Sequence record: OY726582 | Source of the DNA: Escherichia phage vB_Eco_NicPhage | Reading direction: 5' to 3' (one strand) | DNA: 64,000 bases | Shown here: one piece after another, positions 1 to 64,000 of the stretch | How the letters are laid out: every line of letters begins with the position of its first letter | How positions within the stretch are numbered: the stretch's first letter is position 1 | Made by a program: the position numbers and the translations under genes | The notes under the pieces: model-generated | Seen by the model: only the letters and a program-made list of their open reading frames with translations | Databases searched by the model: none | Told to the model about the DNA's origin: nothing

Positions 1-640
1 TAGTACCTTCAAACTCAAATTCTTTATCAATACCCTTATCCTCGAGATAAGATGACGCAGTGCTCCAACAAACTTTGCGTTTATCTCCGGTGTCTAATGC
101 TGCTTTAAGAAGGTTCAGGATGTCCATATCTGAGAATACGTCAACGTCATCGATTAAGAGAACGCTGTCTGCATCACGGTTGAGCCAAAGTTGTTCGTAA
201 AGGCCAATACCAGAGATTTTACCATTAATGCTTTTGTATTTGATGAAACCATTATCATTAGCATTATTAAGTGCTTTATCCAGAGAATACGTCTTACCAA
301 TACCAGCTGCACCTGAAATAATGAGTGAACGAATTTTGCCATCAATAATACCATTCGTCATCATGTTCATTACTTTAAAGCGTTTGTTGATACGGGTTTT
401 CATATCTTCAGTGCTTTCAACAACTGCAACTGGTGATGTCTCAACTCCTTCCATTACGATGTCTGATTTGAAGACCCATACTCCACGTTCAGAACCATCA
501 ATAATAACGAAAATTTTACCATCACCTAAGTGGGAACATTCAGGATTAAGCTTTGCCGGGAACCAGGTCTTTGTGGCAACATAAGAACCAGAGATTTCGT
601 TATTACGATAGATACCTTTTTTGATTTGAACGTTGAACAT
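1..640 (-). CDS. P-loop NTPase (AAA-like); 3' end runs off the window
   Basis: Open minus-strand frame from ATG at 640 (SD GGAGA upstream) to window edge; translation has Walker A GAAGIGKT and Walker B-like LLIDDVD. Confidence 0.55.
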   Translation of the reverse strand, partial: MFNVQIKKGIYRNNEISGSYVATKTWFPAKLNPECSHLGDGKIFVIIDGSERGVWVFKSDIVMEGVETSPVAVVESTEDMKTRINKRFKVMNMMTNGIIDGKIRSLIISGAAGIGKTYSLDKALNNANDNGFIKYKSINGKISGIGLYEQLWLNRDADSVLLIDDVDVFSDMDILNLLKAALDTGDKRKVCWSTASSYLEDKGIDKEFEFEGT

Positions 641-667
641 TTTATTCTCCAATTTACTCATTTCGTT

Positions 668-710
668 TCGATAGGTCTATAGTATCATATCCTAAAAGCA
701 TGTACACTAC
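668..710 (-). promoter_or_regulatory. T4-type early promoter cassette (variant -35 GTGTACA)
   Basis: Minus strand GTGTACA ... TACTATAGACCTATC upstream of gene ending at 640; member of repeated cassette family. Confidence 0.5.
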
Positions 711-758
711 TTTTTAAAAATATTTTAACCCCCTAAAGGGACCCGAAGGTCCCCACAT

Positions 759-1025
759 TTACTTATCACACTTAGCAACATAATTAGGCATATCACAGAA
801 TACAGAGCGAGTAACTACTCGACCCTTTGACCATGCTTCAGTTGCTTGTCCAGCCGTGCTATTAATATAGCTTGATTTAATGTTCTCAATACCCTGAGAA
901 TGTGATGCATTTACCGAACCGTTAGAAGGCCCAGAAGACTGGTTACCACCAGCTCCTGTACCTGTGGTAGCACCAACAGAGAATGCCATCATTACTGCGA
1001 ATAAACCAATTACTAATTTTTTCAT
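759..1025 (-). CDS. small secreted protein (N-terminal signal peptide)
   Basis: 88 aa ORF; hydrophobic N-terminus MKKLVIGLFAVMMAFSVGA; SD GAGGTAAAT before ATG. Confidence 0.5.
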   Translation of the reverse strand: MKKLVIGLFAVMMAFSVGATTGTGAGGNQSSGPSNGSVNASHSQGIENIKSSYINSTAGQATEAWSKGRVVTRSVFCDMPNYVAKCDK

Positions 1026-1056
1026 ATTTACCTCAAGTTAAGAGTTATTTATCTAC

Positions 1057-2046
1057 TTATTTATAGTAAGAATTATGATTTTCGAGATAGACTTGCTCAA
1101 GGAAATCATCCCAGAAACTCATATCTACTTTTTGTTGCATACCGTTCTTAGCGGCTTGTTCTGATGCTTGTTCTACCTGGTCAACAATGTCTTCCAGGAA
1201 TTCTTGTACAGTTTTAAACGTATGTTTACCAAGCTTAACATCGAGAATAAATGGAGCATCCTGAAGTGGGTAAACCAGGTCGCCGGTTTTGTAAATTTCC
1301 AATAATTGAAGTCCACCACGACATGCATGACTCAATGCTTTCCAGTCAATACCTTCGTTAGCTTCTGCCTTACGAGCACGTTCACCATAGTTCTCTTCCA
1401 GTTTAACCAGGATGGCATTGAACTCTTTATTGGTTAACGTATCTTGGAATTTACGGTCTAACAGATTATAGAATGTTTGCTTACCTGTTTTCTCGTTTTC
1501 GGTTTCAACCCACGAAGCAAATTCACCTACAGGCAGAACATTCTTCATATGTGATAAACGAATTACTGCACCATTATCAAAGTATTGTCCCCATTCATTA
1601 GAACGTTTAAGGGCTTGACGAAGAACAGCCAGTCGAGAACCCTTGACACCGTATTTAGAAGCTTGCTTACGGACATACCCTAAATAAGATTTCATGTTAG
1701 TGGTATAGAAACGAGACCTGTTATCTTGAATATACTTCCATACATCAGGCAAATCAGATTTAACTACTAGACTTTGTGGAGTGTGAAGCATATCTAATGC
1801 GACGGTTTCACCATCCGCAGCTAGTTTAAAGAAATATTTGAGACTATACAACTCATGGTCCACGTCGTCTTTTGTGTTCTTAGAAGATGTGTTATTCGTG
1901 TTCTTGCTCATGTGTTCTTTAACGTTACCGGTCAAGATATCACGAGCATGAGGGACATAAATTTCTTTAAAATCGACGTCAGATTCAGGAGTAGACGTTC
2001 CATAAAGGTGGCTACCAAAGTAGCCTTTCATAATTGTTTTCATCAT
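1057..2046 (-). CDS. nucleotidyltransferase-fold protein (Pol-beta-like GS...D.D motif)
   Basis: 329 aa ORF; motif GSHLYGTSTPESDVDF near N-terminus; start overlaps upstream stop (ATGA). Confidence 0.55.
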   Translation of the reverse strand: MMKTIMKGYFGSHLYGTSTPESDVDFKEIYVPHARDILTGNVKEHMSKNTNNTSSKNTKDDVDHELYSLKYFFKLAADGETVALDMLHTPQSLVVKSDLPDVWKYIQDNRSRFYTTNMKSYLGYVRKQASKYGVKGSRLAVLRQALKRSNEWGQYFDNGAVIRLSHMKNVLPVGEFASWVETENEKTGKQTFYNLLDRKFQDTLTNKEFNAILVKLEENYGERARKAEANEGIDWKALSHACRGGLQLLEIYKTGDLVYPLQDAPFILDVKLGKHTFKTVQEFLEDIVDQVEQASEQAAKNGMQQKVDMSFWDDFLEQVYLENHNSYYK

Positions 2047-2516
2047 TTAGCCTTATATTCAAGAGTAGGACAGACTTTTTCTTTACGAGCTTTAAGGTAT
2101 TCGCCTATTAATGATTTCTTACGTTCAATAGGCTCAAGTCCATTTTTAATTCGTTCTTGGTTTTGTGCAATGAGCTCAATTTCTTTATAATATTTTCTGT
2201 CGTTATATTTGTCTAACAACCAAGACGGACCAATTACCAACCCGGTAGCAATAAAAGCCATGACTGCTACAATTAAAATGCCTACACCAATTGAGGCTGG
2301 AACTAATGTCCATAGACTGCTAAAAACAAAGAATTTAGTTAAAATTTCCTGGCCAATGATTGTGACTGCTGCTAAAATCGCAAATCCAATAATTGAAGCA
2401 GCCAATACCGGGATTAGCGTTTTCCAAAAATAAGCACACAACGTTTTCGGACGATTCCATGTACTATTGAACGCGGCATAAATTTTAAAGTGCCAAGAGT
2501 TTTCATTGATAACCAT
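2043..2516 (-). CDS. small membrane protein (about 3 TM helices)
   Basis: 157 aa ORF; hydrophobic segments; SD AAGGAA before ATG. Confidence 0.5.
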   Translation of the reverse strand: MVINENSWHFKIYAAFNSTWNRPKTLCAYFWKTLIPVLAASIIGFAILAAVTIIGQEILTKFFVFSSLWTLVPASIGVGILIVAVMAFIATGLVIGPSWLLDKYNDRKYYKEIELIAQNQERIKNGLEPIERKKSLIGEYLKARKEKVCPTLEYKAK

Positions 2517-2525
2517 AATAATTCC

Positions 2526-3059
2526 TTATTTCAAAGTTGGGATAATAGAATCGAGATAAGCTTTAAGAGCAACTGCTTCATCTTTGTCTAATGTAATGAT
2601 ATGCTGACGAAGGTCATCAATTCGGCGAATAACTACGACATCACCGTCTTCATAAGAAGGATTAACGCCTAGGACTGTTGTATAGTCAGGGCGGTCCTGA
2701 TTTGTAATAAAAGCATTACGGCATTTAGCCCATTGAAGTTTGGCCTTTTTGGCTGTTTCAGATTCCATTAATTCTTTCACCTTAGTGACGAATGTTTTCC
2801 AATTATTAATAGAAAAACACTCGTCTTCAGTTTCGATATTGGCCGCGTTGTAAAGACCCGGATAAAAACGAACTTGGAGGTCTTCACCAATGTTAATTAC
2901 CTCTCGACGACGTCCAGACGGATTGAGTTTCAAAATCTTGTCCAGTTCCATAGGAAGAATAGTAGCAGCATCATCTTCTTGTGTCAGAACATACACATAA
3001 CCACGTTTTTCGATACATAAATCACCGAACAACTCGGTTGTTTCAATTACAGTTTTCAT
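2526..3059 (-). CDS. hypothetical early protein
   Basis: Track ORF begins at TTG 3071; internal ATG at 3059 (MKTVIETT) has SD GGTGA, so start adjusted. Confidence 0.5.
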   Translation of the reverse strand: MKTVIETTELFGDLCIEKRGYVYVLTQEDDAATILPMELDKILKLNPSGRRREVINIGEDLQVRFYPGLYNAANIETEDECFSINNWKTFVTKVKELMESETAKKAKLQWAKCRNAFITNQDRPDYTTVLGVNPSYEDGDVVVIRRIDDLRQHIITLDKDEAVALKAYLDSIIPTLK

Positions 3060-3060
3060 A

Positions 3061-3240
3061 TTATTCACCAATTAAAGTTTCAACAAAATTCACCAAAGCA
3101 TTCTGGCAAGCGTCAACCTGATTTTCATAAAAATCTCCGTTATCATTTACCGCATGATAAGCTACATCATTCAAATCTGAATCAGCTTCACGTAAGTCAC
3201 GGATAAGGTCCATCAATTTATTAGCTTGTTCACGGGTCAT
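3061..3240 (-). CDS. small hypothetical protein (59 aa)
   Basis: Not in track (under 60 aa); ATG at 3240 overlaps stop of an upstream 36-aa ORF (3237..3347, SD GGAGA); ends TAA just before 2526..3059 gene; downstream of an early promoter cassette. Confidence 0.3.
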   Translation of the reverse strand: MTREQANKLMDLIRDLREADSDLNDVAYHAVNDNGDFYENQVDACQNALVNFVETLIGE

Positions 3241-3365
3241 TTTACCATACTCGTTTCAATAAGATTCACTATGCCGTTTACCATGTTATAAGTAAACATC
3301 GGATAATTGTATTGTACCACAACATAAGCGATAAGCAAAAGTTTCATTTTGTTCTCCGTTTGTTT

Positions 3366-3406
3366 TGATAGGACTACTATAACATAGTCCTACCAAGATG
3401 TAAACT
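3366..3406 (-). promoter_or_regulatory. T4-type early promoter cassette with dyad GATAGGACTA...TAGTCCTA
   Basis: GTTTAC -35, about 17 bp spacer, TATAGT -10 inside 9-bp inverted repeat. Confidence 0.55.
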
Positions 3407-3614
3407 ACCGATTGTGTTTTAAATGTTGATAAAGTTCTTCAACTTGTTTTGGGTCCAAAACAATTAGGTCATTTTCTTGACGAAGATAAATCCATCCCTT
3501 ATCCCCAGGACCATTTTTACAAAACATCACCGTCGTCATATCATCATCTTCAGCGCTTTCAGGTAAAAGTTCAAGTACACCGTCTTCAGATTTTCCAGTA
3601 TAATCGTAAAGCAT
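3405..3614 (-). CDS. hypothetical protein
   Basis: Track ORF 3405..3665; internal ATG (MLYDYTGK) preceded by SD GTGAGGA chosen. Confidence 0.4.
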   Translation of the reverse strand: MLYDYTGKSEDGVLELLPESAEDDDMTTVMFCKNGPGDKGWIYLRQENDLIVLDPKQVEELYQHLKHNR

Positions 3615-3621
3615 AATATCC

Positions 3622-3801
3622 TCACATAATCTCGTTAACATACATTTGCAATTCGGTGTGGGCATCGGCCATCTTTTTCATAGCTCTGTTAATGTCGATG
3701 TCTCCATCTTCGCAACCATGAGCATTTTCCCAATCAGATACCGCATTAGCGTACTCTTCAATCAAAAACATTAACTTAGAAATTTTTTCTTTACGTGACA
3801 T
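3622..3801 (-). CDS. hypothetical protein (59 aa)
   Basis: Track ORF 3622..3870; ATG at 3801 (MSRKEKISK) preceded by SD GAGGAGAA and its own early promoter. Confidence 0.5.
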   Translation of the reverse strand: MSRKEKISKLMFLIEEYANAVSDWENAHGCEDGDIDINRAMKKMADAHTELQMYVNEIM

Positions 3802-3804
3802 AAC

Positions 3805-3858
3805 GTTCTCCTCTAGTAAGTAAGGTTTACTATAACACAACCTGAGGAGAAGTAAACT
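3805..3858 (-). promoter_or_regulatory. early promoter with anti-SD element between -35 and -10
   Basis: GTTTAC-TTCTCCTC-...TTATAGT...-GAGGAGAA(SD)-ATG; inverted repeat TTCTCCTC/GAGGAGAA. Confidence 0.55.
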
Positions 3859-3865
3859 GATAGAT

Positions 3866-3897
3866 GCCAAAAAGCCCCAACCATAAGGAAGGGGCTA
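3866..3897 (-). terminator. rho-independent terminator after rI
   Basis: Minus strand hairpin AGCCCC-TTCCTTATGGTT-GGGGCT followed by TTTTTGG. Confidence 0.65.
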
Positions 3898-3902
3898 GTA
3901 AA

Positions 3903-4205
3903 TTAGATAGATGTAGGCTCTAATTTTATTTTCATGAACTCGGCAAATTGTCTGGCAGTTTTTATGCCTTGTTCATGACATTCAAATGCATCATCACAGG
4001 GACTATTTTTGTAATGCTTTGCCATATACTTATAGAATTTTTCAGAATTCTCGACATTTTGAATTTCAAACAAAGTATATACGTTTTTAATCCCTGATTC
4101 CATAAAGTTATCAAAATATGGGTCGATATGTGCAGTACCAACGATAGGAGTTGTTGCTGCAAAAAACCCCAGCATCGCTATGACAGCTATCGCTCTTAAG
4201 GCCAT
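3903..4205 (-). CDS. rI: lysis inhibition regulator rI
   Basis: 100 aa; N-terminal membrane anchor and strong similarity to T4 RI as recalled (MAL..A.AMLG...DP.FD.FMESGI..VY.LFE); SD AGGAGG. Confidence 0.8.
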   Translation of the reverse strand: MALRAIAVIAMLGFFAATTPIVGTAHIDPYFDNFMESGIKNVYTLFEIQNVENSEKFYKYMAKHYKNSPCDDAFECHEQGIKTARQFAEFMKIKLEPTSI

Positions 4206-4217
4206 ATAGGCCTCCTG

Positions 4218-4430
4218 TTAATTTTGGCCAGTATTTATTTTTCGCCTTTGGACGGCCTTAACATCTGCGAGGTATTTTTCCAGCTTGCGCTTGCGTGTAT
4301 AATCAGCTTTAGAACCAGTTTGACGGATATCCTCGTTTAAATGAGAAATAGAATGTCCTAATTCTCTTCGGATTTCATCCAATTGGGTTACAGTAAGATT
4401 ACGAAGTTGTCTTTCGTTTAATTGCTGCAT
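4218..4430 (-). CDS. hypothetical protein (rI.1 position)
   Basis: 70 aa ORF between tk and rI; SD AAGAGGTA. Confidence 0.5.
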
Positions 4431-4457
4431 ATATACCTCTTGGTTAGATATTAGTAT

Positions 4458-5039
4458 TTATAACAACCCTGTCAAATCGTTCCAATGCTTCCGGCATAAT
4501 GACACATATCTATCGGTATCACCAATTTCAATTTGACTGCCATCTGTAATTGGAAGTCCGTCTTCCGTGACTCTAGCTACCATTGTGGCCTTTTTACCAC
4601 AATGACAGACACCTTTAAGTTCAACAAGCTTATCGGCAATAGCCATTAATGCTTGAGAACCTTCAAATAGATTACCTTTAAAATCTGTTCGTAGTCCATA
4701 TGCCATTACCGGCACATTGTATACGTCAACAATACGACTAAGTTGATACACCTTTTCAGTAGTTAAGAACTGAGCTTCGTCAACAAATACGCAGTGAATA
4801 TCCTTTTGTGCTGCAGCCCATTTATAGAATTCAAAGATATCCATGTCTTTTGTAATTATATTGGCGTCCTGACGAATACCAATACGAGAGACTATTTCAC
4901 CTTTTGAATCGCGAGTATCAATAGCCGGTTTAAGAACTAATACACCCATGCCACGTTCTTTATAGTTATGTGCGGCAGTAAGTAATGAAGCAGACTTACC
5001 AGCGTTCATAGCGGCATAGGTAAAAATTAAACTAGCCAT
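4458..5039 (-). CDS. tk: thymidine kinase
   Basis: 193 aa; P-loop AAMNAGKS; C-terminal CHCG zinc motif; near-identity to T4 Tk over N-terminus as recalled. Confidence 0.9.
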   Translation of the reverse strand: MASLIFTYAAMNAGKSASLLTAAHNYKERGMGVLVLKPAIDTRDSKGEIVSRIGIRQDANIITKDMDIFEFYKWAAAQKDIHCVFVDEAQFLTTEKVYQLSRIVDVYNVPVMAYGLRTDFKGNLFEGSQALMAIADKLVELKGVCHCGKKATMVARVTEDGLPITDGSQIEIGDTDRYVSLCRKHWNDLTGLL

Positions 5040-5048
5040 AAGAGTCCC

Positions 5049-5231
5049 TTATAGTGAATTCATGTAGTCAATGAGTTCTTGTTCTTTCCTGTCAAATGAT
5101 TCCAACAATGCTTGATATTCTTCGTCCGTCAAAGGAGCATATTCATCATACGCATTGGTGGCTGCTTGCTCATCCAATAGGTCATGGATAAGTTCAAACA
5201 GTTTAGTTTTCTCTTCTTTAGTCAATTTCAT
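5049..5231 (-). CDS. hypothetical protein (tk.1 position)
   Basis: 60 aa acidic ORF; SD AAGGTGA. Confidence 0.45.
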   Translation of the reverse strand: MKLTKEEKTKLFELIHDLLDEQAATNAYDEYAPLTDEEYQALLESFDRKEQELIDYMNSL

Positions 5232-5440
5232 TTAGGTTCACCTTCTTTAACGAAATCTGGGTAAGGGTAAAATCCTGAGTAAAACCCTTCACCTTTATGA
5301 TTGCTACAACCTTTGTTCGAACAGTAACACCAATAATCAAAATCACAAGCCATTTCGTCATTGCATAAAGCAAAAACTACAGGCCATTCGCATTTTTCGC
5401 ATTTAGCACCTGTAAGAATTTTTGTTTGACTCATAGCCAT
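5228..5440 (-). CDS. Cys-rich (zinc-binding?) small protein
   Basis: Track ORF 5228..5455 starts at TTG; ATG at 5440 (MAMSQ) has SD AAAGGTGA; multiple CxxC pairs. Confidence 0.45.
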   Translation of the reverse strand: MAMSQTKILTGAKCEKCEWPVVFALCNDEMACDFDYWCYCSNKGCSNHKGEGFYSGFYPYPDFVKEGEPK

Positions 5441-5643
5441 GTCACCTTTAAGCAATATTCTTCTACATGTTGTTTACGGCCTTTCTTATCAATAAAGGTA
5501 TATTCAACGAATGTTCCGATGTAGTCTTTATCTACATCATGTGGACTATTAATTGGACATTTAGTACGACAAATGCGTTCCCATTGACGAATAATTACTG
5601 CCTTATTCTTTGGATCGTATGGATGTGGATAATGTATATTCAT
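5431..5643 (-). CDS. hypothetical protein
   Basis: Track ORF 5431..5658 starts at TTG; internal ATG (MNIHYP) overlaps stop of upstream gene. Confidence 0.4.
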   Translation of the reverse strand: MNIHYPHPYDPKNKAVIIRQWERICRTKCPINSPHDVDKDYIGTFVEYTFIDKKGRKQHVEEYCLKVTWL

Positions 5644-6137
5644 AATAACGGTTCCCAATCAACAATCACAATTTCTAGTTTAGTAGAATACGTATCTAAA
5701 ATCTCTTCGATGACATCCCAGTTTCCACCACCAATACCTGCACCAATTCTTGGCATATAAATTACAGGCTTTATTATCTTATTCTTTCCGAATTCATTTA
5801 ATTCTATTATACAATTCATTAAAGCAGAGTACTCAAAATTAGGTCCCGGCTCAAACTGTGTATAAAGATTAAAGCAATAAGCTTTATGGGTCTTAAAATA
5901 TTTTTCATAAACCGAATAAGTCCCGAGTTTAGACTTGTCTCCGAATTCGGTTTGAAGTTTATCGGCTTCTAAAATTTTTGGATAAGCCTTTGCTAATTGG
6001 CCTGCTACACCGGCGCCCATTGTATGAAAACAATTACACCCATGAGCAATATTATTACCTTTAGAAAACAGGGCGACAATATCGCCCTTGATATAGTTTT
6101 TAATCACTTGCTGCAAGTCCTCTATTATAAGAGTCAA
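5640..6137 (-). CDS. macro-domain protein (ADP-ribose binding/processing fold)
   Basis: 165 aa; motifs NIAHGCNCFHTMGAGVAGQ and IGAGIGGGNW resemble macrodomain Gly-rich loops; apparent TTG start after in-frame TAG with GGTGGA SD. Confidence 0.6.
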   Translation of the reverse strand: MTLIIEDLQQVIKNYIKGDIVALFSKGNNIAHGCNCFHTMGAGVAGQLAKAYPKILEADKLQTEFGDKSKLGTYSVYEKYFKTHKAYCFNLYTQFEPGPNFEYSALMNCIIELNEFGKNKIIKPVIYMPRIGAGIGGGNWDVIEEILDTYSTKLEIVIVDWEPLL

Positions 6138-6447
6138 CTAGACGGTCCACCATAGAGTTGCATGCTGCCTTATCTTTAGGTTCCGCCACCGAGCATTCTA
6201 ATATTTGCCATTTTTTATAGTATCTTTTAATTAAGGTAGACGCCTTGAACCTACTAGACGCCCCATCTTTTTCTCCGTCTTTATACGCGTATAACAATTT
6301 TTGTGAAAAATCTACTTTACACTCTTGACTTTTACCACAATAATCAGACGCCGTTCTGTTTGTATACTCCGTTACATCAGTATATGTAGTATTAGCAAGA
6401 GCGTTAAATGAAACCAAGCTAACTATTAAAGCCAACATTTTGGTCAT
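6100..6447 (-). CDS. vs: secreted protein, Vs-like (position of T4 vs)
   Basis: 115 aa; signal peptide MTKMLALIVSLVSFNALA; synteny between tk block and regB. Confidence 0.45.
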   Translation of the reverse strand: MTKMLALIVSLVSFNALANTTYTDVTEYTNRTASDYCGKSQECKVDFSQKLLYAYKDGEKDGASSRFKASTLIKRYYKKWQILECSVAEPKDKAACNSMVDRLVDSYNRGLAASD

Positions 6448-6986
6448 TCTTTTATTTCCAGTAGTTTATTTGATTTAAGGTAATTAGCCTTTTCTAGGAC
6501 TTCAGAAGCATATTTACTTCCGGCACTTGTCTTCCATCCCGCATTATATGAGGATATAGCTTTTCTTATATCCCCGTTATGTATATTTAACCAATAAGAA
6601 AATTCGATATAAGCCCATCTGGCTGAATTAGACCGCTTAGATAGCATTTTCTTAATTTGGGCATCAGTCATATTATAACCAAGCTGGTTAATTCTTGCCC
6701 TCATTGTCGGTAGATAATTTTGGAACATTCCATACGCATGGTGACCTTTCTTATCTTTAAGATTAATACCGGCAGATGATTCCTGCCATAGTATTGCGGC
6801 CATTATGTATCCAAGTCCTTTCTTATGCATATTTTCATGCGTTTTAAATTTTCCATCCTTAGAAAACTGTTCCCCAAACTGATAAGCATAATTCAAGTTA
6901 TCGAGTTGGACATTACTAAAAGTATGCTCGGAGCTATGTGCTGATAATGAAAGAGCAAATAGACCAGCGAGTAGTGCTTTTCTCAT
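6444..6986 (-). CDS. secreted lytic transglycosylase (SLT-domain) protein
   Basis: 180 aa; signal peptide; SLT motifs AAILWQESS, GMFQ, SSYNAGW; SD GAGGTAAA. Confidence 0.65.
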   Translation of the reverse strand: MRKALLAGLFALSLSAHSSEHTFSNVQLDNLNYAYQFGEQFSKDGKFKTHENMHKKGLGYIMAAILWQESSAGINLKDKKGHHAYGMFQNYLPTMRARINQLGYNMTDAQIKKMLSKRSNSARWAYIEFSYWLNIHNGDIRKAISSYNAGWKTSAGSKYASEVLEKANYLKSNKLLEIKE

Positions 6987-6994
6987 GTTTACCT

Positions 6995-7453
6995 CTAGAT
7001 TTTAATCACTGCTTTAGAAGCTTTTCCTGGTAGTCGTTTACTGTTAATAATAGCCATTCTACATTGAAGAGTCTTCATTTTGAATGCCGGATTTTCGCGA
7101 CAAACTGTAAGTCCTAACCAAAGATTTCCGTCAGTTATTTCTAAACGGCCTGGGCGATATTCGACACCTTCGACAAAATCTTCATCAACATCTGGACGTG
7201 CCGGCATTGATAAAAATTCTGCAACTTCTTTAACATGATTTTTTACTTTATGAAATAATTCAAAAACGTAATTCTCATCTATTTCTCTCTGGATGGCACG
7301 ATCTAAGAGATGTTGAGAATACTTGATATGAAAGCCTGGTAGTCCAAGAGACTTTGCAGCATCTTTTATACTGGCATTTATTTTGCGGAACTCCGTTTCA
7401 AAGATTCGACGGAGTTTATTACGGCGGATAAAAACGTCTGAATTGATAGTCAT
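6995..7453 (-). CDS. regB: RegB site-specific endoribonuclease
   Basis: 152 aa; high similarity to T4 RegB as recalled (MTIN..VFIRRNKLRR.FE.EFR...YSQHLLDRAIQREIDE); SD GAGGAGAA. Confidence 0.85.
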   Translation of the reverse strand: MTINSDVFIRRNKLRRIFETEFRKINASIKDAAKSLGLPGFHIKYSQHLLDRAIQREIDENYVFELFHKVKNHVKEVAEFLSMPARPDVDEDFVEGVEYRPGRLEITDGNLWLGLTVCRENPAFKMKTLQCRMAIINSKRLPGKASKAVIKI

Positions 7454-7459
7454 TTTGAT

Positions 7460-7510
7460 TTCTCCTCTAGTTGACAGGTCTATAGTAACACAACTAGAGG
7501 AGAAGTAAAC
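7460..7510 (-). promoter_or_regulatory. regB early promoter with anti-SD/SD inverted repeat
   Basis: GTTTAC-TTCTCCTCTAG-(23 bp containing TACTATAGAC)-CTAGAGGAGAA-ATCAAAATG; perfect 11-bp inverted repeat. Confidence 0.6.
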
Positions 7511-7514
7511 TACT

Positions 7515-7730
7515 TTATTGATAAAATGGAGTTAAAGCCCAAGATTCTTTAGATACCATATTGGCGAAATGCCTCATCTCTTCGATTTGGCGACGACGCT
7601 GGTCAGCATAGTCTTCTTCGCCTTCTTCCTTACAATCTTCAAGGTCTTCTTCAAGATACTTTAAGTATTCACTACAAATTTTGTTGACCTTTTCTTGAAA
7701 GTCCAATAACCCAGTAATAGTAGAAGCCAT
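7515..7730 (-). CDS. hypothetical acidic protein
   Basis: 71 aa ORF, start overlaps upstream stop. Confidence 0.45.
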   Translation of the reverse strand: MASTITGLLDFQEKVNKICSEYLKYLEEDLEDCKEEGEEDYADQRRRQIEEMRHFANMVSKESWALTPFYQ

Positions 7731-7996
7731 TAGTATTTTTCCTCAGGTCGAAATACTGCACGACACGCCCACATGCTGGCTTCTTTTAGATGTTGCTTAG
7801 CGTACTTAAGAGCCTGCACTGCATCCATATCTTCTTTGGTTTGTTGCTCTGTTTCATTTTCTTTCAAGATATATGCTTCTTCAATCAGAGCATCAAACAA
7901 CAATCCAAGACGGACTTCTGCATCTTTAATAGCGTTCACTTTACCGATTTTATCATCGGTATGCGGCTTGTAGCCTTTGATGTCTTCAATCGACAT
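7730..7996 (-). CDS. hypothetical protein
   Basis: Track ORF 7730..8164; internal ATG (MSIEDIKGY) with SD GAGGAAA chosen. Confidence 0.45.
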   Translation of the reverse strand: MSIEDIKGYKPHTDDKIGKVNAIKDAEVRLGLLFDALIEEAYILKENETEQQTKEDMDAVQALKYAKQHLKEASMWACRAVFRPEEKY

Positions 7997-8210
7997 AAGG
8001 AATTTCCTCATCGGTGGCAAGGTCATATTCGACCAATTGGATAGGCTCATTAATACCATATCCACGTACAGTGATATCAGTTGTCGGATAGTTTCCAGTA
8101 ATATCACCCATTCTAAATGATTCAATGAATGATTGCTCGCCTGAGCAACTAAACCAGGCGGCAAAACATTTTAAAACATCTTCAGACCCTTCTATAATCA
8201 ATTTAGCCAT
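7986..8210 (-). CDS. hypothetical protein
   Basis: 74 aa; ATG overlaps stop of GrcA-like gene (TAATG coupling). Confidence 0.45.
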   Translation of the reverse strand: MAKLIIEGSEDVLKCFAAWFSCSGEQSFIESFRMGDITGNYPTTDITVRGYGINEPIQLVEYDLATDEEIPYVD

Positions 8211-8572
8211 TATAGACTCTCAGTAAAGGTACGAGCGATAACGTCGCGCTGCTGTTCTGGAGTCAGAGAGTTAAAGCGAACTGCATAACCGGATACACGG
8301 ATGGTCAGCTGCGGATATTTTTCTGGATGCTTAACTGCATCTTCTAGAGTTTCACGACGCAGAACGTTAACGTTCAGATGTTGACCACCTTCAATTTTAA
8401 CTTTAGGGTGATGTTCAATTTCAATTTCACGGGCATGCAAACCGTAGAAAATTTCCGGGTCTACAATAGCGTCTTCTTTAAAAGTCTTAGAGACAATAAT
8501 CCGGGCTTGAGTACCGTCTTCAAAATAAATAGTGCCTTTGTGTGTGCCTTCAAGAATTTGATATGCTTTCAT
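8210..8572 (-). CDS. grcA: autonomous glycyl radical cofactor (GrcA/YfiD-like)
   Basis: 120 aa; C-terminus ...[59 protein letters not shown] carries the glycyl-radical RVSGY motif and matches E. coli GrcA as recalled. Confidence 0.85.
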
Positions 8573-8578
8573 ATAACC

Positions 8579-8887
8579 TCAATTAGAAAATAAATTTATC
8601 CAAGTTTTTTCTTTAATCAAAAATGGGTCGGAATTAAACGCCATTAAACTTTGAGTGATTAATCCCTTAAATGGCCCATCAATAAATTCCATTTTGAAAT
8701 GTGGAATACTAGTCATCAGTCGTGCATTAGGAGCAGTACAAAGAACCTGCTGACCTGCGAACGGACCTTTAGTCAAACGATATCGTTTAGGTTTAAAATG
8801 GTAAATCTCATAATTTTCTACAAGAGCCCTTTTATTGCATACCGGGCTATTATAACAATATTCAAAAACTTCAATAGTGGTCATCAT
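8579..8887 (-). CDS. hypothetical protein
   Basis: Track ORF 8579..8950; internal ATG (MMTTIEV) overlaps upstream stop, SD GGAATG. Confidence 0.45.
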   Translation of the reverse strand: MMTTIEVFEYCYNSPVCNKRALVENYEIYHFKPKRYRLTKGPFAGQQVLCTAPNARLMTSIPHFKMEFIDGPFKGLITQSLMAFNSDPFLIKEKTWINLFSN

Positions 8888-9423
8888 TGCATTCCAATCA
8901 CAAAAAATTGAGGACGAGCAATACCGCCGTTGCAATATTTGCTTTTGCAACAGTGTTGGACTGTTTTAATATGTACATTGTAAATCTTATCCATATCAGG
9001 AGCTTTAATAGGCTCGTCAATTATATACAGAATACGAGAAAGCGTTAATCCACGGAATTTAGAACCTTCATTGCCAATAAAACTACGAACAGAATCAGTA
9101 AATAAACGGAATCGAATATCGTCGCTAGAATAACGAGAAAATTCTTTTTCAATGTTGCCAGCAGAAATTTTAGCATAAGCTGAAGTATTAGAAAGAACAA
9201 TAACCGTTCCACCATCATACAGCCAATTAGCAGCAAAGTTAGTCACAGCAATTGATTTACCTGATTGTCGGCCGCCGTCTAAACGAAGTGTACAGTACTG
9301 CTTGAGTACGTCTTCAAATGGTGGGACATAACCGTTCTTACAAATTTCTTCTACTCTAGCATCAGAATGGTGTGTAAAAGCATTCATCAGGGATAGATAA
9401 GGTCCAGTTAAAAATGTTCTCAT
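8884..9423 (-). CDS. P-loop protein (Walker A GRQSGKS)
   Basis: Track ORF 8884..9459; ATG at 9423 (MRTFLTGPY) chosen; contains LDGGRQSGKSIAV. Confidence 0.45.
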   Translation of the reverse strand: MRTFLTGPYLSLMNAFTHHSDARVEEICKNGYVPPFEDVLKQYCTLRLDGGRQSGKSIAVTNFAANWLYDGGTVIVLSNTSAYAKISAGNIEKEFSRYSSDDIRFRLFTDSVRSFIGNEGSKFRGLTLSRILYIIDEPIKAPDMDKIYNVHIKTVQHCCKSKYCNGGIARPQFFVIGMQ

Positions 9424-9599
9424 ATTATTTCTCTTAAGGTTTGGGCCATTCCGTGGCACATGTTAGGTCCTTCGACTCGCTATGTAAACCCATTACCGCA
9501 TTGCGCTCGACCTTATTACAGGTTGGAAAAGGTACATCACTCAGAGGACTCGACGTTCATGAGGAGAGGTTGCGTTCCCCTTTATTAGACAGGAATTAT

Positions 9600-9860
9600 T
9601 TAAGCTTTACCACCAGAAACAATTCCAAAGTTATCAAAATCGTATTCAATATCATCAGCATCCACTTTAGGTCCCGCTACGATGTATGCGATTTCGCGGC
9701 GCTTTGCATAGGTATTGATTTCTTTACCGTCACCACCTAAGAAAGAATATCCATTACGTTTTAATGAGCCAAAGTCTTCAGCATCACCTGCGAATGCTTT
9801 AACTTTAAATTTAGGGCCTTTAACGACTGCTTCTGTGATAAATTCTTGATACGTTTTCAT
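9600..9860 (-). CDS. internal protein (IP family, capsid-targeting leader MKTYQEFITE)
   Basis: Track ORF 9600..9872; start placed at MKTYQEF, the conserved T-even internal-protein leader cleaved by the prohead protease. Confidence 0.6.
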   Translation of the reverse strand: MKTYQEFITEAVVKGPKFKVKAFAGDAEDFGSLKRNGYSFLGGDGKEINTYAKRREIAYIVAGPKVDADDIEYDFDNFGIVSGGKA

Positions 9861-9875
9861 TTTTATGTCCATTAG

Positions 9876-10289
9876 TTAGTAAATTGATTTGCCATAATAT
9901 TTGTACCAAGACGGCCGTTGAGCAATTTTTTCATCTAAGCGTGCTTGACTTATCGCAATGGACGCTTCGGACGGGTCATAATTATTACGAAATTCGGCAG
10001 GGATGTCGGAAATATCCTGGACTGTCGTGTCCTTGATTTTGAAACCACGTTTCAAGCATTCAGCGATTAGCTCGATTTGACGTAAACGTAAAAATTCGAG
10101 TTTGTCGTAAAAGAATGTTACGTGACCTGTGCCTAAGATAAATGTTGGAGGGATTTTAAAATCCTTTACACGTTTACCGTTTTGAACATGTTTACGGACT
10201 GCACCAAATACGCGTGGTAATTCACGATACTCAGCCATAAGATGTTGGTCGGCCAGTTCAGAAACAAGTGTTAAATTGATACGGGTCAT
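9876..10289 (-). CDS. denV: endonuclease V (pyrimidine-dimer DNA glycosylase)
   Basis: Near-identity to T4 EndoV from [28 protein letters not shown] onward as recalled; start moved to that ATG. Confidence 0.9.
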
Positions 10290-10347
10290 AATTTCCTCCA
10301 AGTAGTTGATGAATGTATAGTATCAAAGTCCTTGGAGGAAGTAAACA

Positions 10348-10629
10348 CTATTTTTCTGAAGCGCCTGAAATATATTTTTCAAGACGTTGTTTCATTAGCG
10401 AGCCGTTCTTAGCGATTTCTTCCGGTTTATCGCACATACGTAACAAGGCTTCAAGCTTAGCGATATCGCTGGTACGTTCAAATTTGCGAGTATCTATCTT
10501 ACTAGCAAGTTCAGAAATACGTGCTAATAGACTTTCGGCTTCAACCAAAGCTGCACCTAGCTTAGTTGCAAATGTGTCAGTAGCTTCGTTAAGAATAGAT
10601 TCTGATAAAAATTCACTATATGTTTTCAT
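10348..10629 (-). CDS. internal protein (IP family, leader [10 protein letters not shown])
   Basis: Track ORF 10348..10644; IP-type leader at internal ATG immediately after lysozyme stop. Confidence 0.55.
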
Positions 10630-11114
10630 ATATACGCTTTCCAAGTTCCTGTTTTAAATGTTGAGATTACGCGTTTCGCGCGATTAGGTGTCTGACGATA
10701 CCATTTAGATTGGGCTAGATTTACTGCCGCTTCATCCCAACGTTTCTGTTGAAGCATACGAAGAGAATTAGTAAAACCGGCGACGCCTGATACACCCATT
10801 TGGAAGACCATATTGACCAATGCACACCGACGAACCGCATCTAAAGAATCATATACCGGTTTAAGTTTAGCATTACCCAAGATTCCGCGAACGGCTTTAT
10901 CAACGTCTTCATTAAATAGCTTTTCAGCCTCATCAAGGGTAATTGTACCGTTGCATTTACGTCCGATCATTCTGTCAAGTTCAGCTTTAGCTACGGCTAA
11001 AGACGGGGTCTTTGTTACTAAATGGCCTATGCCAATAGTCCAAAAGCCTTCGGTGTCTTTGTATAAAGTCAGTCTAAGACCTTCGTCATTACGAAGCATT
11101 TCAAATATATTCAT
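10626..11114 (-). CDS. e: endolysin (T4-type lysozyme e)
   Basis: From [15 protein letters not shown]...TIGIGHL; catalytic E11/D20/T26 context conserved; SD GGGAGGT; track N-terminal extension rejected. Confidence 0.95.
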
Positions 11115-11146
11115 AATACCTCCCACGTTTATAGGAGGTATTTATT
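11115..11146 (-). promoter_or_regulatory. RBS-sequestering hairpin with embedded late-promoter-like box upstream of lysozyme e
   Basis: Minus strand TACCTCC-TATAAACGT-GGGAGGTA-ttATG: 7-bp stem pairs the SD; TATAAACG in the loop resembles late TATAAATA. Confidence 0.6.
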
Positions 11147-11148
11147 AC

Positions 11149-11607
11149 TTATAGGAGTGTAGTGAGCACCTTATATAATGATTTGCCCATTACATATTCC
11201 CATTGAGAAGGTTTAATTAAAGCGAATGCATCAAATTCAGGAATCTGTCGTCCGTCTGGGAATGTATGATAGGAATTACAAACACTGTTTCTGAATTGCT
11301 CGTGCTCTACAGGGATGGTATATAGGAACAGATGAATATTCTTATTGTCTGAGTAATGATGTTCACCTAGGTCTTTCAGGAAGGCAGGGTCATATTGTGT
11401 AAACCCAGTTTCTTCTTCGCATTCACGAATAGCGGCTTCAATAGGAGATTCACCCGGCTCGACACGTCCTTTAGGAATATCCCACCGATGAGCTAAAGAA
11501 CCTTTAGGACGAGAACCAGTTACACGCCCCATGAATAATTCTTTATCTTCGGTAAGGAAAATAATACCGGCTGATAGTTCTTTCACTTTATTTTTCTTAC
11601 TCATCAT
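11149..11607 (-). CDS. nudE: Nudix hydrolase
   Basis: 152 aa; Nudix box GRVEPGESPIEAAIRECEEETGF; adjacent to e as in T4 (e.1). Confidence 0.8.
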   Translation of the reverse strand: MMSKKNKVKELSAGIIFLTEDKELFMGRVTGSRPKGSLAHRWDIPKGRVEPGESPIEAAIRECEEETGFTQYDPAFLKDLGEHHYSDNKNIHLFLYTIPVEHEQFRNSVCNSYHTFPDGRQIPEFDAFALIKPSQWEYVMGKSLYKVLTTLL

Positions 11608-11833
11608 CTCGGTCCCATGATTTGGCCATTAATTCGGACATAAATTCTTCAATGCGCGTTTCTTTAGATGGACTTTCACTATTAGAGACCGCAAGTTTGT
11701 AATCTGCAATAGGACAGAACATATCAAGGTCCATATTAAGGTCGTCTTTGATTTTTTCTTCTGACACATCTTTATCGTATGTGTACAGATAACTATCACA
11801 TGATTCTGATTTAATGTAAATTGCTATACTCAT
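11597..11833 (-). CDS. hypothetical acidic protein
   Basis: Track ORF 11597..11848; start at MSIAIY with SD AGGAAT overlapping upstream stop. Confidence 0.4.
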   Translation of the reverse strand: MSIAIYIKSESCDSYLYTYDKDVSEEKIKDDLNMDLDMFCPIADYKLAVSNSESPSKETRIEEFMSELMAKSWDRDDE

Positions 11834-12321
11834 CTCAAATTCCTGCATTCGGTAATAAAACGTTCAACTTCATTATTCTTGGCTTTTATCTTGTCTTTAT
11901 GTTCTTGTAAACTACTTTTAATAAGATTAATAATGATAGCGACAGTGCCGCCGCCAATGATGCCACCAATAATACTTACGATAGTAGATGCTAATAAGAT
12001 AGCAATAATATCAACAAAACCGAAAGAACTCACCTTAGTACTAAAAAACCATACCGATGGTACAAATATAATCCATCCTGCTATCCATTGGCACTTATTG
12101 AAAAACTTTTCAAGATCAGCTTGAGTTGTTCGTATTACTTCATCGATAGGTTGATAACCGTTAATGTATCTGTTCACGATAATACCTGCTGGCTGGTCGA
12201 TTTTAAATTCTTGGCAAATACGTTTAACTAAGTAGGATGGACATCCTGTCCAATCTATTGAATAGTATGAAATACCTTTATTGCCGTCGTCTATATTAGA
12301 CCAATATGTTTTGTTAATCAT
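11830..12321 (-). CDS. membrane protein with C-terminal ERFITECR tail
   Basis: 163 aa; TM helices (WIAGWIIFVPSVWFF, IIAILLASTIVSIIGGIIGG); C-terminal motif shared with four neighbouring genes. Confidence 0.5.
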   Translation of the reverse strand: MINKTYWSNIDDGNKGISYYSIDWTGCPSYLVKRICQEFKIDQPAGIIVNRYINGYQPIDEVIRTTQADLEKFFNKCQWIAGWIIFVPSVWFFSTKVSSFGFVDIIAILLASTIVSIIGGIIGGGTVAIIINLIKSSLQEHKDKIKAKNNEVERFITECRNLR

Positions 12322-13007
12322 TACCAGCCTTCCATAGGGAATTCCAGATAAACTTGAGCGTTGACACGAATTTCATTGGTAATCTTTTTAACTCGGTCTG
12401 TATTACGAGATACACGTCCGAACCAACGCCATCCATTACTAATTGCACGAGAACCAGTGTGCCATGTTTGCCAATCAAACTGAAGAAGAGTACGGTCTGG
12501 AGCTTCCCATTTCTCTAGTTCACCTTTTTCAATTTTTTCGAGGACTTCTTTGTGCCACTGGCGATAGATAAGTTCGCCATCAGGAATCTGACTGAACTCT
12601 GCAGTTCCTGTTGCAAAATGAGTAGGACACACGTCAGCGTTAACAAGACCAAGAATATGTTCAGAATGGTAACGAGGGTTGTCATAGTCAGGTTGTCCTG
12701 CAGTAATAAAGTGTTGACCAACTGGAATATCAGGGCGAGGAACATCGTCATGGTGGTATCCAGGGATAGCAGGATACCACCCAGGCATCAGCATATGAAC
12801 CCGAGAATCAAATACAACATGTTGATTAGTCCAATCAATTGGGAGATTGGCAATAAAGCTACGAGTGATTGAGCCACCATTATCCCAAGCAAAACCCAAA
12901 TCACAATTAAAGAACATTGGTTCATTTTTGATTCGGTCATTTTGTACGTTATGTGCAAAACTACCAACTGCACGAGCTTGACTATTAAACACTTTAGAAC
13001 TATTCAT
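12321..13007 (-). CDS. hypothetical protein (His/Asp-rich, possible metal-binding)
   Basis: 228 aa ORF; SD GAGGAAAA; no confident family assignment. Confidence 0.5.
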   Translation of the reverse strand: MNSSKVFNSQARAVGSFAHNVQNDRIKNEPMFFNCDLGFAWDNGGSITRSFIANLPIDWTNQHVVFDSRVHMLMPGWYPAIPGYHHDDVPRPDIPVGQHFITAGQPDYDNPRYHSEHILGLVNADVCPTHFATGTAEFSQIPDGELIYRQWHKEVLEKIEKGELEKWEAPDRTLLQFDWQTWHTGSRAISNGWRWFGRVSRNTDRVKKITNEIRVNAQVYLEFPMEGW

Positions 13008-13008
13008 A

Positions 13009-13314
13009 TTATTTTCCTCGACATTCTTTAATGAAATTTTCTAGATTGGTAGATTCAATAGCTTTTTTACGAGCTTCTGCGTGTTCTTCTTCAGACAATT
13101 TACATTTATAATTGACCCAGACGTTATGGTCGAAACTAGTCGTGGCATATAATAACAATGCTCCAACGAATAGCAAAAACGGCGATAAGAATACAAAACC
13201 AGGAACACCATCCATACTGTAAGCCTTTTGTAATACTGCAACAGAAAGAGCTGCGTAAAAAAGTGATACAAATATTGTTAAAAGACCAATTCGGTTGGTT
13301 TCGCCTAATTTCAT
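13009..13314 (-). CDS. membrane protein with C-terminal ENFIKECR tail
   Basis: 101 aa; two TM helices; SD GAGGAGAA; preceded by early promoter cassette. Confidence 0.55.
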   Translation of the reverse strand: MKLGETNRIGLLTIFVSLFYAALSVAVLQKAYSMDGVPGFVFLSPFLLFVGALLLYATTSFDHNVWVNYKCKLSEEEHAEARKKAIESTNLENFIKECRGK

Positions 13315-13334
13315 AATATTCTCCTCATGTTTTA

Positions 13335-13378
13335 ATAGGACTACTATAACATAGTCCTATCAGTTTGTACACTTATTT
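13335..13378 (-). promoter_or_regulatory. early promoter cassette (dyad ATAGGACTAC...ATAGTCCTAT)
   Basis: Same cassette as at 3366, 14897, 21671, 22002. Confidence 0.5.
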
Positions 13379-13573
13379 TGACATTTCTTCGATGTCACGA
13401 CGATACCCATCACGAACTTCACGAAGAGCTTCAAGGCCACACATAGGCTCGATACCAGTAATGTGAACTTGATTAATCTGATACTCTACATCTTCTAACT
13501 GAGCGAAAACATAACGACGTTCTGCTGCACAACCAGGTTTAGCTTTACCGAAACGTTTATTCAAAGTAGTCAT
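13373..13573 (-). CDS. hypothetical protein
   Basis: Track ORF 13373..13591; ATG at 13573 (MTTLNKRFG) has SD GGAGAT and a promoter cassette directly upstream. Confidence 0.45.
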   Translation of the reverse strand: MTTLNKRFGKAKPGCAAERRYVFAQLEDVEYQINQVHITGIEPMCGLEALREVRDGYRRDIEEMSK

Positions 13574-13597
13574 TTTTATATCTCCATTCACTCATTT

Positions 13598-13640
13598 GTT
13601 TTGATAGGTCTATAGTATCAACAACTACAGACCTTGTAAA
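13598..13640 (-). promoter_or_regulatory. early promoter cassette (GATAGGTCTATAGTATCA variant)
   Basis: GTTTAC -35 and TACTATAGACC -10 region directly upstream of 13373..13573. Confidence 0.55.
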
Positions 13641-13653
13641 CTGTTTTGTGAAA

Positions 13654-14685
13654 TTATTTGAAAGGTTTTACCATATGAAAGTTTTGTTTGAAACGCTTGA
13701 CGTAATCGTCGTGTCCTAAGCTTTGGTACATACTTACTACTTTGCTATAATTTTCCCAAGCGAACTCACGGAACCATCCTGATGTGATTGATGTACAGAC
13801 CTTTTCAAGGGCCATCATAAAACTATCACGTGGATGGATTTCAAAGTTATTAGGAATCTGAGAACGTTCTAACGCTAGTACACATGATTCTTCGTATACG
13901 CCGGCCAATTTGACCATTTCTGGTAATGATTCGAACTTCTCGCGTGAGGTCATGACTTCAGAACCATCTTTCATATAAAATGTATACGCTGGACGGTCTG
14001 TTAGTGCAATGGCTTCGTGAATAGTATCATGATCGTATGTGTAGATGTCATCTTTAAAGAATGCGCTTTTAGAAGTGTCAAGAACCGGGTGAGCATAATT
14101 CAAAGTTTCTTTCTGGCGTTTCAGCATAATTTCAGTAAGTTCATCGTTCAGTGTAACACCTTTACCACGAAGATACTGAATATGGTTCATAGTCTTTAAA
14201 AAGAATGGATTATTTTTCTTGAAACGATGAGACATCTTAATTGCAAGACATATCTCAGGAGTTGCCCAGTAAAACCCGTTCAAACGGTCTTTAGTCAAAT
14301 TTTTCTTGGCGTATTTTAAAAGGTCATAAGAAGACGTGAAATCTTCAGGAGTGAGTTCACCGACTAATTCACGGACATTAGTGATTGCCGGAACAATATA
14401 TGCTTCAAAATGAGTTTCGCGTCCATTATGGAAGCATTTGAAAACTTGGACATCAGGGTTATCTTGGTGAACATATACACCCATCATTTGATTTTTGAAT
14501 GCATTCCAAGAACCTTGGTCCGCAATAAAGTCCCAATCACTATTTTTAATAGCGCTAGAATCAATAAGACCGTGATAGTGAAGTGCACGAGAACCAATAA
14601 CTAACATCATAATATTTTCCTCGGAGTAATTCATTAACTTAAATTTCACGACATGCGATATTATATTCATCCCAGAGGTCATCAT
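13654..14685 (-). CDS. nucleotidyltransferase-fold-like protein
   Basis: 343 aa; motif VIGSRALHYHGLIDSSAIKNSDWDF resembles Pol-beta NTase GS...D.D; weak. Confidence 0.45.
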   Translation of the reverse strand: MMTSGMNIISHVVKFKLMNYSEENIMMLVIGSRALHYHGLIDSSAIKNSDWDFIADQGSWNAFKNQMMGVYVHQDNPDVQVFKCFHNGRETHFEAYIVPAITNVRELVGELTPEDFTSSYDLLKYAKKNLTKDRLNGFYWATPEICLAIKMSHRFKKNNPFFLKTMNHIQYLRGKGVTLNDELTEIMLKRQKETLNYAHPVLDTSKSAFFKDDIYTYDHDTIHEAIALTDRPAYTFYMKDGSEVMTSREKFESLPEMVKLAGVYEESCVLALERSQIPNNFEIHPRDSFMMALEKVCTSITSGWFREFAWENYSKVVSMYQSLGHDDYVKRFKQNFHMVKPFK

Positions 14686-14890
14686 GTGAAGCCTCTACCA
14701 ATGGAACGATTGTACCGTTTATGTCTTCATTATAAGGGCAAATTGTACAGTGCGCATCTTCGAATCGGATGCCTTTGTGTTCAGATTTTTTATAACGCAT
14801 ATCGAATATCTTTGCAAACTTTTCACGAGTAATGGTTTTAGCAACCACTTTAGTTCCGATACTTTCGTAATAAATCATTGTGGACTCCAT
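14639..14890 (-). CDS. hypothetical protein (Cys/His-containing)
   Basis: 83 aa ORF immediately downstream of early promoter cassette. Confidence 0.4.
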   Translation of the reverse strand: MESTMIYYESIGTKVVAKTITREKFAKIFDMRYKKSEHKGIRFEDAHCTICPYNEDINGTIVPLVEASHDDLWDEYNIACREI

Positions 14891-14896
14891 TTGTTT

Positions 14897-14937
14897 TGAT
14901 AGGACTACTATAACATAGCCCTATCTTGTTGTAAACT
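14897..14937 (-). promoter_or_regulatory. early promoter cassette
   Basis: GTTTAC ... dyad GATAGGACTACTATAACATAGCCCTATC. Confidence 0.55.
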
Positions 14938-14940
14938 GTT

Positions 14941-15138
14941 TTAGCAAGAATAACTAGATGATACCCAGCCTTGAACAGTGATACTATTGTGGGATAATGA
15001 GATCGCGTCCTGGAGATTCAGACCTGCGTTATCTTCAATCCATAATGTAACTTCTTCGCGTTCTTCTGTTGCAATTTGGAACAGGTTTTCCAGAGCAGCT
15101 ACTGCCGTACGTACAGCACAATCTAATTCACGAGACAT
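14941..15138 (-). CDS. small protein, paralog 1 of W-V-S-S-S-x-x-C tail family
   Basis: 65 aa; ends QGWVSSSYSC; ATG with SD GGAAACA. Confidence 0.5.
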   Translation of the reverse strand: MSRELDCAVRTAVAALENLFQIATEEREEVTLWIEDNAGLNLQDAISLSHNSITVQGWVSSSYSC

Positions 15139-15147
15139 ATTGTTTCC

Positions 15148-15420
15148 TTAGCAAGTGTGAGAAGATGCGACCCAACCACCGGTTTCGAGGCTCAGGTTGT
15201 AGTCGTATTGGTAAACGTCAGCCCATTCAGCATAGCCGTTTTTTGCACAACGTTCAAGATCGGCTTTAAGATGTCCGGGTGAATGATAGGTTCCACCCAT
15301 ACCATAAGCTGGGTACAAGTTGAATGTTGTGTTTTGTTTATCAGCAATTTCTTTGGCAGCCTCAATAGCTGCATAGATTTTTGCTACAGCTTCAGCCAGT
15401 TCGGTTTGTTCTTTAGACAT
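15148..15420 (-). CDS. small protein, paralog 2 of W-V-S-S-S-x-x-C tail family
   Basis: 90 aa; ends GGWVASSHTC; SD GGAATCA. Confidence 0.5.
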   Translation of the reverse strand: MSKEQTELAEAVAKIYAAIEAAKEIADKQNTTFNLYPAYGMGGTYHSPGHLKADLERCAKNGYAEWADVYQYDYNLSLETGGWVASSHTC

Positions 15421-15429
15421 AATGATTCC

Positions 15430-15735
15430 TTAGCACAACGCAGAAGACGAAACCCAAGCACCTTCAGTAATAACGTAACCATTACCTTCACGCTTAACAT
15501 CGCCACCATTATTTTCAATTTCATCTTTCATCCACTGGGATACGATTTCACCCTTAGGATAATAAGTACGACCGCTACCATAATCACCTACAGAAAATGA
15601 TACGGCATATTGGTCTGCGATCTTTGTTGCTTCTTCTTCGATACGTTCAGCTTGATTCAGAAGTTTATAAATTGCATCTGAAGCGGATTTGGCATCATTA
15701 AACTCTGGTACTTTAATTTCAATAATCTTACTCAT
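15430..15735 (-). CDS. small protein, paralog 3 of W-V-S-S-S-x-x-C tail family
   Basis: 101 aa; ends GAWVSSSALC; SD AAGGAATG. Confidence 0.5.
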   Translation of the reverse strand: MSKIIEIKVPEFNDAKSASDAIYKLLNQAERIEEEATKIADQYAVSFSVGDYGSGRTYYPKGEIVSQWMKDEIENNGGDVKREGNGYVITEGAWVSSSALC

Positions 15736-16091
15736 TTTCTACATTCCTTAATAAAGTTTTCTATTGTTTCATTTTCACGTCTAGCTAGGAGTTCATTATA
15801 ACTAATCATTTGAGAAGCGTAAACCTTTTTATTTTTCTTGTTATGGTTTATAAAATCGTAGTAAAAATAGACTACAGTACAAAATGATGCGATGGATGCA
15901 AAGGCTTGGGTATACCGTAAGTCTTGCCATTGGTCTGTGAATCCACCAGTGTTCCCTATAAATCCTAACACAACGCCGTCAATAAGAAATCCAACTAATC
16001 CAAAGGCAAATCCCACGCCAATACTTATAATAAAAATTAGAATGTTCTCACCAAGAGAAGGCCATACGGTTAAGAGTTGAGGCTTTTGCAT
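15732..16091 (-). CDS. membrane protein with C-terminal ENFIKECRK tail
   Basis: 119 aa; 2-3 TM helices; SD AAGGAAAT. Confidence 0.5.
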   Translation of the reverse strand: MQKPQLLTVWPSLGENILIFIISIGVGFAFGLVGFLIDGVVLGFIGNTGGFTDQWQDLRYTQAFASIASFCTVVYFYYDFINHNKKNKKVYASQMISYNELLARRENETIENFIKECRK

Positions 16092-16465
16092 CTTATTTCC
16101 TTAACGAATTCCATAGCTTCTTCATATTCATACTTTTTAACAGCTTCATCATACTGAGCTTGGGCTTTTGCGCACTGAACTCTCCATTCTCTTACTCGAG
16201 CTCTGTGATGACGGCCTTGGTGCCAATATCCAATCCAGTTAATAGGCATTAATAAAAACGGTACAATAAGTGGTGCGACGAACATTAATGAAAACGCTGC
16301 ATCAGACGATATAACTTCACTAGAATCTAAAACAGCTCCTATAATCATAAAGATTAAAAATGCTAAAGCTAAAATAGGGCCAAATAATACTTCATTTGGG
16401 ATTAATTTACGCTTGTATTCATACGCCCAGGGCTTACTTGGCATGTATAGGGTTGGCTTTGACAT
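16070..16465 (-). CDS. membrane protein with C-terminal EFVKEIRCK tail
   Basis: Track ORF 16070..16495; start moved to MSKPTLY (SD GGAATGTAGAGAAT); two TM helices. Confidence 0.45.
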   Translation of the reverse strand: MSKPTLYMPSKPWAYEYKRKLIPNEVLFGPILALAFLIFMIIGAVLDSSEVISSDAAFSLMFVAPLIVPFLLMPINWIGYWHQGRHHRARVREWRVQCAKAQAQYDEAVKKYEYEEAMEFVKEIRCKSLNS

Positions 16466-17036
16466 ATTCTCTACATTCCATAATAAATTGCTCAAGGATT
16501 AAATTGTTAGTGAAATTAGGACTAACAACCATAGTTTCATAAAGCGCATCAATAGCACTTAAAGCATCAACTCTTTTAAGCAAAGGCTTGCCTTCATACA
16601 TAGTTTCAGAATCGATGATTAACGTAAAGTAATATTTTTTATTATCGACTAGAACTTCTGTATCGATATAAAACATGTTAGACCTTAAAAGCTTATCTCT
16701 AAAACCATAATAATCTTCAGAGCGTTCGCTGATATATTCCCATTCAGTGTTTAAACAACAAACAGACCATGTAGGAGCAACGAAATCAGTGAATCTAATA
16801 TCATGGTCTGCAACTAGTTTAGCAATAGCTCCGATATCATGAATCATAATACCTGGGGCTAATAAAGATTTTCTGCTATGGCTAGCCGTTTTCTCAGTAG
16901 TCTCATAAGAAGACGACCAGTACCATTTACGTCCGGTTGCAACATATCGTAATGAATCAACTAAAGACGTAGGTGGATTTACCTTATCTCGGAACTCTTC
17001 GAACATTGAGTCAATATCATTATTTTGGTTTCGCAT
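16434..17036 (-). CDS. hypothetical protein with EQFIMECR motif near C-terminus
   Basis: Track ORF begins at TTG 17057; ATG at 17036 (MRNQNNDID) has SD AAAGGAG. Confidence 0.5.
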   Translation of the reverse strand: MRNQNNDIDSMFEEFRDKVNPPTSLVDSLRYVATGRKWYWSSSYETTEKTASHSRKSLLAPGIMIHDIGAIAKLVADHDIRFTDFVAPTWSVCCLNTEWEYISERSEDYYGFRDKLLRSNMFYIDTEVLVDNKKYYFTLIIDSETMYEGKPLLKRVDALSAIDALYETMVVSPNFTNNLILEQFIMECREYVKANPIHAK

Positions 17037-17054
17037 GTTAACTCCTTTATTATC

Positions 17055-17085
17055 CAAAAGGAGGACCGGAGTCCTCCGTATTATT
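17055..17085 (-). terminator. hairpin terminator/attenuator after PspA-like gene
   Basis: Minus strand GGAGGAC-TCCG-GTCCTCC followed by TTTTGG. Confidence 0.5.
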
Positions 17086-17679
17086 TTATTTCAAAGAGTT
17101 AATATATTCTTGTACATCAGCAGAAGTGGTTTCGACGCCGGCTGGAGTGCCATTGAACGTTTCAACACGAGTCAGAGTGTCTTCGATATCAACCTTAGTC
17201 AGTGCAGCGATTTCAATTACATCATCGGCCGTAGAGATACCAAGGGCATTGGCTGCTCGAGTTTCACGAATGTATTCGAGTTTGATTGCCAGGTTCTGAC
17301 GAGCATCGTCAAGTTCAACCACCTTACGAGCAATTTCAATTCGCATAGCGGCATACCCGTCAGCTTTTGTATTAAGTTGTTCGGCAGTTCGACGATACAG
17401 AAGACCAAGCTTAGCATGCATAGTAACATCTTGTCCTTCAGCCAGGAGCTTACGAATTTCAAGTTCCTTAGAAGCGGCTTGCTTGTTCTTTTCATTAACA
17501 AGTTCGCGAATACGTTTTTCTTCATTAATAGATTTAACAGAAGCCGTTTTTAGTTCTTTGATTTGGGTAATCAACTTATCTGCAGCTGCGTTATACTGTT
17601 CTTCGACAGTCAGATTTTTAGCCATAGCAGTACCCAGTTTAGTGCGGATGAATTCAACAAGTTTCTTCAGTGTGTTCAT
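17086..17679 (-). CDS. coiled-coil protein, possibly PspA/IM30-like
   Basis: Track ORF begins at TTG; ATG ([10 protein letters not shown]) with SD AAAGGTAAT; long amphipathic helical sequence; family call weak. Confidence 0.45.
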
Positions 17680-17749
17680 ATTATTACCTTTCAATTGGTG
17701 GTTTATTATCCAACGAGAGCATTATACTCTGCTCTCAAGAGTTTGTAAA

Positions 17750-17977
17750 TTATTTTTTAATCAAATTGACATAAAACTTGGCGTCTTCTGGGTGCATGCC
17801 TTCGCAGTATTCTTCAACCATGAACTTCTTAACAGCTTCATAAGGACCACTCAGATTAAGCTCAGTTGTCCAGAACTTGGAATCTTGGGCTGAATCGATA
17901 TGAACTTCAGGGTGACGGTTGCGAATAACTTCTTCTGTGTATTCATAATCAACGACATCAATACTAACTTTAGCCAT
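17750..17977 (-). CDS. hypothetical protein
   Basis: 75 aa; SD GAGAGGAAAA; promoter cassette upstream. Confidence 0.5.
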   Translation of the reverse strand: MAKVSIDVVDYEYTEEVIRNRHPEVHIDSAQDSKFWTTELNLSGPYEAVKKFMVEEYCEGMHPEDAKFYVNLIKK

Positions 17978-17997
17978 TTTATTTTCCTCTCATTTTA

Positions 17998-18040
17998 TTT
18001 GATAGGTCTATAGTAACACCGTCCTTGGTGTTTGTACATC
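17998..18040 (-). promoter_or_regulatory. early promoter cassette (variant -35)
   Basis: TGTACAAAC ... GTGTTACTATAGACCTATC upstream of 17750..17977. Confidence 0.5.
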
Positions 18041-18542
18041 ATTTATTTTTAATTTTGCAAATTTTTCCAGCTTCAATGCACGCAGCATAGATGATGCTCT
18101 GGGCAATTTTATTGCTAGTGGACCTTGCAATCACACTAAGAACAATTTCTTTTTCTTCACCACCACATCCCCAGCTATTTTGCCCATGTGTACCTTTAAC
18201 TACGGCTGAAACTTCAACAGAACGTCCACCATCAGAAGTCTTAACATCCACAACCCAATCACCGTCTTTCTCATTAACCTGTGGTTTATCCCAAGAAATA
18301 CTAATATATGATTCACCGTCAATAGAAGTCGCCGGGTTTTTCTCTACAGTAAGACCTTCGCTTTCTAACCATTCAATAGTATTTGAGCATAAATCTGTAG
18401 AACATCTCATCGGAAAGCGGCATGATTTTTCACCTTTAGATGCAGCATCATACATCTTTTCCAAAATACGCTTTTGTACATTTTTAAAAACAACGTCACG
18501 CGATTCTTCAGATTTTTTATTCAGTTCAGTATAAAGACTCAT
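18039..18542 (-). CDS. hypothetical protein
   Basis: 167 aa; SD GAGGAAAA; promoter cassette upstream. Confidence 0.5.
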   Translation of the reverse strand: MSLYTELNKKSEESRDVVFKNVQKRILEKMYDAASKGEKSCRFPMRCSTDLCSNTIEWLESEGLTVEKNPATSIDGESYISISWDKPQVNEKDGDWVVDVKTSDGGRSVEVSAVVKGTHGQNSWGCGGEEKEIVLSVIARSTSNKIAQSIIYAACIEAGKICKIKNK

Positions 18543-18561
18543 AATGTTTTCCTCATTTGTT

Positions 18562-18602
18562 TTGATAGGTCTATAGTATCATACCTCAAGGAGAAGTAAA
18601 CA
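18562..18602 (-). promoter_or_regulatory. early promoter cassette
   Basis: GTTTAC-TTCTCCTTGAGG...GATACTATAGACCTATC upstream of 18039..18542. Confidence 0.55.
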
Positions 18603-18631
18603 ACTTTGTGAAAAATTTATCTGCCCTAGAT

Positions 18632-18665
18632 GCCCGAAAGCCCCAACCATAGGAAGGGGCTTAAG
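18632..18665 (-). terminator. hairpin (weak terminator) after IPIII-like gene
   Basis: Same AGCCCC...GGGGCT hairpin as at 3866 but poor U-tract. Confidence 0.4.
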
Positions 18666-18679
18666 TGATTGTAACTTAA

Positions 18680-19306
18680 TTATTTACGGGTTTTTGCATA
18701 CTGAGCAGCGTCAGCAGCCAAACGACCTGCCTGACGAAGTTTTTCTTTAATCTCATCGTGAAGTGGTTGAGTGTACTTCAAACCTTCAATAGTCAAATAA
18801 AGACGATAAAGGTCTGGGGTATCAAGGTTGTTGATATGTTGGCCATTACGAAGACTGTTGAATTCACGAACGAGTGAAGATGTATCGGATTCAATATCAC
18901 GAACAAGCGAAGATAGTTGTTTATATTTTTTTTCCAGGCTAGAAGTATCAAACTTAAGAGCAGGAGCTTTAGGAGTTGCTTTTACTTCCGGCTTAGGCTC
19001 AGGTTTTGCTACTGCTTTAGGGGTCGCAGGTTTAGGAGTGGTAGGAGCAGGTTTTACTTTAGGCGAACCAGATTTAGCAGAAACACCACCACTAACAATA
19101 TCTTTGAATGCTTTAGAAGCTCTGTAATATTCTTTTTGGCTGGAAGTGTCGATACCGTACATGGCTTGAACGTTTTTGAAAAACTCTGTACTAGTTTTTG
19201 TACCAGAAATAGCATCGTAAGCAGCTTGCCACTTCTCTTTTGTCATACGTACACCGGCTTCGGTGATTACTTCCGTTTCGGCTAAAAATTCATTAAAAGT
19301 ATACAT
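18680..19306 (-). CDS. internal protein, IPIII-like (leader MYTFNEFLAE, Lys/Pro/Ala-rich core)
   Basis: 208 aa; IP-type N-terminal leader; size close to T4 IPIII; late promoter TATAAATA upstream. Confidence 0.55.
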   Translation of the reverse strand: MYTFNEFLAETEVITEAGVRMTKEKWQAAYDAISGTKTSTEFFKNVQAMYGIDTSSQKEYYRASKAFKDIVSGGVSAKSGSPKVKPAPTTPKPATPKAVAKPEPKPEVKATPKAPALKFDTSSLEKKYKQLSSLVRDIESDTSSLVREFNSLRNGQHINNLDTPDLYRLYLTIEGLKYTQPLHDEIKEKLRQAGRLAADAAQYAKTRK

Positions 19307-19341
19307 TGATGGTCCTTAGAAAGTAGGTTTATTGTTTACTA

Positions 19342-19349
19342 TATTTATA
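19342..19349 (-). promoter_or_regulatory. late promoter (TATAAATA) for IPIII-like gene
   Basis: Exact TATAAATA on minus strand about 35 nt upstream of ATG at 19306. Confidence 0.55.
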
Positions 19350-19350
19350 C

Positions 19351-19380
19351 AAAAAAGCCCCAACCTTTCGGAAGGGGCTA
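19351..19380 (-). terminator. rho-independent terminator at end of tRNA/stable-RNA unit
   Basis: Minus strand AGCCCC-TTCCGAAAGGTT-GGGGCT + TTTTTTG. Confidence 0.7.
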
Positions 19381-19680
19381 TATACCTTGTCGGGGTTTCC
19401 ACCTACTAGGTAAGTGTTTGTACGAAACGCCGGGATTTGAACCCGGTTATTATGTAGTTGACGCTACTCAATATTTTAAAAGGCCATATCTCGACCATAT
19501 CCGAACGTTCCGTCAAAAACGCTACTCGGCTTACGGCAAAGATATTTCCTCGAATCGATAATTCTGTGCGCCGTTTCTGCTGTGATGTAAGGGGATATTA
19601 ACAAATCATAAAGATTTATTAAGACCAGTCCTTACTCAGGGAACATCAGTCCGACGTCTTGCCGGTAGCGACCCGGCTTC
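19381..19680 (-). ncRNA. candidate small stable RNA(s) with tRNA-like T-arm (possible counterpart of T4 species 1/2 RNAs)
   Basis: About 300 bp with no ORF of 60 aa or more on either strand in a densely packed genome; flanked by tRNAs and a strong terminator; contains CCGGGTTCAAATCCCGG and repeated GAGTAGCGT. Confidence 0.3.
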
Positions 19681-20025
19681 TTATTTTGGCATATCGTCAA
19701 TTTGCTCTCGACGCCGACGCCATAGATTAATCGCTTCATAGGCACATTCTGCGTTTGGTATATGACGGCAATAATATAATGATTCGCGTTTCTGGAACCG
19801 ATGTTGCAACGGGATTTCGTTTAAAAGGTCTTTACGGTCAAAGTATTCAAAACTAGTTAACCCAGAACGGTTTTTAAGAAACTTCCAATGTCCGAATTCA
19901 TTTTGAAAATAAACATAATCAGCATGCTGATACAGCGAATTAATTAACCTATCGGAAATAACTGTTTCACGTTCGTTAAAATAAAACGTTAAGTCATGAA
20001 CTACCAGATAAATATTGCCTTTCAT
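19681..20025 (-). CDS. hypothetical protein between tRNA genes and putative stable-RNA region
   Basis: Track ORF 19681..20073 would overlap tRNA-Arg; ATG at 20025 (MKGNIYLVV) with SD GAGGAAAA chosen. Confidence 0.45.
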   Translation of the reverse strand: MKGNIYLVVHDLTFYFNERETVISDRLINSLYQHADYVYFQNEFGHWKFLKNRSGLTSFEYFDRKDLLNEIPLQHRFQKRESLYYCRHIPNAECAYEAINLWRRRREQIDDMPK

Positions 20026-20043
20026 ATTTTCCTCACTTGAAGT

Positions 20044-20120
<77 letters not shown>

Positions 20121-20123
20121 GAT

Positions 20124-20200
20124 TGGTGACCCAGACCAGATTCGAACTGGTAACCTTTCCCTTATGAGGGGACTGCTGCTAACCGTTGAGCTACAGGGCC
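20124..20200 (-). tRNA. tRNA with CAU anticodon (Ile2-type or Met)
   Basis: 77-nt cloverleaf: GGCCCTG acceptor, anticodon loop CUCAUAA, T-arm ACCAG-TTCGAAT-CTGGT, encoded CCA; 5' half resembles E. coli ileX as recalled. Confidence 0.75.
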
Positions 20201-20279
20201 TAAATAACTTTCTATTATGAAAGGCACTTTAGAGCACCTTTGGTAATAGAGGGTATGAATTAATAATAACACATAATTC

Positions 20280-20795
20280 TTAAAGCAAATCAATCATTTT
20301 AACAGTTGGCAAAACGATTTCTTCTTCAATATAAGCAAATTCAACACATTCAACTACACGCAAGAAATCATAATCATAATATTCAGAAGCATGACCAAGA
20401 ATACCAATGAGACCTTCTGATACCAAATATCCATTCTCATGGAACAGGTCGAATACACGCGATTCGTCTTCTTCAGATTTATTACCGAGGTCGACTTCAA
20501 TATCAAAGACCTTTTTAATGAATTCTGGATAAAGCTGGTCTGAGAACAGTCCTTCAACCAAGTATTCATAGATTAAAAGCGAACAATCACTGAATAGTGT
20601 ATTACCACAGTAACGTTCAGCTTTAGTGCTGGAATGACGGCTCTTAAATTTCTTTAAGAGATATTTAAACTGTTGGAGCTCATGCTCTTCTACACCAAAT
20701 AATGTTTTGGTTTTATAGTTGTCGCCGTCATTTTCCCAAGTAGTGACATCAATTACGTAACCTTTAGGAATTGTACTGCCTAAACAAATATTCAT
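20280..20795 (-). CDS. hypothetical acidic protein
   Basis: 171 aa ORF. Confidence 0.5.
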   Translation of the reverse strand: MNICLGSTIPKGYVIDVTTWENDGDNYKTKTLFGVEEHELQQFKYLLKKFKSRHSSTKAERYCGNTLFSDCSLLIYEYLVEGLFSDQLYPEFIKKVFDIEVDLGNKSEEDESRVFDLFHENGYLVSEGLIGILGHASEYYDYDFLRVVECVEFAYIEEEIVLPTVKMIDLL

Positions 20796-20799
20796 TTAC

Positions 20800-21090
20800 T
20801 CACCGTACCATATTAATGTAATTATATTCAATGCAACGTAATTTCAAAGGATTCTTGAAAATATCATATTCAAGAGGGCCTTTTTCTGTTTCAACAAAGA
20901 AATCGAAGTTAACGCTGTTAAATTTACGGTCTTCCCAGAGTAATTTAACTTGCGAAGACGAACGGTCGATATAAACCTTTTCAACCACGAAGTTGGTCAG
21001 AATACCATAGTCATCGACTAGTGCTTTAGCTGCAGCTCGGTCGCTTTCATATCCGTTCTCGACAGATTTTACTTTAGCATAAAGAATCAT
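20800..21090 (-). CDS. hypothetical protein
   Basis: 96 aa ORF. Confidence 0.45.
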   Translation of the reverse strand: MILYAKVKSVENGYESDRAAAKALVDDYGILTNFVVEKVYIDRSSSQVKLLWEDRKFNSVNFDFFVETEKGPLEYDIFKNPLKLRCIEYNYINMVR

Positions 21091-21458
21091 GAATGTTCCA
21101 CCATTTCAAAGGTACGAGCATCAACAATATGATACCAGTCAAAATTTTCTTCCGCGTTTTTATAAATTTCGCGAAGAGCTTCAACAGTTTTTCCTGTAGC
21201 AACAAGGTCGTCAATACCACCAAGAGGATAACAGTCATAACCAGCAAACAGAAGGAAATTAATAGTTTCTGTAGGTTCTGTAGGTTCTGGATGCAGAACA
21301 CCATTATCATCTACTACTTCAAAGAATGTGTAAGAAGGAGTACAAGTTTTAATCCAGGCCCATGCTTGAGCTGCTGAATCAAACGGATTACGGAATAAAC
21401 GACAATCCGGGTCTTTAGAAGGATTTGCTTCAAAATCCGCATATATGTGATATTTCAT
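21087..21458 (-). CDS. hypothetical protein (contains PEPTEPTE repeat)
   Basis: Track ORF 21087..21476; ATG (MKYHIY) with SD AAGGTGAG. Confidence 0.5.
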   Translation of the reverse strand: MKYHIYADFEANPSKDPDCRLFRNPFDSAAQAWAWIKTCTPSYTFFEVVDDNGVLHPEPTEPTETINFLLFAGYDCYPLGGIDDLVATGKTVEALREIYKNAEENFDWYHIVDARTFEMVEHS

Positions 21459-21459
21459 T

Positions 21460-21645
21460 TTACTCACCTTTTGCAATTTTATCCATAACGATAGCGATTA
21501 AGCCGATTAGAAATGCTACTACCAATGAGATAGAGTTTTCAGTTGTTGTCAGTAGTCCGCAAATGAATCCTACAAACATCGAAAAACTAAAAGCCATTGA
21601 AGCAATTACTACAGCAACATTACGAATCAGTTCAGCGCGTTTCAT
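21460..21645 (-). CDS. small membrane protein
   Basis: Track ORF 21460..21666; ATG (MKRAELIR) with SD GGAGAAAT; two hydrophobic helices. Confidence 0.45.
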   Translation of the reverse strand: MKRAELIRNVAVVIASMAFSFSMFVGFICGLLTTTENSISLVVAFLIGLIAIVMDKIAKGE

Positions 21646-21670
21646 TTTATTTCTCCATTTACTCATTTGA

Positions 21671-21712
21671 TTTGATAGGACTACTATAACATAGTCCTAT
21701 CATCATGTAAAC
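21671..21712 (-). promoter_or_regulatory. early promoter cassette
   Basis: GTTTAC ... dyad GATAGGACTACTATAACATAGTCCTATC upstream of 21460..21645. Confidence 0.55.
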
Positions 21713-21714
21713 TA

Positions 21715-21978
21715 TTAAATACCAGCTTCGCGTTTAACATAATCGACGTAAGCTTGGATAGCTTTCTTGCTGGTAATTTTTACCTGGCCTCGTCCGTTGC
21801 CTTCTTTAGAGTTTTTCTTAACAACTACATTACCATCTTTAACACCCCATACATGGACATAAGTACCGATGTTTCGGTCGTAGAACATTGCATGGTCGTT
21901 GTTGTAAGAGAATGATTCGTAGTTCTCTGACAGAGTAGAAGATTGAGATTCAGCGATAAATTCTTTATAGGTTTTCAT
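21715..21978 (-). CDS. internal protein (IP family, leader MKTYKEFIAE)
   Basis: 87 aa; IP leader; own promoter cassette upstream. Confidence 0.6.
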   Translation of the reverse strand: MKTYKEFIAESQSSTLSENYESFSYNNDHAMFYDRNIGTYVHVWGVKDGNVVVKKNSKEGNGRGQVKITSKKAIQAYVDYVKREAGI

Positions 21979-22001
21979 TTGTTTTTCCGTTTGGTTGTTG
22001 A

Positions 22002-22042
22002 TTTGATAGGACTACTATAACATAGTCCTATCAGCATGTAAA
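22002..22042 (-). promoter_or_regulatory. early promoter cassette upstream of IP gene
   Basis: Identical 28-bp dyad and GTTTAC as at 21671. Confidence 0.55.
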
Positions 22043-22046
22043 CTAC

Positions 22047-22334
22047 TTACAGAAGAGTTTTTGCAATAATTTTAAGCTGAGCTACAGAAATATGCTTAGC
22101 TTTAAACAGTGCGGTCTCTTCGGCCGGAGAGATAACAACAGTAGCGCCATCTTTCTTAGCAGACCATCCATCCCCTAAGTAAACAGTACCTTTTACTTCT
22201 TCACCATCAACCAGACTAATCATCGGTTTACCCTCACGTCCTTTATTTGCTTTAATAACTTCGGAAGTAAGGGTTGCTTCGGTCAGAGTAGAAACGTTAG
22301 CAACAGGTGATATAAATTCTTTATAGGTTTTCAT
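22047..22334 (-). CDS. internal protein, IPI-position (leader MKTYKEFI)
   Basis: 95 aa; IP leader; immediately upstream of 57B as ipI is in T4. Confidence 0.6.
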   Translation of the reverse strand: MKTYKEFISPVANVSTLTEATLTSEVIKANKGREGKPMISLVDGEEVKGTVYLGDGWSAKKDGATVVISPAEETALFKAKHISVAQLKIIAKTLL

Positions 22335-22357
22335 TTTATTTCCTTGAGGTCGTTTAT

Positions 22358-22400
22358 TTGATAGGATGATAGTAACACACCATCGTCCTTATGTAAACTG
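22358..22400 (-). promoter_or_regulatory. early promoter cassette upstream of ipI-like gene
   Basis: GTTTAC ... imperfect dyad AGGATGAT...ATCGTCCT. Confidence 0.5.
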
Positions 22401-22411
22401 TTTTGTGAAAA

Positions 22412-23097
<686 letters not shown>

Positions 23098-23101
23098 TTT
23101 A

Positions 23102-23836
23102 TTACCTTAAGATTGTTTCAATTTTAGAATAAAGCTCTTCTAAAGAGCCGTCGTTTGTAATAACTAAATCGCCTTCTTCAATAGGCAACCCAGCTTCTGT
23201 AATATGTTTATCGGTGGATTCCGTACCAGAGCGAACCACATGAATAACTGTAGCACCCATCGCTCTAGCGGTTTCCATTTCATGGACTTGGCGTGTATCG
23301 GTCACAACATAGTAATCGAAATCACTTCCAATATAATCCATATAGTTTAATGCAAAAAGTTTAACCCAATACATACGGTCAAATAAATTAACGACAACAT
23401 CCGTACCGAGGGCTTGCATAAGACGGCGGATTGACCATGTGTCGTTGATATTATTTATAGCTTCACGCAGGGCTTCATATGGTTTAATATCTAGATACGA
23501 ATATCCACCTTCTAACGATGATAATACTTTAACATTATTAATCGGTAAATATTGACTTTGCAAATAAATTAGCGCTTCTTCCAATAATTCAATAACATCC
23601 AACTTATTGAGATTTAATGGTGTTTCACGGTCGTATCCAATGCCTTCAAAGTATTCGTATTTCAACTCTGTGAATACATCAGGATTTTCAGCATGCCTAC
23701 GTCCCCAGGCTATTGCTAGAGCGTCTTTAATTGGATATGCTAATTGGTATTTTACGGATTTAAAGTTTGAATTGATGTAATCAGCAGTGGTGTCTTTACC
23801 ACTACGTTTGATGCCACTTAAAAAGATTAGCTCCAT
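23102..23836 (-). CDS. 1: deoxynucleoside monophosphate kinase gp1
   Basis: 244 aa; MELIFLSGIKRSGKDTTADYI... nearly identical to T4 gp1 N-terminus as recalled. Confidence 0.9.
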   Translation of the reverse strand: MELIFLSGIKRSGKDTTADYINSNFKSVKYQLAYPIKDALAIAWGRRHAENPDVFTELKYEYFEGIGYDRETPLNLNKLDVIELLEEALIYLQSQYLPINNVKVLSSLEGGYSYLDIKPYEALREAINNINDTWSIRRLMQALGTDVVVNLFDRMYWVKLFALNYMDYIGSDFDYYVVTDTRQVHEMETARAMGATVIHVVRSGTESTDKHITEAGLPIEEGDLVITNDGSLEELYSKIETILR

Positions 23837-23889
23837 AGGTTTTCCTCATATAATTTATGAGTGATTATAACATACGGAGCTAGAAGCGA

Positions 23890-24480
23890 TTAACGCAAGG
23901 AAGGGTGTCTAGAAATGGATTTAGATTCGACTGCTTGACGTGGTTGTTGAGATACAATGACTTCACCATCCTTTTCTATCGTCATGTACGCATAGTGAAT
24001 AGTTGCTACGCACGTAACGGCAGGGTCAGAGTCTTCGGTGTAACTAAATTCAATTTCACTCAAATCAGAAATCCATGGTTTATAGAAATTCGCCGTCAAA
24101 ACTACTTCAGTCTTATTGTTGTTTAAAATGTGCAAAGTAACAAACTCAGGACCATCGGAGTGGGCCGTATTATGTCCGGTTATATAGTTATTAGTGCTGA
24201 GCATCCATTTATACATGTTCATCCAGGACGTCATGTCTTCATCAACTATAAATCGTACAACAAAAGGGTCGTATTCAAATGTGGTGCCTGCACGCATTGC
24301 ACGTCCTAACCCCATCGTGCCTGTCACAGTTTCAACAACAGGAATTCTCACACCTGGCAATGGAGCCGTTTGGGCATTGAGCACAAAACCTGAAGTTCGT
24401 GTACTATCTGGGATATCCACAACAAAGTTTGTTATATTTGTTTGGTTAAAAATCTGTCTCGTTGGACGAGTCATAAGCAC
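23890..24480 (-). CDS. 3: tail completion / sheath stabiliser gp3
   Basis: Assigned by synteny 1-3-2-4-53; 196 aa in track, true start uncertain (T4 gp3 is about 176 aa). Confidence 0.6.
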   Translation of the reverse strand: MLMTRPTRQIFNQTNITNFVVDIPDSTRTSGFVLNAQTAPLPGVRIPVVETVTGTMGLGRAMRAGTTFEYDPFVVRFIVDEDMTSWMNMYKWMLSTNNYITGHNTAHSDGPEFVTLHILNNNKTEVVLTANFYKPWISDLSEIEFSYTEDSDPAVTCVATIHYAYMTIEKDGEVIVSQQPRQAVESKSISRHPSLR

Positions 24481-24485
24481 CTCAA

Positions 24486-24530
24486 AAACGCTTTAATAAA
24501 AATGCAGTATAATGGTTTTAGGTCTCTTCC
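24486..24530 (+). promoter_or_regulatory. middle-promoter-like module (MotA-box-like GCTTTA + 12 bp + TATAAT), antisense to genes 2/4
   Basis: AAAACGCTTTA-ataaaaatgcag-TATAAT-GGTTTTAGGTC; shares 17 nt with uvsY promoter region. Confidence 0.35.
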
Positions 24531-24576
24531 ATTAATCCGGTTCAACAGAATATCAGAAGAACGGAAGAGAATAGAA

Positions 24577-25398
24577 TTAAGATTTCCAAACAGTATTCGC
24601 AGAGAAACGTTTTCCTTTTGACATAAACTGCTGAGTAGGTAACATGATTATGTTAGCCCAGTCTTTAGGAGCTATTTCTGTTATTGTTCCTCTAATGTGG
24701 CCTGGCAGGTATGCTTTAATCATTTTGTCAGCACCTTGAAATCCTTTCACCTTGCTCCAGTCTATCTTCAACTTTGTGTTATTAGTAATAGTAGTTGTGC
24801 TAGCATATTGCTTCAGCAATTCTTCAAGAAACTGTTGTCGTGCTTTAGGTGGGATATAGTGCAAGTTTAACCCGTACATCAAATTATGTTTACCTAATCC
24901 TAAATAAATAATCAAAGGATATCGGTCCCAGTATGGCAGAGTATCTTTATGTTTAGCATCATACACGTAAGTATAAATTTTGCCTGGCGTAGGCTTGACT
25001 ACTTTATGACCTTTTACACTTTTTTTAATTGTTTCAACAAACCACTTAGATGATTTGTTGTTTACTGCTGCGCCTTCATTTCTAATCTTTTCTCGTATTG
25101 AACTGCGAAACGAGTTTATCATCAGAAGTTGACGTTCTTGCTTATTGAGTTTATTTTTAGGTTTAGATTCAAGCGTTTCAATTTTCTGTGCAGTCTTAAT
25201 AGATGATGCATATCTAGACATTGCAGATGTAAACGACGAGTATTTTATTCCTTTTGATTCTGCAAATGCTTTTGCAGTGATTCCTTTCTCTTTAGCTTTC
25301 TTGTATTCTAATCCTATCTCAATCCATTTTCTTTCATTCATAGACTGAGCAATCTTAGGGGCTTGTACGCCTTCAGATATAATTTGGAATATGCTCAT
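24577..25398 (-). CDS. 2: DNA end protector protein gp2
   Basis: 273 aa, same size and position as T4 gp2. Confidence 0.75.
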
Positions 25399-25400
25399 AA

Positions 25401-25850
25401 TTACCCCTTGTATCCGAGTTTTCTAAGACCATCTTCGGTTAGAACTCGAAATTTTATATTTCTCTTTTCAGCAACAGCTGAGGCAGCTTTCCATTTGTCG
25501 CAGTTCACAGACCAGGTATATATTTCATTCATATAACGTTTCTTAGCCGCAGTTGTAAGATTCACCGGTTTAATAGGTGGTTGAGTTTCTTTCTTTGGTT
25601 TTATTTCTACAAAGAACTCTTGACCTGATGCATCTTTCATCCATATGTCCATGTAGTATCGACGTTTCTTGCCTTCAGCATTACAAAAATATGGAATTAC
25701 TGCTGTTTCACTACCCCATGCAATAATTTCTGGATTTTTATCCAACCATTCGAAAAAGAATTTTTCCCAGTTTGAACGATACGTTATTTTGGTATGGTCT
25801 CCACGGTATTTTTTTAAATTTTTTGGGACCCATTTACCAGAGTAGGCCAT
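25401..25850 (-). CDS. 4: head completion protein gp4
   Basis: Track ORF 25401..25994 trimmed to ATG at 25850 (MAYSGKW...) with SD GGAGGA and late promoter upstream; 150 aa as T4 gp4. Confidence 0.75.
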
Positions 25851-25861
25851 GTTGTCCTCCT

Positions 25862-25869
25862 TATAAATA
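25862..25869 (+). promoter_or_regulatory. late promoter TATAAATA (gene 53)
   Basis: Exact T4 late promoter consensus about 40 nt upstream of gp53 start. Confidence 0.65.
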
Positions 25870-25876
25870 GTATTAT

Positions 25877-25884
25877 TATTTATA
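25877..25884 (-). promoter_or_regulatory. late promoter TATAAATA (gene 4), divergent from gene 53 promoter
   Basis: Exact consensus on minus strand about 27 nt upstream of gp4 ATG. Confidence 0.6.
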
Positions 25885-25911
25885 CCAATTTCATATTGGA
25901 AGGAGACTATC

Positions 25912-26487
25912 TTGTTATTTACATTCTTCGACCCAATAGGATATAGTGCTAAAACAGTTGATAAGAATGCACCTACTATTCCTATGACAGACATATTTCG
26001 TAACTATAAAGAGTACTTTAAGCGTGTTGCTGCCAATTATAGATTACGTTCTTATTATATTAAAGGCTCTCCGCGTCCTGAAGAACTAGCGAATATCATT
26101 TATGGCAACCCTCAATTATACTGGGTTCTTTTGATGTGCAACGATAACTACGACCCGTATTATGGTTGGATTACATCTCAGGAAGCAGCGTATCAAGCTT
26201 CTATTCAGAAATATGCTAATGCTGGCGGCGACCAAATTCTTTATCATATTAACGAGAACCGTGAGAAATTTTACAATTTGGTTTCATATCCTGACGAGCC
26301 TTTAGTGTGGTACGATAAAGGTGATGAAGCTCGTAAGTATCCGCAATATAAAGGACCTTTAGCTGCAGTAGATATTTATGAAGCGGCTGTATTAGATAAC
26401 GAAAAACTTCGTAAAATAAAAATTGTTGCAAAAGAAGATATAAACTCGTTTATTACTGATTTGATTCGTGAGATGGAGATTGCATAA
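25912..26487 (+). CDS. 53: baseplate wedge protein gp53
   Basis: 191 aa; begins MLFTFFDP; apparent TTG start 8 nt after AGGAG; stop overlaps gp5 ATG. Confidence 0.8.
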   Translation: MLFTFFDPIGYSAKTVDKNAPTIPMTDIFRNYKEYFKRVAANYRLRSYYIKGSPRPEELANIIYGNPQLYWVLLMCNDNYDPYYGWITSQEAAYQASIQKYANAGGDQILYHINENREKFYNLVSYPDEPLVWYDKGDEARKYPQYKGPLAAVDIYEAAVLDNEKLRKIKIVAKEDINSFITDLIREMEIA

Positions 26488-28220
26488 TGGAAATGATTAG
26501 CAGTAGCCTTAATTGGTTCGTGGGTGTTGTCGAGGACAGAATGGACCCATTAAAACAAGGGCGAGTTCGAGTTCGAGTCGTTGGTCTTCATCCAGCACAG
26601 AGAGCACAAGGTGATGTACAAGGTATTCCTACAGAAAAACTTCCATGGATGACTGTTATTCAACCTATTACGTCTGCATCAATGTCAGGTATTGGTGGTT
26701 CTGTTACAGGTCCTGTTGAAGGAACTCGAGTATATGGTCATTTCTTAGACAAATGGAAAACAAACGGGATTGTACTTGGTACATACGGTGGAATCGTACG
26801 TGAAAAGCCTAATAGACTTGAAGGTTTTTCAGACCCGACAGGCCAGTATCCACGACGTTTAGGTAATGATACGAACGTATTAAACCAAGGTGGTGAAGCT
26901 GGTTATTATTCAAACTCTAACGTAATTCAAGATAACAACTTGGATTATGGTATAAACCCAGATGATACAGATTTAGCAAATATTCCAGAAGATGATGACC
27001 CTAATTTTACAATAACAGAAATGTTACGTCGTGACGAAGGTCTTCGTGATAAAGTGTATTGGGACCATCTCGGATATCCTACCGTAGGTATTGGACACCT
27101 TATCGTAATGGAAAAGACCCGAGATATGTCTCGAATTAATAAATTGTTATCCGATCAAGTAGGGCGTGAAGTAACAGGAAATCCGGGAACTATTACATTA
27201 GAAGAAGCAACAGCGTTATTTGAGAAAGACCTTGCTAAGATGCAGAAAGATATTCGTTCTAATTCTAAAGTAGGTCCTGTTTATGCTAAAATGAACAGAT
27301 CTCGCCAAATGGCATTAGAAAACATGTGCTTCCAGATGGGTGTTGGTGGTGTAGCAAAATTCAATACTATGCTTAAAGCAATGGCCGAAGGTGATTGGAA
27401 AACTGCATACAAATCTGGACGCGATTCATTATGGTTCCAACAGACTAAAGGACGCGCTTCACGTGTAACAACAATTATTTTAACAGGTAACATGGAATCA
27501 TACGGTGTTCCTGTTAAAACACCGCCTTCACCAGGAGTTGGTGCCGATTTAGTTACTAGAAATACCGATCCAGAAGACCCGGCTGGTCCTCCTGTTCCAT
27601 TAGATTCACGCATCCTTTTTAAAGAACCGGAATCAAGTTATCGTGGTGAGTATCCATACGTTCATGCTATGGAAACAGAAAGCGGTCATATCCAAGAATT
27701 TGACGATACTCCAGGTAATGAACGTTATCGCTTAGTTCATCCAACAGGGTCATATGAGGAAGTTTCTCCGTCTGGGCGTCGTACTCGTAAAACTGTAGAA
27801 GACCTTTTTGACATCACTAATGGCGATGGGAACTTTTTGATTTCTGGCGATAAGCTTGTTAACGTTGGTGCTAATGAAATATATTATAACATGGCAGACC
27901 GCCTCCATCAAATAGACGGCAATGACACAATCTTTATTCGTGGTAATCAATCTAAAACTGTTGAAGGCGATGGAACTCTTTACGTTAAGGGTAATATCAA
28001 AATAGTTGTTGACGGAAATGCAGATATTCTTGTTAAAGGTGATGCAAAAACTCAGGTCGAAGGGAATCATGATTACACCGTCAACGGAAACGTTAAATGG
28101 ACTGTTAATGGTAATGTTGATATGACTGTTGCCGGGGATTGGGCAGAAACAATGTCTACAATGAGCTCAGTAGCTTCAGGACAATACACCGTTGACGGAT
28201 CTCGTATTGATATTGGGTAA
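26487..28220 (+). CDS. 5: baseplate hub + tail lysozyme gp5
   Basis: 577 aa; N-terminal OB domain, central T4-lysozyme-like domain (TVGIGHL...), C-terminal VxGxxxxx beta-helix repeats. Confidence 0.95.
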   Translation: MEMISSSLNWFVGVVEDRMDPLKQGRVRVRVVGLHPAQRAQGDVQGIPTEKLPWMTVIQPITSASMSGIGGSVTGPVEGTRVYGHFLDKWKTNGIVLGTYGGIVREKPNRLEGFSDPTGQYPRRLGNDTNVLNQGGEAGYYSNSNVIQDNNLDYGINPDDTDLANIPEDDDPNFTITEMLRRDEGLRDKVYWDHLGYPTVGIGHLIVMEKTRDMSRINKLLSDQVGREVTGNPGTITLEEATALFEKDLAKMQKDIRSNSKVGPVYAKMNRSRQMALENMCFQMGVGGVAKFNTMLKAMAEGDWKTAYKSGRDSLWFQQTKGRASRVTTIILTGNMESYGVPVKTPPSPGVGADLVTRNTDPEDPAGPPVPLDSRILFKEPESSYRGEYPYVHAMETESGHIQEFDDTPGNERYRLVHPTGSYEEVSPSGRRTRKTVEDLFDITNGDGNFLISGDKLVNVGANEIYYNMADRLHQIDGNDTIFIRGNQSKTVEGDGTLYVKGNIKIVVDGNADILVKGDAKTQVEGNHDYTVNGNVKWTVNGNVDMTVAGDWAETMSTMSSVASGQYTVDGSRIDIG

Positions 28221-28223
28221 TAT

Positions 28224-28739
28224 ATGGCACAAATACTTCCTTTAAATACCGACTTAGGAGAAGACATGGAAGGGGCGTCAATAGACGCCCTTTTTACTCC
28301 ACAGTTAGAAACAACCGAAACTTTAGTGTCAATAAATATAACAGATTATGAACCGACACAAGGCATTACGGTAGATGGTAATCGTTTATATGGAACATAT
28401 GAAAGTGTGTTTAGCTTTTCTTCGGACGCATTGAAATACCGATTAAATGATGATTTTGAAACCGCATCTTCATGGGATGATTTACCAAAAGATGAGTCCA
28501 CACAGTTATATTTGTGGAGAGCTCCTCAGAATCTTCGTAAAGTGTTTAGTTATACGGTTGAAATGATTTATAACTACCAAGAAGAAAGTTCATCAGGCGG
28601 TTCTAGAAGTGACTCTGGTACAGAACCTCCACCGGCTCCAGTACAAAAAACTCTTACTAAGGTTTATACAAAAACTATAGTAGGAAATTGGAGCAAATGG
28701 GCTCATCAATTACGAAACTATGTTTATGTGAGGCCGTGA
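28224..28739 (+). CDS. 5.1: gp5.1 baseplate-associated protein
   Basis: 171 aa; position directly after gene 5. Confidence 0.7.
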
Positions 28740-28741
28740 AA

Positions 28742-29035
28742 ATGTCTGGCTTAAGTTACGACAAGTGCGTTACAACAGGTCATGAAGCATGGCCTCCTAC
28801 TGTAATAAATGCTTCCCAATCTAAAGTGTTCACCGGCGGTATTCCTGTTCTTGTGGCAGGAGACCAAATAACACCTCATACAGAAATTAAAAAACCATAC
28901 GAGACTCATGGAGGTGTTACTGAACCTCGTACATCTAAAGTATACGTCACCGGTAAAAAGGCCGTTCAAATGGCTGACCCAATTTCATGCGGGGATACTG
29001 TTTCTCAGGCCTCGTCAAAAGTCTTTATAAAATAG
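28742..29035 (+). CDS. 5.4: gp5.4 PAAR-like spike tip protein
   Basis: Track ORF trimmed to ATG at 28742 (MSGLSYDKC); about 97 aa; position before gene 6. Confidence 0.7.
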
Positions 29036-29043
29036 GAATTAAA

Positions 29044-31017
29044 ATGGCAAACACTCCTGTAAATTATCAATTAACCCGAACAGCGAATGCTATTCCCGAG
29101 ATTTTTATCGGGGGCACATTTGCCGAAATAAAACAAAACATTATCGAATGGCTCCATGGACAGAATGAATTTCTTGATTATGATTTTGAAGGTTCACGCT
29201 TAAATGTATTGTGCGACCTTTTAGCATATAACACTCTTTACATCCAACAGTTCAGTAATAGTGCAGTGTATGAAAGTTTTATGCGTACTGCAAACTTGCG
29301 TAGTTCTGTTGTACAAGCGGCTCAAGATAACGGATATCTGCCTTCATCTAAATCAGCAGCACAAACAGAAATTATGCTAACATGTACAGATGCATTAAAT
29401 AGAAACTATATCACCATTCCACGTGGCACTCGTTTCTTAGCATACGCTAAAGATACTTCTGTTAACCCGTATAACTTTGTTTCTACTGAAGATGTCATTG
29501 TAGTTAAAGACAAAAATAACCAATATTTTCCACGTCTTCGATTAGCTCAAGGACGTATTGTTCGCACTGAATTAACATTTGATAGATTAAAACCTATCAT
29601 TATTCGTGATAAGAATATTGACCGTAATTTGGTTAAGTTGTATGTTGACGGAGCAGAATGGATTAACTGGACTCGTAAGTCGATGGTTCACGCTGGTTCT
29701 ACGTCAACAATCTATTATATGCGTGAAACAGTTGATGGGAACACCGAATTTTATTTTGGTGAAGGCGAAATCTCTATTAACACGTCAGAAGGTGCGTTAA
29801 CATCTAACTATATTGGTGGCCTTAAACCTGTTCAGGGTTCTAAAATCGTAATTGAGTATATTTCTACTAATGGCGCAGATGCTAACGGTGCTGTAGGATT
29901 TTCTTATGCTGATACATTAGCTAATATCACGGTAATAGATATTAATGAGAACCCTAGCAATAACCCAGACTTTGTTGGGGCCGACGGCGGTGGTGACCCT
30001 GAAGATATTGAACGTATCCGCGAATTAGGCACAATTAAACGCGAAACTCAACAACGTTGTGTAACCGCTTCCGACTATGACACATTCGTTTCTGAGCGGT
30101 TTGGTTCTATTATTCAGGCGGTTCAAACATTCACAGATTCATCTAAACCAGGGTACGCATATATTGCTGCTAAGCCTAAATCTGGATTGTATTTGACTTC
30201 TGTCCAACGTGATGATATCAAAAACTATTTGAATGATTATAACTTAGGGACTATTACACCTGTTGTTATTTCGCCTGATTATTTGTTTATCAAAATGAAT
30301 ATCAAAGTTACATACGCGTTGAATAAACTTCAAGAATCAGAGCAATATCTTGAAGGGCAAATTATTAATAAAATTGACCGATATTATATTGAAGATGTAG
30401 AAATTTTTAACTCATCGTTTGCAAAATCTAAAATGCTAACTTATGTCGATGATGCAGATATTTCTATTATTGGTTCTTCAGCTACTATTCAAATGGTTCG
30501 CGAAGTACAAAACTTCTATAAAACGCCTGAGGCCGGTATTAAATACAATAATCAGATTAAAGATAGATCGATGGAATCTAATATATTCTCGTTTGATTCG
30601 CACAGACCTAATCCAGAAAATGCAAACGAAACTATTAAATATGGTGTTCGCATAGTATCTTCTGACCGTAATGACCGTGGCATAGGTCAAGTTATTATTG
30701 GTCCATTTGCGGACGGTGATGTTGTTGAAAACGAAAATATACAACCTTATACAGGTAATGATTTTAATAAACTTACTGTTACTGACGGACGAAACAAATA
30801 CTATTCAATTGGTGAAGTGAATTATCCTGCCGATTCGATTTATTGGAACATTGCTAAAATTGACCTCACTTCAGACCGTTTTGAAGTTCAAACAATTGAA
30901 CTTTATTCCGACCCTGCAGATGATATTATTTTTACAAAGGATGGTTCTTTAATCGTATTCGAAAATGACTTACGTCCTCAGTACTTAACTATAGATTTGG
31001 AGCCTATTTCACAATGA
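29044..31017 (+). CDS. 6: baseplate wedge protein gp6
   Basis: Start at MANTPVNYQLTRTA; about 657 aa; synteny. Confidence 0.9.
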   Translation: MANTPVNYQLTRTANAIPEIFIGGTFAEIKQNIIEWLHGQNEFLDYDFEGSRLNVLCDLLAYNTLYIQQFSNSAVYESFMRTANLRSSVVQAAQDNGYLPSSKSAAQTEIMLTCTDALNRNYITIPRGTRFLAYAKDTSVNPYNFVSTEDVIVVKDKNNQYFPRLRLAQGRIVRTELTFDRLKPIIIRDKNIDRNLVKLYVDGAEWINWTRKSMVHAGSTSTIYYMRETVDGNTEFYFGEGEISINTSEGALTSNYIGGLKPVQGSKIVIEYISTNGADANGAVGFSYADTLANITVIDINENPSNNPDFVGADGGGDPEDIERIRELGTIKRETQQRCVTASDYDTFVSERFGSIIQAVQTFTDSSKPGYAYIAAKPKSGLYLTSVQRDDIKNYLNDYNLGTITPVVISPDYLFIKMNIKVTYALNKLQESEQYLEGQIINKIDRYYIEDVEIFNSSFAKSKMLTYVDDADISIIGSSATIQMVREVQNFYKTPEAGIKYNNQIKDRSMESNIFSFDSHRPNPENANETIKYGVRIVSSDRNDRGIGQVIIGPFADGDVVENENIQPYTGNDFNKLTVTDGRNKYYSIGEVNYPADSIYWNIAKIDLTSDRFEVQTIELYSDPADDIIFTKDGSLIVFENDLRPQYLTIDLEPISQ

Positions 31018-34000
31018 CAGTAAAAGCGCCAGCAGTCACAAGTCTCAGAATATCCAAGTTGTCCGCTAACCAAGTTCAAATACGCTGGGATGACGTTGGT
31101 GCTAATTTCTACTATTTCGTAGAAATCGCTGAGACTAAAACGGCAGACGGGGGAATAATTCCCCCTGCCAGCTACAGATGGATAAATTTAGGATATACTC
31201 CTAATAGCAACTGGTTCGAAAGTAGCTTAGACCCATTAACTTCTTATATTATTCGTGTATCAACTGCCGCCGAAGGCTTCGAGAGATCTGATTGGGTATA
31301 TACCGAAATATTTGAATCATTTCAGACTAACGCGTATACATTTCAACATATGATTGAAATGCAATTGGCTAACACTTTTATTAGAGAAAAATTTACAAAT
31401 AACAACATGTCTTATGTCGATTTTAATAACGACACTATAATGGCAGCTCTAATGAATGAATCGTTCCAATTTAGCCCTGCTTATGCGGATATTTCATCTA
31501 TTAAAAATTTCATTATTGGCGAAAATGAGTATCATGAAATTCAAGGTTCGATTCAACAGGTGTGTCATGATATAAACCGTGTTTATTTGATGGAATCCGA
31601 AGGAATTCTTTATTTGTTTGAACGATATCAGCCTGTGGTTAAAGTCTCTAATGATAAGGGACAAACCTGGAAATCGGTTAAATTGTTTAATGACCGTGTA
31701 GGGTACCCTGTATCAAGAACAGTGTATTACCAGACAGGTTATACCACGTATGTTCTTGGGTATGATAAATTATTTTACGGCCGTAAATCAACTGACGTTC
31801 GTTGGTCTGCTGATGATGTGAGATTTAGTTCTCAAGATATAACATTTGCTAAAATTGGTGACCAGTTAAATTTAGGATTTGATGTAGAAATATTTGGTAA
31901 CTACGCATCATTACCTGCTAACGTATCACGTATTGCAGAAGCTATCGTTTGCAACGACGATTATGTATACGTTGCTGCTCGAGATAAAGTTCGTTTTATT
32001 AAAACTAGTAATGCCCCTATTGATTCAGACCCGTTATCTCCGACATATTCCGAACGTTTGTTTGAACAAGAAACATTTAACATCACAGGTAACCCTAAGG
32101 CAGTTTGCTATAAAATGGATTCTGTTGGCGGTAAAATATTTGCACTGATTATCGGCGAAGTTGTTAATCTTAATGACGACCCGAGGACCACTCCTATTGT
32201 TGATTCTGCTGATAAGGGCGTTTACGTTCTAGACCATGATGCTGGCACATTTAAACGTGTGTTTGGTAATACTGAAGAAGAACGCCGTCGTATTGAACCT
32301 GGGTACACCAGTATGTCTACTGATGGTGTTGAGTTATCTATTTCATCTAGTAATTTTAAATTTCTAGAATCGGATATTGTTGATGACCCAAAAACACAAA
32401 TCAAGTACGGTTTAATCGGTGCTGTTAAATATGAGTATCCTCGCGAATGGTTGGCTGATAAACATTATCATATGATGGCATTTATTTCAACTGAAGACTC
32501 TCAATGGGAATCGTTCACTCCTCAACCGATGGAATACTATGCTGAGCCATTCTTTAGTTATTCTAGAAAGTCCGGTACTCGATGTTGGATTAATAACTCA
32601 GACAAGGCTGTTGTAATTTATTCTGATTTACTTTACACTAAGGTTATTGAGAATCATCCACTTAGTTCTTCAGACCGTGAAGTTCATGAATATTGGAAGG
32701 ACGGTGACTGTACAATAGTGATGCCTAACGTAGATTTCACCGGATTTAAAAAATATGCATCCGGCATGATTTTCTATAAATCATCAGGTGAGATTATTTC
32801 TTATTATGATTTTAGTTATCGTGTTAGAGATAATGTTTCTATAATTTGGAAGCCTACTAATATATTCTTAACAGCATCGTTACAAAACCAAGAAAAAGAT
32901 ACCACATGGACTCCTGTAGAAGAGAACGGTATTGCAGACCCAGATTTACGACCATTGCTCACTACAATGATGCCGGAGTCTTATCTTTTAGATAATACAA
33001 ACTTCGAAGCATTCTGCGAGGCTTATATTCAGTATCTTTCTGATGGTTATGGGACCCATTATAACAACCTTTTAAATCTTATTAAAAATCAATATCCGCG
33101 CGAAGAACATGCGTGGGAATATTTATGGTCTGAGATTTATAAACGAAACATTTACTTAAACGCCGAAAAACGCGATTTAGTGTCTCGTTTCTTTGAATCA
33201 AGAAGTTATGACTTCTATTCAACTAAAGGAACTGAAGCGTCATATAAATTCTTGTTTAAAGTGCTTTATAACGAAGATGTTGAAATTGAAATTGAATCTA
33301 GTTCCGGGACCGAATATGATATCATCATTGAATCTGATTCGTTGACAGAAGATTTGGTCGGACAAACCATATACACCGCTACAGGACGTTGTAATGTGAC
33401 GTATATCGAGAGAAGTTACTCTAAAGGTAAATTACAATGGACTGTAACAATTCACAACCTCTTAGGTCGTTTAATCCAAGGACAGGAAGTTAAAGCTGAA
33501 AGACTCCCTGGTTTTGAAGGTGAAATTGTTCGTGGTATTAAAGGTAAAGAGCTTTCTCAGAACAACATCGATTACATAAATCGTGGTAGAGCATACTACG
33601 TAATGAAGATTAAATCTAAACTTCCATCATCTCGTTGGAAATCAGACGTATTACGTTTTGTTCATCCGGTTGGATTTGGATTTATCGCAATTACCCTTCT
33701 CACAATGTTTATTAACACCGGATTAACACTTAAACATGTTGAAACCATTATTAATAAATACAAAAACTATAAGTGGGATTCTGGATTACCGACTAAATAT
33801 GCAGACCGAGTGGCTAAATTAGACCCACAAGGAAATGTTGAGTTTGACCCTATTACAGGTAAAGCGATATATGAAATAGGCCCTATGGCTGGTCAAGATT
33901 ATCCATTACCTGAAGATTATAACGCTGAAAACAATAACTCCATATTTCAAGGTCAACTTCCATCGGAACGACGTAAACTGATGAGCCCATTATTTGATGC

Positions 34001-34112
34001 GTCCGGAACAACATTCTCTAGATTTAGAGATTTGGTTGAACAACGGTTAATCGATACTGTAGGAAATCCAAGAGACCCCGTGAATCCACCACAGGTTAAA
34101 TTAGATGAATGA
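31014..34112 (+). CDS. 7: baseplate wedge initiator gp7
   Basis: 1032 aa, same length as T4 gp7; synteny. Confidence 0.9.
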   Translation: MTVKAPAVTSLRISKLSANQVQIRWDDVGANFYYFVEIAETKTADGGIIPPASYRWINLGYTPNSNWFESSLDPLTSYIIRVSTAAEGFERSDWVYTEIFESFQTNAYTFQHMIEMQLANTFIREKFTNNNMSYVDFNNDTIMAALMNESFQFSPAYADISSIKNFIIGENEYHEIQGSIQQVCHDINRVYLMESEGILYLFERYQPVVKVSNDKGQTWKSVKLFNDRVGYPVSRTVYYQTGYTTYVLGYDKLFYGRKSTDVRWSADDVRFSSQDITFAKIGDQLNLGFDVEIFGNYASLPANVSRIAEAIVCNDDYVYVAARDKVRFIKTSNAPIDSDPLSPTYSERLFEQETFNITGNPKAVCYKMDSVGGKIFALIIGEVVNLNDDPRTTPIVDSADKGVYVLDHDAGTFKRVFGNTEEERRRIEPGYTSMSTDGVELSISSSNFKFLESDIVDDPKTQIKYGLIGAVKYEYPREWLADKHYHMMAFISTEDSQWESFTPQPMEYYAEPFFSYSRKSGTRCWINNSDKAVVIYSDLLYTKVIENHPLSSSDREVHEYWKDGDCTIVMPNVDFTGFKKYASGMIFYKSSGEIISYYDFSYRVRDNVSIIWKPTNIFLTASLQNQEKDTTWTPVEENGIADPDLRPLLTTMMPESYLLDNTNFEAFCEAYIQYLSDGYGTHYNNLLNLIKNQYPREEHAWEYLWSEIYKRNIYLNAEKRDLVSRFFESRSYDFYSTKGTEASYKFLFKVLYNEDVEIEIESSSGTEYDIIIESDSLTEDLVGQTIYTATGRCNVTYIERSYSKGKLQWTVTIHNLLGRLIQGQEVKAERLPGFEGEIVRGIKGKELSQNNIDYINRGRAYYVMKIKSKLPSSRWKSDVLRFVHPVGFGFIAITLLTMFINTGLTLKHVETIINKYKNYKWDSGLPTKYADRVAKLDPQGNVEFDPITGKAIYEIGPMAGQDYPLPEDYNAENNNSIFQGQLPSERRKLMSPLFDASGTTFSRFRDLVEQRLIDTVGNPRDPVNPPQVKLDE

Positions 34113-35109
34113 TTCAAGTGTTATCTATCGTGCAATAGTTACATCAAAATTTAGAACAGAGAAAATGCTGAATTTTTATAATTCAGTTGGGGATGGAGAC
34201 GATAAGAACTCCATTTATATTACGTTTGGACGTTCAGAGCCTTGGGCGTCAAATGAAAATGAGGTGGGCTTCGCCCCACCTTATCCTACAGATTCTGTTC
34301 TTGGTGTTACTGATATGTGGACCCATATGATGGGTACCGTTAAAGTTTTACCTTCAATGTTAGATTCTGTTATTCCTAGGCGTGATTGGGGAGATGTGCG
34401 ATATCCAGACCCTTACACGTTTAGAATTAACGATATAGTCGCATGTAATACTGCTCCGTACAACGCGACAGAAGTTGGAGCCGGTTGGTTAATTTACCGT
34501 TGTTTAGACGTCCCTGACGTAGGGCTCTGTTCAATAGAATCTTTAGATAATAAAGATGAATGTCTTAAATTAGGTGGTAAATGGACCCCGTCTGTTCGTT
34601 CTATGTCTCCTCCTGAAGGCAGAGGCGATGCTAATGGGGTTATCGAAACCGGTGATGGATATATTTGGGAATACCTTTATGAGATTCCTGCCGATGTGTC
34701 AATTAACCGTTGCACTAACGAATATCTTGTAGTTCCATGGCCGGAAGAAATTAAAGAAGACCCCACCCGTTGGGGATATGAAAATAACTTAACTTGGCAA
34801 CAAGATGACTACGGCTTGATTTACCGTGTTAAAGCTAATACGATGCGCTTTAAAGCATATTTTGATTCGGTTTATTTCCCTGAGGCAGCTTTGCCTGGTA
34901 ACAAGGGGTTTAGACAGATATCAATTATCGCAAACCCATTAGAAGCTAAGAAAAATCCAAATGACCCTAATGTTAAAGCAGAAAAGGATTATTACGACCC
35001 TAGAGACCTACAACGTCATTCTGGTGAAATGATTTATATGGAAAACCGCCCACCTGTTATTATGGCAATGGACCAAACAGAAGAAATTAACATTTTGTTT
35101 ATGTTTTAA
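34105..35109 (+). CDS. 8: baseplate wedge protein gp8
   Basis: 334 aa as in T4; synteny. Confidence 0.9.
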   Translation: MNDSSVIYRAIVTSKFRTEKMLNFYNSVGDGDDKNSIYITFGRSEPWASNENEVGFAPPYPTDSVLGVTDMWTHMMGTVKVLPSMLDSVIPRRDWGDVRYPDPYTFRINDIVACNTAPYNATEVGAGWLIYRCLDVPDVGLCSIESLDNKDECLKLGGKWTPSVRSMSPPEGRGDANGVIETGDGYIWEYLYEIPADVSINRCTNEYLVVPWPEEIKEDPTRWGYENNLTWQQDDYGLIYRVKANTMRFKAYFDSVYFPEAALPGNKGFRQISIIANPLEAKKNPNDPNVKAEKDYYDPRDLQRHSGEMIYMENRPPVIMAMDQTEEINILFMF

Positions 35110-35110
35110 T

Positions 35111-35138
35111 TAGGGAGCCTTCGGGCTCCCATTTTTGT
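35111..35138 (+). terminator. rho-independent terminator after gene 8
   Basis: GGGAGCC-TTCG-GGCTCCC + ATTTTTG. Confidence 0.7.
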
Positions 35139-35141
35139 ATC

Positions 35142-35149
35142 TATAAATA
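35142..35149 (+). promoter_or_regulatory. late promoter TATAAATA (gene 9)
   Basis: Exact consensus after gp8 terminator. Confidence 0.65.
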
Positions 35150-35181
35150 GAATATAATATCGGACAACAAAAGGCAGAATT

Positions 35182-36054
35182 ATGGCATTTTTTAAGCAAA
35201 CTCCTAAACAATTAATCGATACCGGCGAAATTGGTAATGCCTCAACAGGTGATATCTTATTCGACGGTGGTAATAAAATAAATGACGATATCAACGCTAT
35301 TTACAATGCATTTGGCGATCAACGTAAAATGGCCGTAGCAGATGGAACCGGACCTACAGGTCAAACTATTCATGCCACAGGTTATTATCAAAAAGGAAAG
35401 GCGATCGATTATCAAACTCCTATTAAACCCGGCACCATGCATGATATTGATGCTTCTGATGGCGGTGTGATTGTTATTATTGACCGTCCTGAATTAGGTG
35501 ATTCTGTAGAATTCATAAACTCTAATGGGTCTATTTCTGTTAACAATCCTTTAAGTATCCAAGTAACCGATGGTTCAATTAAAGGTGTTCTTAATAATCT
35601 TGTTATTTCCACCCCTTATACCCATGTTGTTCTTCGTTGTGTTGAACTTAACGGGCCAACTTCAGTATGGAATTATTCTACTGATAGCATGTTTGGGCAG
35701 AAAGAATCTCCTGTCGATGGGACTTGGAGTCTTACAGGAAACTCAGTTTCTATTCCTCTGTTTTATCGCACAGATTATAATATGGCTAAATTGCTTGTTA
35801 CATGCCAATCCGCCGACGGTAGAAAAATAAAAACATGCGAAATAAATATTCTAATAGATACAATTAACTCAGAAGTTCTTTCTACTGAATTTGCAGTAAT
35901 GCGAGTTGGTAATGTAGATGAAACCGACGAGATTGCTAATATTAGCTTTAGTATTATTAACAACTTTGCTACTATGACGATTACATCCGATATTATTGGA
36001 TTACGTTCAGCAGTTAAAATTATCTCAACTCAGAAAATTGGGGTCGCTCAATAA
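35182..36054 (+). CDS. 9: baseplate wedge / long tail fiber socket gp9
   Basis: 290 aa; late promoter TATAAATA upstream. Confidence 0.9.
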   Translation: MAFFKQTPKQLIDTGEIGNASTGDILFDGGNKINDDINAIYNAFGDQRKMAVADGTGPTGQTIHATGYYQKGKAIDYQTPIKPGTMHDIDASDGGVIVIIDRPELGDSVEFINSNGSISVNNPLSIQVTDGSIKGVLNNLVISTPYTHVVLRCVELNGPTSVWNYSTDSMFGQKESPVDGTWSLTGNSVSIPLFYRTDYNMAKLLVTCQSADGRKIKTCEINILIDTINSEVLSTEFAVMRVGNVDETDEIANISFSIINNFATMTITSDIIGLRSAVKIISTQKIGVAQ

Positions 36055-37859
36055 TGAAACAAAATATTAAAATTGGTAACGTCGTTGATGACGGACAAGG
36101 CGATTACCTTCGTCGAGGTGGTGAAAAAATAAATGAGAACTTTGACGAAATCTATTATGAATTAGGTGATGGTGAAGTTCCTTATGCCGCTGGCGCATGG
36201 AAGACTTATGATGCGGCTGATGGTCTTAATCTTAAGGCCGCTTGGGGTAAATCTTATGCAATTAATACTACTTCTGGGCGAGTTTCGGTAAATCTTCCTA
36301 AAGGTACAATTGCAGACTATAATAAAGTTATTCGTGCTCGTGACGTATTTGCAACTTGGAACATTAACCCTGTTACTTTAATTCCGGCAAACGGAGACAC
36401 GATTAAAGGTTCTTCATCTCCAGTAGAAATTAACGTTCAGTTCTCTGATTTAGAATTAGTTTATTGTGCTCCTGGACGTTGGGAATACATCAAGAACAAA
36501 CAAATTGATAAAATAGTTAGCTCTGACATTAGTAATGTTGCTCGTAGAGAATATCTGGTTGAAACCCAAGGTCAGACCGATTTCATGGATGTTTTTAACG
36601 GGACCTCTTATAACGTTAACAACATTCGCGTAAAACATCGTGGCAACGAATTATATTATGGTGATGTGTTCAGTGATAATAGTGATTTTGGTTCTCCTGG
36701 TGCTAATCCTGGTGAACTGGTTGCACTTGATGGATTTAATATTAGATTACGCCAACCATGTAATGTTGGGGACACTGTACAAATTGAGACATTCCTAGAT
36801 GGTGTTTCTCAGTGGCGTAGTTCATATACTCGTCGCCAAGTTCGCATTTTAGATAGTAAATTGACTGCTAAAAAGTCTATTGACGGAAGTATTTACGTCA
36901 CTGATTTGAGTACGTTCCGGTCTATTCCATTTACAGCATTTGGTATTAATCCTACAGAACCACCTAACCCGAATTCATTAGAAGTTCGCTTCAATGGTAT
37001 TCTCCAAGAATTAGCTGGTACTGTTGGAACTCCTATTTTCCGTTGTGAAGGTGTGGATGCTGATTCTGAAGAGTCATGCGCTAATCTCGGTGGGACATGG
37101 ACTCAATCGTATACAGATTATGCGATTGAATATACTGATAATATCCCTAGCGCAATTCTGTTTGACCGTCAATTTGAAGACCAAGACATTATTACCATCA
37201 CATGGTTTAATAACGATTTAGGAACTCTTCTTGAAATGGAAGAAATTCTTGATGTCGCTGATGAGAAATATGTTTCTCAAGGGTCTAACATTGAAATTAC
37301 TGGTGACGTTGCATTAACCGATTTCGATAAAATTGGATGGCCTAATGTAGAACCTGTTCCTAAGTATGAACGTGAATTCTCGACTATCTCAGCAATATTT
37401 GATACAATTTATCCTGTCGGGACTATTTACGAAAATGCGGTTAACCCTAATAATCCGGCCACTTATTTAGGTTTTGGTTCATGGAAAATTTGGGGACAAG
37501 GCAAAGTATTAGCAGGTTGGAATGACGACGCGTCGGATCCTAATTTTGCATTAAATAATAATGACCTTGACGTCAATGGTAACCCTACTCATACTGCAGG
37601 TGGTACCGTTGGTGTAACAACCATCACATTAGAAAATGCTGATTTACCAGCTACACAAACCGATGAAAAGGTTCTTATTTCTGATGATAATGGTACAGTA
37701 ATTATAGGCGGTTGCCAATACGACCCGGATGAAGAAGGTCCTATTTACACTAAATATCGTGAAGACCATGCAAAGACTAATGAATCTCATGTTCCAGCGC
37801 GTTCTATAACTAATATTCAGCCATCTATAACTGTATACCGTTGGGTAAGGATTGCATAA
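36054..37859 (+). CDS. 10: baseplate wedge / short tail fiber attachment gp10
   Basis: 601 aa; synteny. Confidence 0.9.
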
Positions 37860-38518
37860 TGACTGTACTTAATACAAAGGCGGGAGTTATTTCCCGCCAT
37901 GCTGATTTTTTGAATTACAGAAAAAATCCAGCTCAAATTGATGTTTTAAACAACCAAGCTGTAGGTTCCGTGACTATTTCTCAGTTAGCTCGCGGTTTTT
38001 ATGACGCTAACGTAGAATCTGCAATAAATGATGTCCATAATATGGCACGAGCTGATATTGGTACTGTTGTCACAAACACTTCAGGCATATCGCCTGAAGG
38101 TACAGCACAAGTTGATTATTGGACTTTTTCTGGTGATGTTCTCGACGATACTTTGGCCCCTGGAACGCCGGTCGTTATTAACGTATTTGGACTTGCTGTT
38201 AAAGCAACAATTGGTATGACTGATAACGAATTAACGGCACAAGTTCGTATAGCTTTACAAGAAGCCATTGCTAATCAAATCGCTATTTCTTCTTATAAAG
38301 ACCATCCGTCTGAAGGTAATAAACTTCAGGTGACATATTTAGATAACCAACGTCATGTGTTGCCAACATATGCTTCGTTTGGTGTAACAATTTCGCAAGA
38401 AATTTTGTCTGAAGCAAAATCCGGATACGGAACATGGAATTTATTGGGTGCCCAAACGGTTACTCTTGATAACCATGATACTCCTACCGTTTTCTACCAC
38501 TTTGTGAGAGCCTCATGA
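37859..38518 (+). CDS. 11: baseplate wedge / STF connector gp11
   Basis: Track starts at TTG; ATG ([13 protein letters not shown]) overlaps gp10 stop (TAATG). Confidence 0.9.
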
Positions 38519-40098
38519 GTAATAACAATACATACCAACACGTTTCAAACGAATCCATTTACGTTGAATTCGACCCTACGGGGTCGAATTTTCCAGACAC
38601 AGTCACTAATGTCCAAGCCGCATTAGCTGCCATTTCTCCTTCAGGTGTTAATGGTGTACCTGAAGCAACAACTACTACACCAGGAATTATTCAAATAGCT
38701 ACTCCACAAGAAGTTATTGATGGATTAGATAATAGTAAAGCTGTTACTCCGGCAACACTGAATGCTCGTCTACAATATCCTAATGCAACTGAAACTCAAT
38801 ATGGCTTAACTCGTTATGCTACTGAAGATGAAGCAGTAACCGGAACTATTGACGATGCATCAATTACTCCGCTTAAATTGAATCAAAAAATAGACAATGT
38901 ATTTCAGACAAAAGTGTCAACAGAAGCAACAAATGGTGTAATTAAAATTTCAACTTCTGCTGCGGCATTAGCTGGTTCTGACGATACAACGGCAATGACC
39001 CCGTTAAAAACACAACAATTAGCAATTAAACTTATTTCACAAATTGCTCCAAATAATAGTGACGCCACCGAATCTATTAGCGGTGTTGTTCGTTTGGCTA
39101 CAGTTGCTCAAGCGCAACAAGGCACCCTTCGTGAAGGCTATGCAATTTCACCTTATACCTTTATGAATTCAGTAGCATCAGAAACTAATAAAGGTGTCGT
39201 TAAACTAGGGACACAGACCGAAGTAAATAGTAACAACTCTTCAGTTGTAGTGACCGGCGCAACATTAAACGGGCGTGGGGCTACAACTTCTTTACGTGGA
39301 GTTGTTCGTTTAACTACACAAGCGGGTAGCCAATCAGGTGGTGATGGTTCTTCTGCCCTTGCTTGGAATGCTGATGTTATCCACCAACGAGGCGGACAAA
39401 CTATTAATGGCACGCTTCGCATTAATAATACGTTGACGGTTGGTTCTGGTGGCGCTAATATAACGGGTAATGTCAATATGACCGGCGGTTATATTCAAGG
39501 CAATCGTATTGTGACTCAAAATGAATTAGACCGAATTCTTCCAGTTGGCGCTATTACAATGTGGGCTGCAGATAGTTTACCGAGTTCTGACTGGCGCTTC
39601 TGTCACGGTGGGACCGTTTCTGCTTCAGAATGTCCGGTATATGCTTCTAGAATTGGGACACGATATGGTGGTAGTTCTTCTAACCCAGGCTTGCCTGATA
39701 TGCGTGGATTATTTGTTCGCGGCTCAGGTCGTGGTAACCATTTAACTAACCCTAATGTTAATGGTAATGACCAATTCGGTAAGCCTCGTCTGGCGGTAGG
39801 TTGTACCGGTGGATATGTCGGTGAAGTGCAAAAACAACAGATGTCGTATCATAAGCATGCTGGTGGTTTTGGCGAACATGACGATTCCGGTGCATTTGGT
39901 AATACTCGTCGTTCAAACTTTGTTGGTACTCGTAAAGGACTTGACTGGGATAACCGTTCATATTTTACTAACGAAGGATATGAAATTGATCCAGCGTCTC
40001 AGCGTAACTCTAAATATACCATGAATCGTCCAGAATTAATTGGAAATGAAACTCGTCCATGGAATATTTCTTTAAACTATATCATTAAGGTAAAATAA
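38515..40098 (+). CDS. 12: short tail fiber gp12
   Basis: 527 aa as T4 gp12; repetitive Gly/Thr-rich shaft. Confidence 0.9.
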
Positions 40099-41546
40099 TG
40101 ACTGATATAACTCTGGTAGATTTACCATATGTTGACGGCCCGCCAGACGCGGGTCAGAGTCGTATTGAATGGATTAAAAACGATGAAGAAATAACAGGTG
40201 CTGACACAAAATACGGTTCTGAAGGTGTAATGAACCGCCCTATTGTTGAAGTTCAACGTAACGTAGAAGCGTTAGATGTTAATATTAAAACTATAGCATC
40301 TTCTTTGAATACGGCCAATGAAGATATCAAAGTTATTCAAGGTATTTTAGATGTTTCTGGGGATGTTGATGCTCTTGCACAGATAGGCCAGAACACCCAA
40401 GATATTGATGTCATTAAAGTCACAGTTCAAACCCATGCTAATGAATTGAATGATTTGAATGAACATATTGATGCGAATACTGATGATATTGGTGTTTATA
40501 ATCAGGAAACAGATTCAGTTTATAGAACGGTTCGTAATGACCTGCTTTGGATTAAAAATGAATTAGGACAATATACTGGTCAAGATATTAATGGGGTTCC
40601 TACTCCAGGAAATGATAGCACTGGTATGAAACGCCGTATTATGACTAATAGCTCCGTAATTGTTGACCACGGTGTTCGATTAACTGATTTAGAAACTAAA
40701 TTTGCTGATTCTGACGTCGGCTCTTTAACTATTGAAGTCGAACACTTGCGCGAAGAAATGGGCCCTCGTACTTCTTTCACTACTCCAGTGTTTAGTCGTC
40801 TTTCCGGTATTGATTTAACTTTGTCGCGTCAAAATGCTGACTTGGATGGCATTAAACAGTCTATTGGGTATCCTAATACGACTTCTATTATTACTACAAC
40901 TAATGCGAATAGTTCAGCAATAAACGACATTAATCTTGAGCTCAATCAATCAGGTGGTATTAAACCTCGTTTGACTACGGTAGAAACTGCCATTGGCGCT
41001 GATGATTTGCCTACTACAATCCAAGGACGTATTAAACTCAATACTGATGCTATCGGAGCATTGAACACTGTTGTCGGCTCTGATTCTTCGTCAGGACTGC
41101 GTTTTAATGTGTCATGGTTAAATAACGTAGTTGGTGTTGACGCTTCAGGTGGGAAACCGGAACCAGACGGCTCTTTGCTTTATCGTACTCGAGAGCTTGA
41201 AGGAACTATCAGTGGGATGAGTAATGACATTCAGAACATTCAAACTGATGTTGGGACTAATAGCACAGGAATTAAGGGTTCTGTAAACACATTAAATACT
41301 CTTATAAATGGCACCAACCCAAATGGTTCGACTGTTGAAGAACGCGGTATATTGCCTACAGTTAAAAGTCATGATATGACAATTAATGGTTTAACTTCTA
41401 GAATTGCTACTCTTGAAACTGATTTGGCCGCTGCAGAAGCTGAAATCCAAACTCTTAAGGACGCTGGATATATTGAAGATGCTCCTTCAGACGGTAAATT
41501 CTATGTTCGCAAAGATGGCGCATGGGTTGAACTTCCTACAGCTTAA
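40098..41546 (+). CDS. wac: fibritin (whisker antigen control)
   Basis: 482 aa coiled-coil; C-terminal foldon GYIEDAPSDGKFYVRKDGAWVELPTA. Confidence 0.95.
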   Translation: MTDITLVDLPYVDGPPDAGQSRIEWIKNDEEITGADTKYGSEGVMNRPIVEVQRNVEALDVNIKTIASSLNTANEDIKVIQGILDVSGDVDALAQIGQNTQDIDVIKVTVQTHANELNDLNEHIDANTDDIGVYNQETDSVYRTVRNDLLWIKNELGQYTGQDINGVPTPGNDSTGMKRRIMTNSSVIVDHGVRLTDLETKFADSDVGSLTIEVEHLREEMGPRTSFTTPVFSRLSGIDLTLSRQNADLDGIKQSIGYPNTTSIITTTNANSSAINDINLELNQSGGIKPRLTTVETAIGADDLPTTIQGRIKLNTDAIGALNTVVGSDSSSGLRFNVSWLNNVVGVDASGGKPEPDGSLLYRTRELEGTISGMSNDIQNIQTDVGTNSTGIKGSVNTLNTLINGTNPNGSTVEERGILPTVKSHDMTINGLTSRIATLETDLAAAEAEIQTLKDAGYIEDAPSDGKFYVRKDGAWVELPTA

Positions 41547-41552
41547 TGAAAA

Positions 41553-41566
41553 GGGCCTTCGGGCCC
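41553..41566 (+). other. UUCG-tetraloop hairpin after wac (transcript 3' stability element)
   Basis: GGGCC-TTCG-GGCCC without U-tract; similar hairpins after genes 18, 19 and uvsW. Confidence 0.4.
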
Positions 41567-41578
41567 TAAAGGATTTAT

Positions 41579-42505
41579 ATGTCAGGTTATAATGCACAAA
41601 ACCCTAAAGAATTAAAGGATGTAATATTACGTCGTTTAGGCGCTCCTATTGTAAATGTTGAATTAACTACGGACCAAATTTATGATTGTATTTCACGAGC
41701 GTTAGAACTTTATGGCGAATACCATTTTGACGGGTTGAATAAAGGTTTCCATGTATTTTTTGTTGATGACGAAGAAAAATACCGTCACGGCGTATTTGAT
41801 ATGCGTGGTTCTAACGTATTTGCCGTAACAAGAATTATAAGAACAAATGTTGGCTCTATTACTTCAATGGATGGTAATGCAACTTATCCATGGTTCACCG
41901 ATTTCCTTTTAGGAATGGCTGGTGTTTCAGGTGGTATGGGTAGTAATTGTGGTAAATTCTACGGCCCAAACGCTTTTGGCGCTGACCTCGGGTATTATTC
42001 TCAATTAGTATCTTATATGGGTATGCTTCAAGATATGATTGCTCCTCTTCCAGATTTTTGGTTTAACTCTGCAAACGAGCAATTAAAAGTAATGGGTAAC
42101 TTTAGACAGAAAGATGTCATTATCGTTGAATCGTATGTTCGCTCTTATATCGAGACCCATAAGATGGTAGGAAATACAGTAGGGTACGGTCAGGTTGGTC
42201 CTCGTGATTCATGGTCTATTTCTGAACGTTATGATAATCCAGACCATAATTTGGTAGGACGTCGAGTTGGTGAAGATCCTGCAACTAAACAAGGCGCATA
42301 TAACAACCGCTGGGTTAAAGATTATGCAACTGCATTAGCTAAAGAGCTTAATGGACAAATTCTTGCTAAACATCAAGGTATGATGTTACCTGGTGGCGTC
42401 ACTGTTGATGGTGTTCGATTAATTGAAGAAGCTCGTTTAGAGAAAGAAGCTTTACGAGAAGAGTTATATTTACTGGACCCTCCTGCAGGTATTTTGGTAG
42501 GTTAA
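41579..42505 (+). CDS. 13: neck protein gp13
   Basis: 308 aa; synteny. Confidence 0.9.
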
Positions 42506-42506
42506 T

Positions 42507-43142
42507 ATGGCAACATACTACAGATTGTATATTACAACATTTGAAACATCCACCGGTATAAAGATTTATGGTGGTAAACACAAATCAGTTTACGAAGACC
42601 CTTCAAAAGACCCTTATACTGGGTCTGGTACCTTTATACGAAGGGCCAAAAGAAAATACGGTCCGTCTTGTATAAAAGAAATTATATGGTCTAAGCCATT
42701 TGAATCTAAAGCTCTAATGGACGAAGCTGAAGAGTTACTGGTAGATGAATTATCCATTTTAGAAAATTGCGCAAATCTTGTTAAAGGTGGTGCAGGCGGA
42801 AGGTCGTATATTAACCCAGAAGATAATCCATCTATAGGACAAAAACGTTCAGCCCAATCTAAAAAGAAAATGTCTGACGCCGCAAAATCAAGAAAATGGA
42901 CTGAAGAAGGGTTAAGAAAACGTAAAGAATCTACAGCAAGAATGTGGAAAGATTTCAAACATAGACATCCTGATTTTTCTGGTTCAAAAAATCCGGCAGC
43001 TCGAAAAGTTAGTGTAAATGGTAAAATATTTAACACCTGCAAAGAATGTGGTGAAGAATTTAATATCACATCAAGCGCGGTTATAGGCCGATGCAAAAAC
43101 AACAAACCTAAATGGGCAGGATGGAATTATGTCGACGTATAA
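42507..43142 (+). CDS. GIY-YIG family homing endonuclease (Seg-like), inserted between genes 13 and 14
   Basis: 211 aa; N-terminal YRLYITTF...GIKIYGGKH resembles the GIY-YIG module; basic C-terminal region with CKECG; ATG 2 nt after gp13 stop; 3' end overlaps gp14 start. Confidence 0.65.
42507..43142 (+). mobile_element. freestanding homing endonuclease gene (HEG) insertion
   Basis: Extra ORF relative to T4, where 13 and 14 are adjacent; GIY-YIG-like N-terminus. Confidence 0.55.
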
Positions 43143-43893
43143 TTCAAATTTATTTGCAAAGTTAGAAAACCGAGAAGGCTATTCTAAAACTAATGAAACC
43201 GAGATTTTAAACAAATACGTGAACTTCAACAAATACGAAAATAGTCAAACCCTAGCTGATGTGTTAGTAGCAGAAAGCATACAGATGCGCGGTATTGAAT
43301 GTTTTTATGTTCCACGTGAATATGTTGCCGTGGACCTTATCTTTGGTGAGGACCTTAAAAATAAATTTACTAAAGCATGGAAATTTGCTGCATATCTGAA
43401 CTCTTTTGAAGGTTATGAAGGAGCGAAATCGTTCTTCAGCAACTTCGGAATGCAAGTTCAAGACGAAGTTACATTATCTATTAACCCAGGTCTTTTCAAA
43501 CACCAGGTCAACAATCAGGAGCCTAAGGAAGGTGATTTAATATACTTCCCAATGGACAACAGTTTGTTTGAGATTAACTGGGTTGAACCATATGACCCAT
43601 TCTATCAAGTAGGTAAAAATGCGATTCGTAAAATTACTGCAGGCAAGTTTATTTACTCTGGCGAAGAAATCAATCCGGTGCTTCAGAAAAATGAAGGTAT
43701 CAATATACCTGAATTTAGTGACTTGGAACTTAACCCTGTTAGAAATCTTGACGGTATCCATGACATTAATATCGATGAATATTCTGAAGTTGAGCAAATC
43801 AATTCAGAGGCAAGTGAATACGTTGAGCCGTATGTAGTAGTTAACAACCGTGGTAGACAAAATTCACCATTTGACGATGGGTTTATGAATTAA
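43129..43893 (+). CDS. 14: neck protein gp14
   Basis: 254 aa; synteny. Confidence 0.9.
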
Positions 43894-43942
43894 TAAATAG
43901 ATAAGATAAAGCAAACACCGGTCGAAAGGCCGGTTAGGAGAA

Positions 43943-44894
43943 ATGATGTTTGGTTATTTTTACAACTCGTCGTTCAGGCGATATATCACAATGATGGGCG
44001 ATTTGTTTTCAAATATCCAAGTTAACCGTCAATTGTCTACAGGCAATAAATTAATTAGAGTTCCTATTACGTATGCATCTAAAGAGCACTTTATGATGAA
44101 ACTTAATAAATGGACCTCTATAAACTCACAAGAAGATGTGGCTAAAGTCGAAACTATTCTACCACGTATAAATCTCCAAATGGTGGATTTCGTTTATAAC
44201 CCAACGTTTAAAACGAATATATTGAATAACTCTCTTTTGAGTAAATCGACTAAGGATATTGTAGACCAATACAACCCATCACCAATTAAAATGATTTTTG
44301 AACTGAGCATCTTTACTCGTTATGAAGATGATATGTTCCAAATCGTTGAGCAAATTATTCCATATTTTCAGCCGCATTTTAATACGACTATGATTGAGCA
44401 ATATGGGCAGGATATTCCATTTGAAAGGGATATTAAAGTCGTATGGATGGCAGCAGCAATGGATGAACAAATAGACGGTGATAATTTATCTCGTCGACGT
44501 TTAGAGTGGTCATTAACATTTGAAGTAAATGGATGGATGTATCCTCCGGTAGGCGCAGCTGAAGGCCTTATTAAAACGACTTATCTTGATTTTCATGCTA
44601 AACGGTGATAATTTATCTCGTCGACGTTTAGAGTGGTCATTAACATTTGAAGTAAATGGATGGATGTATCCTCCGGTAGGCGCAGCTGAAGGCCTTATTA
44701 AAACGACTTATCTTGATTTTCATGCTAATGAACGAGACCTTCAAACAGCCGCCAGTGTTTTTGAATCAGTTGATACAGAAATTAAACCGAGAGACGTTGA
44801 AGCACAAGATTGGAATGGTGAAGTTGAACAAACTTATACTCATGATATTCCAATCCCGTCTCCACCAACCCCTCCTGGTCCTAGAAAACAATAA
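43943..44894 (+). pseudogene. 15: gene 15 (tail sheath stabiliser / tail terminator) split by a 127-bp tandem duplication; frames 43943..44608 and 44586..44894
   Basis: The peptide GDNLSRRRLEWSLTFEVNGWMYPPVGAAEGLIKTTYLDFHA occurs at the end of one track ORF and the start of the next in a different frame; removing one copy restores a single ORF of about 274 aa (T4 gp15 about 272 aa). Confidence 0.75.
44475..44728 (+). repeat. perfect tandem direct duplication, 2 x 127 bp, inside gene 15
   Basis: 44475..44601 is identical to 44602..44728 by direct reading; unit length is not a multiple of 3. Confidence 0.9.
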
Positions 44895-44903
44895 GAGGTA
44901 AAT

Positions 44904-47220
<2,317 letters not shown>

Positions 47221-47247
47221 AAATAAAGCAAATTAAGAGGAATTAAA

Positions 47248-49230
47248 ATGTCACTTCTCTCTCCGGGCGTTGAGCTCAAAGAAACTACCGTACAGAGTAC
47301 TGTAGTTAATAACTCCACTGGTACTGCTGCCCTGGCTGGAAAATTCCAATGGGGACCTGCATTCCAGATTAAACAAATCACTGATGAAGTTGCATTAGTT
47401 GATATGTTTGGTACTCCTAATACGGATACAGCAGATTATTTCATGTCTGCTATGAACTTCCTTCAATATGGTAATGACCTTCGTGTTGTACGCGCAGTTG
47501 ACCGTGATACTGCTAAGAACTCATCTCCTGTAGCGGGCAATATTGAATTCACAATCTCTGCTGCTGGTAGTAACTATGCAGTTGGTGATAAAATTATCGT
47601 TAAGTATTTGACCGAAACTGTTGAAGCAGATGGTTATGTCACTTCAGTTGATGTCGATGGTAAAATTCTTAACATTTATATCCCAACCGGTAAAATTATT
47701 GCTCGTGCAAAAGAAATTAATGAATATCCGGCATTGGGTTCTAACTGGACCGCCGAAGTTGCCAGTTCTTCTTCTGGACTCTCTGGCGTTATTACAATTG
47801 GTTCTATCGTAACCGATTCGGGTATTCTGTTAACTGAAGTTGAAACTTCTGAAGAAGCTATTACTTCTCTAACTTTCCAAGAATCTATTAAAAAATATGG
47901 TGTCCCAGGCGTAGTTGCTCTTTATCCTGGTGAACTTGGCGACCAGCTCGAAATTGAAATCGTATCTAAAGCAGACTACGACAAAGGTGCTTCAGCCCAG
48001 TTAAAAATTTATCCTGATGGTGGTACTCGTGCATCTACTGCTAAAGCAATCTTTGGGTATGGCCCACAAACTGATGACCAATATGCAATTATCGTTCGTC
48101 GTAACGATGCTGTAGTTCAGAGCGTAGTTCTTTCTACTAAACGTGGTGAACGCGATATTTATGGTAGTAATATCTTTATTGATGATTTCTTTGCTAAAGG
48201 CGCAAGCAATTATATTTTCGCTACTGCACAAGGTTGGCCAAAAGGTTTCTCTGGCGTAATCAAACTGGGCGGTGGTTTATCATCTAATGAAACGGTTGAC
48301 GCTGGTGATTTAATGGAAGCTTGGGATTTGTTTGCTGACCGCGAATCTGTTAATGCGCAGTTGTTTATTGCCGGTTCTTGTGCAGGTGAATCTTTAGAAG
48401 TTGCTTCTACAGTTCAGAAACATGTTGTAGCAATTGGTGATTCTCGCCAAGATTGCTTGGTTCTTTGCTCACCGCCACGTGCAACTATAGTCGGTATTCC
48501 TGTTAATCGTGCAGTTGATAATCTGGTTGATTGGCGTACTGCATCAGGATCTTACACTGATAATAACTTTAATGTAAGTTCTACTTATGCTGCTATTGAC
48601 GGTAACTATAAATATCAATACGACAAATATAACGATGTGAATCGTTGGGTTCCGTTAGCTGCTGATATTGCCGGTCTTTGTGCTCGCACAGACAATATTT
48701 CTCAGCCTTGGATGTCTCCGGCCGGTTATAACCGTGGACAAATTCTTAACGTTATTAAGCTTGCAATTGAAACTCGTCAACCACAACGTGATCGTTTGTA
48801 TCAGGAAGCTATTAACCCTGTTACTGGTACCGGTGGTGATGGATATGTTCTGTATGGTGATAAAACTGCCACTTCCGTTCCTTCACCATTTGACCGTATT
48901 AACGTTCGTCGTTTGTTCAATATGGTTAAAACGAACATTGGTTCAGCATCTAAATATCGCCTGTTTGAATTGAACAACGCATTTACCCGTTCTTCTTTCC
49001 GTACAGAGACTTCTCAATATCTACAGGGTATTAAAGCTCTCGGTGGTGTATATAACTTTAAAGTTGTTTGTGATACTACCAATAACACCCCAGCAGTTAT
49101 CGACCGTAATGAATTTGTAGCTACTTTCTACTTACAACCTGCCCGCTCGATAAATTATATTACGTTGAACTTTGTAGCAACAGCAACTGGTGCCGATTTC
49201 GACGAACTAATTGGTGCTGTAGGTGGCTAA
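47248..49230 (+). CDS. 18: tail sheath protein gp18
   Basis: 660 aa; late promoter and SD AAGAGG upstream. Confidence 0.95.
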   Translation: MSLLSPGVELKETTVQSTVVNNSTGTAALAGKFQWGPAFQIKQITDEVALVDMFGTPNTDTADYFMSAMNFLQYGNDLRVVRAVDRDTAKNSSPVAGNIEFTISAAGSNYAVGDKIIVKYLTETVEADGYVTSVDVDGKILNIYIPTGKIIARAKEINEYPALGSNWTAEVASSSSGLSGVITIGSIVTDSGILLTEVETSEEAITSLTFQESIKKYGVPGVVALYPGELGDQLEIEIVSKADYDKGASAQLKIYPDGGTRASTAKAIFGYGPQTDDQYAIIVRRNDAVVQSVVLSTKRGERDIYGSNIFIDDFFAKGASNYIFATAQGWPKGFSGVIKLGGGLSSNETVDAGDLMEAWDLFADRESVNAQLFIAGSCAGESLEVASTVQKHVVAIGDSRQDCLVLCSPPRATIVGIPVNRAVDNLVDWRTASGSYTDNNFNVSSTYAAIDGNYKYQYDKYNDVNRWVPLAADIAGLCARTDNISQPWMSPAGYNRGQILNVIKLAIETRQPQRDRLYQEAINPVTGTGGDGYVLYGDKTATSVPSPFDRINVRRLFNMVKTNIGSASKYRLFELNNAFTRSSFRTETSQYLQGIKALGGVYNFKVVCDTTNNTPAVIDRNEFVATFYLQPARSINYITLNFVATATGADFDELIGAVGG

Positions 49231-49262
49231 TAAGACGCCTGATGGGCTATTTCGGTAGCCCA

Positions 49263-49270
49263 TATAAATA
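49263..49270 (+). promoter_or_regulatory. late promoter TATAAATA (gene 19)
   Basis: Exact consensus following hairpin after gene 18. Confidence 0.7.
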
Positions 49271-49342
49271 TACTATATCGTTTAAAAATTAATTCTATGG
49301 GCATCAGGTTAATCCTAAGCCCATATTACTACAGAGGCTAAT

Positions 49343-49834
49343 ATGTTTGTAGATGACGTAACTCGTGCCTTCGAATCAGGTGATTTCGCTCGCCCTAACC
49401 TGTTCGAAGTAGAAATCTCTTATCTTGGGCAAAACTTTAGCTTCCAGTGTCGTGCTACGGCTCTTCCTGCTGCGATTGTTGAAAAGGTTCCTGTTTCTTA
49501 TATGAACCGTAAAATTAACGTGGCCGGTGATCGTACATTCGATGATTGGACTATTACAGTAATGAACGATGATGCTCATAGCATTCGTCAGAAATTTGTT
49601 GATTGGCAAGGTATTGCAGCAGGACAAGGTAATGAAATTACCGGTGGTAAACCTGCTGAATATAAAAAGTCTGCTATCGTTCGTCAATTTGCCCGTGATG
49701 CTAAAACGGTCACTAAAGAAGTTGAAATTGTCGGCTTGTGGCCTACTAACGTTGGCGAAGTATCTCTTGACTGGGACAGCAATAACGAGATTGAAACGTT
49801 CGAAGTAACTCTTGCTCTTGATTGGTGGGAATAA
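49343..49834 (+). CDS. 19: tail tube protein gp19
   Basis: 163 aa as T4 gp19; late promoter upstream. Confidence 0.95.
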   Translation: MFVDDVTRAFESGDFARPNLFEVEISYLGQNFSFQCRATALPAAIVEKVPVSYMNRKINVAGDRTFDDWTITVMNDDAHSIRQKFVDWQGIAAGQGNEITGGKPAEYKKSAIVRQFARDAKTVTKEVEIVGLWPTNVGEVSLDWDSNNEIETFEVTLALDWWE

Positions 49835-49882
49835 TCTGGTTGGGGAGAAATCCCCAGCTTCCCGTGATGACGGAGAAGTCCA

Positions 49883-49890
49883 TATAAATA
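49883..49890 (+). promoter_or_regulatory. late promoter TATAAATA (gene 20)
   Basis: Exact consensus upstream of portal gene. Confidence 0.7.
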
Positions 49891-49918
49891 TAACTATAAT
49901 TCCCATTCGGAGAATACA

Positions 49919-51490
49919 ATGAAATTTAATATCTTAAGTTTGTTTGCTCCATGGGCAAAAATGGACGAACGTGATTACAAAGACCAAGAAAAAGAAAATT
50001 TAGAATCTATCACCGCACCAAAATTAGACGACGGCGCTAAAGAATACGAAGTATCTGAAAATGAAGCACAGCAAACATATAATGCTATGTTTCAGAGAAT
50101 GTTCGGTAGTCAAGAACCAGGGCTCAAATCAACCCGTGAATTAATCGATACGTATCGAAATTTGATGACGAACTATGAAGTGGATAATGCAGTCTCTGAA
50201 ATAGTTTCCGATGCTATCGTGTATGAAGATGATACAGAAGTCGTTTCTATAAATTTAGACAACACAAAATTTAGTCCAAATATCAAATCAATGATGTTGG
50301 ATGAATTTAACGAAGTGTTAAATCATTTATCTTTCCAACGTAAAGGTTCAGATCATTTTAGACGTTGGTATGTAGATTCTCGAATTTTCTTCCATAAAAT
50401 TATTGACCCTAAACGCCCTAAAGAAGGTATTAAAGAGCTTCGTCGTTTAGATCCACGTCAAGTTCAATATGTCCGTGAAGTTATTACAACCACTGAAGCC
50501 GGTGTTAAAATAGTCAAGGGTTATAAAGAATATTTCATTTATGACACATCACACGAATCTTACGCTTGTGATGGTCGCATATATGAAGCTGGCACAAAAA
50601 TAAAAATCCCTAAAGCCGCGATTGTTTATGCCCATTCTGGTTTAGTTGATTGTTGTGGTAAAAATATCATTGGTTATTTGCATCGGGCTATTAAGCCGGC
50701 GAACCAATTAAAACTTCTTGAAGATGCCGTCGTAATTTATCGTATTACTCGTGCTCCTGATCGTCGTGTATGGTACGTTGATACAGGTAATATGCCTTCA
50801 AGAAAAGCAGCAGAACATATGCAACATGTTATGAATACGATGAAAAACCGTATTGCATATGATGCTACTACAGGCAAGATTAAAAACCAGCAGCATATTA
50901 TGTCGATGACCGAAGATTATTGGTTACAACGACGTGATGGTAAAGCAGTAACAGAAGTTGATACATTACCAGGTGCAGATAATACCGGAAATATGGAAGA
51001 TGTACGTTGGTTCCGTAATGCGCTTTATATGGCTTTACGTATTCCTATTACCCGTATTCCAAGTGACCAAGGTGGTATACAGTTTGATGCTGGTACTTCT
51101 ATTACACGAGATGAATTATCATTTGGTAAATTTATTCGTGAGCTGCAACATAAATTTGAAGAGATATTCCTAGACCCGCTTAAAACTAATTTAATTCTTA
51201 AAGGAATTATTACAGAAGATGAGTGGAATGATGAAATAAATAATATTAAGATAAAATTTCATCGGGATAGTTATTTCTCGGAATTAAAGGATGCTGAGAT
51301 TCTGGAGCGTCGCATTAATATGCTTCAGATGGCCGAACCATTTATTGGTAAATATATTTCTCACAGAACAGCTATGAAAGATATTCTTCAGATGTCTGAC
51401 GAGGAAATTGAACAAGAGGCTAAGCAAATTGAAGAAGAGTCGAAAGAGGCTCGTTTCCAAGACCCCGACCAAGAACAAGAGGATTTTTAA
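49919..51490 (+). CDS. 20: portal vertex protein gp20
   Basis: 523 aa; late promoter upstream. Confidence 0.95.
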
Positions 51491-51723
51491 TGGACGATTT
51501 AATTCAAGCTATTAAATCAAACGACCTCGTTGCTACTCGAAAGTTTTTTGAAAGTGCAATGGCAGAAAAAACGGTTCGTTTGATTGAAGCACGCAAAGCA
51601 GAAATCGCGTCTCAATTTTTGATTGAAGGCGAAGAACCTGAAGAAGAAGAAAAGAAAGCTTCGGAAGACGACGCTGATGAAGGCGATGACGACGAAGACG
51701 AAGATGATGAGGACGATGAATAA
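51490..51723 (+). CDS. 67: prohead core protein gp67
   Basis: 77 aa with poly-acidic C-terminus; synteny. Confidence 0.85.
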
Positions 51724-52148
51724 TGTATCTTATCCCTGAATCTTATGAATTGGTACTCGAAAATGTCGAAGCACTTATTCCTGAAGCACAGGGCCGAATC
51801 GATGCATTGTCTTCTGCTCTCGATATTGACGATATAAATACTATTATCGAGAACATGCTTGAAACTGAAACGGATTTAGCTGTTGCAATGGCTTCCATTA
51901 TTAATGAAGAACAGTTAAATGAGTTTATCGTTAAACATGTTTCTTCTCGTGGTGAAGTCACCCGCACTAAAGACCGTAAAACTCGTGAACGTAACGCGTT
52001 CCAAACAACCGGACTTTCTAAAGCAAAACGTAGACAAATCGCTCGTAAGGTCGTTAAAGCTAAAAAAGCTAACCCTTCAGGCCAAGTTAAAGGCTTGCGT
52101 AGGCGTAAAAAGGCTCTTAAACGTCGTAAAGCATTAGGATTAAGCTAA
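51723..52148 (+). CDS. 68: prohead core protein gp68
   Basis: 141 aa; basic C-terminus; synteny. Confidence 0.85.
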
Positions 52149-52789
52149 TGAATAAACCCGAGTTACTTATTGAAACTTGGGGTCAACCCGGTGAGATTAT
52201 TGATGGCGTTCCAATGTTGGAATCTCATGATGGAAAAGATTCTGGCTTAAAACCAGGGCTTTATATAGAAGGTATTTTTCTTCAGGCAGAGGTTGTTAAC
52301 CGAAATAAACGTTTATATCCTAAACGCGTTTTGGAAAAAGCAGTAAGTGACTATATTAAAGAACAAGTCGCAACCAAACAAGCCCTTGGAGAATTAAACC
52401 ATCCACCTCGTGCAAATGTTGACCCTATGCAAGCCGCTATCATTATTGAAGATATGTGGTGGAAAGGAAACGATGTATATGGACGTGCTAGAATTATTGA
52501 AGGCGACCATGGTCCCGGCGATAAATTAGCTGCTAATATACGAGCTGGTTGGATTCCAGGTGTTTCCTCTCGTGGTCTTGGTTCTTTAACCGACACCAAT
52601 AAAGGGTACCGTATCGTGAACGAAGGATTTAAATTAACCGTCGGTGTAGATGCCGTATGGGGTCCTTCTGCTCCAGATGCTTGGGTTACTCCTAAACAAA
52701 TATCAGAATCAGAAAATTCGGTGGAAATCACCAAAAACAGTGCTGATGAAGCATTTAAAGCTCTCGCAGAGAGTTTAAAAGCATTATAA
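52148..52789 (+). CDS. 21: prohead core protease gp21
   Basis: 213 aa; synteny. Confidence 0.9.
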   Translation: MNKPELLIETWGQPGEIIDGVPMLESHDGKDSGLKPGLYIEGIFLQAEVVNRNKRLYPKRVLEKAVSDYIKEQVATKQALGELNHPPRANVDPMQAAIIIEDMWWKGNDVYGRARIIEGDHGPGDKLAANIRAGWIPGVSSRGLGSLTDTNKGYRIVNEGFKLTVGVDAVWGPSAPDAWVTPKQISESENSVEITKNSADEAFKALAESLKAL

Positions 52790-52792
52790 ATA
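52785..52792 (+). promoter_or_regulatory. late promoter TATAAATA (gene 22)
   Basis: Exact consensus in 21-22 intergenic region. Confidence 0.7.
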
Positions 52793-52822
52793 ATAATGTA
52801 ATCTAAACCACAGGACACTAAA

Positions 52823-53635
52823 ATGATCAAAGAACAACTTTTGAAAGAAGCTCAGAATATCGAGACTTCAGTTGCTCTTAATAGTGTTTTCGAATCAGTA
52901 GAACTGTCTCCGGACGTTAAAGCTAATTTCAGCACTGTATTCGAAGCCACCGTTAAGCAGGAAGCAGTCAAACTAGCTGAATCTCATATCAAAGCTATCG
53001 CCGAAAAAGCCGAAGAAGAAGTTGAAAAGGCTAAAGAAGATGCTGAAGAGAAAGCTGATAAAAAATTGGCTGAACAAGCTTCTAAATTCCTGGACCATCT
53101 TGCAAAAGAATGGCTCGCAGAAAACCAAATCGCAGTTGATAAAGGCATTAAAGCTGATTTGTTCGAATCCATGCTTGGTGGTCTGAAAGAACTGTTTGTT
53201 GAACATAACGTTGTTGTTCCAGAAGAATCTGTAGATGTTGTAGCAGAAATGGAAGAAGAGCTGGCCGAACATAAAGAAGAAACCGCTCGTTTGTTCGAAG
53301 AAGTTACCAAACGTGATGCATATATCAATTACGTTCAGCGTGAAACCGCTATTAATGAAAGCGTAAAAGACCTGACTGAATCTCAGAAAGAAAAAGTTAT
53401 TGGCCTGGTTGAAGGTATGGATTATTCTGACGCATTTGGTACTAAGTTAACTGCTATTGTAGAAATGGTTAAAGGTTCTACTAAAGAAGAAGCCGCTATT
53501 ACCGAAAGTATAAATACAGTTGACAATGACGCTGCCGGTCTTAATTTTGTTGCCGAAGCAGTTGACACTACCACAACTCAGGTAGAACAGAATTCTAATG
53601 TAAGTTTATATGCGAAAGTCGCATCTCGTTTCTAA
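52823..53635 (+). CDS. 22: prohead core scaffold protein gp22
   Basis: 270 aa acidic coiled-coil; late promoter upstream. Confidence 0.9.
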   Translation: MIKEQLLKEAQNIETSVALNSVFESVELSPDVKANFSTVFEATVKQEAVKLAESHIKAIAEKAEEEVEKAKEDAEEKADKKLAEQASKFLDHLAKEWLAENQIAVDKGIKADLFESMLGGLKELFVEHNVVVPEESVDVVAEMEEELAEHKEETARLFEEVTKRDAYINYVQRETAINESVKDLTESQKEKVIGLVEGMDYSDAFGTKLTAIVEMVKGSTKEEAAITESINTVDNDAAGLNFVAEAVDTTTTQVEQNSNVSLYAKVASRF

Positions 53636-53652
53636 TTTAAAGGTTAACACAA

Positions 53653-55221
53653 ATGACTACTATCAAAACTAAAGCTCAGCTCGTAGACAAATGGAAAGAA
53701 CTGCTGGAAGGTGAAGGCCTGCCGGAAATCGCTAATAGCAAGCAGGCTATTATCGCTAAAATCTTCGAAAACCAGGAAAAAGATTTCGAAGTATCCCCTG
53801 AATATAAAGACGAGAAAATCGCTCAGGCATTTGGTTCTTTCTTGACCGAAGCTGAAATTGGTGGTGACCATGGTTATAATGCTCAGAACATCGCAGCAGG
53901 TCAAACCTCTGGTGCAGTAACCCAAATTGGGCCGGCAGTTATGGGTATGGTTCGTCGTGCTATTCCTAATCTAATCGCTTTTGATATTTGTGGTGTTCAG
54001 CCTATGAACAGCCCGACCGGTCAGGTATTTGCTCTCCGTGCAGTATATGGTAAAGACCCTATCGCTGCTGGCGCTAAAGAAGCTTTCCATCCGATGTATG
54101 CCCCAGACGCGATGTTCTCTGGTCAGGGTGCTGCTAAGAAATTCCCAGCTCTGGCTGCTGACACTACTACTGTTGTAGGTGATATCTATACTCACTTCTT
54201 CCAAGAAACTGGTACTGTATATCTGCAAGCTTCTGCTGTCGTAACACTTGATTCTGGTGCAACTGATGCAGCTAAATTAGATGCAGAAGTTAAGAAACAA
54301 ATGGAAGCTGGTGCACTGGTAGAAATCGCTGAAGGTATGGCTACTTCTATCGCTGAACTCCAGGAAGGTTTCAACGGTTCTACCGATAACCCATGGAATG
54401 AAATGGGCTTCCGTATCGATAAACAAGTTATCGAAGCTAAATCTCGCCAGCTGAAAGCTGCTTACTCTATCGAATTAGCACAAGACCTCCGTGCAGTACA
54501 CGGTATGGATGCTGATGCTGAACTGAGCGGTATTCTGGCTACAGAAATTATGCTAGAAATCAACCGTGAAGTTGTTGATTGGATTAACTACTCAGCACAG
54601 GTTGGTAAATCTGGTATGACCCTGACTCCGGGTTCTAAAGCTGGTGTATTTGACTTCCAGGACCCGATTGATATCCGTGGTGCTCGTTGGGCCGGTGAAA
54701 GCTTTAAATCTCTGTTGTTCCAGATTGATAAAGAAGCAGTTGAAATTGCTCGTCAAACCGGTCGTGGTGAAGGTAACTTCATTATCGCTTCCCGTAACGT
54801 AGTTAACGTACTGGCTTCAGTTGATACTGGTATTTCTTACGCTGCACAGGGCCTGGCTTCTGGTTTTAATACCGACACTACTAAGTCTGTATTTGCCGGT
54901 GTACTTGGTGGTAAATACCGCGTATACATCGACCAGTATGCTAAACAGGATTACTTCACCGTTGGTTACAAAGGCGCTAACGAAATGGATGCAGGTATTT
55001 ACTATGCTCCTTACGTTGCACTTACCCCGCTGCGTGGTTCCGATCCTAAGAACTTCCAGCCGGTAATGGGCTTTAAAACTCGTTACGGTATCGGTGTTAA
55101 CCCGTTTGCTGAAAGTTCCCTGCAGGCTCCAGGTGCTCGCATCCAGTCCGGTATGCCATCTATCCTGAACAGCCTTGGTAAGAACGCTTACTTCCGCCGT
55201 GTATATGTAAAAGGCATCTAA
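53653..55221 (+). CDS. 23: major capsid protein gp23
   Basis: 522 aa; codon usage typical of a highly expressed gene; terminator downstream. Confidence 0.95.
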   Translation: MTTIKTKAQLVDKWKELLEGEGLPEIANSKQAIIAKIFENQEKDFEVSPEYKDEKIAQAFGSFLTEAEIGGDHGYNAQNIAAGQTSGAVTQIGPAVMGMVRRAIPNLIAFDICGVQPMNSPTGQVFALRAVYGKDPIAAGAKEAFHPMYAPDAMFSGQGAAKKFPALAADTTTVVGDIYTHFFQETGTVYLQASAVVTLDSGATDAAKLDAEVKKQMEAGALVEIAEGMATSIAELQEGFNGSTDNPWNEMGFRIDKQVIEAKSRQLKAAYSIELAQDLRAVHGMDADAELSGILATEIMLEINREVVDWINYSAQVGKSGMTLTPGSKAGVFDFQDPIDIRGARWAGESFKSLLFQIDKEAVEIARQTGRGEGNFIIASRNVVNVLASVDTGISYAAQGLASGFNTDTTKSVFAGVLGGKYRVYIDQYAKQDYFTVGYKGANEMDAGIYYAPYVALTPLRGSDPKNFQPVMGFKTRYGIGVNPFAESSLQAPGARIQSGMPSILNSLGKNAYFRRVYVKGI

Positions 55222-55242
55222 TCTTAATTGATTAAATCTTAT

Positions 55243-55276
55243 TTTGGGAGACTTCGGTCTCCCATTTTTGGTTTTA
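55243..55276 (+). terminator. rho-independent terminator after gene 23
   Basis: TGGGAGAC-TTCG-GTCTCCCA + TTTTTGGTTTT. Confidence 0.75.
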
Positions 55277-55543
55277 TTTCTGTGCAATTTCGATGTAAGT
55301 TTTCAAAATATTTTGCCAATTAGGCATACCTTCTTGGACATATGCCGGAGAACCATCTTTGTTTTTGAATGATGCAAGTTTATCAGTGGCCCAATAACCT
55401 TTAGCTCGAGCTTCAGAATCAACTTTCATCCATACTTTGTTGAAGGCATTACCATTAACTTTTGCACCATATTTTTCTACTAACTTAACTGCTTCAGCTT
55501 CCAGAACTTTTAAAGTATCTCGTAAGAAACGTGCTTTAGTCAT
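55274..55543 (-). CDS. hypothetical early protein encoded antisense between late genes 23 and 24
   Basis: 89 aa; SD AGAGGAG; own early promoter cassette at 55563..55603; occupies the T4 segD position but has no endonuclease motifs. Confidence 0.55.
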   Translation of the reverse strand: MTKARFLRDTLKVLEAEAVKLVEKYGAKVNGNAFNKVWMKVDSEARAKGYWATDKLASFKNKDGSPAYVQEGMPNWQNILKTYIEIAQK

Positions 55544-55562
55544 TTTGTTTACTCCTCTGTAG

Positions 55563-55603
55563 TTGATAAGTCTATAGTATCACATACTAAATACGTTGTA
55601 AAC
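55563..55603 (-). promoter_or_regulatory. early promoter cassette inside late region
   Basis: GTTTACAACG...GATACTATAGACTTATC upstream of minus-strand ORF 55274..55543. Confidence 0.5.
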
Positions 55604-55609
55604 AATCTT

Positions 55610-55617
55610 TATAAATA
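55610..55617 (+). promoter_or_regulatory. late promoter TATAAATA (gene 24)
   Basis: Exact consensus about 28 nt upstream of gp24 ATG. Confidence 0.65.
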
Positions 55618-55644
55618 ATCTATATCACATAAGGAAAAAATGCA

Positions 55645-56928
55645 ATGAGTAAAATCCAAAAATTATTGCGTGAATCTACAACGTCTACTAGCAACTCAAT
55701 TGGTCGCCCAAATCTCGTTGCTTTGACTCGCGCTACGACTAAATTAGTATATTCTGACATTGTAGCAACACAAAGAACTAATCAACCTGTTGCTGCTTTT
55801 TATGGTATCAAATATCTTAACCCAGATAATGAATTTACATTTAAAACTGGTGCTACTTATGCTGGCGAAGTTGGATATGTAGACCGAGAAAAAATTACTG
55901 AACTCACAGAAGAATCAAAAGTCACACTAAATAAAGGTGATTTTTTCAAATATAATAATATCGTCTATAAAGTGTTAGAAGATACACCATTTGCAGATAT
56001 TCAAGAAAGTGATCTAGAATTAGCTCTTCAGATTGCAGTCGTTCATTTAAAGGTACGGTTATTTTCAGATGCAGCGGTAACAAGCAAATTTGAAAGCTCT
56101 GATAGCGAAATTTCTGATGCAAGATTCCAGATTAATAAATGGCAAACTTCAGTCAAATCTCGTAAACTTAAAACTGGCCTCACGGTTGAATTAGCGCAAG
56201 ATTTGGAAGCGAATGGATTTGATGCCCCTAACTTCTTAGAAGATTTGCTTGCTACTGAAATGGCTGATGAAATTAATAAAGATATTCTTCAGTCTTTAAT
56301 TACTGTATCGAAACGTTATAAAGTTACTGGAATTACTGACACCGGATTTATTGACTTGAGCTATGCATCCGCTCCAGAAGCAGGTCGTTCATTATATCGA
56401 ATGGTGTGTGAAATGGTATCACACATTCAAAAAGAGACAACTTATACTGCAACGTTTTGTGTAGCCTCAGCTCGTGCAGCTGCTATTCTTGCTGCTTCTG
56501 GTTGGTTAAAACATAAGCCAGAAGATGACAAGTATCTTTCACAAAATGCTTATGGATTCTTGGCAAATGGATTACCTCTTTACTGCGATACCAACAGTCC
56601 GTTAGATTATGTTATTGTGGGTGTTGTAGAAAATATCGGCGAAAAAGAAATTGTAGGGTCCATCTTTTATGCTCCATACACTGAAGGAGTAGATTTAGAT
56701 GACCCGGAACATGTCGGTGCATTTAAAGTTGTAGTTGATCCGGAAAGTTTGCAACCGTCTATCGGATTATTGGTTAGATATGCTTTATCAGCAAATCCTT
56801 ACACAGTAGCAAAAGACGAAAAAGAAGCGAGAATAATTGATGGTGGGGACATGGATAAAATGGCAGGACGTTCAGACTTGTCTGTTTTACTCGGTGTTAA
56901 ATTGCCTAAAATTATTATAGATGAATAA
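55645..56928 (+). CDS. 24: capsid vertex protein gp24
   Basis: 427 aa as in T4; paralog of gp23; late promoter upstream. Confidence 0.95.
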   Translation: MSKIQKLLRESTTSTSNSIGRPNLVALTRATTKLVYSDIVATQRTNQPVAAFYGIKYLNPDNEFTFKTGATYAGEVGYVDREKITELTEESKVTLNKGDFFKYNNIVYKVLEDTPFADIQESDLELALQIAVVHLKVRLFSDAAVTSKFESSDSEISDARFQINKWQTSVKSRKLKTGLTVELAQDLEANGFDAPNFLEDLLATEMADEINKDILQSLITVSKRYKVTGITDTGFIDLSYASAPEAGRSLYRMVCEMVSHIQKETTYTATFCVASARAAAILAASGWLKHKPEDDKYLSQNAYGFLANGLPLYCDTNSPLDYVIVGVVENIGEKEIVGSIFYAPYTEGVDLDDPEHVGAFKVVVDPESLQPSIGLLVRYALSANPYTVAKDEKEARIIDGGDMDKMAGRSDLSVLLGVKLPKIIIDE

Positions 56929-56930
56929 AC

Positions 56931-56960
56931 AAAAAAAGGGACCTTACGGTCCCTTTTTTC
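56931..56960. terminator. bidirectional terminator between gene 24 and rnlB
   Basis: AAAAAAA-GGGACC-TTAC-GGTCCC-TTTTTT, flanked by convergent genes. Confidence 0.75.
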
Positions 56961-56961
56961 G

Positions 56962-57960
56962 TTATGATACTAATTCAATCCATGCAGGACGCAGAACATC
57001 TTGCACCATTCGGACTAATTCTTTCTTAACAAGATTCGGATTATCAGATGATGTTAATACAATACCTTCACGAGAAGTTTCTTCCAGAATATCTTGAACA
57101 GTCAATCCCATCACTTTGCCAAAATCTTTTGGCGTTACAGTCCCAATCTTAGAAATAACATTATTAACACGATTTAATGTAACATAACAAGCTAGAACAT
57201 CAAGCAAGTTTTTGTCAATTTCGGTTAATGGAACCTGAGTTTTAATAGGCTTATCAGACTTTTTCTTTTCACTGAATTTAGAGTTCTTGCACTTAATAGC
57301 TACACGAGTACCGTTTGGCAGCCATTTAGGAAAACAAGGCTTCAGAACATAACCTTCTGCTGTATTATCGCCAATAACATTAGCATCAAATACACAATTA
57401 TTTGCTTCTACAAGGTCTTCTGACGCAGTAGCATTATAAGCGGCTAAGACAGAATCAAGGTCGTTTGGAATCATGATAAGAGCATCAAATGTGCCACGTC
57501 CAAGCATTGGTGCCATTTTAAAACCGAATTCATTACAGAAATCTTGCATTTCGTAATCGGTCAAATACGTATTATCACCACTTTCTGTATTGATAAGGAT
57601 ATCGAACACATAAAAATCTTTTTCACCGTAGTCAACACCTTTCTGGATTCCACCACCAGCGAATTCACCAAAGACCTGATATGATACAGCTCGAGAACTA
57701 CCCATTACTTCTTGAACGTTTTTAATAGCCTTATCATACTTCTTGAGTACAATTTCATAACCATAAAAATCTTCTGCTGGAAGAATAGGGCCTGTGCGCT
57801 TGGCGCATGTGACGTTGTCACGTTCAATTATTAACGAGAAGTTAGTCCCATGGATTTTCTCACGTGCTACCCAAACACCAGTAGTCAAACCATTAGTGTA
57901 GAGTTTTTCAATAAACTTAGAGTTGTAGTGGTTTTCAAGACTGCTGTATTTCTTAAACAT
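56962..57960 (-). CDS. rnlB: RNA ligase 2
   Basis: 332 aa; near-identity to T4 Rnl2 as recalled ([21 protein letters not shown]...[12 protein letters not shown] with nucleotidyl-transferase motif I Lys). Confidence 0.9.
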
Positions 57961-58045
57961 AAATCACCATTATAAATAATAATATCAAAATAATTAGCAG
58001 AGACTCTATCTCTGACCGGATGTTTAATTTGAATGGATAGAACCT

Positions 58046-58080
58046 AGATTCATTATACCATCAAAAATTGTAAAGCATAT
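58046..58080 (-). promoter_or_regulatory. middle (MotA-dependent-type) promoter upstream of rnlB
   Basis: Minus strand ATATGCTTTACA + 13 bp + TATAAT. Confidence 0.45.
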
Positions 58081-58331
58081 TAGAACTTGATTTCTATCCA
58101 ATGACCATCACGCTGGTCGTGATTAATTTTGTACTGAAAGCCGTTATCACGAAGCCATTGACCGACTTGTTCAGTTATAGTTAAATCATTCTTTGACGGA
58201 TAGTACGTGAATTGTGTCTGGCCTTTATCAGCGGCTTTCTCTGCCATCACAGAGAAGTTAGTAATAAAATCACTCAACAAATTAGCTTTAGTGGCCAGCG
58301 CCCTTTCTCTTAATTCCTGTGCAAAACTCAT
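58080..58331 (-). CDS. hypothetical protein (T4 24.2 position)
   Basis: 83 aa ORF between rnlB and hoc. Confidence 0.5.
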   Translation of the reverse strand: MSFAQELRERALATKANLLSDFITNFSVMAEKAADKGQTQFTYYPSKNDLTITEQVGQWLRDNGFQYKINHDQRDGHWIEIKF

Positions 58332-58528
58332 TTCTTCACCTTTTTGTTAATCAAACGTTTACGGTATACAACTTTTTCTTTTGCTTTAAACTTTGACCGA
58401 GCTGTCTCGGCTTTAGTCCATAGTAATCCAACTTCTTTAGGTTGTAAACCAATTTTTTGAGCAATTTCTACGAATGAAAATCCCGCCTCATGTAATGTAT
58501 AAACTTCAACTTCAGCTCTCATAATCAA
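58328..58528 (-). CDS. small basic protein, possible HTH (T4 24.3 position)
   Basis: 66 aa; FSFVEIAQKIGLQPKEV resembles a helix-turn-helix. Confidence 0.45.
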   Translation of the reverse strand: MIMRAEVEVYTLHEAGFSFVEIAQKIGLQPKEVGLLWTKAETARSKFKAKEKVVYRKRLINKKVKK

Positions 58529-58590
58529 TCCCGTATTATTTGGTTTGTGCCATTATATACATAAATCTCAAGTTGTGTTTTGTATGCTTT

Positions 58591-58620
58591 AAAAACGAAG
58601 AAAGGGGCCGAAGCCCCTTA
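58591..58620 (-). terminator. rho-independent terminator after hoc
   Basis: Minus strand GGGGC-TTCG-GCCCC + TTTCTTCGTTTTT. Confidence 0.65.
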
Positions 58621-58623
58621 CGA

Positions 58624-59754
58624 TTATGGATACGTATAGATGATACCAGTTTCCAAAGCAGTTTTATGGATGATGTATCCATTACGTGATTCTTGAACAT
58701 CAACTTCCGGATAGTCTTTCATCATCTTCTGAAGAGTGTAACGATGCAGGTAGTATTTACTATCTGGATCTTCAGTTTTCCAATCTTTACCTTCTTCAGT
58801 CATTTTTTGGATTTCATCCATAACCCACCAACCGCACCAGATGTAAGCTGAAGTACGATGTGGAAGAGGATGAACATAAGGTAGTTCACCTTCTGGTTCT
58901 GGAGCAACTTTATCAGTTACCTGAACTTGACCTTCTGCTGTAATAGTTTTGCTATCGTAATCAGTTGCAGTAATAGTTGCAGTAACTTCAATAGTTTGAC
59001 TTCCAATAGACGAGGTATCAACGGTATATACATTAGTTGACCCTTCTACAGGAGAAGAATCTTTCTTCCATGAATACGCAATTTGCGCTTCTTCTGGAGC
59101 ATCCGTAACATTAGCCGTAAATGTAGCCGAAGCATCTTGTTGAACATTAATAGAAGGAGGAGTCAATGTAACCTGTGGATTCATTGTCTTCTTATTAACC
59201 GTTAATGATACTTCATTCGAAGTAACTTCCTTTGCATCATAATCTGTCGCAGTTACTTGGGCTACACATTTAATTCTTTTTACTCCACTTGTAGTTGGAG
59301 TATAGCTAAATGTAGAGTTAGTTTCTCCACCAACCTGTGAATCATCTACATACCACTGATACGTAGCAGACGCTCCAGCTGGTTGAGAAGCTAAGGCAGC
59401 AGTAAATTGAACTGGGGTTCCAATTACTCCAGCTGAAGGACTATTGGGAGTTACAGCTAAGGTAGTCGTTTGTGTCTTGTTTTGAACTGTGATGGTTGTA
59501 GAAGCTTCTGCTGTTTCAGCTTCAGCTTCTGGAACTGTATTTGTTGCAACTACTTTAATAGTCTTTTGACCGGCAGGTCCTTTTAGTACATAACTAAAAG
59601 TTGCTTCAGCTCCATCTTGCGGAACATCATCTACAGACCAAGCATATGTAATAGTTCCACCTCCAGTTTCACCACTGGGAGTAGCAGTAAACTGCTTAGT
59701 CTCATCTATAACTCCAGTAGGTGTTTTAGGAGTTATATCAACTGTAAAAGCCAT
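58624..59754 (-). CDS. hoc: highly immunogenic outer capsid protein Hoc
   Basis: 376 aa as T4 Hoc; Thr/Val-rich Ig-like repeats and conserved C-terminal capsid-binding region. Confidence 0.85.
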   Translation of the reverse strand: MAFTVDITPKTPTGVIDETKQFTATPSGETGGGTITYAWSVDDVPQDGAEATFSYVLKGPAGQKTIKVVATNTVPEAEAETAEASTTITVQNKTQTTTLAVTPNSPSAGVIGTPVQFTAALASQPAGASATYQWYVDDSQVGGETNSTFSYTPTTSGVKRIKCVAQVTATDYDAKEVTSNEVSLTVNKKTMNPQVTLTPPSINVQQDASATFTANVTDAPEEAQIAYSWKKDSSPVEGSTNVYTVDTSSIGSQTIEVTATITATDYDSKTITAEGQVQVTDKVAPEPEGELPYVHPLPHRTSAYIWCGWWVMDEIQKMTEEGKDWKTEDPDSKYYLHRYTLQKMMKDYPEVDVQESRNGYIIHKTALETGIIYTYP

Positions 59755-59763
59755 AAGTTATCC

Positions 59764-60432
59764 TTATTTTAATGTTACGAAAGAAGAATTACGAGTTTCA
59801 CGAATTAGAACTGATCCATCGCGATTAATATAATAAATTAAGCTAAATAATGTTTGGTGAGCAGAAGCATGCACAAAACTAGTTGGGCGAGATTTCCAAT
59901 CTGGGGTTTCGGCTATCCATTGATAAATCCACCAAGGAACAGTAACATATCCTGGGCCTTTGCCTAATTTAATGAGTGTAGGACTAAAATTTTCAGGCAG
60001 AACAAATTTTACTTCTTTATTTACCTCTGGCTCCGGCTCTTTTTCAGATTCAACAACCTGAGTAATTGCTTCTTCGAATTTATCATGGTCGAATTCTTTT
60101 TCTTGTTCGACAACTTCTAATACTTCAACTTGTTCTGTTGGAGAATCAAACAACAGAATAGCTTCTTCTTTAACTTCTTCGTTGGTGAAATTAACACCGT
60201 CCACATCATCTGCGGCAGTAATTAAATCGGTGATAGATAATCCATCGGTTTCAGGTAATGGTTCATCAGCCAGTGCGTTAAGAGCTTCTTCGATATCAAT
60301 AACAATATTATCGAATGATTTTGTTTTCTTAACACTAATGCCAAATTGTTCCGCATATTCAAACAGTTTAGCTTTGGCTTCCTTTTTATCAGAAAGAGCA
60401 CGTAACTCTTCAATATAGTCTTTATCGATCAT
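59764..60432 (-). CDS. inh: prohead protease inhibitor Inh
   Basis: 222 aa; synteny hoc-inh-segE-uvsW; SD GAGGAAAT. Confidence 0.75.
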   Translation of the reverse strand: MIDKDYIEELRALSDKKEAKAKLFEYAEQFGISVKKTKSFDNIVIDIEEALNALADEPLPETDGLSITDLITAADDVDGVNFTNEEVKEEAILLFDSPTEQVEVLEVVEQEKEFDHDKFEEAITQVVESEKEPEPEVNKEVKFVLPENFSPTLIKLGKGPGYVTVPWWIYQWIAETPDWKSRPTSFVHASAHQTLFSLIYYINRDGSVLIRETRNSSFVTLK

Positions 60433-60445
60433 GGTATTTCCTCAT

Positions 60446-60453
60446 TATAAATA
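60446..60453 (+). promoter_or_regulatory. late promoter TATAAATA upstream of segE-like/uvsW
   Basis: Exact consensus in inh/segE divergent region. Confidence 0.55.
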
Positions 60454-60481
60454 TAACTATATTTATTACATGGAAAAGAGT

Positions 60482-61213
60482 ATGTATCACTTTGTTTATG
60501 AGACCGTAAATTTAATTAATGGTAAAAAGTACATTGGCAAACATTCTACAGAAAATTTAAATGATTCGTATCTAGGGTCAGGTGTTGCCTTAAATCGCGC
60601 TATCAAAAAATACGGAGAAGAATCATTTAAACGTTCAATAATTAAACAATTTGAAACTTCCGCTGAAGCTTTAGAATACGAAGCTCAGTTAGTAACAGAG
60701 GATTTGGTCAAATCTAACGAGTATTATAATATGCGCCAAGGCGGTGAAGGTGGAAGGTATAAGTACACCGAAGCTGATAAGACTAAAATGTCTAATAGTG
60801 CTAAAGAACGAATAAAGAGGCTTGGTCATAATCTTTTAGGAAAACACAGATCGGAAGAAACAAAAAGAAAACTATCTGAAACAAATAAACGTCGATACTC
60901 TGAAGACCCAACATGCCACGGGCGGTATGGTACAGGAAAGCCAAAGATTGATAAAATTAAAGGTCCTAAAAATCCTACAACTCTAAATAAAATTTGTGTT
61001 AACAACGGTAAAGAAAACAGATTTATATCAGCCGAGGACCCGATGCCTGAAGGATTTGTAAAAGGAATGGTCCAACTTAATAGAAAATCTAGAAAGGGCT
61101 GTGAAGTAAAACCTACGACCACCGGCAGAATATGGGTAAATAACGGGGCTATAAATAAATTAGTAAATCCGTTATCCATCCCAGATGGATATGTTAAAGG
61201 CCGTTTAAGGTAA
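60482..61213 (+). CDS. segE: GIY-YIG homing endonuclease, SegE-like
   Basis: Track ORF 60431..61213; start likely MYHFVYETVN (SD GGAAAAG; alt ATG 60470); GIY-YIG module YHFVYETVN...KYIGKHS and C-terminal NUMOD-like repeats; T4 segE occupies this position. Confidence 0.7.
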   Translation: MYHFVYETVNLINGKKYIGKHSTENLNDSYLGSGVALNRAIKKYGEESFKRSIIKQFETSAEALEYEAQLVTEDLVKSNEYYNMRQGGEGGRYKYTEADKTKMSNSAKERIKRLGHNLLGKHRSEETKRKLSETNKRRYSEDPTCHGRYGTGKPKIDKIKGPKNPTTLNKICVNNGKENRFISAEDPMPEGFVKGMVQLNRKSRKGCEVKPTTTGRIWVNNGAINKLVNPLSIPDGYVKGRLR

Positions 61214-61218
61214 TTATT

Positions 61219-62733
61219 ATGACAGATATTAAAGTACATTTTCACGATTTTAGCCATGTAAGAATTGAATGCGACGAAAGCGTGTTCTATGAATTACGCG
61301 ACTTTTTTAGCTTTGAAGCCGATGGGTACAAATTCAACCCGCGTTACAAATATGGGAACTGGGATGGTAGAATTCGACTTTTAGATTACAACCGTTTGTT
61401 ACCATATGGACTTGTAGGACAAATAAAAAAGTTCTGTAGCAATATGAGTTATTCTGTATGGGTTGACCCTAAAATCTTTGAGACCGAAGACCTTACCAGA
61501 GAAGATTTTGACGCATGGCTTTCTAAACAAGAAATTTATTCGGGCAACGCCAAAATCGAACCACATTGGTATCAAAAAGATGCAGTATATGAAGGACTAG
61601 TTAATCGTCGTCGAATTTTAAACCTTCCGACATCAGCAGGTAAATCACTAATCCAAGCACTTTTAGCTCGATATTATCTAGAGAACTATGAAGGTAAAAT
61701 TCTCATTATCGTCCCTACAACAGCATTGACAACCCAGATGGCTAATGATTTTGTTGATTATCGCTTGTTTAGTCATTCGATGATTAAGAAAATTGGCGGT
61801 GGTGCTGATAAAGCAGACAAATCTAAAAACGACGCTCCAATTATTGTTGGCACATGGCAAACAGTAGTTAAGCAGCCTAAAGAATGGTTCTCTCAGTTCG
61901 GTATGATGATGAACGATGAATGCCACTTAGCAACAGGCAAAAGTATTTCTTCAATCATCGCAGGATTAAATAATTGTATGTTTAAATTCGGTTTATCTGG
62001 CTCATTAAGAGACGGAAAGGCCAATGTAATGCAGTACGTAGGTATGTTCGGCGAAATCTTCCGTCCTGTTAGCACGTCTAAATTAATGGAAGATGGACAG
62101 GTAACTGAGCTTAAGATTAATAGTATTTTCCTTCGTTATCCAGACGAATTCGCCACCAAATTAAAAGGTAAAACATACCAAGAAGAAGTTAAAATTATTA
62201 CCGGACTAAAACGACGTACAAAGTGGATTGCTCAACTTTCAGTCAAATTGGCTAAGAAAGACGAGAACGCTTTTGTAATGTTTAAACACGTTACACACGG
62301 TAAAGAAATATTTGAAGCTATTAAAGAGCTTGGATACGAAAAAGTTTATTACGTATCAGGTGAAGTTGATACTGAAACACGTAACGCGCTTAAAGTCATG
62401 GCAGAAAATGGTAAAGGCATTATTATTGTCGCATCATATGGAGTATTCTCTACTGGTATTTCAGTCAAGAATCTTCATCATGTTATTTTTGCCCATGGTG
62501 TTAAATCAAAAATTATCGTACTTCAAACCGTAGGTCGCGTGCTTCGTAAGCATGGTTCTAAATCTGTTGCTACAGTTTGGGATCTCATCGACGATGCAGG
62601 TGTAAAACCTAAATCATTAAATACTAAAAAGAAGTATACTCATCTTAATTACTTGTTAAAACACGGTATTGATCGTATCCAACGTTACGCTGATGAGAAA
62701 TTTAACTATGTAATGAAAACAATTAATTTATAA
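61219..62733 (+). CDS. uvsW: UvsW RNA-DNA / DNA-DNA helicase
   Basis: 504 aa; SF2 helicase motifs (PTSAGKS, DECH); strong similarity to T4 UvsW N-terminus as recalled. Confidence 0.9.
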   Translation: MTDIKVHFHDFSHVRIECDESVFYELRDFFSFEADGYKFNPRYKYGNWDGRIRLLDYNRLLPYGLVGQIKKFCSNMSYSVWVDPKIFETEDLTREDFDAWLSKQEIYSGNAKIEPHWYQKDAVYEGLVNRRRILNLPTSAGKSLIQALLARYYLENYEGKILIIVPTTALTTQMANDFVDYRLFSHSMIKKIGGGADKADKSKNDAPIIVGTWQTVVKQPKEWFSQFGMMMNDECHLATGKSISSIIAGLNNCMFKFGLSGSLRDGKANVMQYVGMFGEIFRPVSTSKLMEDGQVTELKINSIFLRYPDEFATKLKGKTYQEEVKIITGLKRRTKWIAQLSVKLAKKDENAFVMFKHVTHGKEIFEAIKELGYEKVYYVSGEVDTETRNALKVMAENGKGIIIVASYGVFSTGISVKNLHHVIFAHGVKSKIIVLQTVGRVLRKHGSKSVATVWDLIDDAGVKPKSLNTKKKYTHLNYLLKHGIDRIQRYADEKFNYVMKTINL

Positions 62734-62758
62734 GGGCTTCGGCCCTTAGGAGATAAAA

Positions 62759-62989
62759 ATGGTACTTGAATTTAAACAATTTTTATACGAAGCATCTATT
62801 GACGAATTCATGGGTAAAATTGCTAGTTGTCATACCCTAGAAGGGCTTGAAGAATTGGAAGCTTATTATAAGAAACGTATAAAAGAAACGGAATTAAAAG
62901 ATACAGATGATATTTCTGTCAGGGATGCCTTAGCAGGTAAGCGTGCCGAACTTGAAGGCGATGATGAGGATGTGGAAGAAGACTTCTAA
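62759..62989 (+). CDS. uvsW.1: UvsW.1 accessory protein
   Basis: 76 aa acidic ORF directly after uvsW, as in T4. Confidence 0.75.
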   Translation: MVLEFKQFLYEASIDEFMGKIASCHTLEGLEELEAYYKKRIKETELKDTDDISVRDALAGKRAELEGDDEDVEEDF

Positions 62990-63047
62990 TTAAAAAAAGG
63001 CCCGACCTTTTTGGAAGGGCCAAAAACCATAGGCAAAAAAGGTAACA

Positions 63048-63215
63048 CTATAGTAAAAGTTGGGTTTCATTCAATTGCTCTTCTGAACTTTCTGAAACCG
63101 GCAATTGTTGGACATAATTATAACAAGGACCAGGATGTGCTGGACCTTTGTCTGTTTCAACAACCAATGCAGAATCGATTGGAGTTTTACAGACAACACA
63201 AATCTTATCTGACAT
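63048..63215 (-). CDS. uvsY.-2: small Cys-containing protein (uvsY.-2 position)
   Basis: 55 aa minus-strand ORF MSDKICVVCKTPIDS... with SD GGAGGCAAT; preferred over the antisense plus-strand track ORF 63011..63217. Confidence 0.5.
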   Translation of the reverse strand: MSDKICVVCKTPIDSALVVETDKGPAHPGPCYNYVQQLPVSESSEEQLNETQLLL

Positions 63216-63247
63216 GATTGCCTCCTAAGTTGAAATTACATATCTAT

Positions 63248-63472
63248 TTATACCACTCGCATGCACATATCGATACCCATATCTTTTGTATAAAAATACT
63301 CGTCGATGTACCCAGCAAACTTCCCTTTAATATAAAGGACGTCTTCGCCACAAGGGTGGTCTGCCAGGATACGAATATCCTGACGACGTAGACGATACTT
63401 TTCCATTAAGAATTTAATTTCAGTTTCAAATTCTTCGTCATTATTAAAGGCATCTTCAATTGAATAACGCAT
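63248..63472 (-). CDS. uvsY.-1: UvsY.-1-like small protein
   Basis: 74 aa; ATG overlaps uvsY stop (TAATG). Confidence 0.65.
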   Translation of the reverse strand: MRYSIEDAFNNDEEFETEIKFLMEKYRLRRQDIRILADHPCGEDVLYIKGKFAGYIDEYFYTKDMGIDMCMRVV

Positions 63473-63885
63473 TATTGCCCCGCTTCAAATTCTCGCATAT
63501 CCTGGATATGTTTAAGTGCAAAACTACGAGACTTAACTGCGTCAAGTGCACCACTACAGAACTCAAGTAAAATTCCCCAGTATTGTAAAGTAGTCTCTAT
63601 TTTAAGCACATCTTTATCTGCAGCCAGGACAGTTTTCATTTCAGATTTCTCGTATCGGTCCATACTGAATTCATCACCGTCACCTCGTCCCGAGTAGTAG
63701 TCTAATCTTGCTTTTAGAGCAGTTTTCTTCTGAGTCTCTATACGCAACATTTCTTTACGAATAAATGAGTGCTTACGTAGCCATTTGCTGTATAACTTAA
63801 CATTATTCGCCGTCTCATATTGCAACTTTGTCATATCAATAGCTAAGTCTGCGTCTAACTCTTCCTGTAAATCTTCCAGCTTCAT
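63472..63885 (-). CDS. uvsY: recombination mediator UvsY
   Basis: 137 aa; near-identity to T4 UvsY as recalled (M.LEDLQEEL...LQYE.ANNV.LYSKWL.KHS.I.KEMLRIE.QKK.ALKARLDYYSGRGDGDEFSMDRYEKSEMKTVL). Confidence 0.95.
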   Translation of the reverse strand: MKLEDLQEELDADLAIDMTKLQYETANNVKLYSKWLRKHSFIRKEMLRIETQKKTALKARLDYYSGRGDGDEFSMDRYEKSEMKTVLAADKDVLKIETTLQYWGILLEFCSGALDAVKSRSFALKHIQDMREFEAGQ

Positions 63886-63925
63886 AATATTCTCTCTTTA
63901 ACTAATAATCTCCCGGCTGTATCGG

Positions 63926-63968
63926 AAGGACCTAAAACCATTATACATAGGTTGCCTTGAAGCATTAC
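63926..63968 (-). promoter_or_regulatory. middle (MotA-type) promoter upstream of uvsY
   Basis: Minus strand AATGCTTCA + 12 bp + TATAAT-GGTTTTAGGTCC. Confidence 0.5.
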
Positions 63969-64000
63969 ACTCTATTGCTTGACGCTAACTGAAGTTTAAT

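What the first reader, a model, noticed from the sequence alone, without database searches (positions are those of the whole stretch)
21267..21290. Short in-frame tandem repeat (9-bp unit, about 2.6 copies) inside ORF 21087..21458
Plus strand TTCTGTAGG-TTCTGTAGG-TTCTGG encodes PTEPTEP on the minus strand. This is a microsatellite-like repeat prone to slippage that could vary the linker length of this protein between isolates.
Basis: seen in the sequence. Interest (0 to 1): 0.2.

Follow-up and report, generated by a model that had tools for sequence, protein, structure and literature searches.

The report
Ordinary 9-base duplication in protein hinge
The repeat is real: a single 9-base tandem duplication adds three amino acids (Pro-Thr-Glu) to the flexible hinge of a small two-domain phage protein of unknown function, and it looks like a rare, inherited and probably harmless length variant, not a fast-mutating switch.

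Summary
The window is an RB69-like T-even phage (Mosigvirus). ORF 21087..21458 (-) is the homologue of T4/RB69 gene tRNA.3 (phrog_1411, PF26894), and its function is unknown.

The repeat is present as described. On the coding strand it reads CAGAACCTA-CAGAACCTA-CAGAAACTA and encodes PEPTEPTET (residues 57-65).

As a bare pattern it is not beyond chance: 0.57 arrays of this TRF score are expected per shuffled window. Comparison with relatives shows a real event. Of 133 related phage records, 130 are exactly 9 nt shorter (PEPTET, 120 aa). Only AV110, WFK and WFL6982 share the longer form, and no allele with more copies was found.

The four carriers share an identical haplotype tract around the repeat and one diagnostic SNP. 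This points to one slippage duplication, seeded by a pre-existing 8/9 repeat, inherited and then moved by recombination.

The AlphaFold model, the family alignment and about 4,380 clusters dominated by stand-alone C-domain relatives all place the repeat in the length-variable hinge between two domains. The hinge grows from 13 to 16 residues, inside the family range of 12-18. The most likely reading is a neutral indel polymorphism of low interest.

Noticed in passing: a perfect 127-bp tandem duplication disrupts gene 15 (44475..44728). It looks like an untrimmed assembly overlap.

The parts
21263..21289 (-). 27-nt tandem array of three 9-nt units, coding strand CAGAACCTA CAGAACCTA CAGAAACTA. 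It lies within codons 57-65, which encode PEPTEPTET.
21281..21289 (-). The 9 nt (one unit; the register is arbitrary within 21272..21289) that are present here and in AV110, WFK and WFL6982 but absent from 130 of 133 related phage records. This is the tandem duplication itself.
21087..21458 (-). CDS of the tRNA.3 homologue (123 aa + stop), function unknown. The protein is identical to Escherichia phage vB_Eco_NicPhage CAJ1523334.1.
21309..21458 (-). N-terminal domain, residues 1-50 (predicted beta-beta-alpha-beta).
   Evidence: (DSSP on the model)
21261..21308 (-). Inter-domain hinge, residues 51-66 (DNGVLHPEPTEPTETI). Coil in the model, lowest pLDDT blocks, and the length-variable segment of the family (12-18 aa).
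21090..21260 (-). C-terminal domain, residues 67-123 (NFLLFAG...). This is the conserved core that also exists as stand-alone proteins of about 60-90 aa.
21327..21327 (-). SNP (A on the coding strand) found only in the four duplication carriers among the 18 sequences compared. It marks the shared haplotype.
21460..21666 (-). tRNA.4 homologue (phrog_1692, small membrane protein), the upstream gene of the same tightly packed block. Its stop lies 1 nt before the tRNA.3 ATG.
20800..21090 (-). tRNA.2 homologue (phrog_2023). Its ATG overlaps the tRNA.3 stop (ATGA).
21683..21711 (-). Promoter-like site TTTACA-17-TATAGT (10/12, with TG) just upstream of tRNA.4. It is a candidate promoter for the tRNA.4-tRNA.3-tRNA.2 block. 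This is a consensus match only.

Best explanation
A single in-frame 9-bp tandem duplication arose by replication slippage. The ancestral Mosigvirus tRNA.3 gene already carried an imperfect direct repeat, CAGAACCTA-CAGAAACTA (8 of 9 bases). Misalignment of the nascent strand by one 9-nt period re-copied one unit, giving CAGAACCTA x2 + CAGAAACTA and turning PEPTET into PEPTEPTET. The insertion lies in the unstructured, Pro-rich hinge that joins the N-terminal domain (residues 1-50) to the widely distributed C-terminal domain (residues 67-123). It lengthens that hinge from 13 to 16 residues, which is within the 12-18 residues seen in other family members, so it is most likely selectively neutral or nearly so. 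The allele arose once, is rare, and has since been carried by descent and moved onto different flanking backgrounds by the homologous recombination typical of T-even phages. Shown: the indel, its exact unit, its distribution, the shared haplotype and the hinge location (the last from a predicted model and alignments). Inferred: the slippage mechanism, the neutrality and the single origin.
For: The sequence and reading frame are established. Alignment of 18 Mosigvirus sequences shows an exact 9-nt gap in all but window, AV110, WFK and WFL6982.

Census: of 133 phage records matching a 90-nt probe, 3 are >=99% identical and 130 fall at 80-90%. Every one of the 58 listed rows of the short form spans exactly 9 nt less, and none falls in the 90-99% band where a +9 allele would be expected. 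Cluster members read are 119, 120, 122 and 123 aa; the 123-aa Bas46 entry is only an earlier annotated start.

Polarity: more distant family members carry the short form (RB69, JS09, ZQ3, P0003), and the two units are identical at the DNA level.

Single origin: window and WFK are identical over 318 nt spanning the repeat (21558..21241). Window and AV110 are identical from 21445 to the end of the compared block. One SNP at 21327 is exclusive to carriers.

Hinge: the AlphaFold2 model has mean pLDDT 87.7 but pTM 0.48. It shows strands and helices at 3-50 and 68-122, coil at 51-67, and its lowest pLDDT blocks at 61-80. Hinge length across 26 full-length relatives is 12-18 aa. In the profile search, 4,380 clusters score E<=0.001, and most of the listed hits are 60-90-aa proteins that start at profile position about 63. 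In BFVD, single-domain hits fit at 2-3 A rmsd while full-length relatives fit at 7.5-11 A.
Against: Neutrality is inferred, not measured. The function of tRNA.3 is unknown, so an effect of hinge length cannot be excluded. The hinge assignment rests on a predicted structure and alignments, not on experiment. Per-residue pLDDT was not available, only 10-residue blocks. Only 40 of 190 cluster members and 60 of 133 census rows were seen individually; the rest are known only by identity band. A nearby 3-nt deletion (Tyr74) occurs both with and without the duplication (WFK against G2285). This requires either recombination within about 40 nt or a recurrent mutation at one of the two sites.
Confidence: 0.83

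Rival explanations
1. Hypermutable (contingency-type) simple-sequence repeat: the 9-nt tract gains and loses units frequently, so that linker length varies rapidly among and within phage populations.
For: A length polymorphism does exist at exactly this repeat. The four combinations of the PTE duplication and the nearby Tyr74 deletion all occur, which recurrent mutation could produce. In unrelated metagenomic genes the same PEPTE-coding unit reaches many copies (L022, L028).
Against: Only two alleles were seen in 133 phage records and in the cluster members read. The tract is very short: two perfect units plus one imperfect unit. All carriers share one haplotype and a private SNP. No tRNA.3-context hit for the duplicated allele was found in IMG/VR or JGI metagenomes, while the short allele was found three times.
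Confidence: 0.05
2. Adaptive linker-length variant: the extra PTE changes the spacing or orientation of the two domains and alters the protein's (unknown) activity, for example against a host factor. The allele would then be spreading by recombination because it is favoured.
For: The allele sits on recombinant backgrounds: WFK is window-like upstream and phage55-like downstream. The gene lies in a region rich in host-interaction and counter-defence genes: Acb1/57B at 22412..22867 and IpI at 22047..22334.
Against: The allele is rare (3 of 133). The new hinge length (16) is simply typical of the wider family. Recombination mosaics are the norm across this whole block. No function is known for the protein.
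Confidence: 0.08
3. Sequencing or assembly artefact in this record, with no biological duplication.
For: The same window carries what looks like an assembly artefact elsewhere: a perfect 127-bp duplication in gene 15.
Against: The identical 9-nt duplication is present in three independently deposited genomes from other laboratories and countries: AV110 from Denmark, and WFK and WFL6982 from Germany. The exact protein is also recorded in an E. coli TPA assembly entry.
Confidence: 0.01
4. The long form is ancestral and the 120-aa forms are deletion derivatives.
For: Slippage can delete as easily as duplicate. The indel alone has no polarity.
Against: The short form is found in all the deeper branches (RB69, JS09, ZQ3, the IMG/VR contigs, and the 56%-identical P0003). 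The long form is confined to closely related haplotypes. The two units are still identical at the DNA level.
Confidence: 0.03

Closest known systems
T4 / RB69 gene tRNA.3 (T4 'uncharacterized 16.0 kDa protein in segB-ipI intergenic region', Y07C; phrog_1411; Pfam PF26894 as precomputed in the protein collection)
   Same: There is a full-length match to phrog_1411 (E 3.9e-45). Identity to the T4 protein is 36.8% over residues 2-123 (E 1e-15). The gene holds the same position, between tRNA.4 and tRNA.2, downstream of ipI and upstream of the tRNA genes.
   Different: This allele has a 3-residue longer hinge than RB69 and nearly all Mosigvirus copies. The T4-type proteins have a different, non-repetitive hinge of 16-18 aa and an extra loop of about 7 aa in the C-domain. 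No function is known for any member.
Simple-sequence contingency loci (phase-variable short tandem repeats of bacteria and some phages; from general knowledge)
   Same: It is a short tandem repeat inside a coding region, and the mutational route is strand slippage.
   Different: The tract is very short (2 perfect + 1 imperfect units). The unit is a multiple of three, so there is no on/off frameshift. Only two alleles exist and they are tied to one haplotype. There is no evidence of recurrent change.
Pro/Thr/Glu-rich inter-domain linkers that vary in length by in-frame repeat indels (for example the PT-type linkers of multidomain secreted enzymes; from general knowledge)
   Same: It is a Pro-rich, low-complexity spacer between two independently folding domains. 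Length is changed by duplication of a short unit, and different lengths are tolerated across homologues.
   Different: It is much shorter (13 to 16 residues), sits in a small cytoplasmic phage protein, and carries only one extra unit.

Membership tests
T-even phage tRNA.3 family (phrog_1411 / PF26894) | Significant full-length sequence similarity to family members | tested here: met
   phrog_1411 scores E 3.9e-45 over residues 1-123. tblastn finds RB69-type proteins at 86-99% identity and the T4 protein at 36.8%, E 1e-15. All 33 profile hits carry PF26894. The local Pfam copy returned no family.
T-even phage tRNA.3 family (phrog_1411 / PF26894) | Conserved gene order ipI - (variable slot) - tRNA.4 - tRNA.3 - tRNA.2 - tRNA genes | tested here: met
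   Window ORFs and tRNAs match the annotated T4, RB69, PhAPEC2 and JS09 regions.
In-frame tandem duplication by replication slippage | The inserted bases are an exact copy of the adjacent bases, head to tail | tested here: met
   CAGAACCTA appears twice with 100% identity, and relatives lack exactly one unit.
In-frame tandem duplication by replication slippage | A pre-existing direct repeat or microhomology in the ancestral allele at the same period | tested here: met
   The short allele reads CAGAACCTA-CAGAAACTA (8/9 identical units) in RB69, phage55, PhAPEC2 and others.
In-frame tandem duplication by replication slippage | Direct observation of slippage (de novo events in culture or in reads) | not testable with these tools
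   No read data or passage experiments are available.
Hypermutable simple-sequence contingency locus | Many copy-number alleles among close relatives | tested here: not met
   Only two states were seen in 133 phage records, and nothing fell in the identity band expected for a +9 allele. Cluster member lengths of 119-123 aa are explained by this one indel, one 3-nt deletion and one start-site annotation.
Hypermutable simple-sequence contingency locus | Independent recurrence (same allele on unrelated haplotypes) | tested here: not met
   Carriers share an identical tract of 318 nt or more around the repeat and a private SNP at 21327.
Hypermutable simple-sequence contingency locus | Copy-number change switches expression (frameshift or promoter spacing) | tested here: not met
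   The unit is 9 nt, in frame and internal to the CDS.
Flexible inter-domain linker | Lies between two independently folding domains | tested here: met
   The model has two alpha/beta units separated by coil at 51-67, with high pLDDT but pTM 0.48. Thousands of stand-alone C-domain proteins start at this boundary, and one stand-alone N-domain hit was found. Single-domain structural matches fit at 2-3 A while full-length matches fit at 7.5-11 A. This is prediction-based, not experimental.
Flexible inter-domain linker | Length and sequence poorly conserved among homologues | tested here: met
   The segment is 12-18 residues with unrelated sequences in 26 full-length relatives.

The most novel reading that the evidence does not exclude
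The hinge length of tRNA.3 may tune the activity of a two-domain early accessory protein, possibly a host-takeover or counter-defence factor given its neighbours Acb1 and IpI. In that case the +PTE allele would be a selected functional variant spreading through Mosigvirus populations by recombination. A weaker version: the repeat is a mildly slippage-prone site that lets the phage sample hinge lengths.
Probability: 0.05. Interest if true: 0.3.

Novelty: new member of a known kind. Interest (0 to 1): 0.07.

Why it matters
It matters very little by itself. It is a textbook in-frame slippage duplication in a tolerant hinge, and it serves as a minor haplotype marker for a small group of RB69-like phages (NicPhage, AV110, WFK, WFL6982). 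Two by-products are more useful. First, tRNA.3 is shown to be a fusion of two small domains, and the C-terminal one is a very widespread stand-alone phage domain of unknown function (about 4,380 clusters at 50% identity). This frames any future functional work on the gene. Second, the record appears to carry an untrimmed 127-bp assembly overlap that falsely splits the essential gene 15.

Tried and rejected
- **Literature.** Searches for tRNA.3/tRNA.2/tRNA.4, Y07C, 'segB-ipI intergenic' and PF26894 found nothing relevant, because the 'tRNA.3' hits are sentence-end citations. The T4 genome review was not held. NicPhage is only mentioned in passing in two papers, which I did not read.
- **Wider copy-number census.** The duplicated 24-mer gave 1 IMG/VR hit and 17 metagenome hits, but all are unrelated PEPTE-repeat genes and none has tRNA.3 context.
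- **Bas46 as a fifth carrier.** I considered this and rejected it: its 123 aa come from an upstream annotated start (MSKMKYH...), and its hinge is the short form.
- **Internal duplication of the two domains.** hhalign of the N-terminal half against the C-terminal half gives an in-register 46-column alignment, but only P 0.0018 and probability 15%. This is suggestive and not established.

Full report
**1. Observation**

Tandem Repeats Finder extends the array to 21263..21289: period 9, 3.0 copies, 94% matches, score 47. On the coding (minus) strand this is CAGAACCTA-CAGAACCTA-CAGAAACTA.

The array lies in frame in ORF 21087..21458 and encodes P57-E-P-T-E-P-T-E-T65. The ORF boundaries are right. 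The ATG at 21458 follows AAGGTGAG, and the same 372-nt CDS is annotated in the closest deposited relative.

As a bare pattern the array is unremarkable. In 100 dinucleotide-preserving shuffles of the window, 0.57 arrays with TRF score >=47 are expected, and 46% of shuffles have at least one.

**2. Context**

The window is a Mosigvirus, an RB69-like T-even phage. The neighbouring genes on the minus strand are:

- the homologue of T4 gene 3, a tail completion protein (23890..24480)
- a dNMP kinase with the same position and size as the gene so annotated in AV110 (gp1 of T4; 23102..23836)
- gp57A (22867..23097)
- gp57B/Acb1 (22412..22867)
- IpI (22047..22334)
- a small variable ORF (21715..21978)
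- tRNA.4 (21460..21666), the ORF in question, and tRNA.2 (20800..21090)
- an RB69ORF151-like ORF (20280..20795)
- tRNA-Met and tRNA-Arg

These assignments come and from the annotated T4, RB69, PhAPEC2 and JS09 regions.

The ORF is the homologue of T4/RB69 gene tRNA.3. It matches phrog_1411 at E 3.9e-45 over its full length and is 36.8% identical to the T4 protein. All collection homologues carry PF26894. Its exact sequence is on record as a protein of Escherichia phage vB_Eco_NicPhage.

The three genes are tightly packed. There is 1 nt between the tRNA.4 stop and the tRNA.3 start, and an ATGA overlap joins tRNA.3 to tRNA.2. A promoter-like TTTACA-17-TATAGT sits just upstream, at 21711..21683 on the minus strand.

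**3. The repeat is a real 9-nt duplication**

I aligned the tRNA.4-tRNA.2 block of 17 related phage sequences with the window. Fourteen of them lack exactly nine bases here and read CAT C-CAGAACCTA-CAGAAACTA (PEPTET). AV110, WFK and WFL6982 share the window's three-unit form.

A 90-nt probe across the repeat matched 133 phage records. Three were >=99% identical and 130 fell at 80-90%. All 58 listed rows of that second group span exactly 9 nt less than the query. Nothing fell in the 90-99% band where an allele with one more unit would be expected.

The members read from the 190-member 90% protein cluster are 119, 120, 122 and 123 aa. The 122- and 119-aa forms carry an unrelated 3-nt deletion that removes Tyr74. 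The 123-aa Bas46 entry only has an earlier annotated start and has the short hinge.

Scans of IMG/VR and JGI metagenomes for the duplicated 24-mer returned only unrelated PEPTE-repeat genes. The short allele in its tRNA.3 context was found in three IMG/VR contigs.

**4. Polarity and number of events**

The short form is present in the deeper lineages: RB69, JS09, ZQ3, and the 56%-identical P0003. The long form occurs only in closely related haplotypes, and its two full units are still identical at the DNA level. The long form is therefore derived.

The ancestral allele already contains two 9-nt units identical at 8 of 9 positions. This is the classical substrate for slipped-strand mispairing by one period. 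The slippage mechanism is an inference.

The four carriers share the surrounding haplotype:

- Window and WFK/WFL6982 are identical over 318 nt spanning the repeat (21558..21241).
- Window and AV110 are identical from 21445 to the end of the compared block.
- One SNP (21327) is exclusive to the carriers among the 18 sequences.

Outside those tracts the genomes are mosaics. WFK becomes phage55-like downstream. Over 5 kb the closest relative is G53, which lacks the duplication.

The simplest reading is one event, inherited and then shuffled by recombination. There is one caveat. The nearby Tyr74 deletion occurs both with the duplication (WFK) and without it (G2285). This requires either a crossover within about 40 nt or a recurrent mutation at one of the two sites.

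**5. Where it sits in the protein**

An AlphaFold2 model built on 33 family sequences has mean pLDDT 87.7 but pTM only 0.48. It shows two compact alpha/beta units, with strands and helices at 3-50 and at 68-122. They are joined by coil at 51-67, and the lowest-confidence 10-residue blocks are 61-70 and 71-80.

In the family alignment this segment is the least conserved and the most length-variable. It is 12-18 residues in 26 full-length relatives. The short Mosigvirus form (13) is at the low end, and the duplicated form (16) is near the mode of 16-17.

A profile search of 1.84 billion cluster representatives found 4,380 clusters at E<=0.001. Most of the 150 listed are proteins of 60-90 aa whose residue 2 aligns to profile position about 63, which is directly after the hinge. 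One 68-aa protein matches only the N-terminal half.

BFVD structure matches agree. Single-domain phage proteins fit at 2-3 A rmsd, while full-length relatives fit at 7.5-11 A, as expected for rigid domains on a flexible joint.

**6. Function of the protein**

The neighbours are host-interaction genes (Acb1, IpI). A role as a small accessory or host-takeover protein is plausible, but it is only a guess from context.

**7. Verdict**

The feature is a genuine but ordinary in-frame slippage duplication in a tolerant inter-domain hinge. It is a rare, apparently single-origin allele shared by a handful of RB69-like phages. There is no evidence for ongoing instability or for a functional consequence.

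Rivals considered:

- hypermutable contingency repeat (0.05)
- adaptive hinge-length variant (0.08)
- ancestral long form (0.03)
- artefact (0.01)

Interest is low.

**8. Seen in passing**

A perfect 127-bp x 2 tandem duplication at 44475..44728 splits gene 15 (tail sheath stabiliser) into 221-aa and 102-aa ORFs. All twelve listed relatives match in two pieces and are exactly 127 nt shorter. From general knowledge, 127 is the largest default SPAdes k-mer. This looks like an untrimmed circular-contig overlap left inside the record after rotation, not biology.

Noticed in passing
window 44475..44728: A perfect 127-bp tandem duplication (2.0 copies, 100% identity) lies inside gene 15 (tail sheath stabiliser/completion). 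It breaks the gene into ORFs 43943..44608 (221 aa) and 44586..44894 (102 aa). All twelve listed relatives (of 512 matching phage records) are exactly 127 nt shorter (674 against 801 nt, matched in two pieces). 127 is the largest default SPAdes k-mer, so this looks like an untrimmed circular-assembly overlap left internal after the genome was rotated, that is, an artefact that falsely disrupts an essential gene.
   Followed up: partly
window 21236..21241 (codon 74 of tRNA.3); L005, L007, L008: A second small indel polymorphism lies about 40 nt from the repeat. A 3-nt deletion (GGTTATGAC to GGTGAC) removes Tyr74 in WFK/WFL6982, which carry the PTE duplication, and in G2285, which does not and has a different haplotype. 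All four indel combinations exist, which implies either a crossover within about 40 nt or a recurrent mutation.
   Followed up: partly
window 21087..21458 (protein level): tRNA.3 is a fusion of two small alpha/beta domains. The C-terminal one (NFLLFAG...W[WY][HQ]IV) is a very widespread stand-alone phage protein of about 60-90 aa: 4,380 clusters at 50% identity, including Staphylococcus, Klebsiella and Erwinia phages, all uncharacterised. The N- and C-terminal halves also align weakly to each other (hhalign P 0.0018, 46 columns), which hints at an old internal duplication.
   Followed up: partly
window 21715..21978 and 19900..20300; loci L004-L018: The slot between ipI and tRNA.4 is variable. 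Here it holds an 87-aa ORF (phrog_13302). Some relatives have a 309-312-nt gene there, annotated as internal head protein 7 in Shf125875, and others have nothing (AV110, WFK, PhAPEC2, JS09). The tRNA complement also differs: Arg(tct)+Met here and in RB69, Asn+Met in WFK, G2285, Mizar and AV114, and three tRNAs in PhAPEC2.
   Followed up: no
window 22042..22014, 21711..21683, 22397..22369 (minus strand): There are three promoter-like sites with TTTACA, a 17-nt spacer and a TG extension. Two have an identical TATAGT -10 hexamer. Each sits in the intergenic gap just upstream of a gene (the 87-aa ORF, tRNA.4 and ipI). The total count in the region is not above shuffles, but their placement resembles T-even early promoters.
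   Followed up: no
window 51667..51719: A 21-nt repeat (2.5 copies, 78% matches) encodes the Asp/Glu-rich C-terminal tail (…[18 protein letters not shown]) of a 77-aa ORF at 51490..51723 in the head-gene region. It appears to be an ordinary acidic low-complexity tail.
   Followed up: no
loci L022, L023, L027, L028, L034, L035 (metagenome contigs): The same CCTACAGAA (PTE) unit forms much longer arrays (4 to 7 or more units) in unrelated metagenomic genes. This shows that the unit can expand in other contexts. None of these genes is related to tRNA.3.
   Followed up: no

Follow-up and report, generated by a model that had tools for sequence, protein, structure and literature searches.

A putative MotA-type middle promoter, antisense to late genes of RB69-like and other T4-type phages and akin to the uvsY promoter

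Timed phage transcription and R-loop-primed replication both have phage T4 as their reference system. At one of its origins, ori(34), transcription is antisense to gene 34. Antisense transcription of T4 gene 32 is also said to have been described, by Belin et al. in 1987, which would provide a precedent for antisense transcripts in this phage. For middle promoters, Nolan et al. (2006) give the consensus (a/t)(a/t)(a/t)TGCTTtA, with GCTT at positions -30 to -27 in both T4 and RB69. The T4 ortholog of the uvsY promoter is the origin promoter of oriF, or ori(uvsY), and oriF and oriG share little sequence homology according to review literature. A further group of described elements, the PeSL and PmSL (Arbiol 2010; Comeau 2014), are short repeated promoter cassettes with stem-loops that are substrates for recombination; the PmSLs, noted in vibriophage nt-1, possess a TGCTT Mot box and a -10 element.

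Here I compare with these systems a promoter-like element that is located between genes 3 and 2 of a T4-type phage, and is oriented against them. The class to which it belongs, the MotA-type middle promoters, is known, and the RB69 copy is already included in a supplement (Additional file 4 of Nolan et al., 2006, Virol J 3:30). This site, Pm:79256, corresponds to RB69 79256–79296 on the plus strand in that type Mosigvirus, and its score of 16.3 was the highest of four plus-strand sites obtained with an HMM built on the T4 consensus; the coordinate is given in the supplementary table only. The word “antisense” is used zero times in its main text, and its passages on middle promoters, MotA boxes and oriE mention neither the wider conservation of the site, nor its kinship to uvsY, nor its orientation. 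No promoter is annotated at the 2/3 site in the GenBank T4 records NC_000866, AF158101 and X14845, and literature searches with sequence strings and with “anti-late” returned nothing relevant. That the element is conserved in two subfamilies, always in antisense orientation, that it is akin to the uvsY/oriF promoter and co-evolves with it, and that a third copy exists seem to be undescribed in the accessible literature, although earlier experimental mapping in T4 is possible.

The element at the gene 2/gene 3 junction and its copies

The DNA analyzed here (hereafter referred to as the window) is a stretch of 64,000 nucleotides. A 1-kb portion around the element matches Escherichia phage vB_EcoM_KAW3E185 at 100% identity and RB69 at 98%, and 152 of its 152 full-length matches are Mosigvirus-type phages, identifying the window as that of a Mosigvirus, an RB69-like T4-type phage. 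Gene coordinates were transferred from the RB69 annotation, and are listed in Table 1 with the other features discussed below. The element occupies a 102-nt spacer, from the stop codon of gene 2 to the start of gene 3, with ∼10 nt separating the MotA box from the Shine-Dalgarno sequence and ATG of gene 3. Because genes 3, 2 and 4 are on the minus strand and gene 53 is on the plus strand, a plus-strand promoter would be directed toward gene 53, and would run antisense to genes 2 and 4 on the way. This is what an earlier interpretation of the letters by themselves (the sequence-only reading) had proposed, and the RB69 annotation confirms it. That reading was silent on the third copy, on the hairpin, and on the phage being RB69-like rather than T4.

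Table 1. Coordinates of the element, of its copies and of the surrounding genes in the window.
Feature	Position	Strand	Remarks
Gene 1	23101-23835	-	RB69 annotation transfer
Gene 3 (tail completion / sheath stabiliser)	23890-24474	-	RB69 annotation transfer
MotA-box-like aaaCGCTTTA	24486-24495	+	GCTT at -30 to -27 of the predicted start
Box-to-hexamer spacer ataaaaatgcag	24496-24507	+	12 nt
Perfect sigma-70 -10 hexamer TATAAT	24508-24513	+	12 bp past the MotA box
Predicted transcription start	24520	+	A; 7 nt past the -10, after GGTTTT; from sequence
Hairpin UCUCUUCC...GGAAGAGA	24523-24570	RNA of either strand	Between promoter and gene 2 stop
Putative non-coding antisense (“anti-late”) transcript	24520-25400	+	Across gene 2
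Gene 2 (DNA end protector)	24577-25398	-	Covered by the putative antisense transcript
Gene 4	25401-25850	-	RB69 annotation transfer
Late promoters TATAAATA	25862 and 25884	+ and -	Back-to-back
Gene 53	25912-26487	+	RB69 annotation transfer
rnlB	56962-57960		ORF of 332 aa, downstream of third copy
Third copy	58080-58045	-	atATGCTTTA, 13 bp, TATAAT at 58057, then gaatctAggttctatccattc; upstream of rnlB
uvsY ATG	63884	-	
uvsY promoter	63967-63933	-	taaTGCTTCA 63967-63958; TATAAT 63945-63940; predicted +1 A63933

The sequence-only reading had described a box and a hexamer spaced as in MotA-type promoters, and both the sequence and the coordinates it gave are correct. GCTT is at the expected position, though the first base of the motif is C where the consensus has T. 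The middle promoter of gene 1 in the same phage (23869, minus strand) also has CGCTT, and T4 and phage ESCO47 have TGCTT. The 12 bp between box and hexamer is within the range of 11–13 bp that precedes the -10 element (TAnnnT) in this class, a purine is found at the start offset in all copies compared, and the TATAAT is perfect at the orthologous site in 7/7 genera as well as in phage Maestro. In keeping with a class that lacks a sigma-70 -35 element, a scan for sigma-70 promoters with -35 and -10 elements called none at this site.

I then considered whether such a pattern may arise by chance. The motif GCTT-N13-15-TATAAT is found 7 times in the window, for 1.09 expected, and 7 or more matches were obtained in 0/100 shuffles. 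Five of the seven are on the minus strand, which is the strand of early and middle genes. The 17-mer TATAATGGTTTTAGGTC is present exactly at 24508–24524 (plus) and 63929–63945 (minus), so the identity to the uvsY promoter claimed by the sequence-only reading is genuine; its true length is 18 nt, since the G preceding TATAAT is common to both sites. It is part of a 34-nt block with 79% identity and a 1-nt indel (24507–24540, plus, and 63913–63946), the top and longest inverted repeat of the window. Another match to TATAATGGTTTTAGGTC, at 22615 with 3 mismatches, is not associated with a promoter. As two other exact 17-nt pairs are present in the window, the bare repeat of a 17-mer is unremarkable here; it is the promoter pattern that is significant. 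In addition to the pattern count, the location of the shared block at equal promoter positions in both copies, and the conservation across genera described below, are non-random.

With the third copy, upstream of rnlB, the window contains three members of a repeated cassette, at 24508 (plus), 58057 (minus) and 63945 (minus). T2 has no promoter at the location of the rnlB copy, while a related one is present in Jiaodavirus. Scanning IMG/VR with the 17-mer returned 20 stretches with one match each, a scan that does not report the number of copies per genome. The core of the sequence-only reading, that the element corresponds to a MotA-type middle promoter, in antisense orientation and akin to that of uvsY, appears to hold.

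Conservation and concerted evolution

Gene 2/gene 3 junctions were compared between Mosigvirus, T4/T2 and 11 more genera, and Maestro was also included. T4 possesses the element with site and orientation unchanged, as ataaTGCTTTA-taactgttggtgg-TATAAT-gggtctAagtcccttccatt, followed by a hairpin, CTTCCATTC...GAATGGAAG; T2 is identical. An antisense module is found at the same place in Moonvirus, Karamvirus, Gaprivervirus, Dhakavirus and Acinetobacter phage KARL-1 (Lazarusvirus). It is also present in Maestro, an Acinetobacter phage of the genus Hadassahvirus, where the box is GCTA and the cassette is tandemly duplicated. All carriers possess GCT(T/A) and TATAAT, and the rest of the spacer cannot be aligned between genera. 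Absence from relatives with the same gene order, which the sequence-only reading had named as evidence against it, was thus looked for, and the element was found in at least seven further genera.

No module was identified at the junction in Krischvirus (RB49-like), Pseudotevenvirus (RB43-like), Bragavirus, Tulanevirus and Biquartavirus, nor is there a copy in Jiaodavirus, where genes 2 and 3 abut without a spacer. MotA homologs are found in 1142 phage records, compared to 1479 for gp3. These include 67 of ∼68 Acinetobacter records, Mosig-, Jiaoda- and Karam-type phages, and phages of Escherichia, Klebsiella and Enterobacter. A tblastn search with T4 MotA gave ∼50% identity in the Mosigvirus phages mar005P1, AV110, MM02 and SCS57. 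MotA is therefore encoded at the level of the genus, with a motA locus that lies outside this window. According to Nolan et al. (2006), RB69 has both motA and asiA, and RB49 and RB43 are without motA. As the RB49-like and RB43-like phages also lack the module, it is confined, among the lineages sampled, to those bearing motA, but is not present in all of them: Jiaodavirus has MotA and no 2/3 copy, which means that one lineage, at least, can do without the element.

Within Mosigvirus, the spacer is 90–100% identical in 153 genomes. The most divergent, that of ESCO47, shows ∼11 differences, one of which converts CGCTT to the consensus TGCTT. They are located beside the box, in the box-to-hexamer spacer and in the hairpin loop; the -10, the shared core and the hairpin stems are free of changes. 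With its core unchanged, this variant is uninformative on co-variation, but informative on constraint.

I next took the gene 25/uvsY junctions from the same genomes, for comparison with the gene-3-side copies. A MotA-type promoter is present at every uvsY junction, and in the bases near its -10 and at the start of its transcript it is similar to the gene-3-side copy in its own genome. The shared strings are specific to the lineage: ggttttaggtc in Mosig, tctaagtcc in T4, ggttttgagtt in Karam, ggttctagacc in Gapriver, and ggtcctag or ggtcctat in Dhaka. In the Acinetobacter phages, which have 2–3 copies each, the two sides are almost the same for ∼75–80 nt. In the 12 nt past the -10, identity is 9.7/12 within a genome versus 6.9/12 across genomes, and in an exact permutation test only 4/5040 pairings reach the observed total (p = 0.0008). 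For the box-to-hexamer spacer the within-genome effect is less strong (p = 0.036), and still further upstream there is none (p = 0.68); identity between paralogs is 5.4/12 in that spacer versus 9.7/12 downstream. Between the KARL-1 and Maestro leaders, 3/3 differences are common to all paralogs within each phage. On these comparisons, the inverted-repeat copies, ∼39 kb apart, evolve in concert. There is nonetheless a cross-genus consensus, tTATAATGGTTyTAG..CCTTCC, and the Jiaodavirus uvsY copy keeps it though its twin is missing, indicating that selection also acts on the sequence itself.

The sequence-only reading had considered that the element might be a relic of recombination between promoter modules. 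A decaying relic does not fit the within-genome co-variation and the three copies; what stands of this proposal is a maintained, co-evolving member of a family of promoter cassettes. A related possibility is that a uvsY/rnlB cassette copy was inverted by recombination and is kept by gene conversion, with an RNA that is functionless if the promoter fires. The three cassette copies of the window, the tandem duplication in Maestro and the concerted evolution itself are all consistent with this, as are the homing-endonuclease genes located beside gene 2 in Karam, Gapriver, Lazarus and Hadassah phages. Shuffling by repeated cassettes such as PeSL and PmSL is known in T4-type phages, and Jiaodavirus manages without a gene-3-side copy. 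However, the MotA box and its spacing are outside the co-converted block and are kept in all carrier genera, position and orientation are fixed across two subfamilies, and the ESCO47 variant keeps the core while improving the box. I therefore regard a functionless by-product as unlikely.

The 12–13 nt stretch between box and hexamer is, admittedly, unrelated between paralogs in most genera. A point to be held against a working promoter is that gene conversion from the uvsY copy might suffice to maintain the -10-proximal block.

The predicted antisense RNA and its proposed role

Published data for T4 suggest that the promoter is active in vivo and dependent on MotA. These are gene-level RNA-seq counts at 5 min for wild type, a motA-am mutant and a dksA host (Patterson-West et al., 2018, PMC6024815, Table S1). 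Mean reads for gene 2 are 1208, 61 and 681 respectively (1464, 74 and 825 per kb). For gene 4 they are 527, 22 and 47 (1164, 48 and 104 per kb), for gene 53 they are 597, 14 and 42 (1010, 23 and 71 per kb), and for gene 3 they are 131, 25 and 78 (246, 48 and 147 per kb). Gene 2 reads, in counts whose strandedness is unstated, are thus 20-fold down in the motA-am mutant, and insensitive to DksA, unlike those of genes 4 and 53. The authors also note a marked drop of several late genes in the dksA host at 5 min (PMC6024815). In that host, gene 2 differs from gene 4, its supposed co-transcript, and resembles the middle genes 1 and 57A (0.65-fold). In T4, the minus strand has its sole canonical late promoter upstream of gene 4, and the sole strong MotA-type promoter nearby is on the plus strand, at 75965–75993. 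The T4 numbers fit a MotA-dependent antisense RNA over gene 2 that fades before gene 4.

By default, featureCounts is unstranded. The T4 libraries were stranded, and since the counting mode is not stated in PMC6024815, the gene 2 signal could be sense RNA. Genes 6–8, 10 and 11 are likewise MotA-dependent and DksA-insensitive, and gene 2 is thus not alone in this behavior.

The RNA predicted to start at this promoter has the features expected of an antisense RNA, namely an opposite-strand promoter and complementarity to a gene, judging by sequence and orientation alone. No match was found in Rfam, even at E ≤ 10. A hidden antisense protein gene was considered and rejected, as the open stretches vary in position and reading frame from genus to genus in the 6 compared. 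The first ∼50 nt are predicted to fold with a free energy of -13.7 kcal/mol (z about -2.4 to -3.2). An equivalent hairpin is present in T4, Moon and Karam, with conserved CUUCC and GGAAG, and compensatory inner pairs (AUUC:GAAU in T4, GGU:ACC in Moon and GGA:UCC in Karam). The uvsY copies are mostly without it and, among the three copies of the window, it is found at the 2/3 copy only. A role as intrinsic terminator finds no support either: there is no U-tract on either strand, and a terminator scan finds nothing there.

Since the hairpin is palindromic, it would also form on the late 4-2-3 mRNA, just past the gene 2 stop codon. In Dhaka and Gapriver, inverted repeats bracket the -10 and start site instead, pointing to a role that is at least partly on the sense RNA; I consider this probable. 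It raises the question of whether the entire element acts on the sense strand, as a 3′ stabilizing or attenuating hairpin joined to the translation-initiation region of gene 3 in the late 4-2-3 mRNA, with an incidental likeness to a promoter. The hairpin does immediately follow the gene 2 stop in T4, Mosig, Moon and Karam, inverted repeats fill the Dhaka and Gapriver spacers, and the record of one relative, phage SA35RD, annotates the hairpin as a minus-strand terminator; T4 gene 3 RNA density is also ∼6-fold below that of gene 2. Against this, the hairpin has no U-tract, and GCTT-N-TATAAT-GGTTyTAG corresponds to no late promoter or known minus-strand signal. The same block is found at uvsY and rnlB, where it has the orientation of the gene that follows, and this leaves no RNA-level constraint that all copies could share. 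Hairpin and promoter can, moreover, coexist, and a purely sense-strand element is very unlikely. A minus-strand late promoter for gene 3 was looked for separately and rejected: TATAAATA is in no genus' spacer, save the unrelated one of Pseudotevenvirus.

The interpretation that I favor, and hold to be probable if well short of certain, is that the promoter works, depends on MotA and AsiA, and yields a non-coding anti-late RNA. E. coli sigma-70 RNA polymerase, re-targeted by AsiA and MotA to the 2/3 spacer, would fire clockwise, against two late genes. The RNA would begin at about A24520, fold at once into the CUUCC/GGAAG hairpin, and run antisense through gene 2. By analogy with T4 it would mostly end before gene 53, probably by Rho-dependent termination as it is untranslated. 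Early and middle promoters further upstream expose late genes that lie on the early-gene strand to read-through. A MotA-timed anti-late transcript may, through convergent transcription and/or pairing, oppose the leftward read-through RNA of 4-2-3, holding these genes silent until expression passes to the late promoter upstream of gene 4. T4 shields e, soc, 49 and I-TevI from early expression in another manner, with ribosome sites hidden in early transcripts; with a convergent middle promoter located where the 4-2 unit ends, collision or pairing could have the same effect. Interference with premature 4-2-3 expression is the most likely role, with R-loop priming near oriE being less likely. Among the roles put forward in the sequence-only reading, that of an antisense regulator of genes 2 and 4 appears to be the best fit.

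Another of these roles was that of a middle-mode promoter for baseplate genes, that is, for pre-late expression of the clockwise genes 53, 5 and onward. The orientation is appropriate, and neither in the window nor in T4 did a search turn up an intrinsic terminator on the way from the promoter to gene 53. However, gene 53 would be preceded by ∼1.4 kb of untranslated antisense RNA. Long untranslated RNA is normally terminated by Rho. The T4 density in the dksA host also drops from 825/kb in gene 2 to 104/kb in gene 4 and 71/kb in gene 53, which disfavors this role and leaves it highly improbable.

The kinship with uvsY suggests yet another function, in replication. In an element of the oriF type, a MotA-dependent transcript would form a persistent R-loop, priming clockwise leading-strand synthesis into the late block. 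The site would then be a middle-mode part, or a neighbor, of oriE, mirroring its counter-clockwise oriF twin at uvsY. The twin is indeed the T4 oriF promoter, to which the element is homologous, and review literature describes minimal oriF and oriG as each consisting of a middle-mode promoter and a downstream unwinding element. The likeness to uvsY spans the -10 and initial transcribed region in every genus examined, the RNA is non-coding, and the T4 copy is ∼2 kb from repEB/oriE and directed at it; oriE, oriF and oriG are all near switch points of the transcribed strand (review).

However, no unwinding element is evident downstream of the promoter by nearest-neighbor stability: the helical stability of 24521–24571 is average, at the 54th percentile of the window, as is its AT content (61%, compared to 61.8% overall), although this is a weak test, T4 oriF being likewise only mildly unstable. 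A stable hairpin, rather than an open tract, is directly downstream. A middle promoter at oriE is at odds with the review literature, and both the rnlB copy and the loss in Jiaodavirus suit a generic promoter cassette better. An oriF-type origin is thus a doubtful explanation. A bolder version, to which I assign only a slim chance, has the 2/3 promoter and PuvsY as coupled, inverted oriF-type R-loop origins that converge on the ∼39-kb late block. The gene-3-side copy would be an unrecognized MotA-dependent primer promoter of the oriE region, and the co-variation of the first 12–20 nt would stem from the priming/R-loop step or from a factor reading it, and not from simple gene conversion.

Comparison with described systems

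The element is a MotA-type promoter found at one site, in the “wrong” orientation, in two subfamilies of T4-like phages, and it co-evolves with the oriF promoter. This makes it a testable candidate for the control of early-strand late genes by antisense RNA or interference, or for a second oriF-like priming site. Should the promoter yield nothing but a by-product RNA, the result would be an ordinary one.

The T4 gene 32 antisense transcription concerns a different locus, and nothing points to a common mechanism. T4 oriG, or ori(34), is closer in kind, with a MotA-dependent promoter in a late region (gene 34) and a transcript that is used as RNA (review). However, origin function has been demonstrated for ori(34), while the 2/3 element would be a candidate origin.

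The closest relative is T4 PuvsY. The two have in common the MotA box, the 12–13 bp spacing, the TATAAT and, genome by genome, the next 12–20 nt, as illustrated by gtggTATAATg..tctaagtcc in T4 and gTATAATggttttaggtc in Mosig. Both also adjoin baseplate or tail late genes on the early-gene strand. PuvsY is, in contrast, a sense promoter for a protein gene, with an A-rich, unstructured leader that acts as unwinding element, while the 2/3 copy is inverted relative to its neighbors, serves no gene and is followed by a strong hairpin.

With regard to PeSL and PmSL, the stem-loop is found at the 2/3 copy only, and has no U-tract on either strand. These cassettes are located in hyperplastic regions and flank variable ORFs, whereas the 2/3 copy is at a fixed site between core genes in 8 genera, spanning two subfamilies. 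The likeness to PeSL and PmSL is in the three copies per window, the tandem copy in Maestro and the concerted evolution. It shows that middle promoters can form repeated modules that are homogenized within a genome, as the early PeSL cassettes do, and this bears on the reading of promoter predictions and recombination breakpoints in T4-like phages.

Cassette copies in the window and in other phages

The MotA box–TATAAT middle-promoter module has a third, uvsY-type copy in the window, upstream of a 332-amino acid ORF (rnlB). A promoter related to this copy is present in Jiaodavirus KP1079; T2 lacks a promoter at the equivalent site. A second plus-strand GCTT-N13-TATAAT match lies within the 5' end of gene 2, where the MotA box is poor (GGGGCTTGT), and is possibly a chance occurrence.

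In the Acinetobacter phages the cassette spans ∼75–80 nt, and the copies on the gene 3 side (gene 2/gene 3 junction) and gene 25 side (gene 25/uvsY junction) are almost identical; on the gene 3 side, Maestro has a tandem pair. A one-codon mini-ORF (AUG-NNN-UAG) following GGAG closes four of the five leader copies, the exception being the first Maestro tandem unit, which reads straight into the next copy.

In the Gaprivervirus and Dhakavirus sequences, inverted repeats (arms CAGTGTTAT...ATAACACTG and AGCCAGT...ACTGGCT) surround the -10 and start site of the antisense promoter, the gene 2/gene 3 spacer copy that points through gene 2. With this placement, the hairpin is possible only in the sense mRNA or DNA, and not in the antisense RNA.

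Coordinates of promoter-like elements, repeats and associated ORFs
Feature	Sequence	Position	Strand
Third cassette copy, atATGCTTTA, 13 bp, TATAAT gaatctaggttctatccattc	window	58045-58080	-
rnlB ORF	window	56962-57960	
Second GCTT-N13-TATAAT match	window	25361-25383	+
Acinetobacter phage cassette	L012 (KARL-1)	940-1194	
Acinetobacter phage cassette	L021	7640-7895	
Acinetobacter phage cassette	L043 (Maestro)	1143-1410, 41692-41900	
Inverted repeats, 7-9 bp	L009 (Gaprivervirus)	1107-1191	
Inverted repeats, 7-9 bp	L010 (Dhakavirus)	1119-1203	
Direct repeats, ∼50-60 nt	window	662-720, 3357-3409, 7465-7523, 13324-13376, 13593-13645, 14888-14940, 17991-18043, 18554-18606, 21664-21716, 21995-22047, 22350-22402, 55557-55615	
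GC-rich hairpin	window	3864-3897, 18630-18663, 19347-19380, 62989-63022	
Tandem duplication	window	44472-44725	+
ORFs of split gene	window	43943-44608, 44586-44894	

Other repeats in the window

A repeat search of the window identified a direct-repeat family at 12 sites. Read on the minus strand, the units resemble T4-type early promoters (GTTTAC ... TATAGT) and contain a palindrome, and by these two features are PeSL-like early-promoter cassettes. The same search returned a GC-rich hairpin, AAAGCCCCAACC...GGAAGGGGCT, which at its four sites is probably a recurring intrinsic terminator.

The tandem duplication has a 127-nt unit, not divisible by three, with copies 99% identical, and falls on an apparently split gene, which by position encodes a tail or neck protein. 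Either a genuine duplication that shifts the frame or an error of assembly could account for it.

RNA over T4 genes 6–12 at 5 min

In T4, the 5-min reads of genes 6–8, 10 and 11 are MotA-dependent and DksA-insensitive (PMC6024815 Table S1). Across genes 6–12 (NC_000866 81081-92132), read density peaks over gene 11 and falls leftward, with a ∼50-fold drop at gene 12 (PMC6024815 Table S1). One possible reading of this pattern is a further antisense (anti-late) transcript that begins close to the 11/12 junction; the other is a late unit that fires early.

Follow-up and report, generated by a model that had tools for sequence, protein, structure and literature searches.

Organization of the gene 13/14 junction

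The DNA analyzed here is a 64,000-nucleotide stretch from Escherichia phage vB_Eco_NicPhage (sequence record OY726582), a T4-like phage of the genus Mosigvirus, and is referred to below as the window. Its sequence and ORFs revealed a free-standing Seg-like GIY-YIG homing endonuclease gene (HEG) on the plus strand at 42507..43142, which starts with ATG and encodes a protein of 211 aa. On its left lies gene 13 (41579..42505, plus strand), coding for neck protein gp13/head-tail adaptor (PHROG 211 'head-tail adaptor Ad2', E 2.2e-43) and also annotated as such in the records of relatives. On its right lies gene 14 (43129..43893, plus strand), the putative target gene, which codes for neck protein gp14/head closure and was recognized by PHROG 679 and by Pfam T4_neck-protein (PF11649, E 2e-127). 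Both flanking genes are complete ORFs. The gp13 stop codon TAA occupies 42503-42505 and a single base, T at 42506, precedes the HEG ATG at 42507; at the other end, the HEG overlaps gene 14 by 14 nt (43129-43142). T4 and HEG-less Mosigviruses have gene 14 immediately after gene 13, in the arrangement TAA-T-ATG. A preliminary description of the window had reported the position and 211-aa length of the ORF, its N-terminal strings and a CKECG string, the overlap with the gp14 start and the adjacency of the two neck genes in T4; each of these was confirmed, the last in T4 itself. The ORF is far beyond what is expected by chance: its entire length matched PHROG 314 'homing endonuclease' (E 2.6e-37), and, compared with some 140 close relatives, it stands out as a discrete insertion of 622 bp.

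No group I or group II intron was detected by Rfam in the 64-kb window. The HEG is therefore free-standing, and an intron-encoded HEG was ruled out. In addition, the T4 late-promoter motif TATAAATA was absent from the plus strand between 35142 and 47213, and the cassette is therefore promoter-less. A late or middle promoter of its own was rejected on the grounds that no TATAAATA occurred in the 7 kb upstream (plus strand) and that variants with one mismatch were located solely within coding sequence; sigma-70-like hits were at chance level (19 found versus 18.6 expected). Several T4 seg and mob genes are likewise promoter-less (PMC2988022). Regulatory RNA hairpins were also considered and discarded, because the HEG start (z +1.27) and the relocated gene 14 start (z -0.47) were not better than shuffled sequences.

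A separate feature of the window was observed in gene 15, which is frameshifted by an exact 127-nt tandem duplication (44475-44601 and 44602-44728). This duplication was absent from 510 related records, and its removal restores an intact gp15 of 273 aa. Since 127 is the largest default SPAdes k-mer, the duplication is most likely an assembly artefact. A link between the HEG and this duplication was ruled out, given that the repeat is exactly 127 nt long, is unique to this sequence and fits such an artefact.

Domain organization of the encoded protein

The GIY-YIG catalytic domain comprises approximately residues 1-95 (42507..42791, plus strand), with the arrangement beta(4-14)-beta(17-27)-alpha(42-51)-beta(56-61)-alpha(68-82). 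An AlphaFold2 model had a mean pLDDT of 82.7 (approximately 90 in the N-terminal domain), and its secondary structure begins with a beta-beta-alpha-beta-alpha unit, after which residues 93-99 form a disordered hinge that leads to two basic helices and a small domain at the C-terminus. The core topology of GIY-YIG nucleases, a three-stranded beta-sheet flanked by helices, was present, and the fold match of the protein was 1ln0.

Profile libraries gave partial answers. The window protein had no hit to the Pfam GIY-YIG models PF01541 or PF19835 at E <= 1, and the NCBIfam group-I-intron-endonuclease model matched in the C-terminal half alone, far below the cutoff. We therefore built alignments of orthologs (12 sequences, 53-64% identity) and of 38 more distant relatives (28-64% identity), besides one of 7 sequences; the 38 relatives were taken from an exhaustive profile search that returned 7100 hits at E <= 1e-3. 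Among these 38 relatives, PF19835 hit five and PF01541 hit one at E <= 0.01. Twelve residues were invariant in all 38 (Y8, Y21, G23, D35, Y37, G39, G41, G52, E75, N90, G94 and G95), and Y8, located in an R-L-Y motif, and Y21-G22-G23 were invariant in the 7-, 12- and 38-sequence alignments. When the protein was aligned to I-TevI with hhalign, Y21/G23, E75 and N90 were placed opposite I-TevI Y17/G19, E75 and N90. The C-terminal part of the I-TevI sequence used in this comparison was consistent with the alignment to the PDB entry. Because both the fold and the catalytic residues are present, the missing match to curated Pfam models is a sensitivity failure of sequence models. Thus, the earlier assignment of the gene to the Seg/I-TevI type of GIY-YIG nucleases was upheld by the 1ln0 fold match and by the invariant Y8, Y21, G23, E75 and N90, in a gene that lacks an intron.

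One catalytic position of I-TevI had no evident counterpart. An equivalent of Arg27, which in I-TevI is located in helix alpha1 and is essential for catalysis, was not found, as no Arg was invariant among the 38 relatives, and hhalign set R27 against V28 or a gap. Candidate counterparts include K24/H25/K26 (consensus K-R-H), R46/R47 and K50; of these, the Mosigvirus copy has H25-K26, versus R25-H26 in nearly all orthologs. A conserved D-x-Y-x-G-S-G loop appears to take the place of the Arg27 helix of I-TevI.

Downstream of the catalytic domain, a basic linker (42819..42953, plus strand) contains a NUMOD3-like segment at residues 105-123 and, in the AlphaFold2 model, helices at residues 116-128 and 133-149. 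The NUMOD3 score was below threshold (16.9 bits versus a cutoff of 20.4), and 5 of the 38 relatives matched this model at E <= 0.01. The linker tethers an I-TevI-type C-terminal DNA-binding domain with a helix-turn-helix (HTH). The Pfam model for the I-TevI DNA-binding domain matched residues 159-204, again sub-threshold (22.6 bits versus a cutoff of 27). The CKECG string is located in this region (segment 42975..43130, plus strand), and the preliminary description had viewed it as a Zn-finger-like element. We abandoned that interpretation on the basis of Cys conservation and of the alignment to I-TevI: CKECG falls inside the HTH, aligned to I-TevI residues ~185-245; C55, C88 and C181 are the only invariant Cys residues in orthologs, in which C178 of CKECG is replaced by Gly or Leu; and paired CxxC motifs were absent from HEG orthologs in the 12-sequence alignment.

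Insertion anatomy and the recoded 5′ end of gene 14

Compared with HEG-less Mosigviruses, the window carries a 622-bp insertion, placed by MAFFT at 42524..43145 on the plus strand (1851 versus 1229 bp for the whole span). Its boundaries could shift by about 10 nt, since codons 1-5 of gene 14 resemble both junctions. The first four codons of the HEG, ATG GCA ACa TAc (MATY; 42507..42518, plus strand), have their counterpart at the beginning of gene 14 in HEG-less relatives: ATGGCAACTTATGAT is the gp14 start in these phages, exactly at the HEG start position and with the same upstream sequence. In four HEG-less relatives, gene 14 opens with ATG GCA ACT TAT GAT AAA where the HEG opens here; the last 60 nt of gene 13 were identical in three of the four and had one mismatch in the fourth, Shf125875. 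The MATY codons are therefore a captured gene 14 start together with its translation-initiation region. The same start capture was found in Gaprivervirus (RZ versus TH41).

At the 3′ end, a relocated translation-initiation region for gene 14 is embedded in the HEG (43118..43131, plus strand), with AGGA at 43118-43121, a 7-nt spacer and the ATG at 43129. The C-terminal HEG codons TGG AAT TAT G (W-N-Y) form this new ATG, and the W-N-Y/ATG junction is kept in the Mosig-, Gapri- and Slopekvirus lineages and in metagenomic orthologs. As these comparisons show, the nuclease ORF has taken over the start codon of gene 14, its upstream translation signals and its first four codons. The W-N-Y codons and the internal AGGA provide a replacement start, and essential gene 14 thus stays expressed.

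Immediately beyond this junction, the 5′ end of gene 14 contains a recoded patch (43129..43176, plus strand), which has 16 substitutions in 48 nt relative to the closest HEG-less relative. Nine of these fall in synonymous codons and seven in four replaced residues (A2S, D5N, K6S and G16E). On either side, background divergence stays under 1%, and onward from +48 the window matches HEG-less Mosigvirus at 72 of 72 positions. The patch is fixed in nine of the ten HEG+ genomes compared, JM10 differing solely at 43170. Its core shares 26 of 28 positions with gene 14 of Edwardsiella phage PEi20, a Kanagawavirus that lacks the HEG, whereas the patch is identical to the Mosigvirus allele at only 32 of 48; it therefore looks like donor flank that was imported with the HEG, and on this sequence comparison the source looks to be a different T4-like lineage.

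The 13/14 junction sequence is near-identical in T4, Mosigvirus and Kanagawavirus, and is therefore a typical conserved HEG target. We consider it likely that the target is this conserved junction plus the beginning of gene 14, at about -20 to +50 relative to the gene 14 ATG, and the comparative data point to the 13/14 junction of HEG-less relatives that the preliminary description had proposed. The patch would then show where HEG-less alleles are recognized and cleaved, and would underlie self-immunity, although it could be mere hitch-hiking donor flank rather than a recognition site.

Distribution, linkage and selection

Occurrence of the insert is limited. It was present in 12 of approximately 153 Mosigvirus records, and in about 140 records the gene was missing and the 13-14 region was 622 bp shorter. 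Carriers were also detected in Gaprivervirus (9/38), Slopekvirus (16/152) and Krischvirus (several). Orthologs in these three genera occupy the same junction and are associated with the same recoding. Genomic context was examined for eight family members, including RZ, phT4A, Kiwi and four metagenomic/isolate contigs, and all were located between gp13 and gp14. A scan of IMG/VR for additional loci returned three.

Comparison of HEG+ and HEG- pairs revealed that the first 50-90 nt of gene 14 are densely recoded in Gaprivervirus, Slopekvirus and Krischvirus. Mismatches per successive 30-nt bin of gene 14 were 10, 6, 0, 0, 3, 0... in Mosigvirus; 10, 2, 9, 0... in Gaprivervirus RZ; 8, 12, 7, 0... 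and 7, 15, 6, 0... in Slopekvirus phT4A and Kiwi, respectively; and 12, 6, 3, 10, 3, 0... in Krischvirus Phi1. In Makalu_002, an unrelated 'SegB-like' HEG is found at the same junction, and gene 14 divergence is located at +120..+330. An ancestral HEG followed by multiple precise losses was rejected as less parsimonious, as HEG-less alleles carry the native, pan-genus gene 14 start shared with T4 and the HEG+ patch is foreign.

Linkage was assessed in ten HEG+ Mosigviruses. Gene 13 SNP backgrounds differ among these phages up to 42487, 20 nt from the junction. On the other side, a HEG-linked haplotype extends downstream of the patch (43177..43269, plus strand), and the table of variable sites showed that this tract ends at different places: at ~43240-43248 in S143_2, moskry and RPN187, at 43257-43263 in JM10, and beyond 43269 in the window and in F2, 308Ecol101PP, mogra, phiEC1 and SQ17. 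Such a pattern is the one that variable co-conversion tracts on differing recipient backgrounds would give; it could also come from ordinary recombination after a single acquisition.

The ORF was intact in every copy. Within the HEG, 14 sites were variable among the ten copies, 12 of them synonymous and 2 nonsynonymous, and dN/dS was 0.04 and 0.11 in close ortholog pairs, values that indicate purifying selection on the HEG ORF.

Relationship to known homing endonucleases

I-TevI, the GIY-YIG enzyme of the T4 td intron, differs from the HEG protein in several respects. It is intron-encoded, whereas the HEG is free-standing; its linker contains a zinc finger, which the HEG linker lacks; and in place of the GIY and YIG motifs, the HEG protein has R-L-Y and Y-G-G, in a beta-hairpin that is two residues longer. 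A zinc finger in the linker, while present in I-TevI, is not universal in Seg proteins.

The closest paralog in T4 is SegC, with which 92% of the length could be aligned at 33% identity (E 4e-9). The two proteins share D-x-Y-x-GSG and KKYG motifs and the C-terminal HTH, and both genes are promoter-less cassettes that rely on upstream transcription (PMC2988022). However, segC is located at 5.1/5.3 and the HEG at 13/14. Because the genomic sites differ, the targets must differ as well, and this difference in site, together with the 33% identity, rules out orthology with SegC. HEGs at the 13/14 junction have been annotated as 'segC' since 2007-2010, in Phi1 (EF437941) and SP18 (GQ981382); VR26, phT4A and others also have orthologs or analogs annotated there. 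For Phi1 and SP18, the name 'segC' is a misnomer, a similarity label rather than a statement of orthology. The 13/14 gene of Phi1 is only 29% identical to the HEG and represents a different Seg lineage at the same junction.

The HEG resembles T4 SegE, SegF, SegG and SegB in its mode of occurrence. Like them, it is a free-standing Seg-type gene beside a conserved essential gene, shows presence/absence polymorphism, and is accompanied in HEG+ genomes by what appear to be a diverged target and variable co-conversion tracts, for which there is precedent (PMC2330249, PMC2988022). For these four enzymes, homing with co-conversion of flanking markers was demonstrated experimentally (PMC2330249, PMC2988022). 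Unlike the HEG, none of the four occupies the 13/14 site, and the HEG ORF is distinct in that it has been attached to the start codon of its downstream neighbor, which receives a new one from it. The statement in the preliminary description that 13/14 is not a T4 seg site is borne out by the table of seven T4 seg sites, from which 13/14 is absent (PMC2988022), and, as was also stated there, the window has no SegC- or SegD-type gene, either close to gene 5 or in the interval between 23 and 24. Reviews name no seg site of T4 at 13/14 and count one seg-like gene in phi-1 (PMC2988022, PMC2993671). A second Seg-type gene, missed by the preliminary description, is present in the window at the T4 segE site upstream of uvsW (60431..61213).

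The suggestion that the gene might be undescribed did not hold. The identical gene is annotated at this position in 12 deposited genomes, variously as 'homing endonuclease', 'GIY-YIG endonuclease' or 'putative endonuclease', which is what the preliminary description itself had named as evidence against novelty. These Mosigvirus copies (F2, mogra, moskry, SQ17, RPN187 and others) have at least 99% nucleotide identity and the same position and junctions. Orthologs with 53-64% identity and the same W-N-Y/ATG junction occur in Gaprivervirus SP18, VR26 and RZ, in Slopekvirus phT4A and in Krischvirus G5211. The HEG is an uncharacterised member of a well-known class, and no cleavage or homing experiments on the 13/14 HEG were found in the literature searched.

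Homing model and alternative explanations

Taken on the comparative evidence, it is quite likely that the locus encodes a two-domain I-TevI/Seg-type nuclease, borne by a promoter-less cassette of 622 bp within the late neck operon, that homes into the gene 14 start of HEG-less relatives. The element is real and probably mobile. From the observed anatomy, distribution, recoding and selection, we infer cleavage, target position and immunity as follows. In a mixed infection, the HTH of the late-expressed enzyme would bind the uninterrupted 13/14 junction and the beginning of gene 14 in the HEG-less genome, and the tethered GIY-YIG domain would cut near the bound site. The break would be repaired by recombination from the HEG+ genome, which would copy in the cassette along with gene 14 sequence of variable length. 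The HEG+ genome itself would be protected, because the insertion interrupts its site and gene 14 is recoded over its first 48 nt. By the same route, this family of elements has probably spread through at least four genera.

A less favorable possibility is that the gene is a decaying or domesticated remnant, which was acquired once by the ancestor of the 12 phages and no longer cleaves, its patchy occurrence being due to recombination and loss. Several features fit this explanation, including the unmatched curated GIY-YIG models, the lack of an identifiable Arg27 equivalent, the R25H/H26K changes of the Mosigvirus copy relative to orthologs and the very small differences between the 12 copies, as a single recent acquisition could have produced. 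However, this reading is weakened by an ORF that is intact everywhere and under purifying selection, with five catalytic residues (Y8, Y21, G23, E75 and N90) invariant. In addition, the same element occurs on different gene 13 backgrounds with different downstream tract ends, and the HEG+/HEG- polymorphism recurs in four genera. We regard the remnant as distinctly improbable; the comparative evidence points to active homing.

The nuclease could also be active and yet cleave at a distant site, deeper in gene 14 or in gene 13, in which case the patch would be donor DNA from an illegitimate or homeologous acquisition. For characterised Seg enzymes such as SegF and SegG, the cut is often hundreds of bp away from where the gene is inserted. 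The near-identity of the patch core to a HEG-less Kanagawavirus allele is what would be expected of an ordinary foreign gene 14, a further small HEG-linked cluster is located at 43263-43269, and the divergence linked to the unrelated HEG of Makalu_002 lies well inside gene 14. On the other hand, four genera independently show the densest recoding in the first 50-90 nt beside the HEG and near-identity beyond. In Mosigvirus, neither gene 13 nor the remainder of gene 14 carries any further fixed difference linked to the HEG, so that HEG+ genomes would be open to self-cleavage at a distant uncut site. The chances of a distant site appear slim, and a target at the 13/14 junction is preferred.

Finally, that the nuclease is kept mainly for the benefit of the phage, through co-infection exclusion or break-stimulated amplification or recombination, with homing as a by-product, is highly improbable: Seg and Mob enzymes do cause marker exclusion (PMC2988022, PMC2330249), SegB was reported in 2026 to promote segmental amplification of anti-defence loci (PMC13096335), and the HEG is expressed from strong late neck-gene translation signals, but sequence data do not separate such a benefit from plain homing, and the low frequency per genus (~8-25% of records) argues against a strong general advantage.

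Implications

The effect of these findings on genome annotation is small, because a dozen identical copies and many orthologs carry the label homing endonuclease already. Their value lies in a ready experimental system, in which a precise target prediction (~-20..+50 of the gene 14 ATG) is combined with a putative immunity patch of a defined 48 nt, and natural HEG+/HEG- phage pairs are available in four genera. As the site is conserved in T4 too, an uncharacterised Seg family with a new specificity becomes quickly testable. The 13/14 HEG is also relevant for marker exclusion in phage cocktails and for the catalogue of modular GIY-YIG nucleases for engineering, and curated GIY-YIG sequence models miss this 13/14 Seg subfamily. 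Modest extra interest comes from start-codon capture and donation, from the fidelity to one site across genera and from the presence of unrelated Seg lineages (Phi1-type and Makalu_002) at one junction.

A broader idea, which we consider unlikely although worth stating, is that the 13/14 element embodies a conserved 'start-codon swap' architecture, in which an in-frame graft on the initiation signals of an essential gene is combined with a replacement start and a recoded target patch, a design by which one family could co-evolve with, and repeatedly cross among, at least four or five T4-like genera. The only start of gene 14 is located within the 3′ end of the HEG, and imprecise deletions that remove this start would therefore be lethal. 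If the idea is true, this lethality would stabilise the element, and the 13/14 junction, where three unrelated Seg lineages are found in Krischvirus, would be a genuine multi-lineage hotspot for such genes.

Gene 14 sequence around the relocated start

The relocated gene 14 ATG sits inside a short inverted repeat rich in AU at window 43124-43145, GAATTATG-TCGACG-TATAATTC; this repeat was no more stable than shuffled controls. A comparable inverted repeat, GAATTA-TGCG-TAATTC, is present in Gaprivervirus RZ. Just downstream, positions 43150-43152, and the orthologous positions in relatives (loci L006-L009), encode the Leu of 'LFA', a motif conserved in gp14. This codon was TTA in all examined alleles with a homing endonuclease gene (HEG) at the 13/14 junction and CTT or CTG in HEG-less alleles of Mosig-, Slopek- and Krischvirus; TTA is already present in HEG-less Gaprivervirus TH41. 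The 'LFA' Leu codon may contain a key recognition base.

Gene 15 duplication

In gene 15, which encodes the essential tail-sheath stabiliser, a stretch of 127 nt is present as two exact tandem copies (44475-44601 and 44602-44728). The resulting frameshift splits the gene into two ORFs (43943..44608 and 44586..44894); removal of one copy restores an intact gp15 of 273 aa. The duplication was not found in nine HEG-containing relatives examined across the gene 15 region, in a public contig encoding an identical HEG, or in any of 510 matching phage records. Given that 127 is also the largest k-mer that SPAdes uses by default, the duplication is likely to stem from a contig-end overlap that was left untrimmed.

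A second Seg-type gene, tRNA genes and a possible terminase insertion

A second free-standing Seg-type GIY-YIG HEG, encoding 260 aa, was identified on the plus strand at 60431-61213, directly 5′ of uvsW (61219..62733) and preceded by a minus-strand 222-aa ORF and a gene for a Hoc-like Ig/PKD protein; this position is the site of segE in T4. Its product scored above threshold for both curated Pfam models (PF19835 SegE_GIY-YIG, 29.7 bits; PF01541, 25.8 bits), and TATAAATA motifs occur at 60446 and 61150. Rfam matched two adjacent minus-strand tRNA genes (20047-20200) and nothing else in the 64-kb window, in keeping with RB69-like phages, which carry a small tRNA cluster.

In one contig that carries an ortholog of the 13/14 HEG (locus L030; ENA ERZ794940 NODE_84), the adjoining gene for the large terminase (5195-5624 onward) encodes a 999-aa product with terminase domains and a weak LAGLIDADG match, which suggests a candidate intein or HEG insertion in gp17.

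Other Seg lineages at the 13/14 junction

In some Krischviruses, the 13/14 junction holds an unrelated, larger HEG of 271 aa, which is annotated as 'SegB homing endonuclease' in Escherichia phage Ec_Makalu_002 (MN709127.1, 1389-2204) and also occurs in E26 (MN655998.1). The gene 14 divergence tract accompanying this HEG spans +120..+330 instead of +1..+50, a shift which implies that the enzyme would have a different target inside the same gene. Three Seg lineages (Ec_Makalu_002-type, Phi1-type and G5211-type) use this junction within a single genus, Krischvirus.

Follow-up and report, generated by a model that had tools for sequence, protein, structure and literature searches.

The perfect 127-bp tandem duplication that splits gene 15 in the Escherichia phage vB_Eco_NicPhage sequence record (OY726582) is, with little room for doubt, an untrimmed contig-end overlap of the SPAdes assembler at k = 127, which was fused into the interior of the genome on manual rotation and is no feature of the phage. 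The analysis was conducted on a stretch of 64,000 nucleotides of this record (hereafter the window), and on the phage, protein, and sister-genome records described below.

Direct comparison of the two copies within the window indicated that they matched base for base (Table 1), and Tandem Repeats Finder reported a period of 127, 2.0 copies, 100% matches, no indels, and a score of 508 for the same site. The identity of the two copies, which an earlier note on this DNA had claimed, was thus confirmed on re-inspection. The run of period-127 identity was exactly 254 bp long, with 0 bp of extra match at either edge, and examination of both edges revealed neither microhomology nor a short direct repeat at the endpoints of the duplication. 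Such microhomology is typical of a genuine tandem duplication, although it is not obligatory. The duplication was the sole sizeable tandem repeat in the 64-kb window. A perfect repeat of 127 bp cannot have arisen by chance.

Table 1 Features of the NicPhage window and of the sister records.
Feature	Record	Position	Strand	Remark
Copy 1 of the 127-bp unit	NicPhage window	44475..44601	+	Identical to copy 2; 3' end ...TTTTCATGCTAA
Copy 2 of the 127-bp unit	NicPhage window	44602..44728	+	Identical to copy 1; begins ACGGTGATAATTT...
Copy-copy junction (44601/44602)	NicPhage window	44590..44613	+	Reads ...TTTTCATGCTAA / ACGGTGATAATT...; artificial under the proposed origin
gp15 N-terminal fragment, 221 aa	NicPhage window	43943..44608	+	Ends ...LDFHAKR and stop; Pfam PF16724
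gp15 C-terminal fragment, 99 aa, +1 frame	NicPhage window	44595..44894	+	CAJ1523360.1; ORF opens at 44586
gp14 neck protein, intact upstream neighbour	NicPhage window	43129..43893	+	Belongs to a cluster called neck protein / head closure Hc2
gp16 small terminase subunit, intact downstream neighbour	NicPhage window	44904..45398	+	Own Shine-Dalgarno sequence (AAGAGGT)
tRNA genes Arg(TCT) and Met(CAT), adjacent	NicPhage window	20044..20200	-	Only tRNA genes of the window; n = 2, equal to the published count for NP
repeat_regions	Solly, OY720021.1	1..127 and 166538..166664		Identical; annotated in the record
Perfect tandem duplication, period 127	Geo, OZ034685.1	45616..45869		Sole one of its genome (167.5 kb)
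Perfect 117-bp in-frame tandem duplication	EL, OZ034682.1	29056..29291		Inside the DNA polymerase gene
Record ends	BGP, OZ035849.1	first 59 bp and last 59 bp		Identical to each other

Since 127 is not divisible by 3, the duplication shifts the reading frame of gp15, which was consequently deposited as two CDSs. The ORF of the N-terminal fragment and that of the C-terminal fragment (44586..44894) overlapped by 23 nt (44586..44608), the second being in the +1 frame, and the 41-residue peptide GDNLS...LDFHA was present in the translations of both. These observations agree with the earlier note, in which the same peptide was said to be encoded twice in different frames and gp15 to be split by a frameshift with a stop after 221 aa. 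The note had further described the second ORF as having neither a start codon nor a ribosome binding site; the latter part held, as no Shine-Dalgarno sequence was found upstream of its possible starts, whereas the former did not, because the ORF contains a TTG at 44586 and an ATG at 44595. In the protein database, CAJ1523359.1 was an exact match to a 220-aa N-terminal fragment begun at the second ATG (43946), and CAJ1523360.1 was an exact match to the 99-aa fragment begun at ATG 44595; both are named Phage tail completion protein (T4-like gp15) and assigned to Escherichia phage vB_Eco_NicPhage. The residues MLN that open CAJ1523360.1 are an out-of-frame reading of the end of copy 1 and the junction. 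The deposited record OY726582.1 therefore holds the same duplication.

When one copy was removed, a single ORF of 274 aa (273 aa from the second ATG) was obtained, which aligned with residues 1-271 of T4 gp15 (E = 4e-146); the earlier note had expected an ORF of about this length, similar to T4 gp15. The restored gp15 showed 99-100% identity over its full length to the intact 273/274-aa gp15 of many Mosigviruses, and in all of the relatives gp15 was a single uninterrupted protein of 273/274 aa. In Pfam, the N-terminal fragment matched profile positions 1-209 of the 245 positions of PF16724 (T4-gp15_tss) with E = 2e-86, and the C-terminal fragment matched positions 167-242 of 245. Judged from the sequence, the two matches are one PF16724 domain, the middle of which is counted twice. 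The gene also keeps its expected place, with gp14 (neck) on one side and gp16/gp17 (terminase) on the other. The full-length match and the gp14-gp16 position liken the restored protein to the tail terminator and sheath stabiliser gp15 of T4 (PF16724; PDB 4HUD and 3J2M), from which it would differ in no biological respect, the split being found only in the deposited sequence. On these alignments, the true gp15 of NicPhage is almost certainly the standard 274-aa tail terminator, intact and ordinary.

The duplicated site was compared with other phage records, a check that the earlier note had proposed for related T-even genomes. With the 127-bp unit alone as the query, 510 phage records were matched at 510 places, and every one of them (510/510) carried a single copy. 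Matches to 1051 bp of sequence around the site were found in 651 phage records; in the best 40 of these 651, the match extended over 924 bp (1051 less 127) and was broken into two pieces, which corresponds to one copy. The extra copy was absent from all 120 records that were at least 99% identical. A 120-bp query centred on the junction matched 409 phage records, in every case split into two pieces that spanned approximately 127 bp, i.e. a single copy, and never as one piece in the phage collection. Likewise, a search of IMG/VR with the 44-nt junction gave 0 exact matches, and no contig encoding the 221-aa fragment was on record. The exact restored gp15, in its 273-aa and 274-aa forms with S264, was not found in a collection of 15 billion proteins. 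A Logan metagenome contig from SRR27027714, which was reached via an exact match to the fibritin protein, proved to belong to a different phage that is 99.3% identical to the window; its gp15 was single-copy and 273 aa long, and it had no GIY-YIG insert.

With default settings and reads of 250 bp, the largest k-mer used by SPAdes is 127, and the genomes of T4-like phages are circularly permuted. The former value is empirically supported by the 127-bp end repeats in the record of Solly, a sister phage of the same study. According to the paper describing the phage (PMC13390438), in which it is called NP (OY726582.1; 170,265 bp, 2 tRNAs, 38% GC), paired-end reads of 250 bp were obtained for the genome at MicrobesNG and assembled by SPAdes v3.7 with default settings, and subsequently the "genomes were rearranged using SnapGene". 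The GC content of the window was likewise 38%. The length of the repeat, whose period is exactly 127, equals the largest k of this assembler route, with k taken from the defaults and not from a list printed in the paper. A 127-bp overlap artefact of SPAdes has been described (PMC5923482), and in the announcement of phage U136B, terminal repeats of 127 bp were cut off prior to re-opening of the genome (PMC8104045). The repeat in NicPhage resembles such an end overlap in being exactly 127 bp long, in its perfect identity, and in a position that is arbitrary with respect to genes. It differs in that a SPAdes end overlap usually lies at the ends of the record, as in Solly, whereas the copies in NicPhage and in the sister phage Geo are internal after rotation. 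The terminal form is the normal one; an internal overlap, as in NicPhage, mimics a mutation and breaks a gene. Taken together, the following marks of a k-mer end overlap were observed here: the length, the 100% identity, the rotation after assembly, the signature in sister genomes, and the absence from relatives.

If the repeat in NicPhage is such an artefact, 127-bp leftovers are expected in other genomes that went through the same route, and they were seen in Geo and Solly. The scan of sister records covered Solly, Geo, EL, and BGP, with NR1 (LR990704.1) and SAP (OZ034687.1) left outside it. In Solly, the end repeats split rIIA into two partial CDSs across the record ends, and the CheckV call of this genome as complete, which refers to a direct terminal repeat, is probably due to these 127-bp repeats. 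In Geo, the duplication was located between the small ORF GEO_090 and GEO_091, the gene for glutaredoxin, at a locus with no relation to gene 15, and EL, a relative of Geo, had one copy at the corresponding locus. The records of EL and Geo both open at rIIA. The duplication in Geo is the same artefact as the repeat in gene 15 of NicPhage. As exactly 127 bp occurs three times independently (NP, Geo, and Solly), a biological coincidence cannot be the explanation.

The other two sister records showed leftovers of different lengths. The duplication in EL extends the DNA polymerase to 937 aa, compared with 898 aa in T4, and was absent from slur03/08/14, Geo, and BGP despite 100% identical flanks; likewise, it probably is an artefact of a junction, although 117 is no default k. 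In BGP, a pseudogene CDS marked as "manually edited" was joined across the record start. The length of 59 bp is a default k of MEGAHIT and not of SPAdes, whereas BGP is placed in the SPAdes route by its authors (PMC13390438). The 117-bp and 59-bp cases are probably of the same kind as the 127-bp ones, and they may result from partial trimming of the ends or from another assembler. The pipeline is thus imperfectly uniform, as the internal 117 bp of EL and the terminal 59 bp of BGP indicate. Apart from these repeats, the "Putative anti sigma factor" of Geo (10641..11388) carried two overlapping CDS annotations (GEO_018 and GEO_019), whereas EL has one CDS of 747 bp; this split may reflect a 1-bp indel or a sequencing error.

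On the basis of these results, the duplication can be explained by the following sequence of events. Reads from the circularly permuted genome would have given a de Bruijn graph with a circular path, and SPAdes would have written this circle as a linear contig whose first 127 nt equal its last 127 nt. The arbitrary break of the NicPhage contig would have been placed within gene 15, so that the original contig would start with ACGGTGATAATTTATCTCG... and finish with ...CTTGATTTTCATGCTAA (or the reverse complement); copy 1 would then represent the last 127 nt and copy 2 the first 127 nt of that contig. On manual rotation to the gene order of a relative, the contig would have been cut at the conventional start and its old ends abutted with the overlap left untrimmed, giving the two adjoining copies of Table 1, after which the gene caller would have divided gp15 into two CDSs. 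The circular graph path and the output of a 127-nt end overlap are established behaviour of the assembler, and the rotation is documented. That the old contig ends lie exactly at 44601 and 44602 we infer from the signature of the repeat together with the sister genomes. The corrected genome is almost certainly 170,138 bp long, which requires the deletion of 127 bp and the merging of the two CDSs.

The earlier note had offered three readings of the repeat: an assembly artefact, a real duplication, and a frameshift-dependent gene. Only the first was sustained by the evidence, and the other two are effectively excluded; the link to k = 127 was absent from the note.

A genuine tandem duplication, either fixed in the phage stock or carried by some genomes of a mixed population and captured by the assembler, would have originated from illegitimate recombination or replication slippage within gene 15. 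T4-type phages do produce tandem duplications, the duplication is present in the deposited sequence, and its head-to-tail arrangement with a shifted frame resembles the spontaneous duplications and frameshifts of T-even phages. There is no reason, however, why real duplications of this kind should match an assembler parameter in length, as the NicPhage repeat does; they are mostly formed at short direct repeats, of which the NicPhage repeat has none; and they would not recur at equal length in unrelated loci of other isolates, as the 127 bp does in Geo and, at the record ends, in Solly. The absence of the extra copy from all of the 510 matching records also speaks against this origin. Moreover, a perfect 127-bp repeat in a recombination-proficient T-even phage would presumably be under strong counter-selection and be quickly lost, and a de Bruijn assembler working at k = 127 should not be able to return exactly two copies without reads that span them. 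A genuine duplication of either form is accordingly very unlikely.

The function of gp15 bears on the same question. In a 2026 in situ structure, residues 209-272 of T4 gp15 form the sheath-binding C-terminal domain. Translation of gene 15 in its deposited form ends at a position equivalent to residue ~219, whereby almost the whole of this domain would be lost. NP nevertheless forms plaques and shows rigid normal tails and full heads in electron microscopy (PMC13390438). A genuine truncation is incompatible with this phenotype, since a phage deprived of the sheath-binding domain of an essential protein would then have to be viable and have normal tails. The idea that the C-terminus of gp15 is dispensable and tolerates a real truncation was rejected, because residues 209-272 bind the sheath and the PF16724 match runs to position 242 of 245. 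It is scarcely credible that some or all of the NicPhage stock carries a real duplication, in which case its agreement with k = 127 would be a coincidence. If it were true, a T-even population would tolerate, or keep regenerating and resolving, a frameshifting duplication in an essential tail terminator, and functional gp15 would be supplied by revertant genomes in mixed infection.

An artefact of another origin, i.e. a cut-and-paste error in SnapGene unrelated to any overlap or a mis-join of two contigs, deserves even less credence. The manual rearrangement is documented (PMC13390438), and the lengths other than 127 in EL (117 bp) and BGP (59 bp) would fit such an error, but the exact 127 bp in NP, in Geo, and at the ends of Solly points to a k-mer overlap, and a random paste error would not give the same length three times. 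Finally, the probability of recoding, whereby the C-terminal domain would be provided, fused or as a polypeptide of its own, by a +1 ribosomal frameshift within the 23-nt ORF overlap or by re-initiation at ATG 44595, is negligible: the +1 overlap and a rare CGG codon directly before the TGA stop are compatible with it, but the overlap sequence owes its existence to the duplication and has no conserved counterpart in other genomes, the ATG lacks a Shine-Dalgarno sequence, a frameshifted product would hold an internal 42-aa repeat in a conserved fold, and the relatives all encode one uninterrupted protein of 273/274 aa. Programmed frameshifting and re-initiation were rejected on these grounds, i.e. 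no Shine-Dalgarno sequence, no conserved shift site, and a site made by the duplication.

With a k-mer end overlap as its very probable source, the duplication has no bearing on the biology of the phage and matters as a data-quality flag. In OY726582.1, 127 spurious bases split an essential gene into CAJ1523359.1 and CAJ1523360.1, which protein databases now list as gp15 "fragments", and at least four sister records (Geo, EL, Solly, and BGP) contain related leftovers. A cheap and specific flag for this error is a perfect tandem duplication inside a record that is as long as one of the common assembler k values (55, 77, 99, or 127 for SPAdes; 141 for MEGAHIT). Artefacts of this kind can imitate frameshifts, pseudogenes, and "novel" duplications in genome scans.

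The window covers the structural-gene region of a T4-like phage (Mosigvirus) and includes baseplate genes, gp12, fibritin, gp13, a GIY-YIG-type ORF, each of gp14 to gp20, and head genes. With the exception of gp15, every structural gene in the window was intact. The GIY-YIG-type ORF (211 aa; 42507..43142, + strand) is located between gp13 and gp14 and overlaps the start of gp14 by 14 nt. It showed a weak match to the I-TevI DNA-binding domain, which at 22.6 bits was below the cutoff of 27, and identical or near-identical ORFs were found in some Mosigviruses only (F2, RPN187, mogra, and moskry). In the relative represented by the Logan contig, which is 99.3% identical and has no such insert, gp13 directly adjoins gp14. 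The ORF looks like an insertion of a free-standing homing endonuclease (seg-like).

Two further repeats were observed in the window. An imperfect 21-bp repeat (GACGACGATGACGAAGACGAT) of 2.5 copies at 51667..51719 codes for an Asp/Glu-rich run, at what is, judged by position, the end of the gene for the small prohead core protein (gp67). In addition, a 48-nt element occurred three times in 21667..22417, with spacings of 331 and 355 bp; two of the copies were 98% identical and the third 67%. Every copy holds a hairpin (GATAGGACTACTAT...ATAGTCCTATC), and conserved flanking motifs of 27-30 nt are located between the small ORFs downstream of the tRNA genes. The arrangement is suggestive of the regulatory cassettes that are repeated between the early genes in T4-type phages.

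Follow-up and report, generated by a model that had tools for sequence, protein, structure and literature searches.

The 89-aa open reading frame (ORF) on the minus strand between the genes for the major capsid protein (gene 23) and the capsid vertex protein (gene 24) is under strong purifying selection and is a genuine protein-coding gene. It is very probably a real, early and dispensable accessory gene, and we consider it likely that the best overall explanation of the locus is a self-contained early-gene cassette encoding a dispensable accessory binding protein. We conclude that any antisense pairing with the capsid messages is incidental to the position of the cassette. The gene is not new, as it is already in GenBank as a hypothetical protein and its early promoter was predicted for RB69 in 2006. 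We refer to the whole stretch of DNA that was analysed, 64,000 nucleotides in length, as the window.

Genomic location and identity of the ORF

The ORF is in the cluster of head genes of a T-even phage that resembles RB69 and belongs to the genus Mosigvirus. A 551-nt stretch around it is 99.3–99.8% identical to many Mosigvirus isolates, including p000y, vB_Eco_mar005P1, APCEc01 and PhAPEC2, and the flanking genes were named from PhAPEC2, which is annotated and has 99% identity. The features of the locus are listed in Table 1; the initial annotation of an 89-aa minus-strand ORF with a Shine-Dalgarno (SD) sequence and an early promoter in the 23–24 gap is borne out at these positions.

Table 1. 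Coordinates of the features between and around genes 23 and 24 in the window.
Feature	Position	Strand	Remarks
Gene 23, major capsid protein	53653..55221	+	PhAPEC2 annotation
Gene 23 terminator	55245..55275	.	8-bp GC-rich hairpin 55245-55264 and T-run on + strand
89-aa ORF	55274..55543	-	ATG start; stop codon TAA 55276-55274; 10.1 kDa, pI 9.6
Shine-Dalgarno GAGGAG	55557-55552	-	8 nt before ATG; contains GGAG
T-even early (sigma-70) promoter	55574..55603	-	-35 GTTTACA 55603-55597; TG 55582-55581; -10 TACTAT 55579-55574
Gene 24 late promoter TATAAATA	55610..55617	+	Predicted start ~55623; RB69 equivalent Pl:109573
Gene 24, capsid vertex protein	55645..56928	+	PhAPEC2 annotation
rnlB	56962-57960	-	PhAPEC2 annotation

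Several annotated genomes have the same gene in the same slot and on the same strand, as RB69ORF188c/RB69ORF189c (NP_861878, NP_861879), VR7ORF190c and PhAPEC2_170, the last of which is annotated as 'similar to RB69ORF188c'. The window ORF differs from that of PhAPEC2 by two synonymous and no non-synonymous changes. The RB69 copy is 94% identical to it in nucleotide sequence and those of many Mosigvirus isolates 99–100%. In the RB69 reference a +1 and a -1 indel split the gene into two short ORFs (ORF189c and ORF188c), whereas the window copy is intact, like that of nearly all isolates; the 89-aa ORF is the intact form of RB69ORF188c/189c. A homology search assigns the protein over its full length to this RB69ORF188c family, which is PHROG 6003 (unknown function), with residues 1–89 aligning to positions 1–90 of the 90 in the profile (E=2.1e-45).

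Searching with the 89-aa protein by tblastn returned 239 phage records, ~120 of them of the Mosigvirus type and ~119 with less than 60% identity. The ORF is intact, with at least 95% amino acid identity, in 117 of the 120 Mosigvirus records; at the DNA level the gene is present in 120 records at nucleotide identities of at least 94%. Copies that are 100% identical in amino acid sequence and labelled as hypothetical protein are found in many Mosigvirus genomes. Paper searches found no literature on RB69ORF188c or on RNA-seq of RB69, and the main text of the PhageExpressionAtlas paper mentions neither RB69 nor Mosigvirus nor other T-even phages. The gene is one of many small early T-even ORFs of unknown function, and on its own carries little weight.

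Promoter, translation signals and predicted transcript ends

By its sequence, the promoter of the ORF is of the T4-type early form, with GTTTAC(A/T), 17±1 nt, TG and TAnnnT on the early strand. The spacer is 17/18 nt (17 if counted from TTTACA) and the extended -10 is TG-a-TACTAT; the minus-strand start predicted from the position of the -10 is at ~55567. A generic sigma-70 scan of this AT-rich DNA is not above chance (4 sites, with 3.8 expected), and a fixed-spacer pattern GTTTAC...TAYTAT is not significantly enriched. The phage-specific -10/leader motif TAYTATAGACYTATC has six matches in the 64 kb, all on the minus strand, compared with 0.72 expected, and a count of six was reached in none of 100 shuffles. 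All six copies have a GT(T/G)TAC -35, and five of them lead, 34–44 nt past the start of the -10, to an SD and the ATG of an ORF of 30 aa or more; the sixth is at the window edge, where its ORF runs off the end. The promoter of the 89-aa ORF also has TACTATAGACYTATC in common with five other minus-strand sites. Because the site belongs to this phage-specific TAYTATAGACYTATC family, 'early promoter cassette', the term used in the initial annotation, is a fair description.

For RB69, the supplement of Nolan et al. (2006; PMC1524935) gives an early promoter Pe:109605 (109555–109605, minus strand, HMM score 29.9), a late promoter Pl:109573 on the plus strand, and a terminator predicted by TransTerm at 109234–109251 and labelled '23-><-RB69ORF188c'. 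RB69 coordinates are offset by 53,988 nt from those of the window, which puts Pe:109605 at 55567–55617, with its 3' end at the start predicted here. We infer the activity and the timing of the early promoter from the promoter type together with the T4 segD data described below.

The early promoter and the gene 24 late promoter are arranged back-to-back, with the late motif 6 nt from the -35, and the transcripts diverge, so that the predicted early RNA does not cover the leader that gene 24 has when transcribed from its own promoter. At the other end, the stop codon of the ORF is within the T-run of the gene 23 terminator. Read from the minus strand, the terminator hairpin has a folding energy of -13.5 kcal/mol (z=-4.3) and starts 9 nt past the ORF stop; because it is followed by AAAAUAAG, without a U-tract, it is probably a poor terminator on this strand, and some read-through giving RNA antisense to gene 23 is plausible. 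VR20 differs from the window in having a T-run after the hairpin in the minus-strand direction. The hairpin sequence GGGAGACCGAAGTCTCCC is identical in the Mosigvirus, Dhakavirus and metagenome loci. An Rfam search of 55000–55900 gave only chance matches below threshold.

The motif GGAG, contained in the SD, is cut by T4-type RegB nuclease. It is kept in every homologous slot compared, that of T4 segD included, and as a putative RegB target it would allow the message to be shut off quickly, like other early messages.

Selection, distribution and disrupted copies

Within the Dhakavirus alleles, dN/dS by the Nei-Gojobori method is 0.055–0.088 at dS of 0.22–0.48, and more divergent pairs within each allele lineage give 0.12–0.18 at dS of about 2. 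Between clades and genera the synonymous divergence is saturated and dN stays low. These values (dN/dS 0.05–0.18 overall), together with a slot and orientation kept in three T-even genera and a stereotyped early promoter, agree with the earlier suggestion of a small early protein. So do the prediction of Pe:109605 in RB69 and the behavior of T4 segD, which occupies the same slot, has early RNA and makes a detected protein.

Homologs with 31–38% identity are present in the same slot and likewise antisense in Gaprivervirus VR20 and in the Dhakavirus phages WG01 and 04086. Metagenomic T-even contigs with the gene in this slot encode proteins 61% and 70% identical to that of the window, and a further one (P0016) has a protein of the Dhakavirus/Gaprivervirus type with 34% identity. 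A scan of IMG/VR added six loci, all of them Dhakavirus or Gaprivervirus. An exhaustive profile search of 1.84 billion representative proteins gave ten matches, a handful of which are true relatives, and two of these are outside the T-even phages. One (P0018) is encoded on an unclassified phage contig among clustered small ORFs that all point in one direction, one of them similar to T7 gene 0.6; its closest relative, at 61% identity, is the product of a gene in ABPH49, a 150-kb Vequintavirinae phage, where it is likewise among hypothetical genes. The other (P0019) follows the tail-tip gene in a siphovirus contig (L017) with a distant relationship to Serratia phages, where a terminator, TTGACG-17-TG-TATATT and an SD precede the ORF in one unit. 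None of these three contexts is opposite capsid genes. Judged by these occurrences, the gene family has spread horizontally. Two further matches, a protein with nine Big_2 repeats and an LRR (P0017) and a tandem-repeat protein (P0020), are repeat artefacts with false scores, because many weak repeat matches add up, and another (P0021) was set aside as a chimeric-looking fragment.

There are several instances where the reading frame is disrupted. In addition to the split gene in the RB69 reference, phage mogra has a 1-nt deletion in an A-run of the gene, and in 310Ecol104PP a Dhakavirus-type copy is frameshifted after residue 43. Going by these three disrupted copies, all in viable isolates, the gene is dispensable. 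The frameshifts in RB69 and mogra could be sequencing errors, since one is in an A-run and the other in a Sanger record of 2003. Small size, conservation, dispensability, natural knock-outs in RB69 and mogra and a presence in several coliphage lineages that are unrelated make the family a good candidate for accessory-gene screens.

Predicted structure

The AlphaFold2 model of the protein, built with an 11-sequence alignment, has a pLDDT of 87 and a pTM of 0.72, with predicted helices at residues 3–25 and 31–48, a beta-hairpin (56–60/66–70) and a third helix at 76–88. A BFVD homolog, a Dhakavirus member with 31% identity, has the same fold (TM 0.72). Residues K3, F6, G31, N32, N35 and Q70 are invariant across all clades, and L14, L21, N30, A45, S57 and G64 are nearly so. 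There is no indication of a membrane segment in the 89-aa protein.

No homolog of known function was found in Pfam, NCBIfam, PADLOC, the PDB sequences, or the PDB and BFVD folds. The profile search against PDB sequences had no match below E=0.5, Foldseek against the PDB none below E=0.26, the BFVD fold search recovered only the Dhakavirus member of the same family, and NCBIfam and PADLOC gave matches at chance level only. Pfam had no match above cut-off; DUF4859 (17.9 bits, cut-off 22.6) was rejected because the matched part is helical in the confident model. A PHROG match to an 'internal virion protein' family is weak (E=0.09) and not significant. The absence of endonuclease motifs pointed out earlier is consistent with these searches and with a lack of similarity to T4 SegD: BLASTP against SegD aligned only a 17-residue chance match, which places the protein outside the GIY-YIG/Seg group, and a relationship between the two was rejected.

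The 23–24 gap in other T-even phages

In T4 the same slot is occupied by segD. The initial annotation had segD on the plus strand, which is wrong: it is on the minus strand in the RefSeq record, and the review of Edgell et al. (PMC2988022) names it as the only endonuclease gene of T4 to lie antisense to the genes around it, adding that no segD-specific promoter could be found. The T4 locus resembles that of the window in slot and strand, in a homologous promoter-like site (TTTACA-17-TGaTATTAT) and in a GGAG-type SD, and the unit is likewise back-to-back with the TATAAATA of gene 24 and ends at the gene 23 terminator hairpin. In T4 the promoter-like site is on the minus strand, shortly before the segD ATG at coordinate 107232. 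The cargo is different, a 223-aa GIY-YIG endonuclease instead of an 89-aa helical protein, without similarity between them. In every carrier, including T4, the plus-strand TATAAATA of gene 24 is followed 5–6 nt later by (G/A)T(T/G)TACA on the opposite strand, and then by 17–18 nt, a -10, ~20 nt, a GGAG-type SD and an ATG. In T4 omics data segD falls into the early class by its RNA and the middle class by its protein, and SegD peptides are quantified (PMC9697503, supplement files 4–6), from which it follows that in T4 the slot is transcribed early and translated. The shared promoter fits these 2022 data better than the 2010 view of segD as a gene without a promoter of its own.

The slot is empty in most Tequatrovirus phages, and segD is covered by only 53 of 806 matching records. 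One example is T2, in which the 83-nt spacer consists of the terminator hairpin and the late promoter only; as no early promoter is present in this empty slot, the early promoter travels with the cargo. In some phages both types of cargo are present. In LF82-1 a gene for a SegD homolog, which has 57% identity to the T4 protein, comes 4 nt past the small ORF on the same strand, and JM10 and mobillu have such a tandem by annotation. LF82-1 is also mosaic at this locus: the start of gene 24 and the promoter are 95% identical to the window, the ORF is a Dhakavirus allele with 61% nucleotide identity, and the switch point is between the SD and the ATG. This switch, together with a terminator hairpin identical across loci, suggests that the conserved regulatory flanks are exchange points.

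Alternative explanations

An antisense regulator of late capsid messages had been put forward as an alternative or additional role, with the transcript antisense to the gene 24 leader and the 3' end of gene 23. An RNA-level function of this kind, in which the early minus-strand transcript pairs with late or read-through messages of genes 23 and 24 and regulates the capsid genes, would suit a gene lying antisense between two late genes and a hairpin without a minus-strand U-tract, past which early transcripts may continue into antisense of gene 23. A read-through transcript from gene 23 would also be complementary to the entire ORF, and early 'anti-late' RNA is a classical T4 observation, on which paper searches found no literature. 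We nonetheless regard it as very improbable. The predicted start lies beyond the gene 24 late promoter, ~56 nt from the start of gene 24 transcription and pointing away from it, and does not overlap the leader; at the other end the unit stops at the terminator hairpin, downstream of gene 23, and barring read-through does not reach its stop codon at 55221. The amino acid sequence is kept and the synonymous sites drift, contrary to the expectation for an RNA constraint, and with dS at 0.2–0.5 within one genus these sites are free, so that nothing beyond coding constrains the RNA. Some homologs lie at a distance from capsid genes, T2-type phages make capsids without the promoter and cargo, the T4 slot holds an unrelated gene, and early and late transcription are separated in time, with T4 segD RNA being classed as early. 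From position, 3' end, sequence constraint and timing taken together we conclude that any antisense effect is incidental, and the antisense-regulator idea can be dropped.

Three protein-level or null explanations were also considered. A functional tie to a SegD-type homing endonuclease, as partner, immunity factor or landing site, is suggested by segD being in the same slot and strand with a homologous promoter, and by the tandems in some Dhakavirus-type phages; we consider it improbable, as all 120 of the Mosigvirus copies and most of the examined Dhakavirus and Gaprivervirus copies are without an adjoining endonuclease, the distant homologs have no endonuclease neighbour, and the small protein has no similarity to SegD. 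Free-standing endonuclease genes commonly insert in intergenic sites beside unrelated genes (PMC2988022). Even less probable, and on a par with the RNA-level role or slightly below it, is an accessory protein of head morphogenesis, such as an assembly chaperone or internal protein working with genes 23 and 24. The location inside the head gene cluster in three genera is in keeping with this, as would be the match to an internal virion protein family were it significant. However, the promoter and strand are early whereas head genes are late, the PhAPEC2 record marks the neighbours as structural virion proteins and not this ORF, and the distant homologs are in early-type clusters of small genes or after tail genes, not near capsid genes; moreover, viable phages have frameshifted copies, and T4 and T2 lack the gene. 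That the ORF is a chance or decaying frame without function is hardly credible. The frameshifts in RB69, mogra and 310Ecol104PP and the lack of a known function could be read in this way, but the selection analysis effectively refutes it, and the near-uniform Mosigvirus copies, the full-length homologs in three genera and in unrelated phages, and the confident fold prediction are also contrary to it.

A model for the cassette

The explanation that we prefer is that of a self-contained early-gene cassette, in which an early promoter is followed by a leader of 24 nt with a GGAG-type SD and then by the 89-codon ORF; it would have been inserted on the early (minus) strand between the gene 23 terminator and the gene 24 late promoter. 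Within minutes of the onset of infection, transcription by host RNA polymerase would give a monocistronic mRNA of ~320 nt, from ~55567 to the hairpin at 55264–55245. The predicted product is a soluble, basic 10-kDa protein with the order helix, helix, beta-hairpin, helix, and its most likely mode of action would be to bind stoichiometrically to a macromolecule of the host, or possibly of the phage. Q70 and the invariant N-G-N-x-x-N loop at the N-terminal end of helix 2 are the candidate interface. The mechanism itself, binding for host takeover or counter-defence, is a tentative guess, as is the target; it draws on analogy with small T-even early proteins because there is no homolog with known function.

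A broader proposal, which we regard as speculative and on balance unlikely in its entirety, is that the 23–24 gap is a recurrent early-strand cargo slot, seen empty in T2, with the small protein, with the small protein plus SegD, and with SegD alone in T4. Cargo would be swapped through the promoter and terminator flanks. The small protein, with a new type of fold, would act as a horizontally mobile effector that uses its invariant NGNxxN/Q70 patch as the binding site and so neutralises some defence or other factor of the host. If so, this would be an effector common to T-even phages and unrelated phages of Enterobacterales.

Comparison with known cassette systems

The locus is reminiscent of two known arrangements. 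The promoter-early/stem-loop (PeSL) cassettes of T4-type phages (Arbiol et al. 2010, PMC2839356; Comeau et al. 2014, PMC4122927) similarly have a variable ORF between a conserved early promoter and a stem-loop, with exchange at the flanks. The promoter type at the window locus is a repeated one, and the replacement junction in LF82-1 is at the promoter/SD. There are departures from this pattern, in that PeSL stem-loops and promoters form one composite motif between early genes, whereas here the stem-loop does not adjoin the promoter: it is the gene 23 terminator, on the far side of the ORF, and the promoter is next to a late one. The locus also belongs to the core late module and not to a hyperplastic region. 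The second likeness is to the morons of lambdoid phages and other siphoviruses, which have a single ORF with its own promoter and terminator hairpin placed among genes of another transcription class. As with morons, the cassette is absent from relatives of the T2 type, and the homolog in the siphovirus contig is in a terminator-promoter-ORF unit. It differs from them in having no prophage or lysogeny-expressed contexts and in that its promoter is of the phage's own early type.

Organization of the gap between genes 23 and 24 in other phages

The slot between genes 23 and 24 is empty in T2, as in most Tequatrovirus records, and segD is covered in only 53 of 806 matching records. The T2 spacer is just 83 nt long, its only contents are the gene 23 terminator hairpin and the gene 24 late promoter, and the early promoter is absent from it. 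The locus of phage LF82-1 is mosaic. Its gene 24 start and early promoter are of the Mosigvirus type (95% identical to the window), its small ORF is of the Dhakavirus type (61% nucleotide identity), and the two types meet between SD and ATG. A gene for a SegD-like GIY-YIG endonuclease lies on the same strand, 4 nt 3′ of the small ORF.

Two tandem gene 24 paralogs adjoin the small ORF in Gaprivervirus, Dhakavirus and related metagenome phages, whereas the window, T4, LF82-1 and 04086 each have a single gene 24. In 04086 the 'major head protein' is annotated at only 1110 nt, an unannotated gap opens with SegD-like coding sequence, and a 'hypothetical protein' on the opposite strand occupies the expected place of the 5′ part of gene 23. 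This anomaly could reflect an insertion in gene 23, or a problem of annotation or assembly. An unclassified phage contig carrying the homolog P0018 has a stretch of ~81–93 nt with 85–89% identity to unannotated parts of ~84 kb Erwinia phage genomes; ARAGORN found no tRNA in it.

The small gene itself is disrupted in three isolates, RB69, mogra and 310Ecol104PP, and these disruptions could be either genuine or sequencing errors.

Coordinates of features in the window and in comparison loci (L) from other phages and contigs
Feature	Source	Position	Strand	Remark
Mosaic locus	LF82-1, PV648359	L021 2390-3470
Empty slot	T2, PV958097	L024 190-320
Tandem gene 24 paralogs		L002 1-2394; L003 1-2399; L006 1337-3901; L018 1338-3897
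Gene 23 region	04086, OR842557	L004 2767-5083
Unannotated gap	04086	L004 2767-3502
Hypothetical protein	04086	L004 4633-5046	opposite
Erwinia phage-like stretch	Phage contig	L016 4657-4749
Disrupted small gene	RB69, NC_004928	L009 501-770		+1 indel near mismatch cluster; -1 indel ~150 nt further on
Disrupted small gene	mogra	L005 601-869		One A missing from A-run
Disrupted small gene	310Ecol104PP	P0015 (homolog)		Frameshift after residue 43
Early promoter/leader copies	Window	670-684; 7473-7487; 13603-13617; 18001-18015; 18564-18578	minus
Hairpin terminator	Window	35095-35137	plus
Promoter-like site	T4, NC_000866	L023 2734-2790	minus
segD ATG	T4, NC_000866	107232	minus

Predicted regulatory elements in the window and in T4

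The stereotyped early promoter and leader recurs five more times in the window, with the layout GT(T/G)TAC, TACTATAGACCTATC, SD and ATG. Four of these copies are followed by an ORF (≥30 aa) that begins 34–44 nt past the -10; the remaining copy lies at the edge of the window. Elsewhere in the window lies a hairpin terminator, made up of GGGAGCCTTCGGGCTCCC and a T-run, which is similar to that of gene 23 and is directly followed by a late-promoter-like TATAAATA.

According to a 2010 review, a promoter specific to T4 segD could not be identified (PMC2988022). In the T4 omics data of 2022, segD RNA falls in the early class and SegD protein is detected (PMC9697503). Directly 5′ of the segD ATG we note a promoter-like site, TTTACA-17-TGaTATTAT, which is back-to-back with the TATAAATA of gene 24 and is homologous in both sequence and position to the early promoter of the window.
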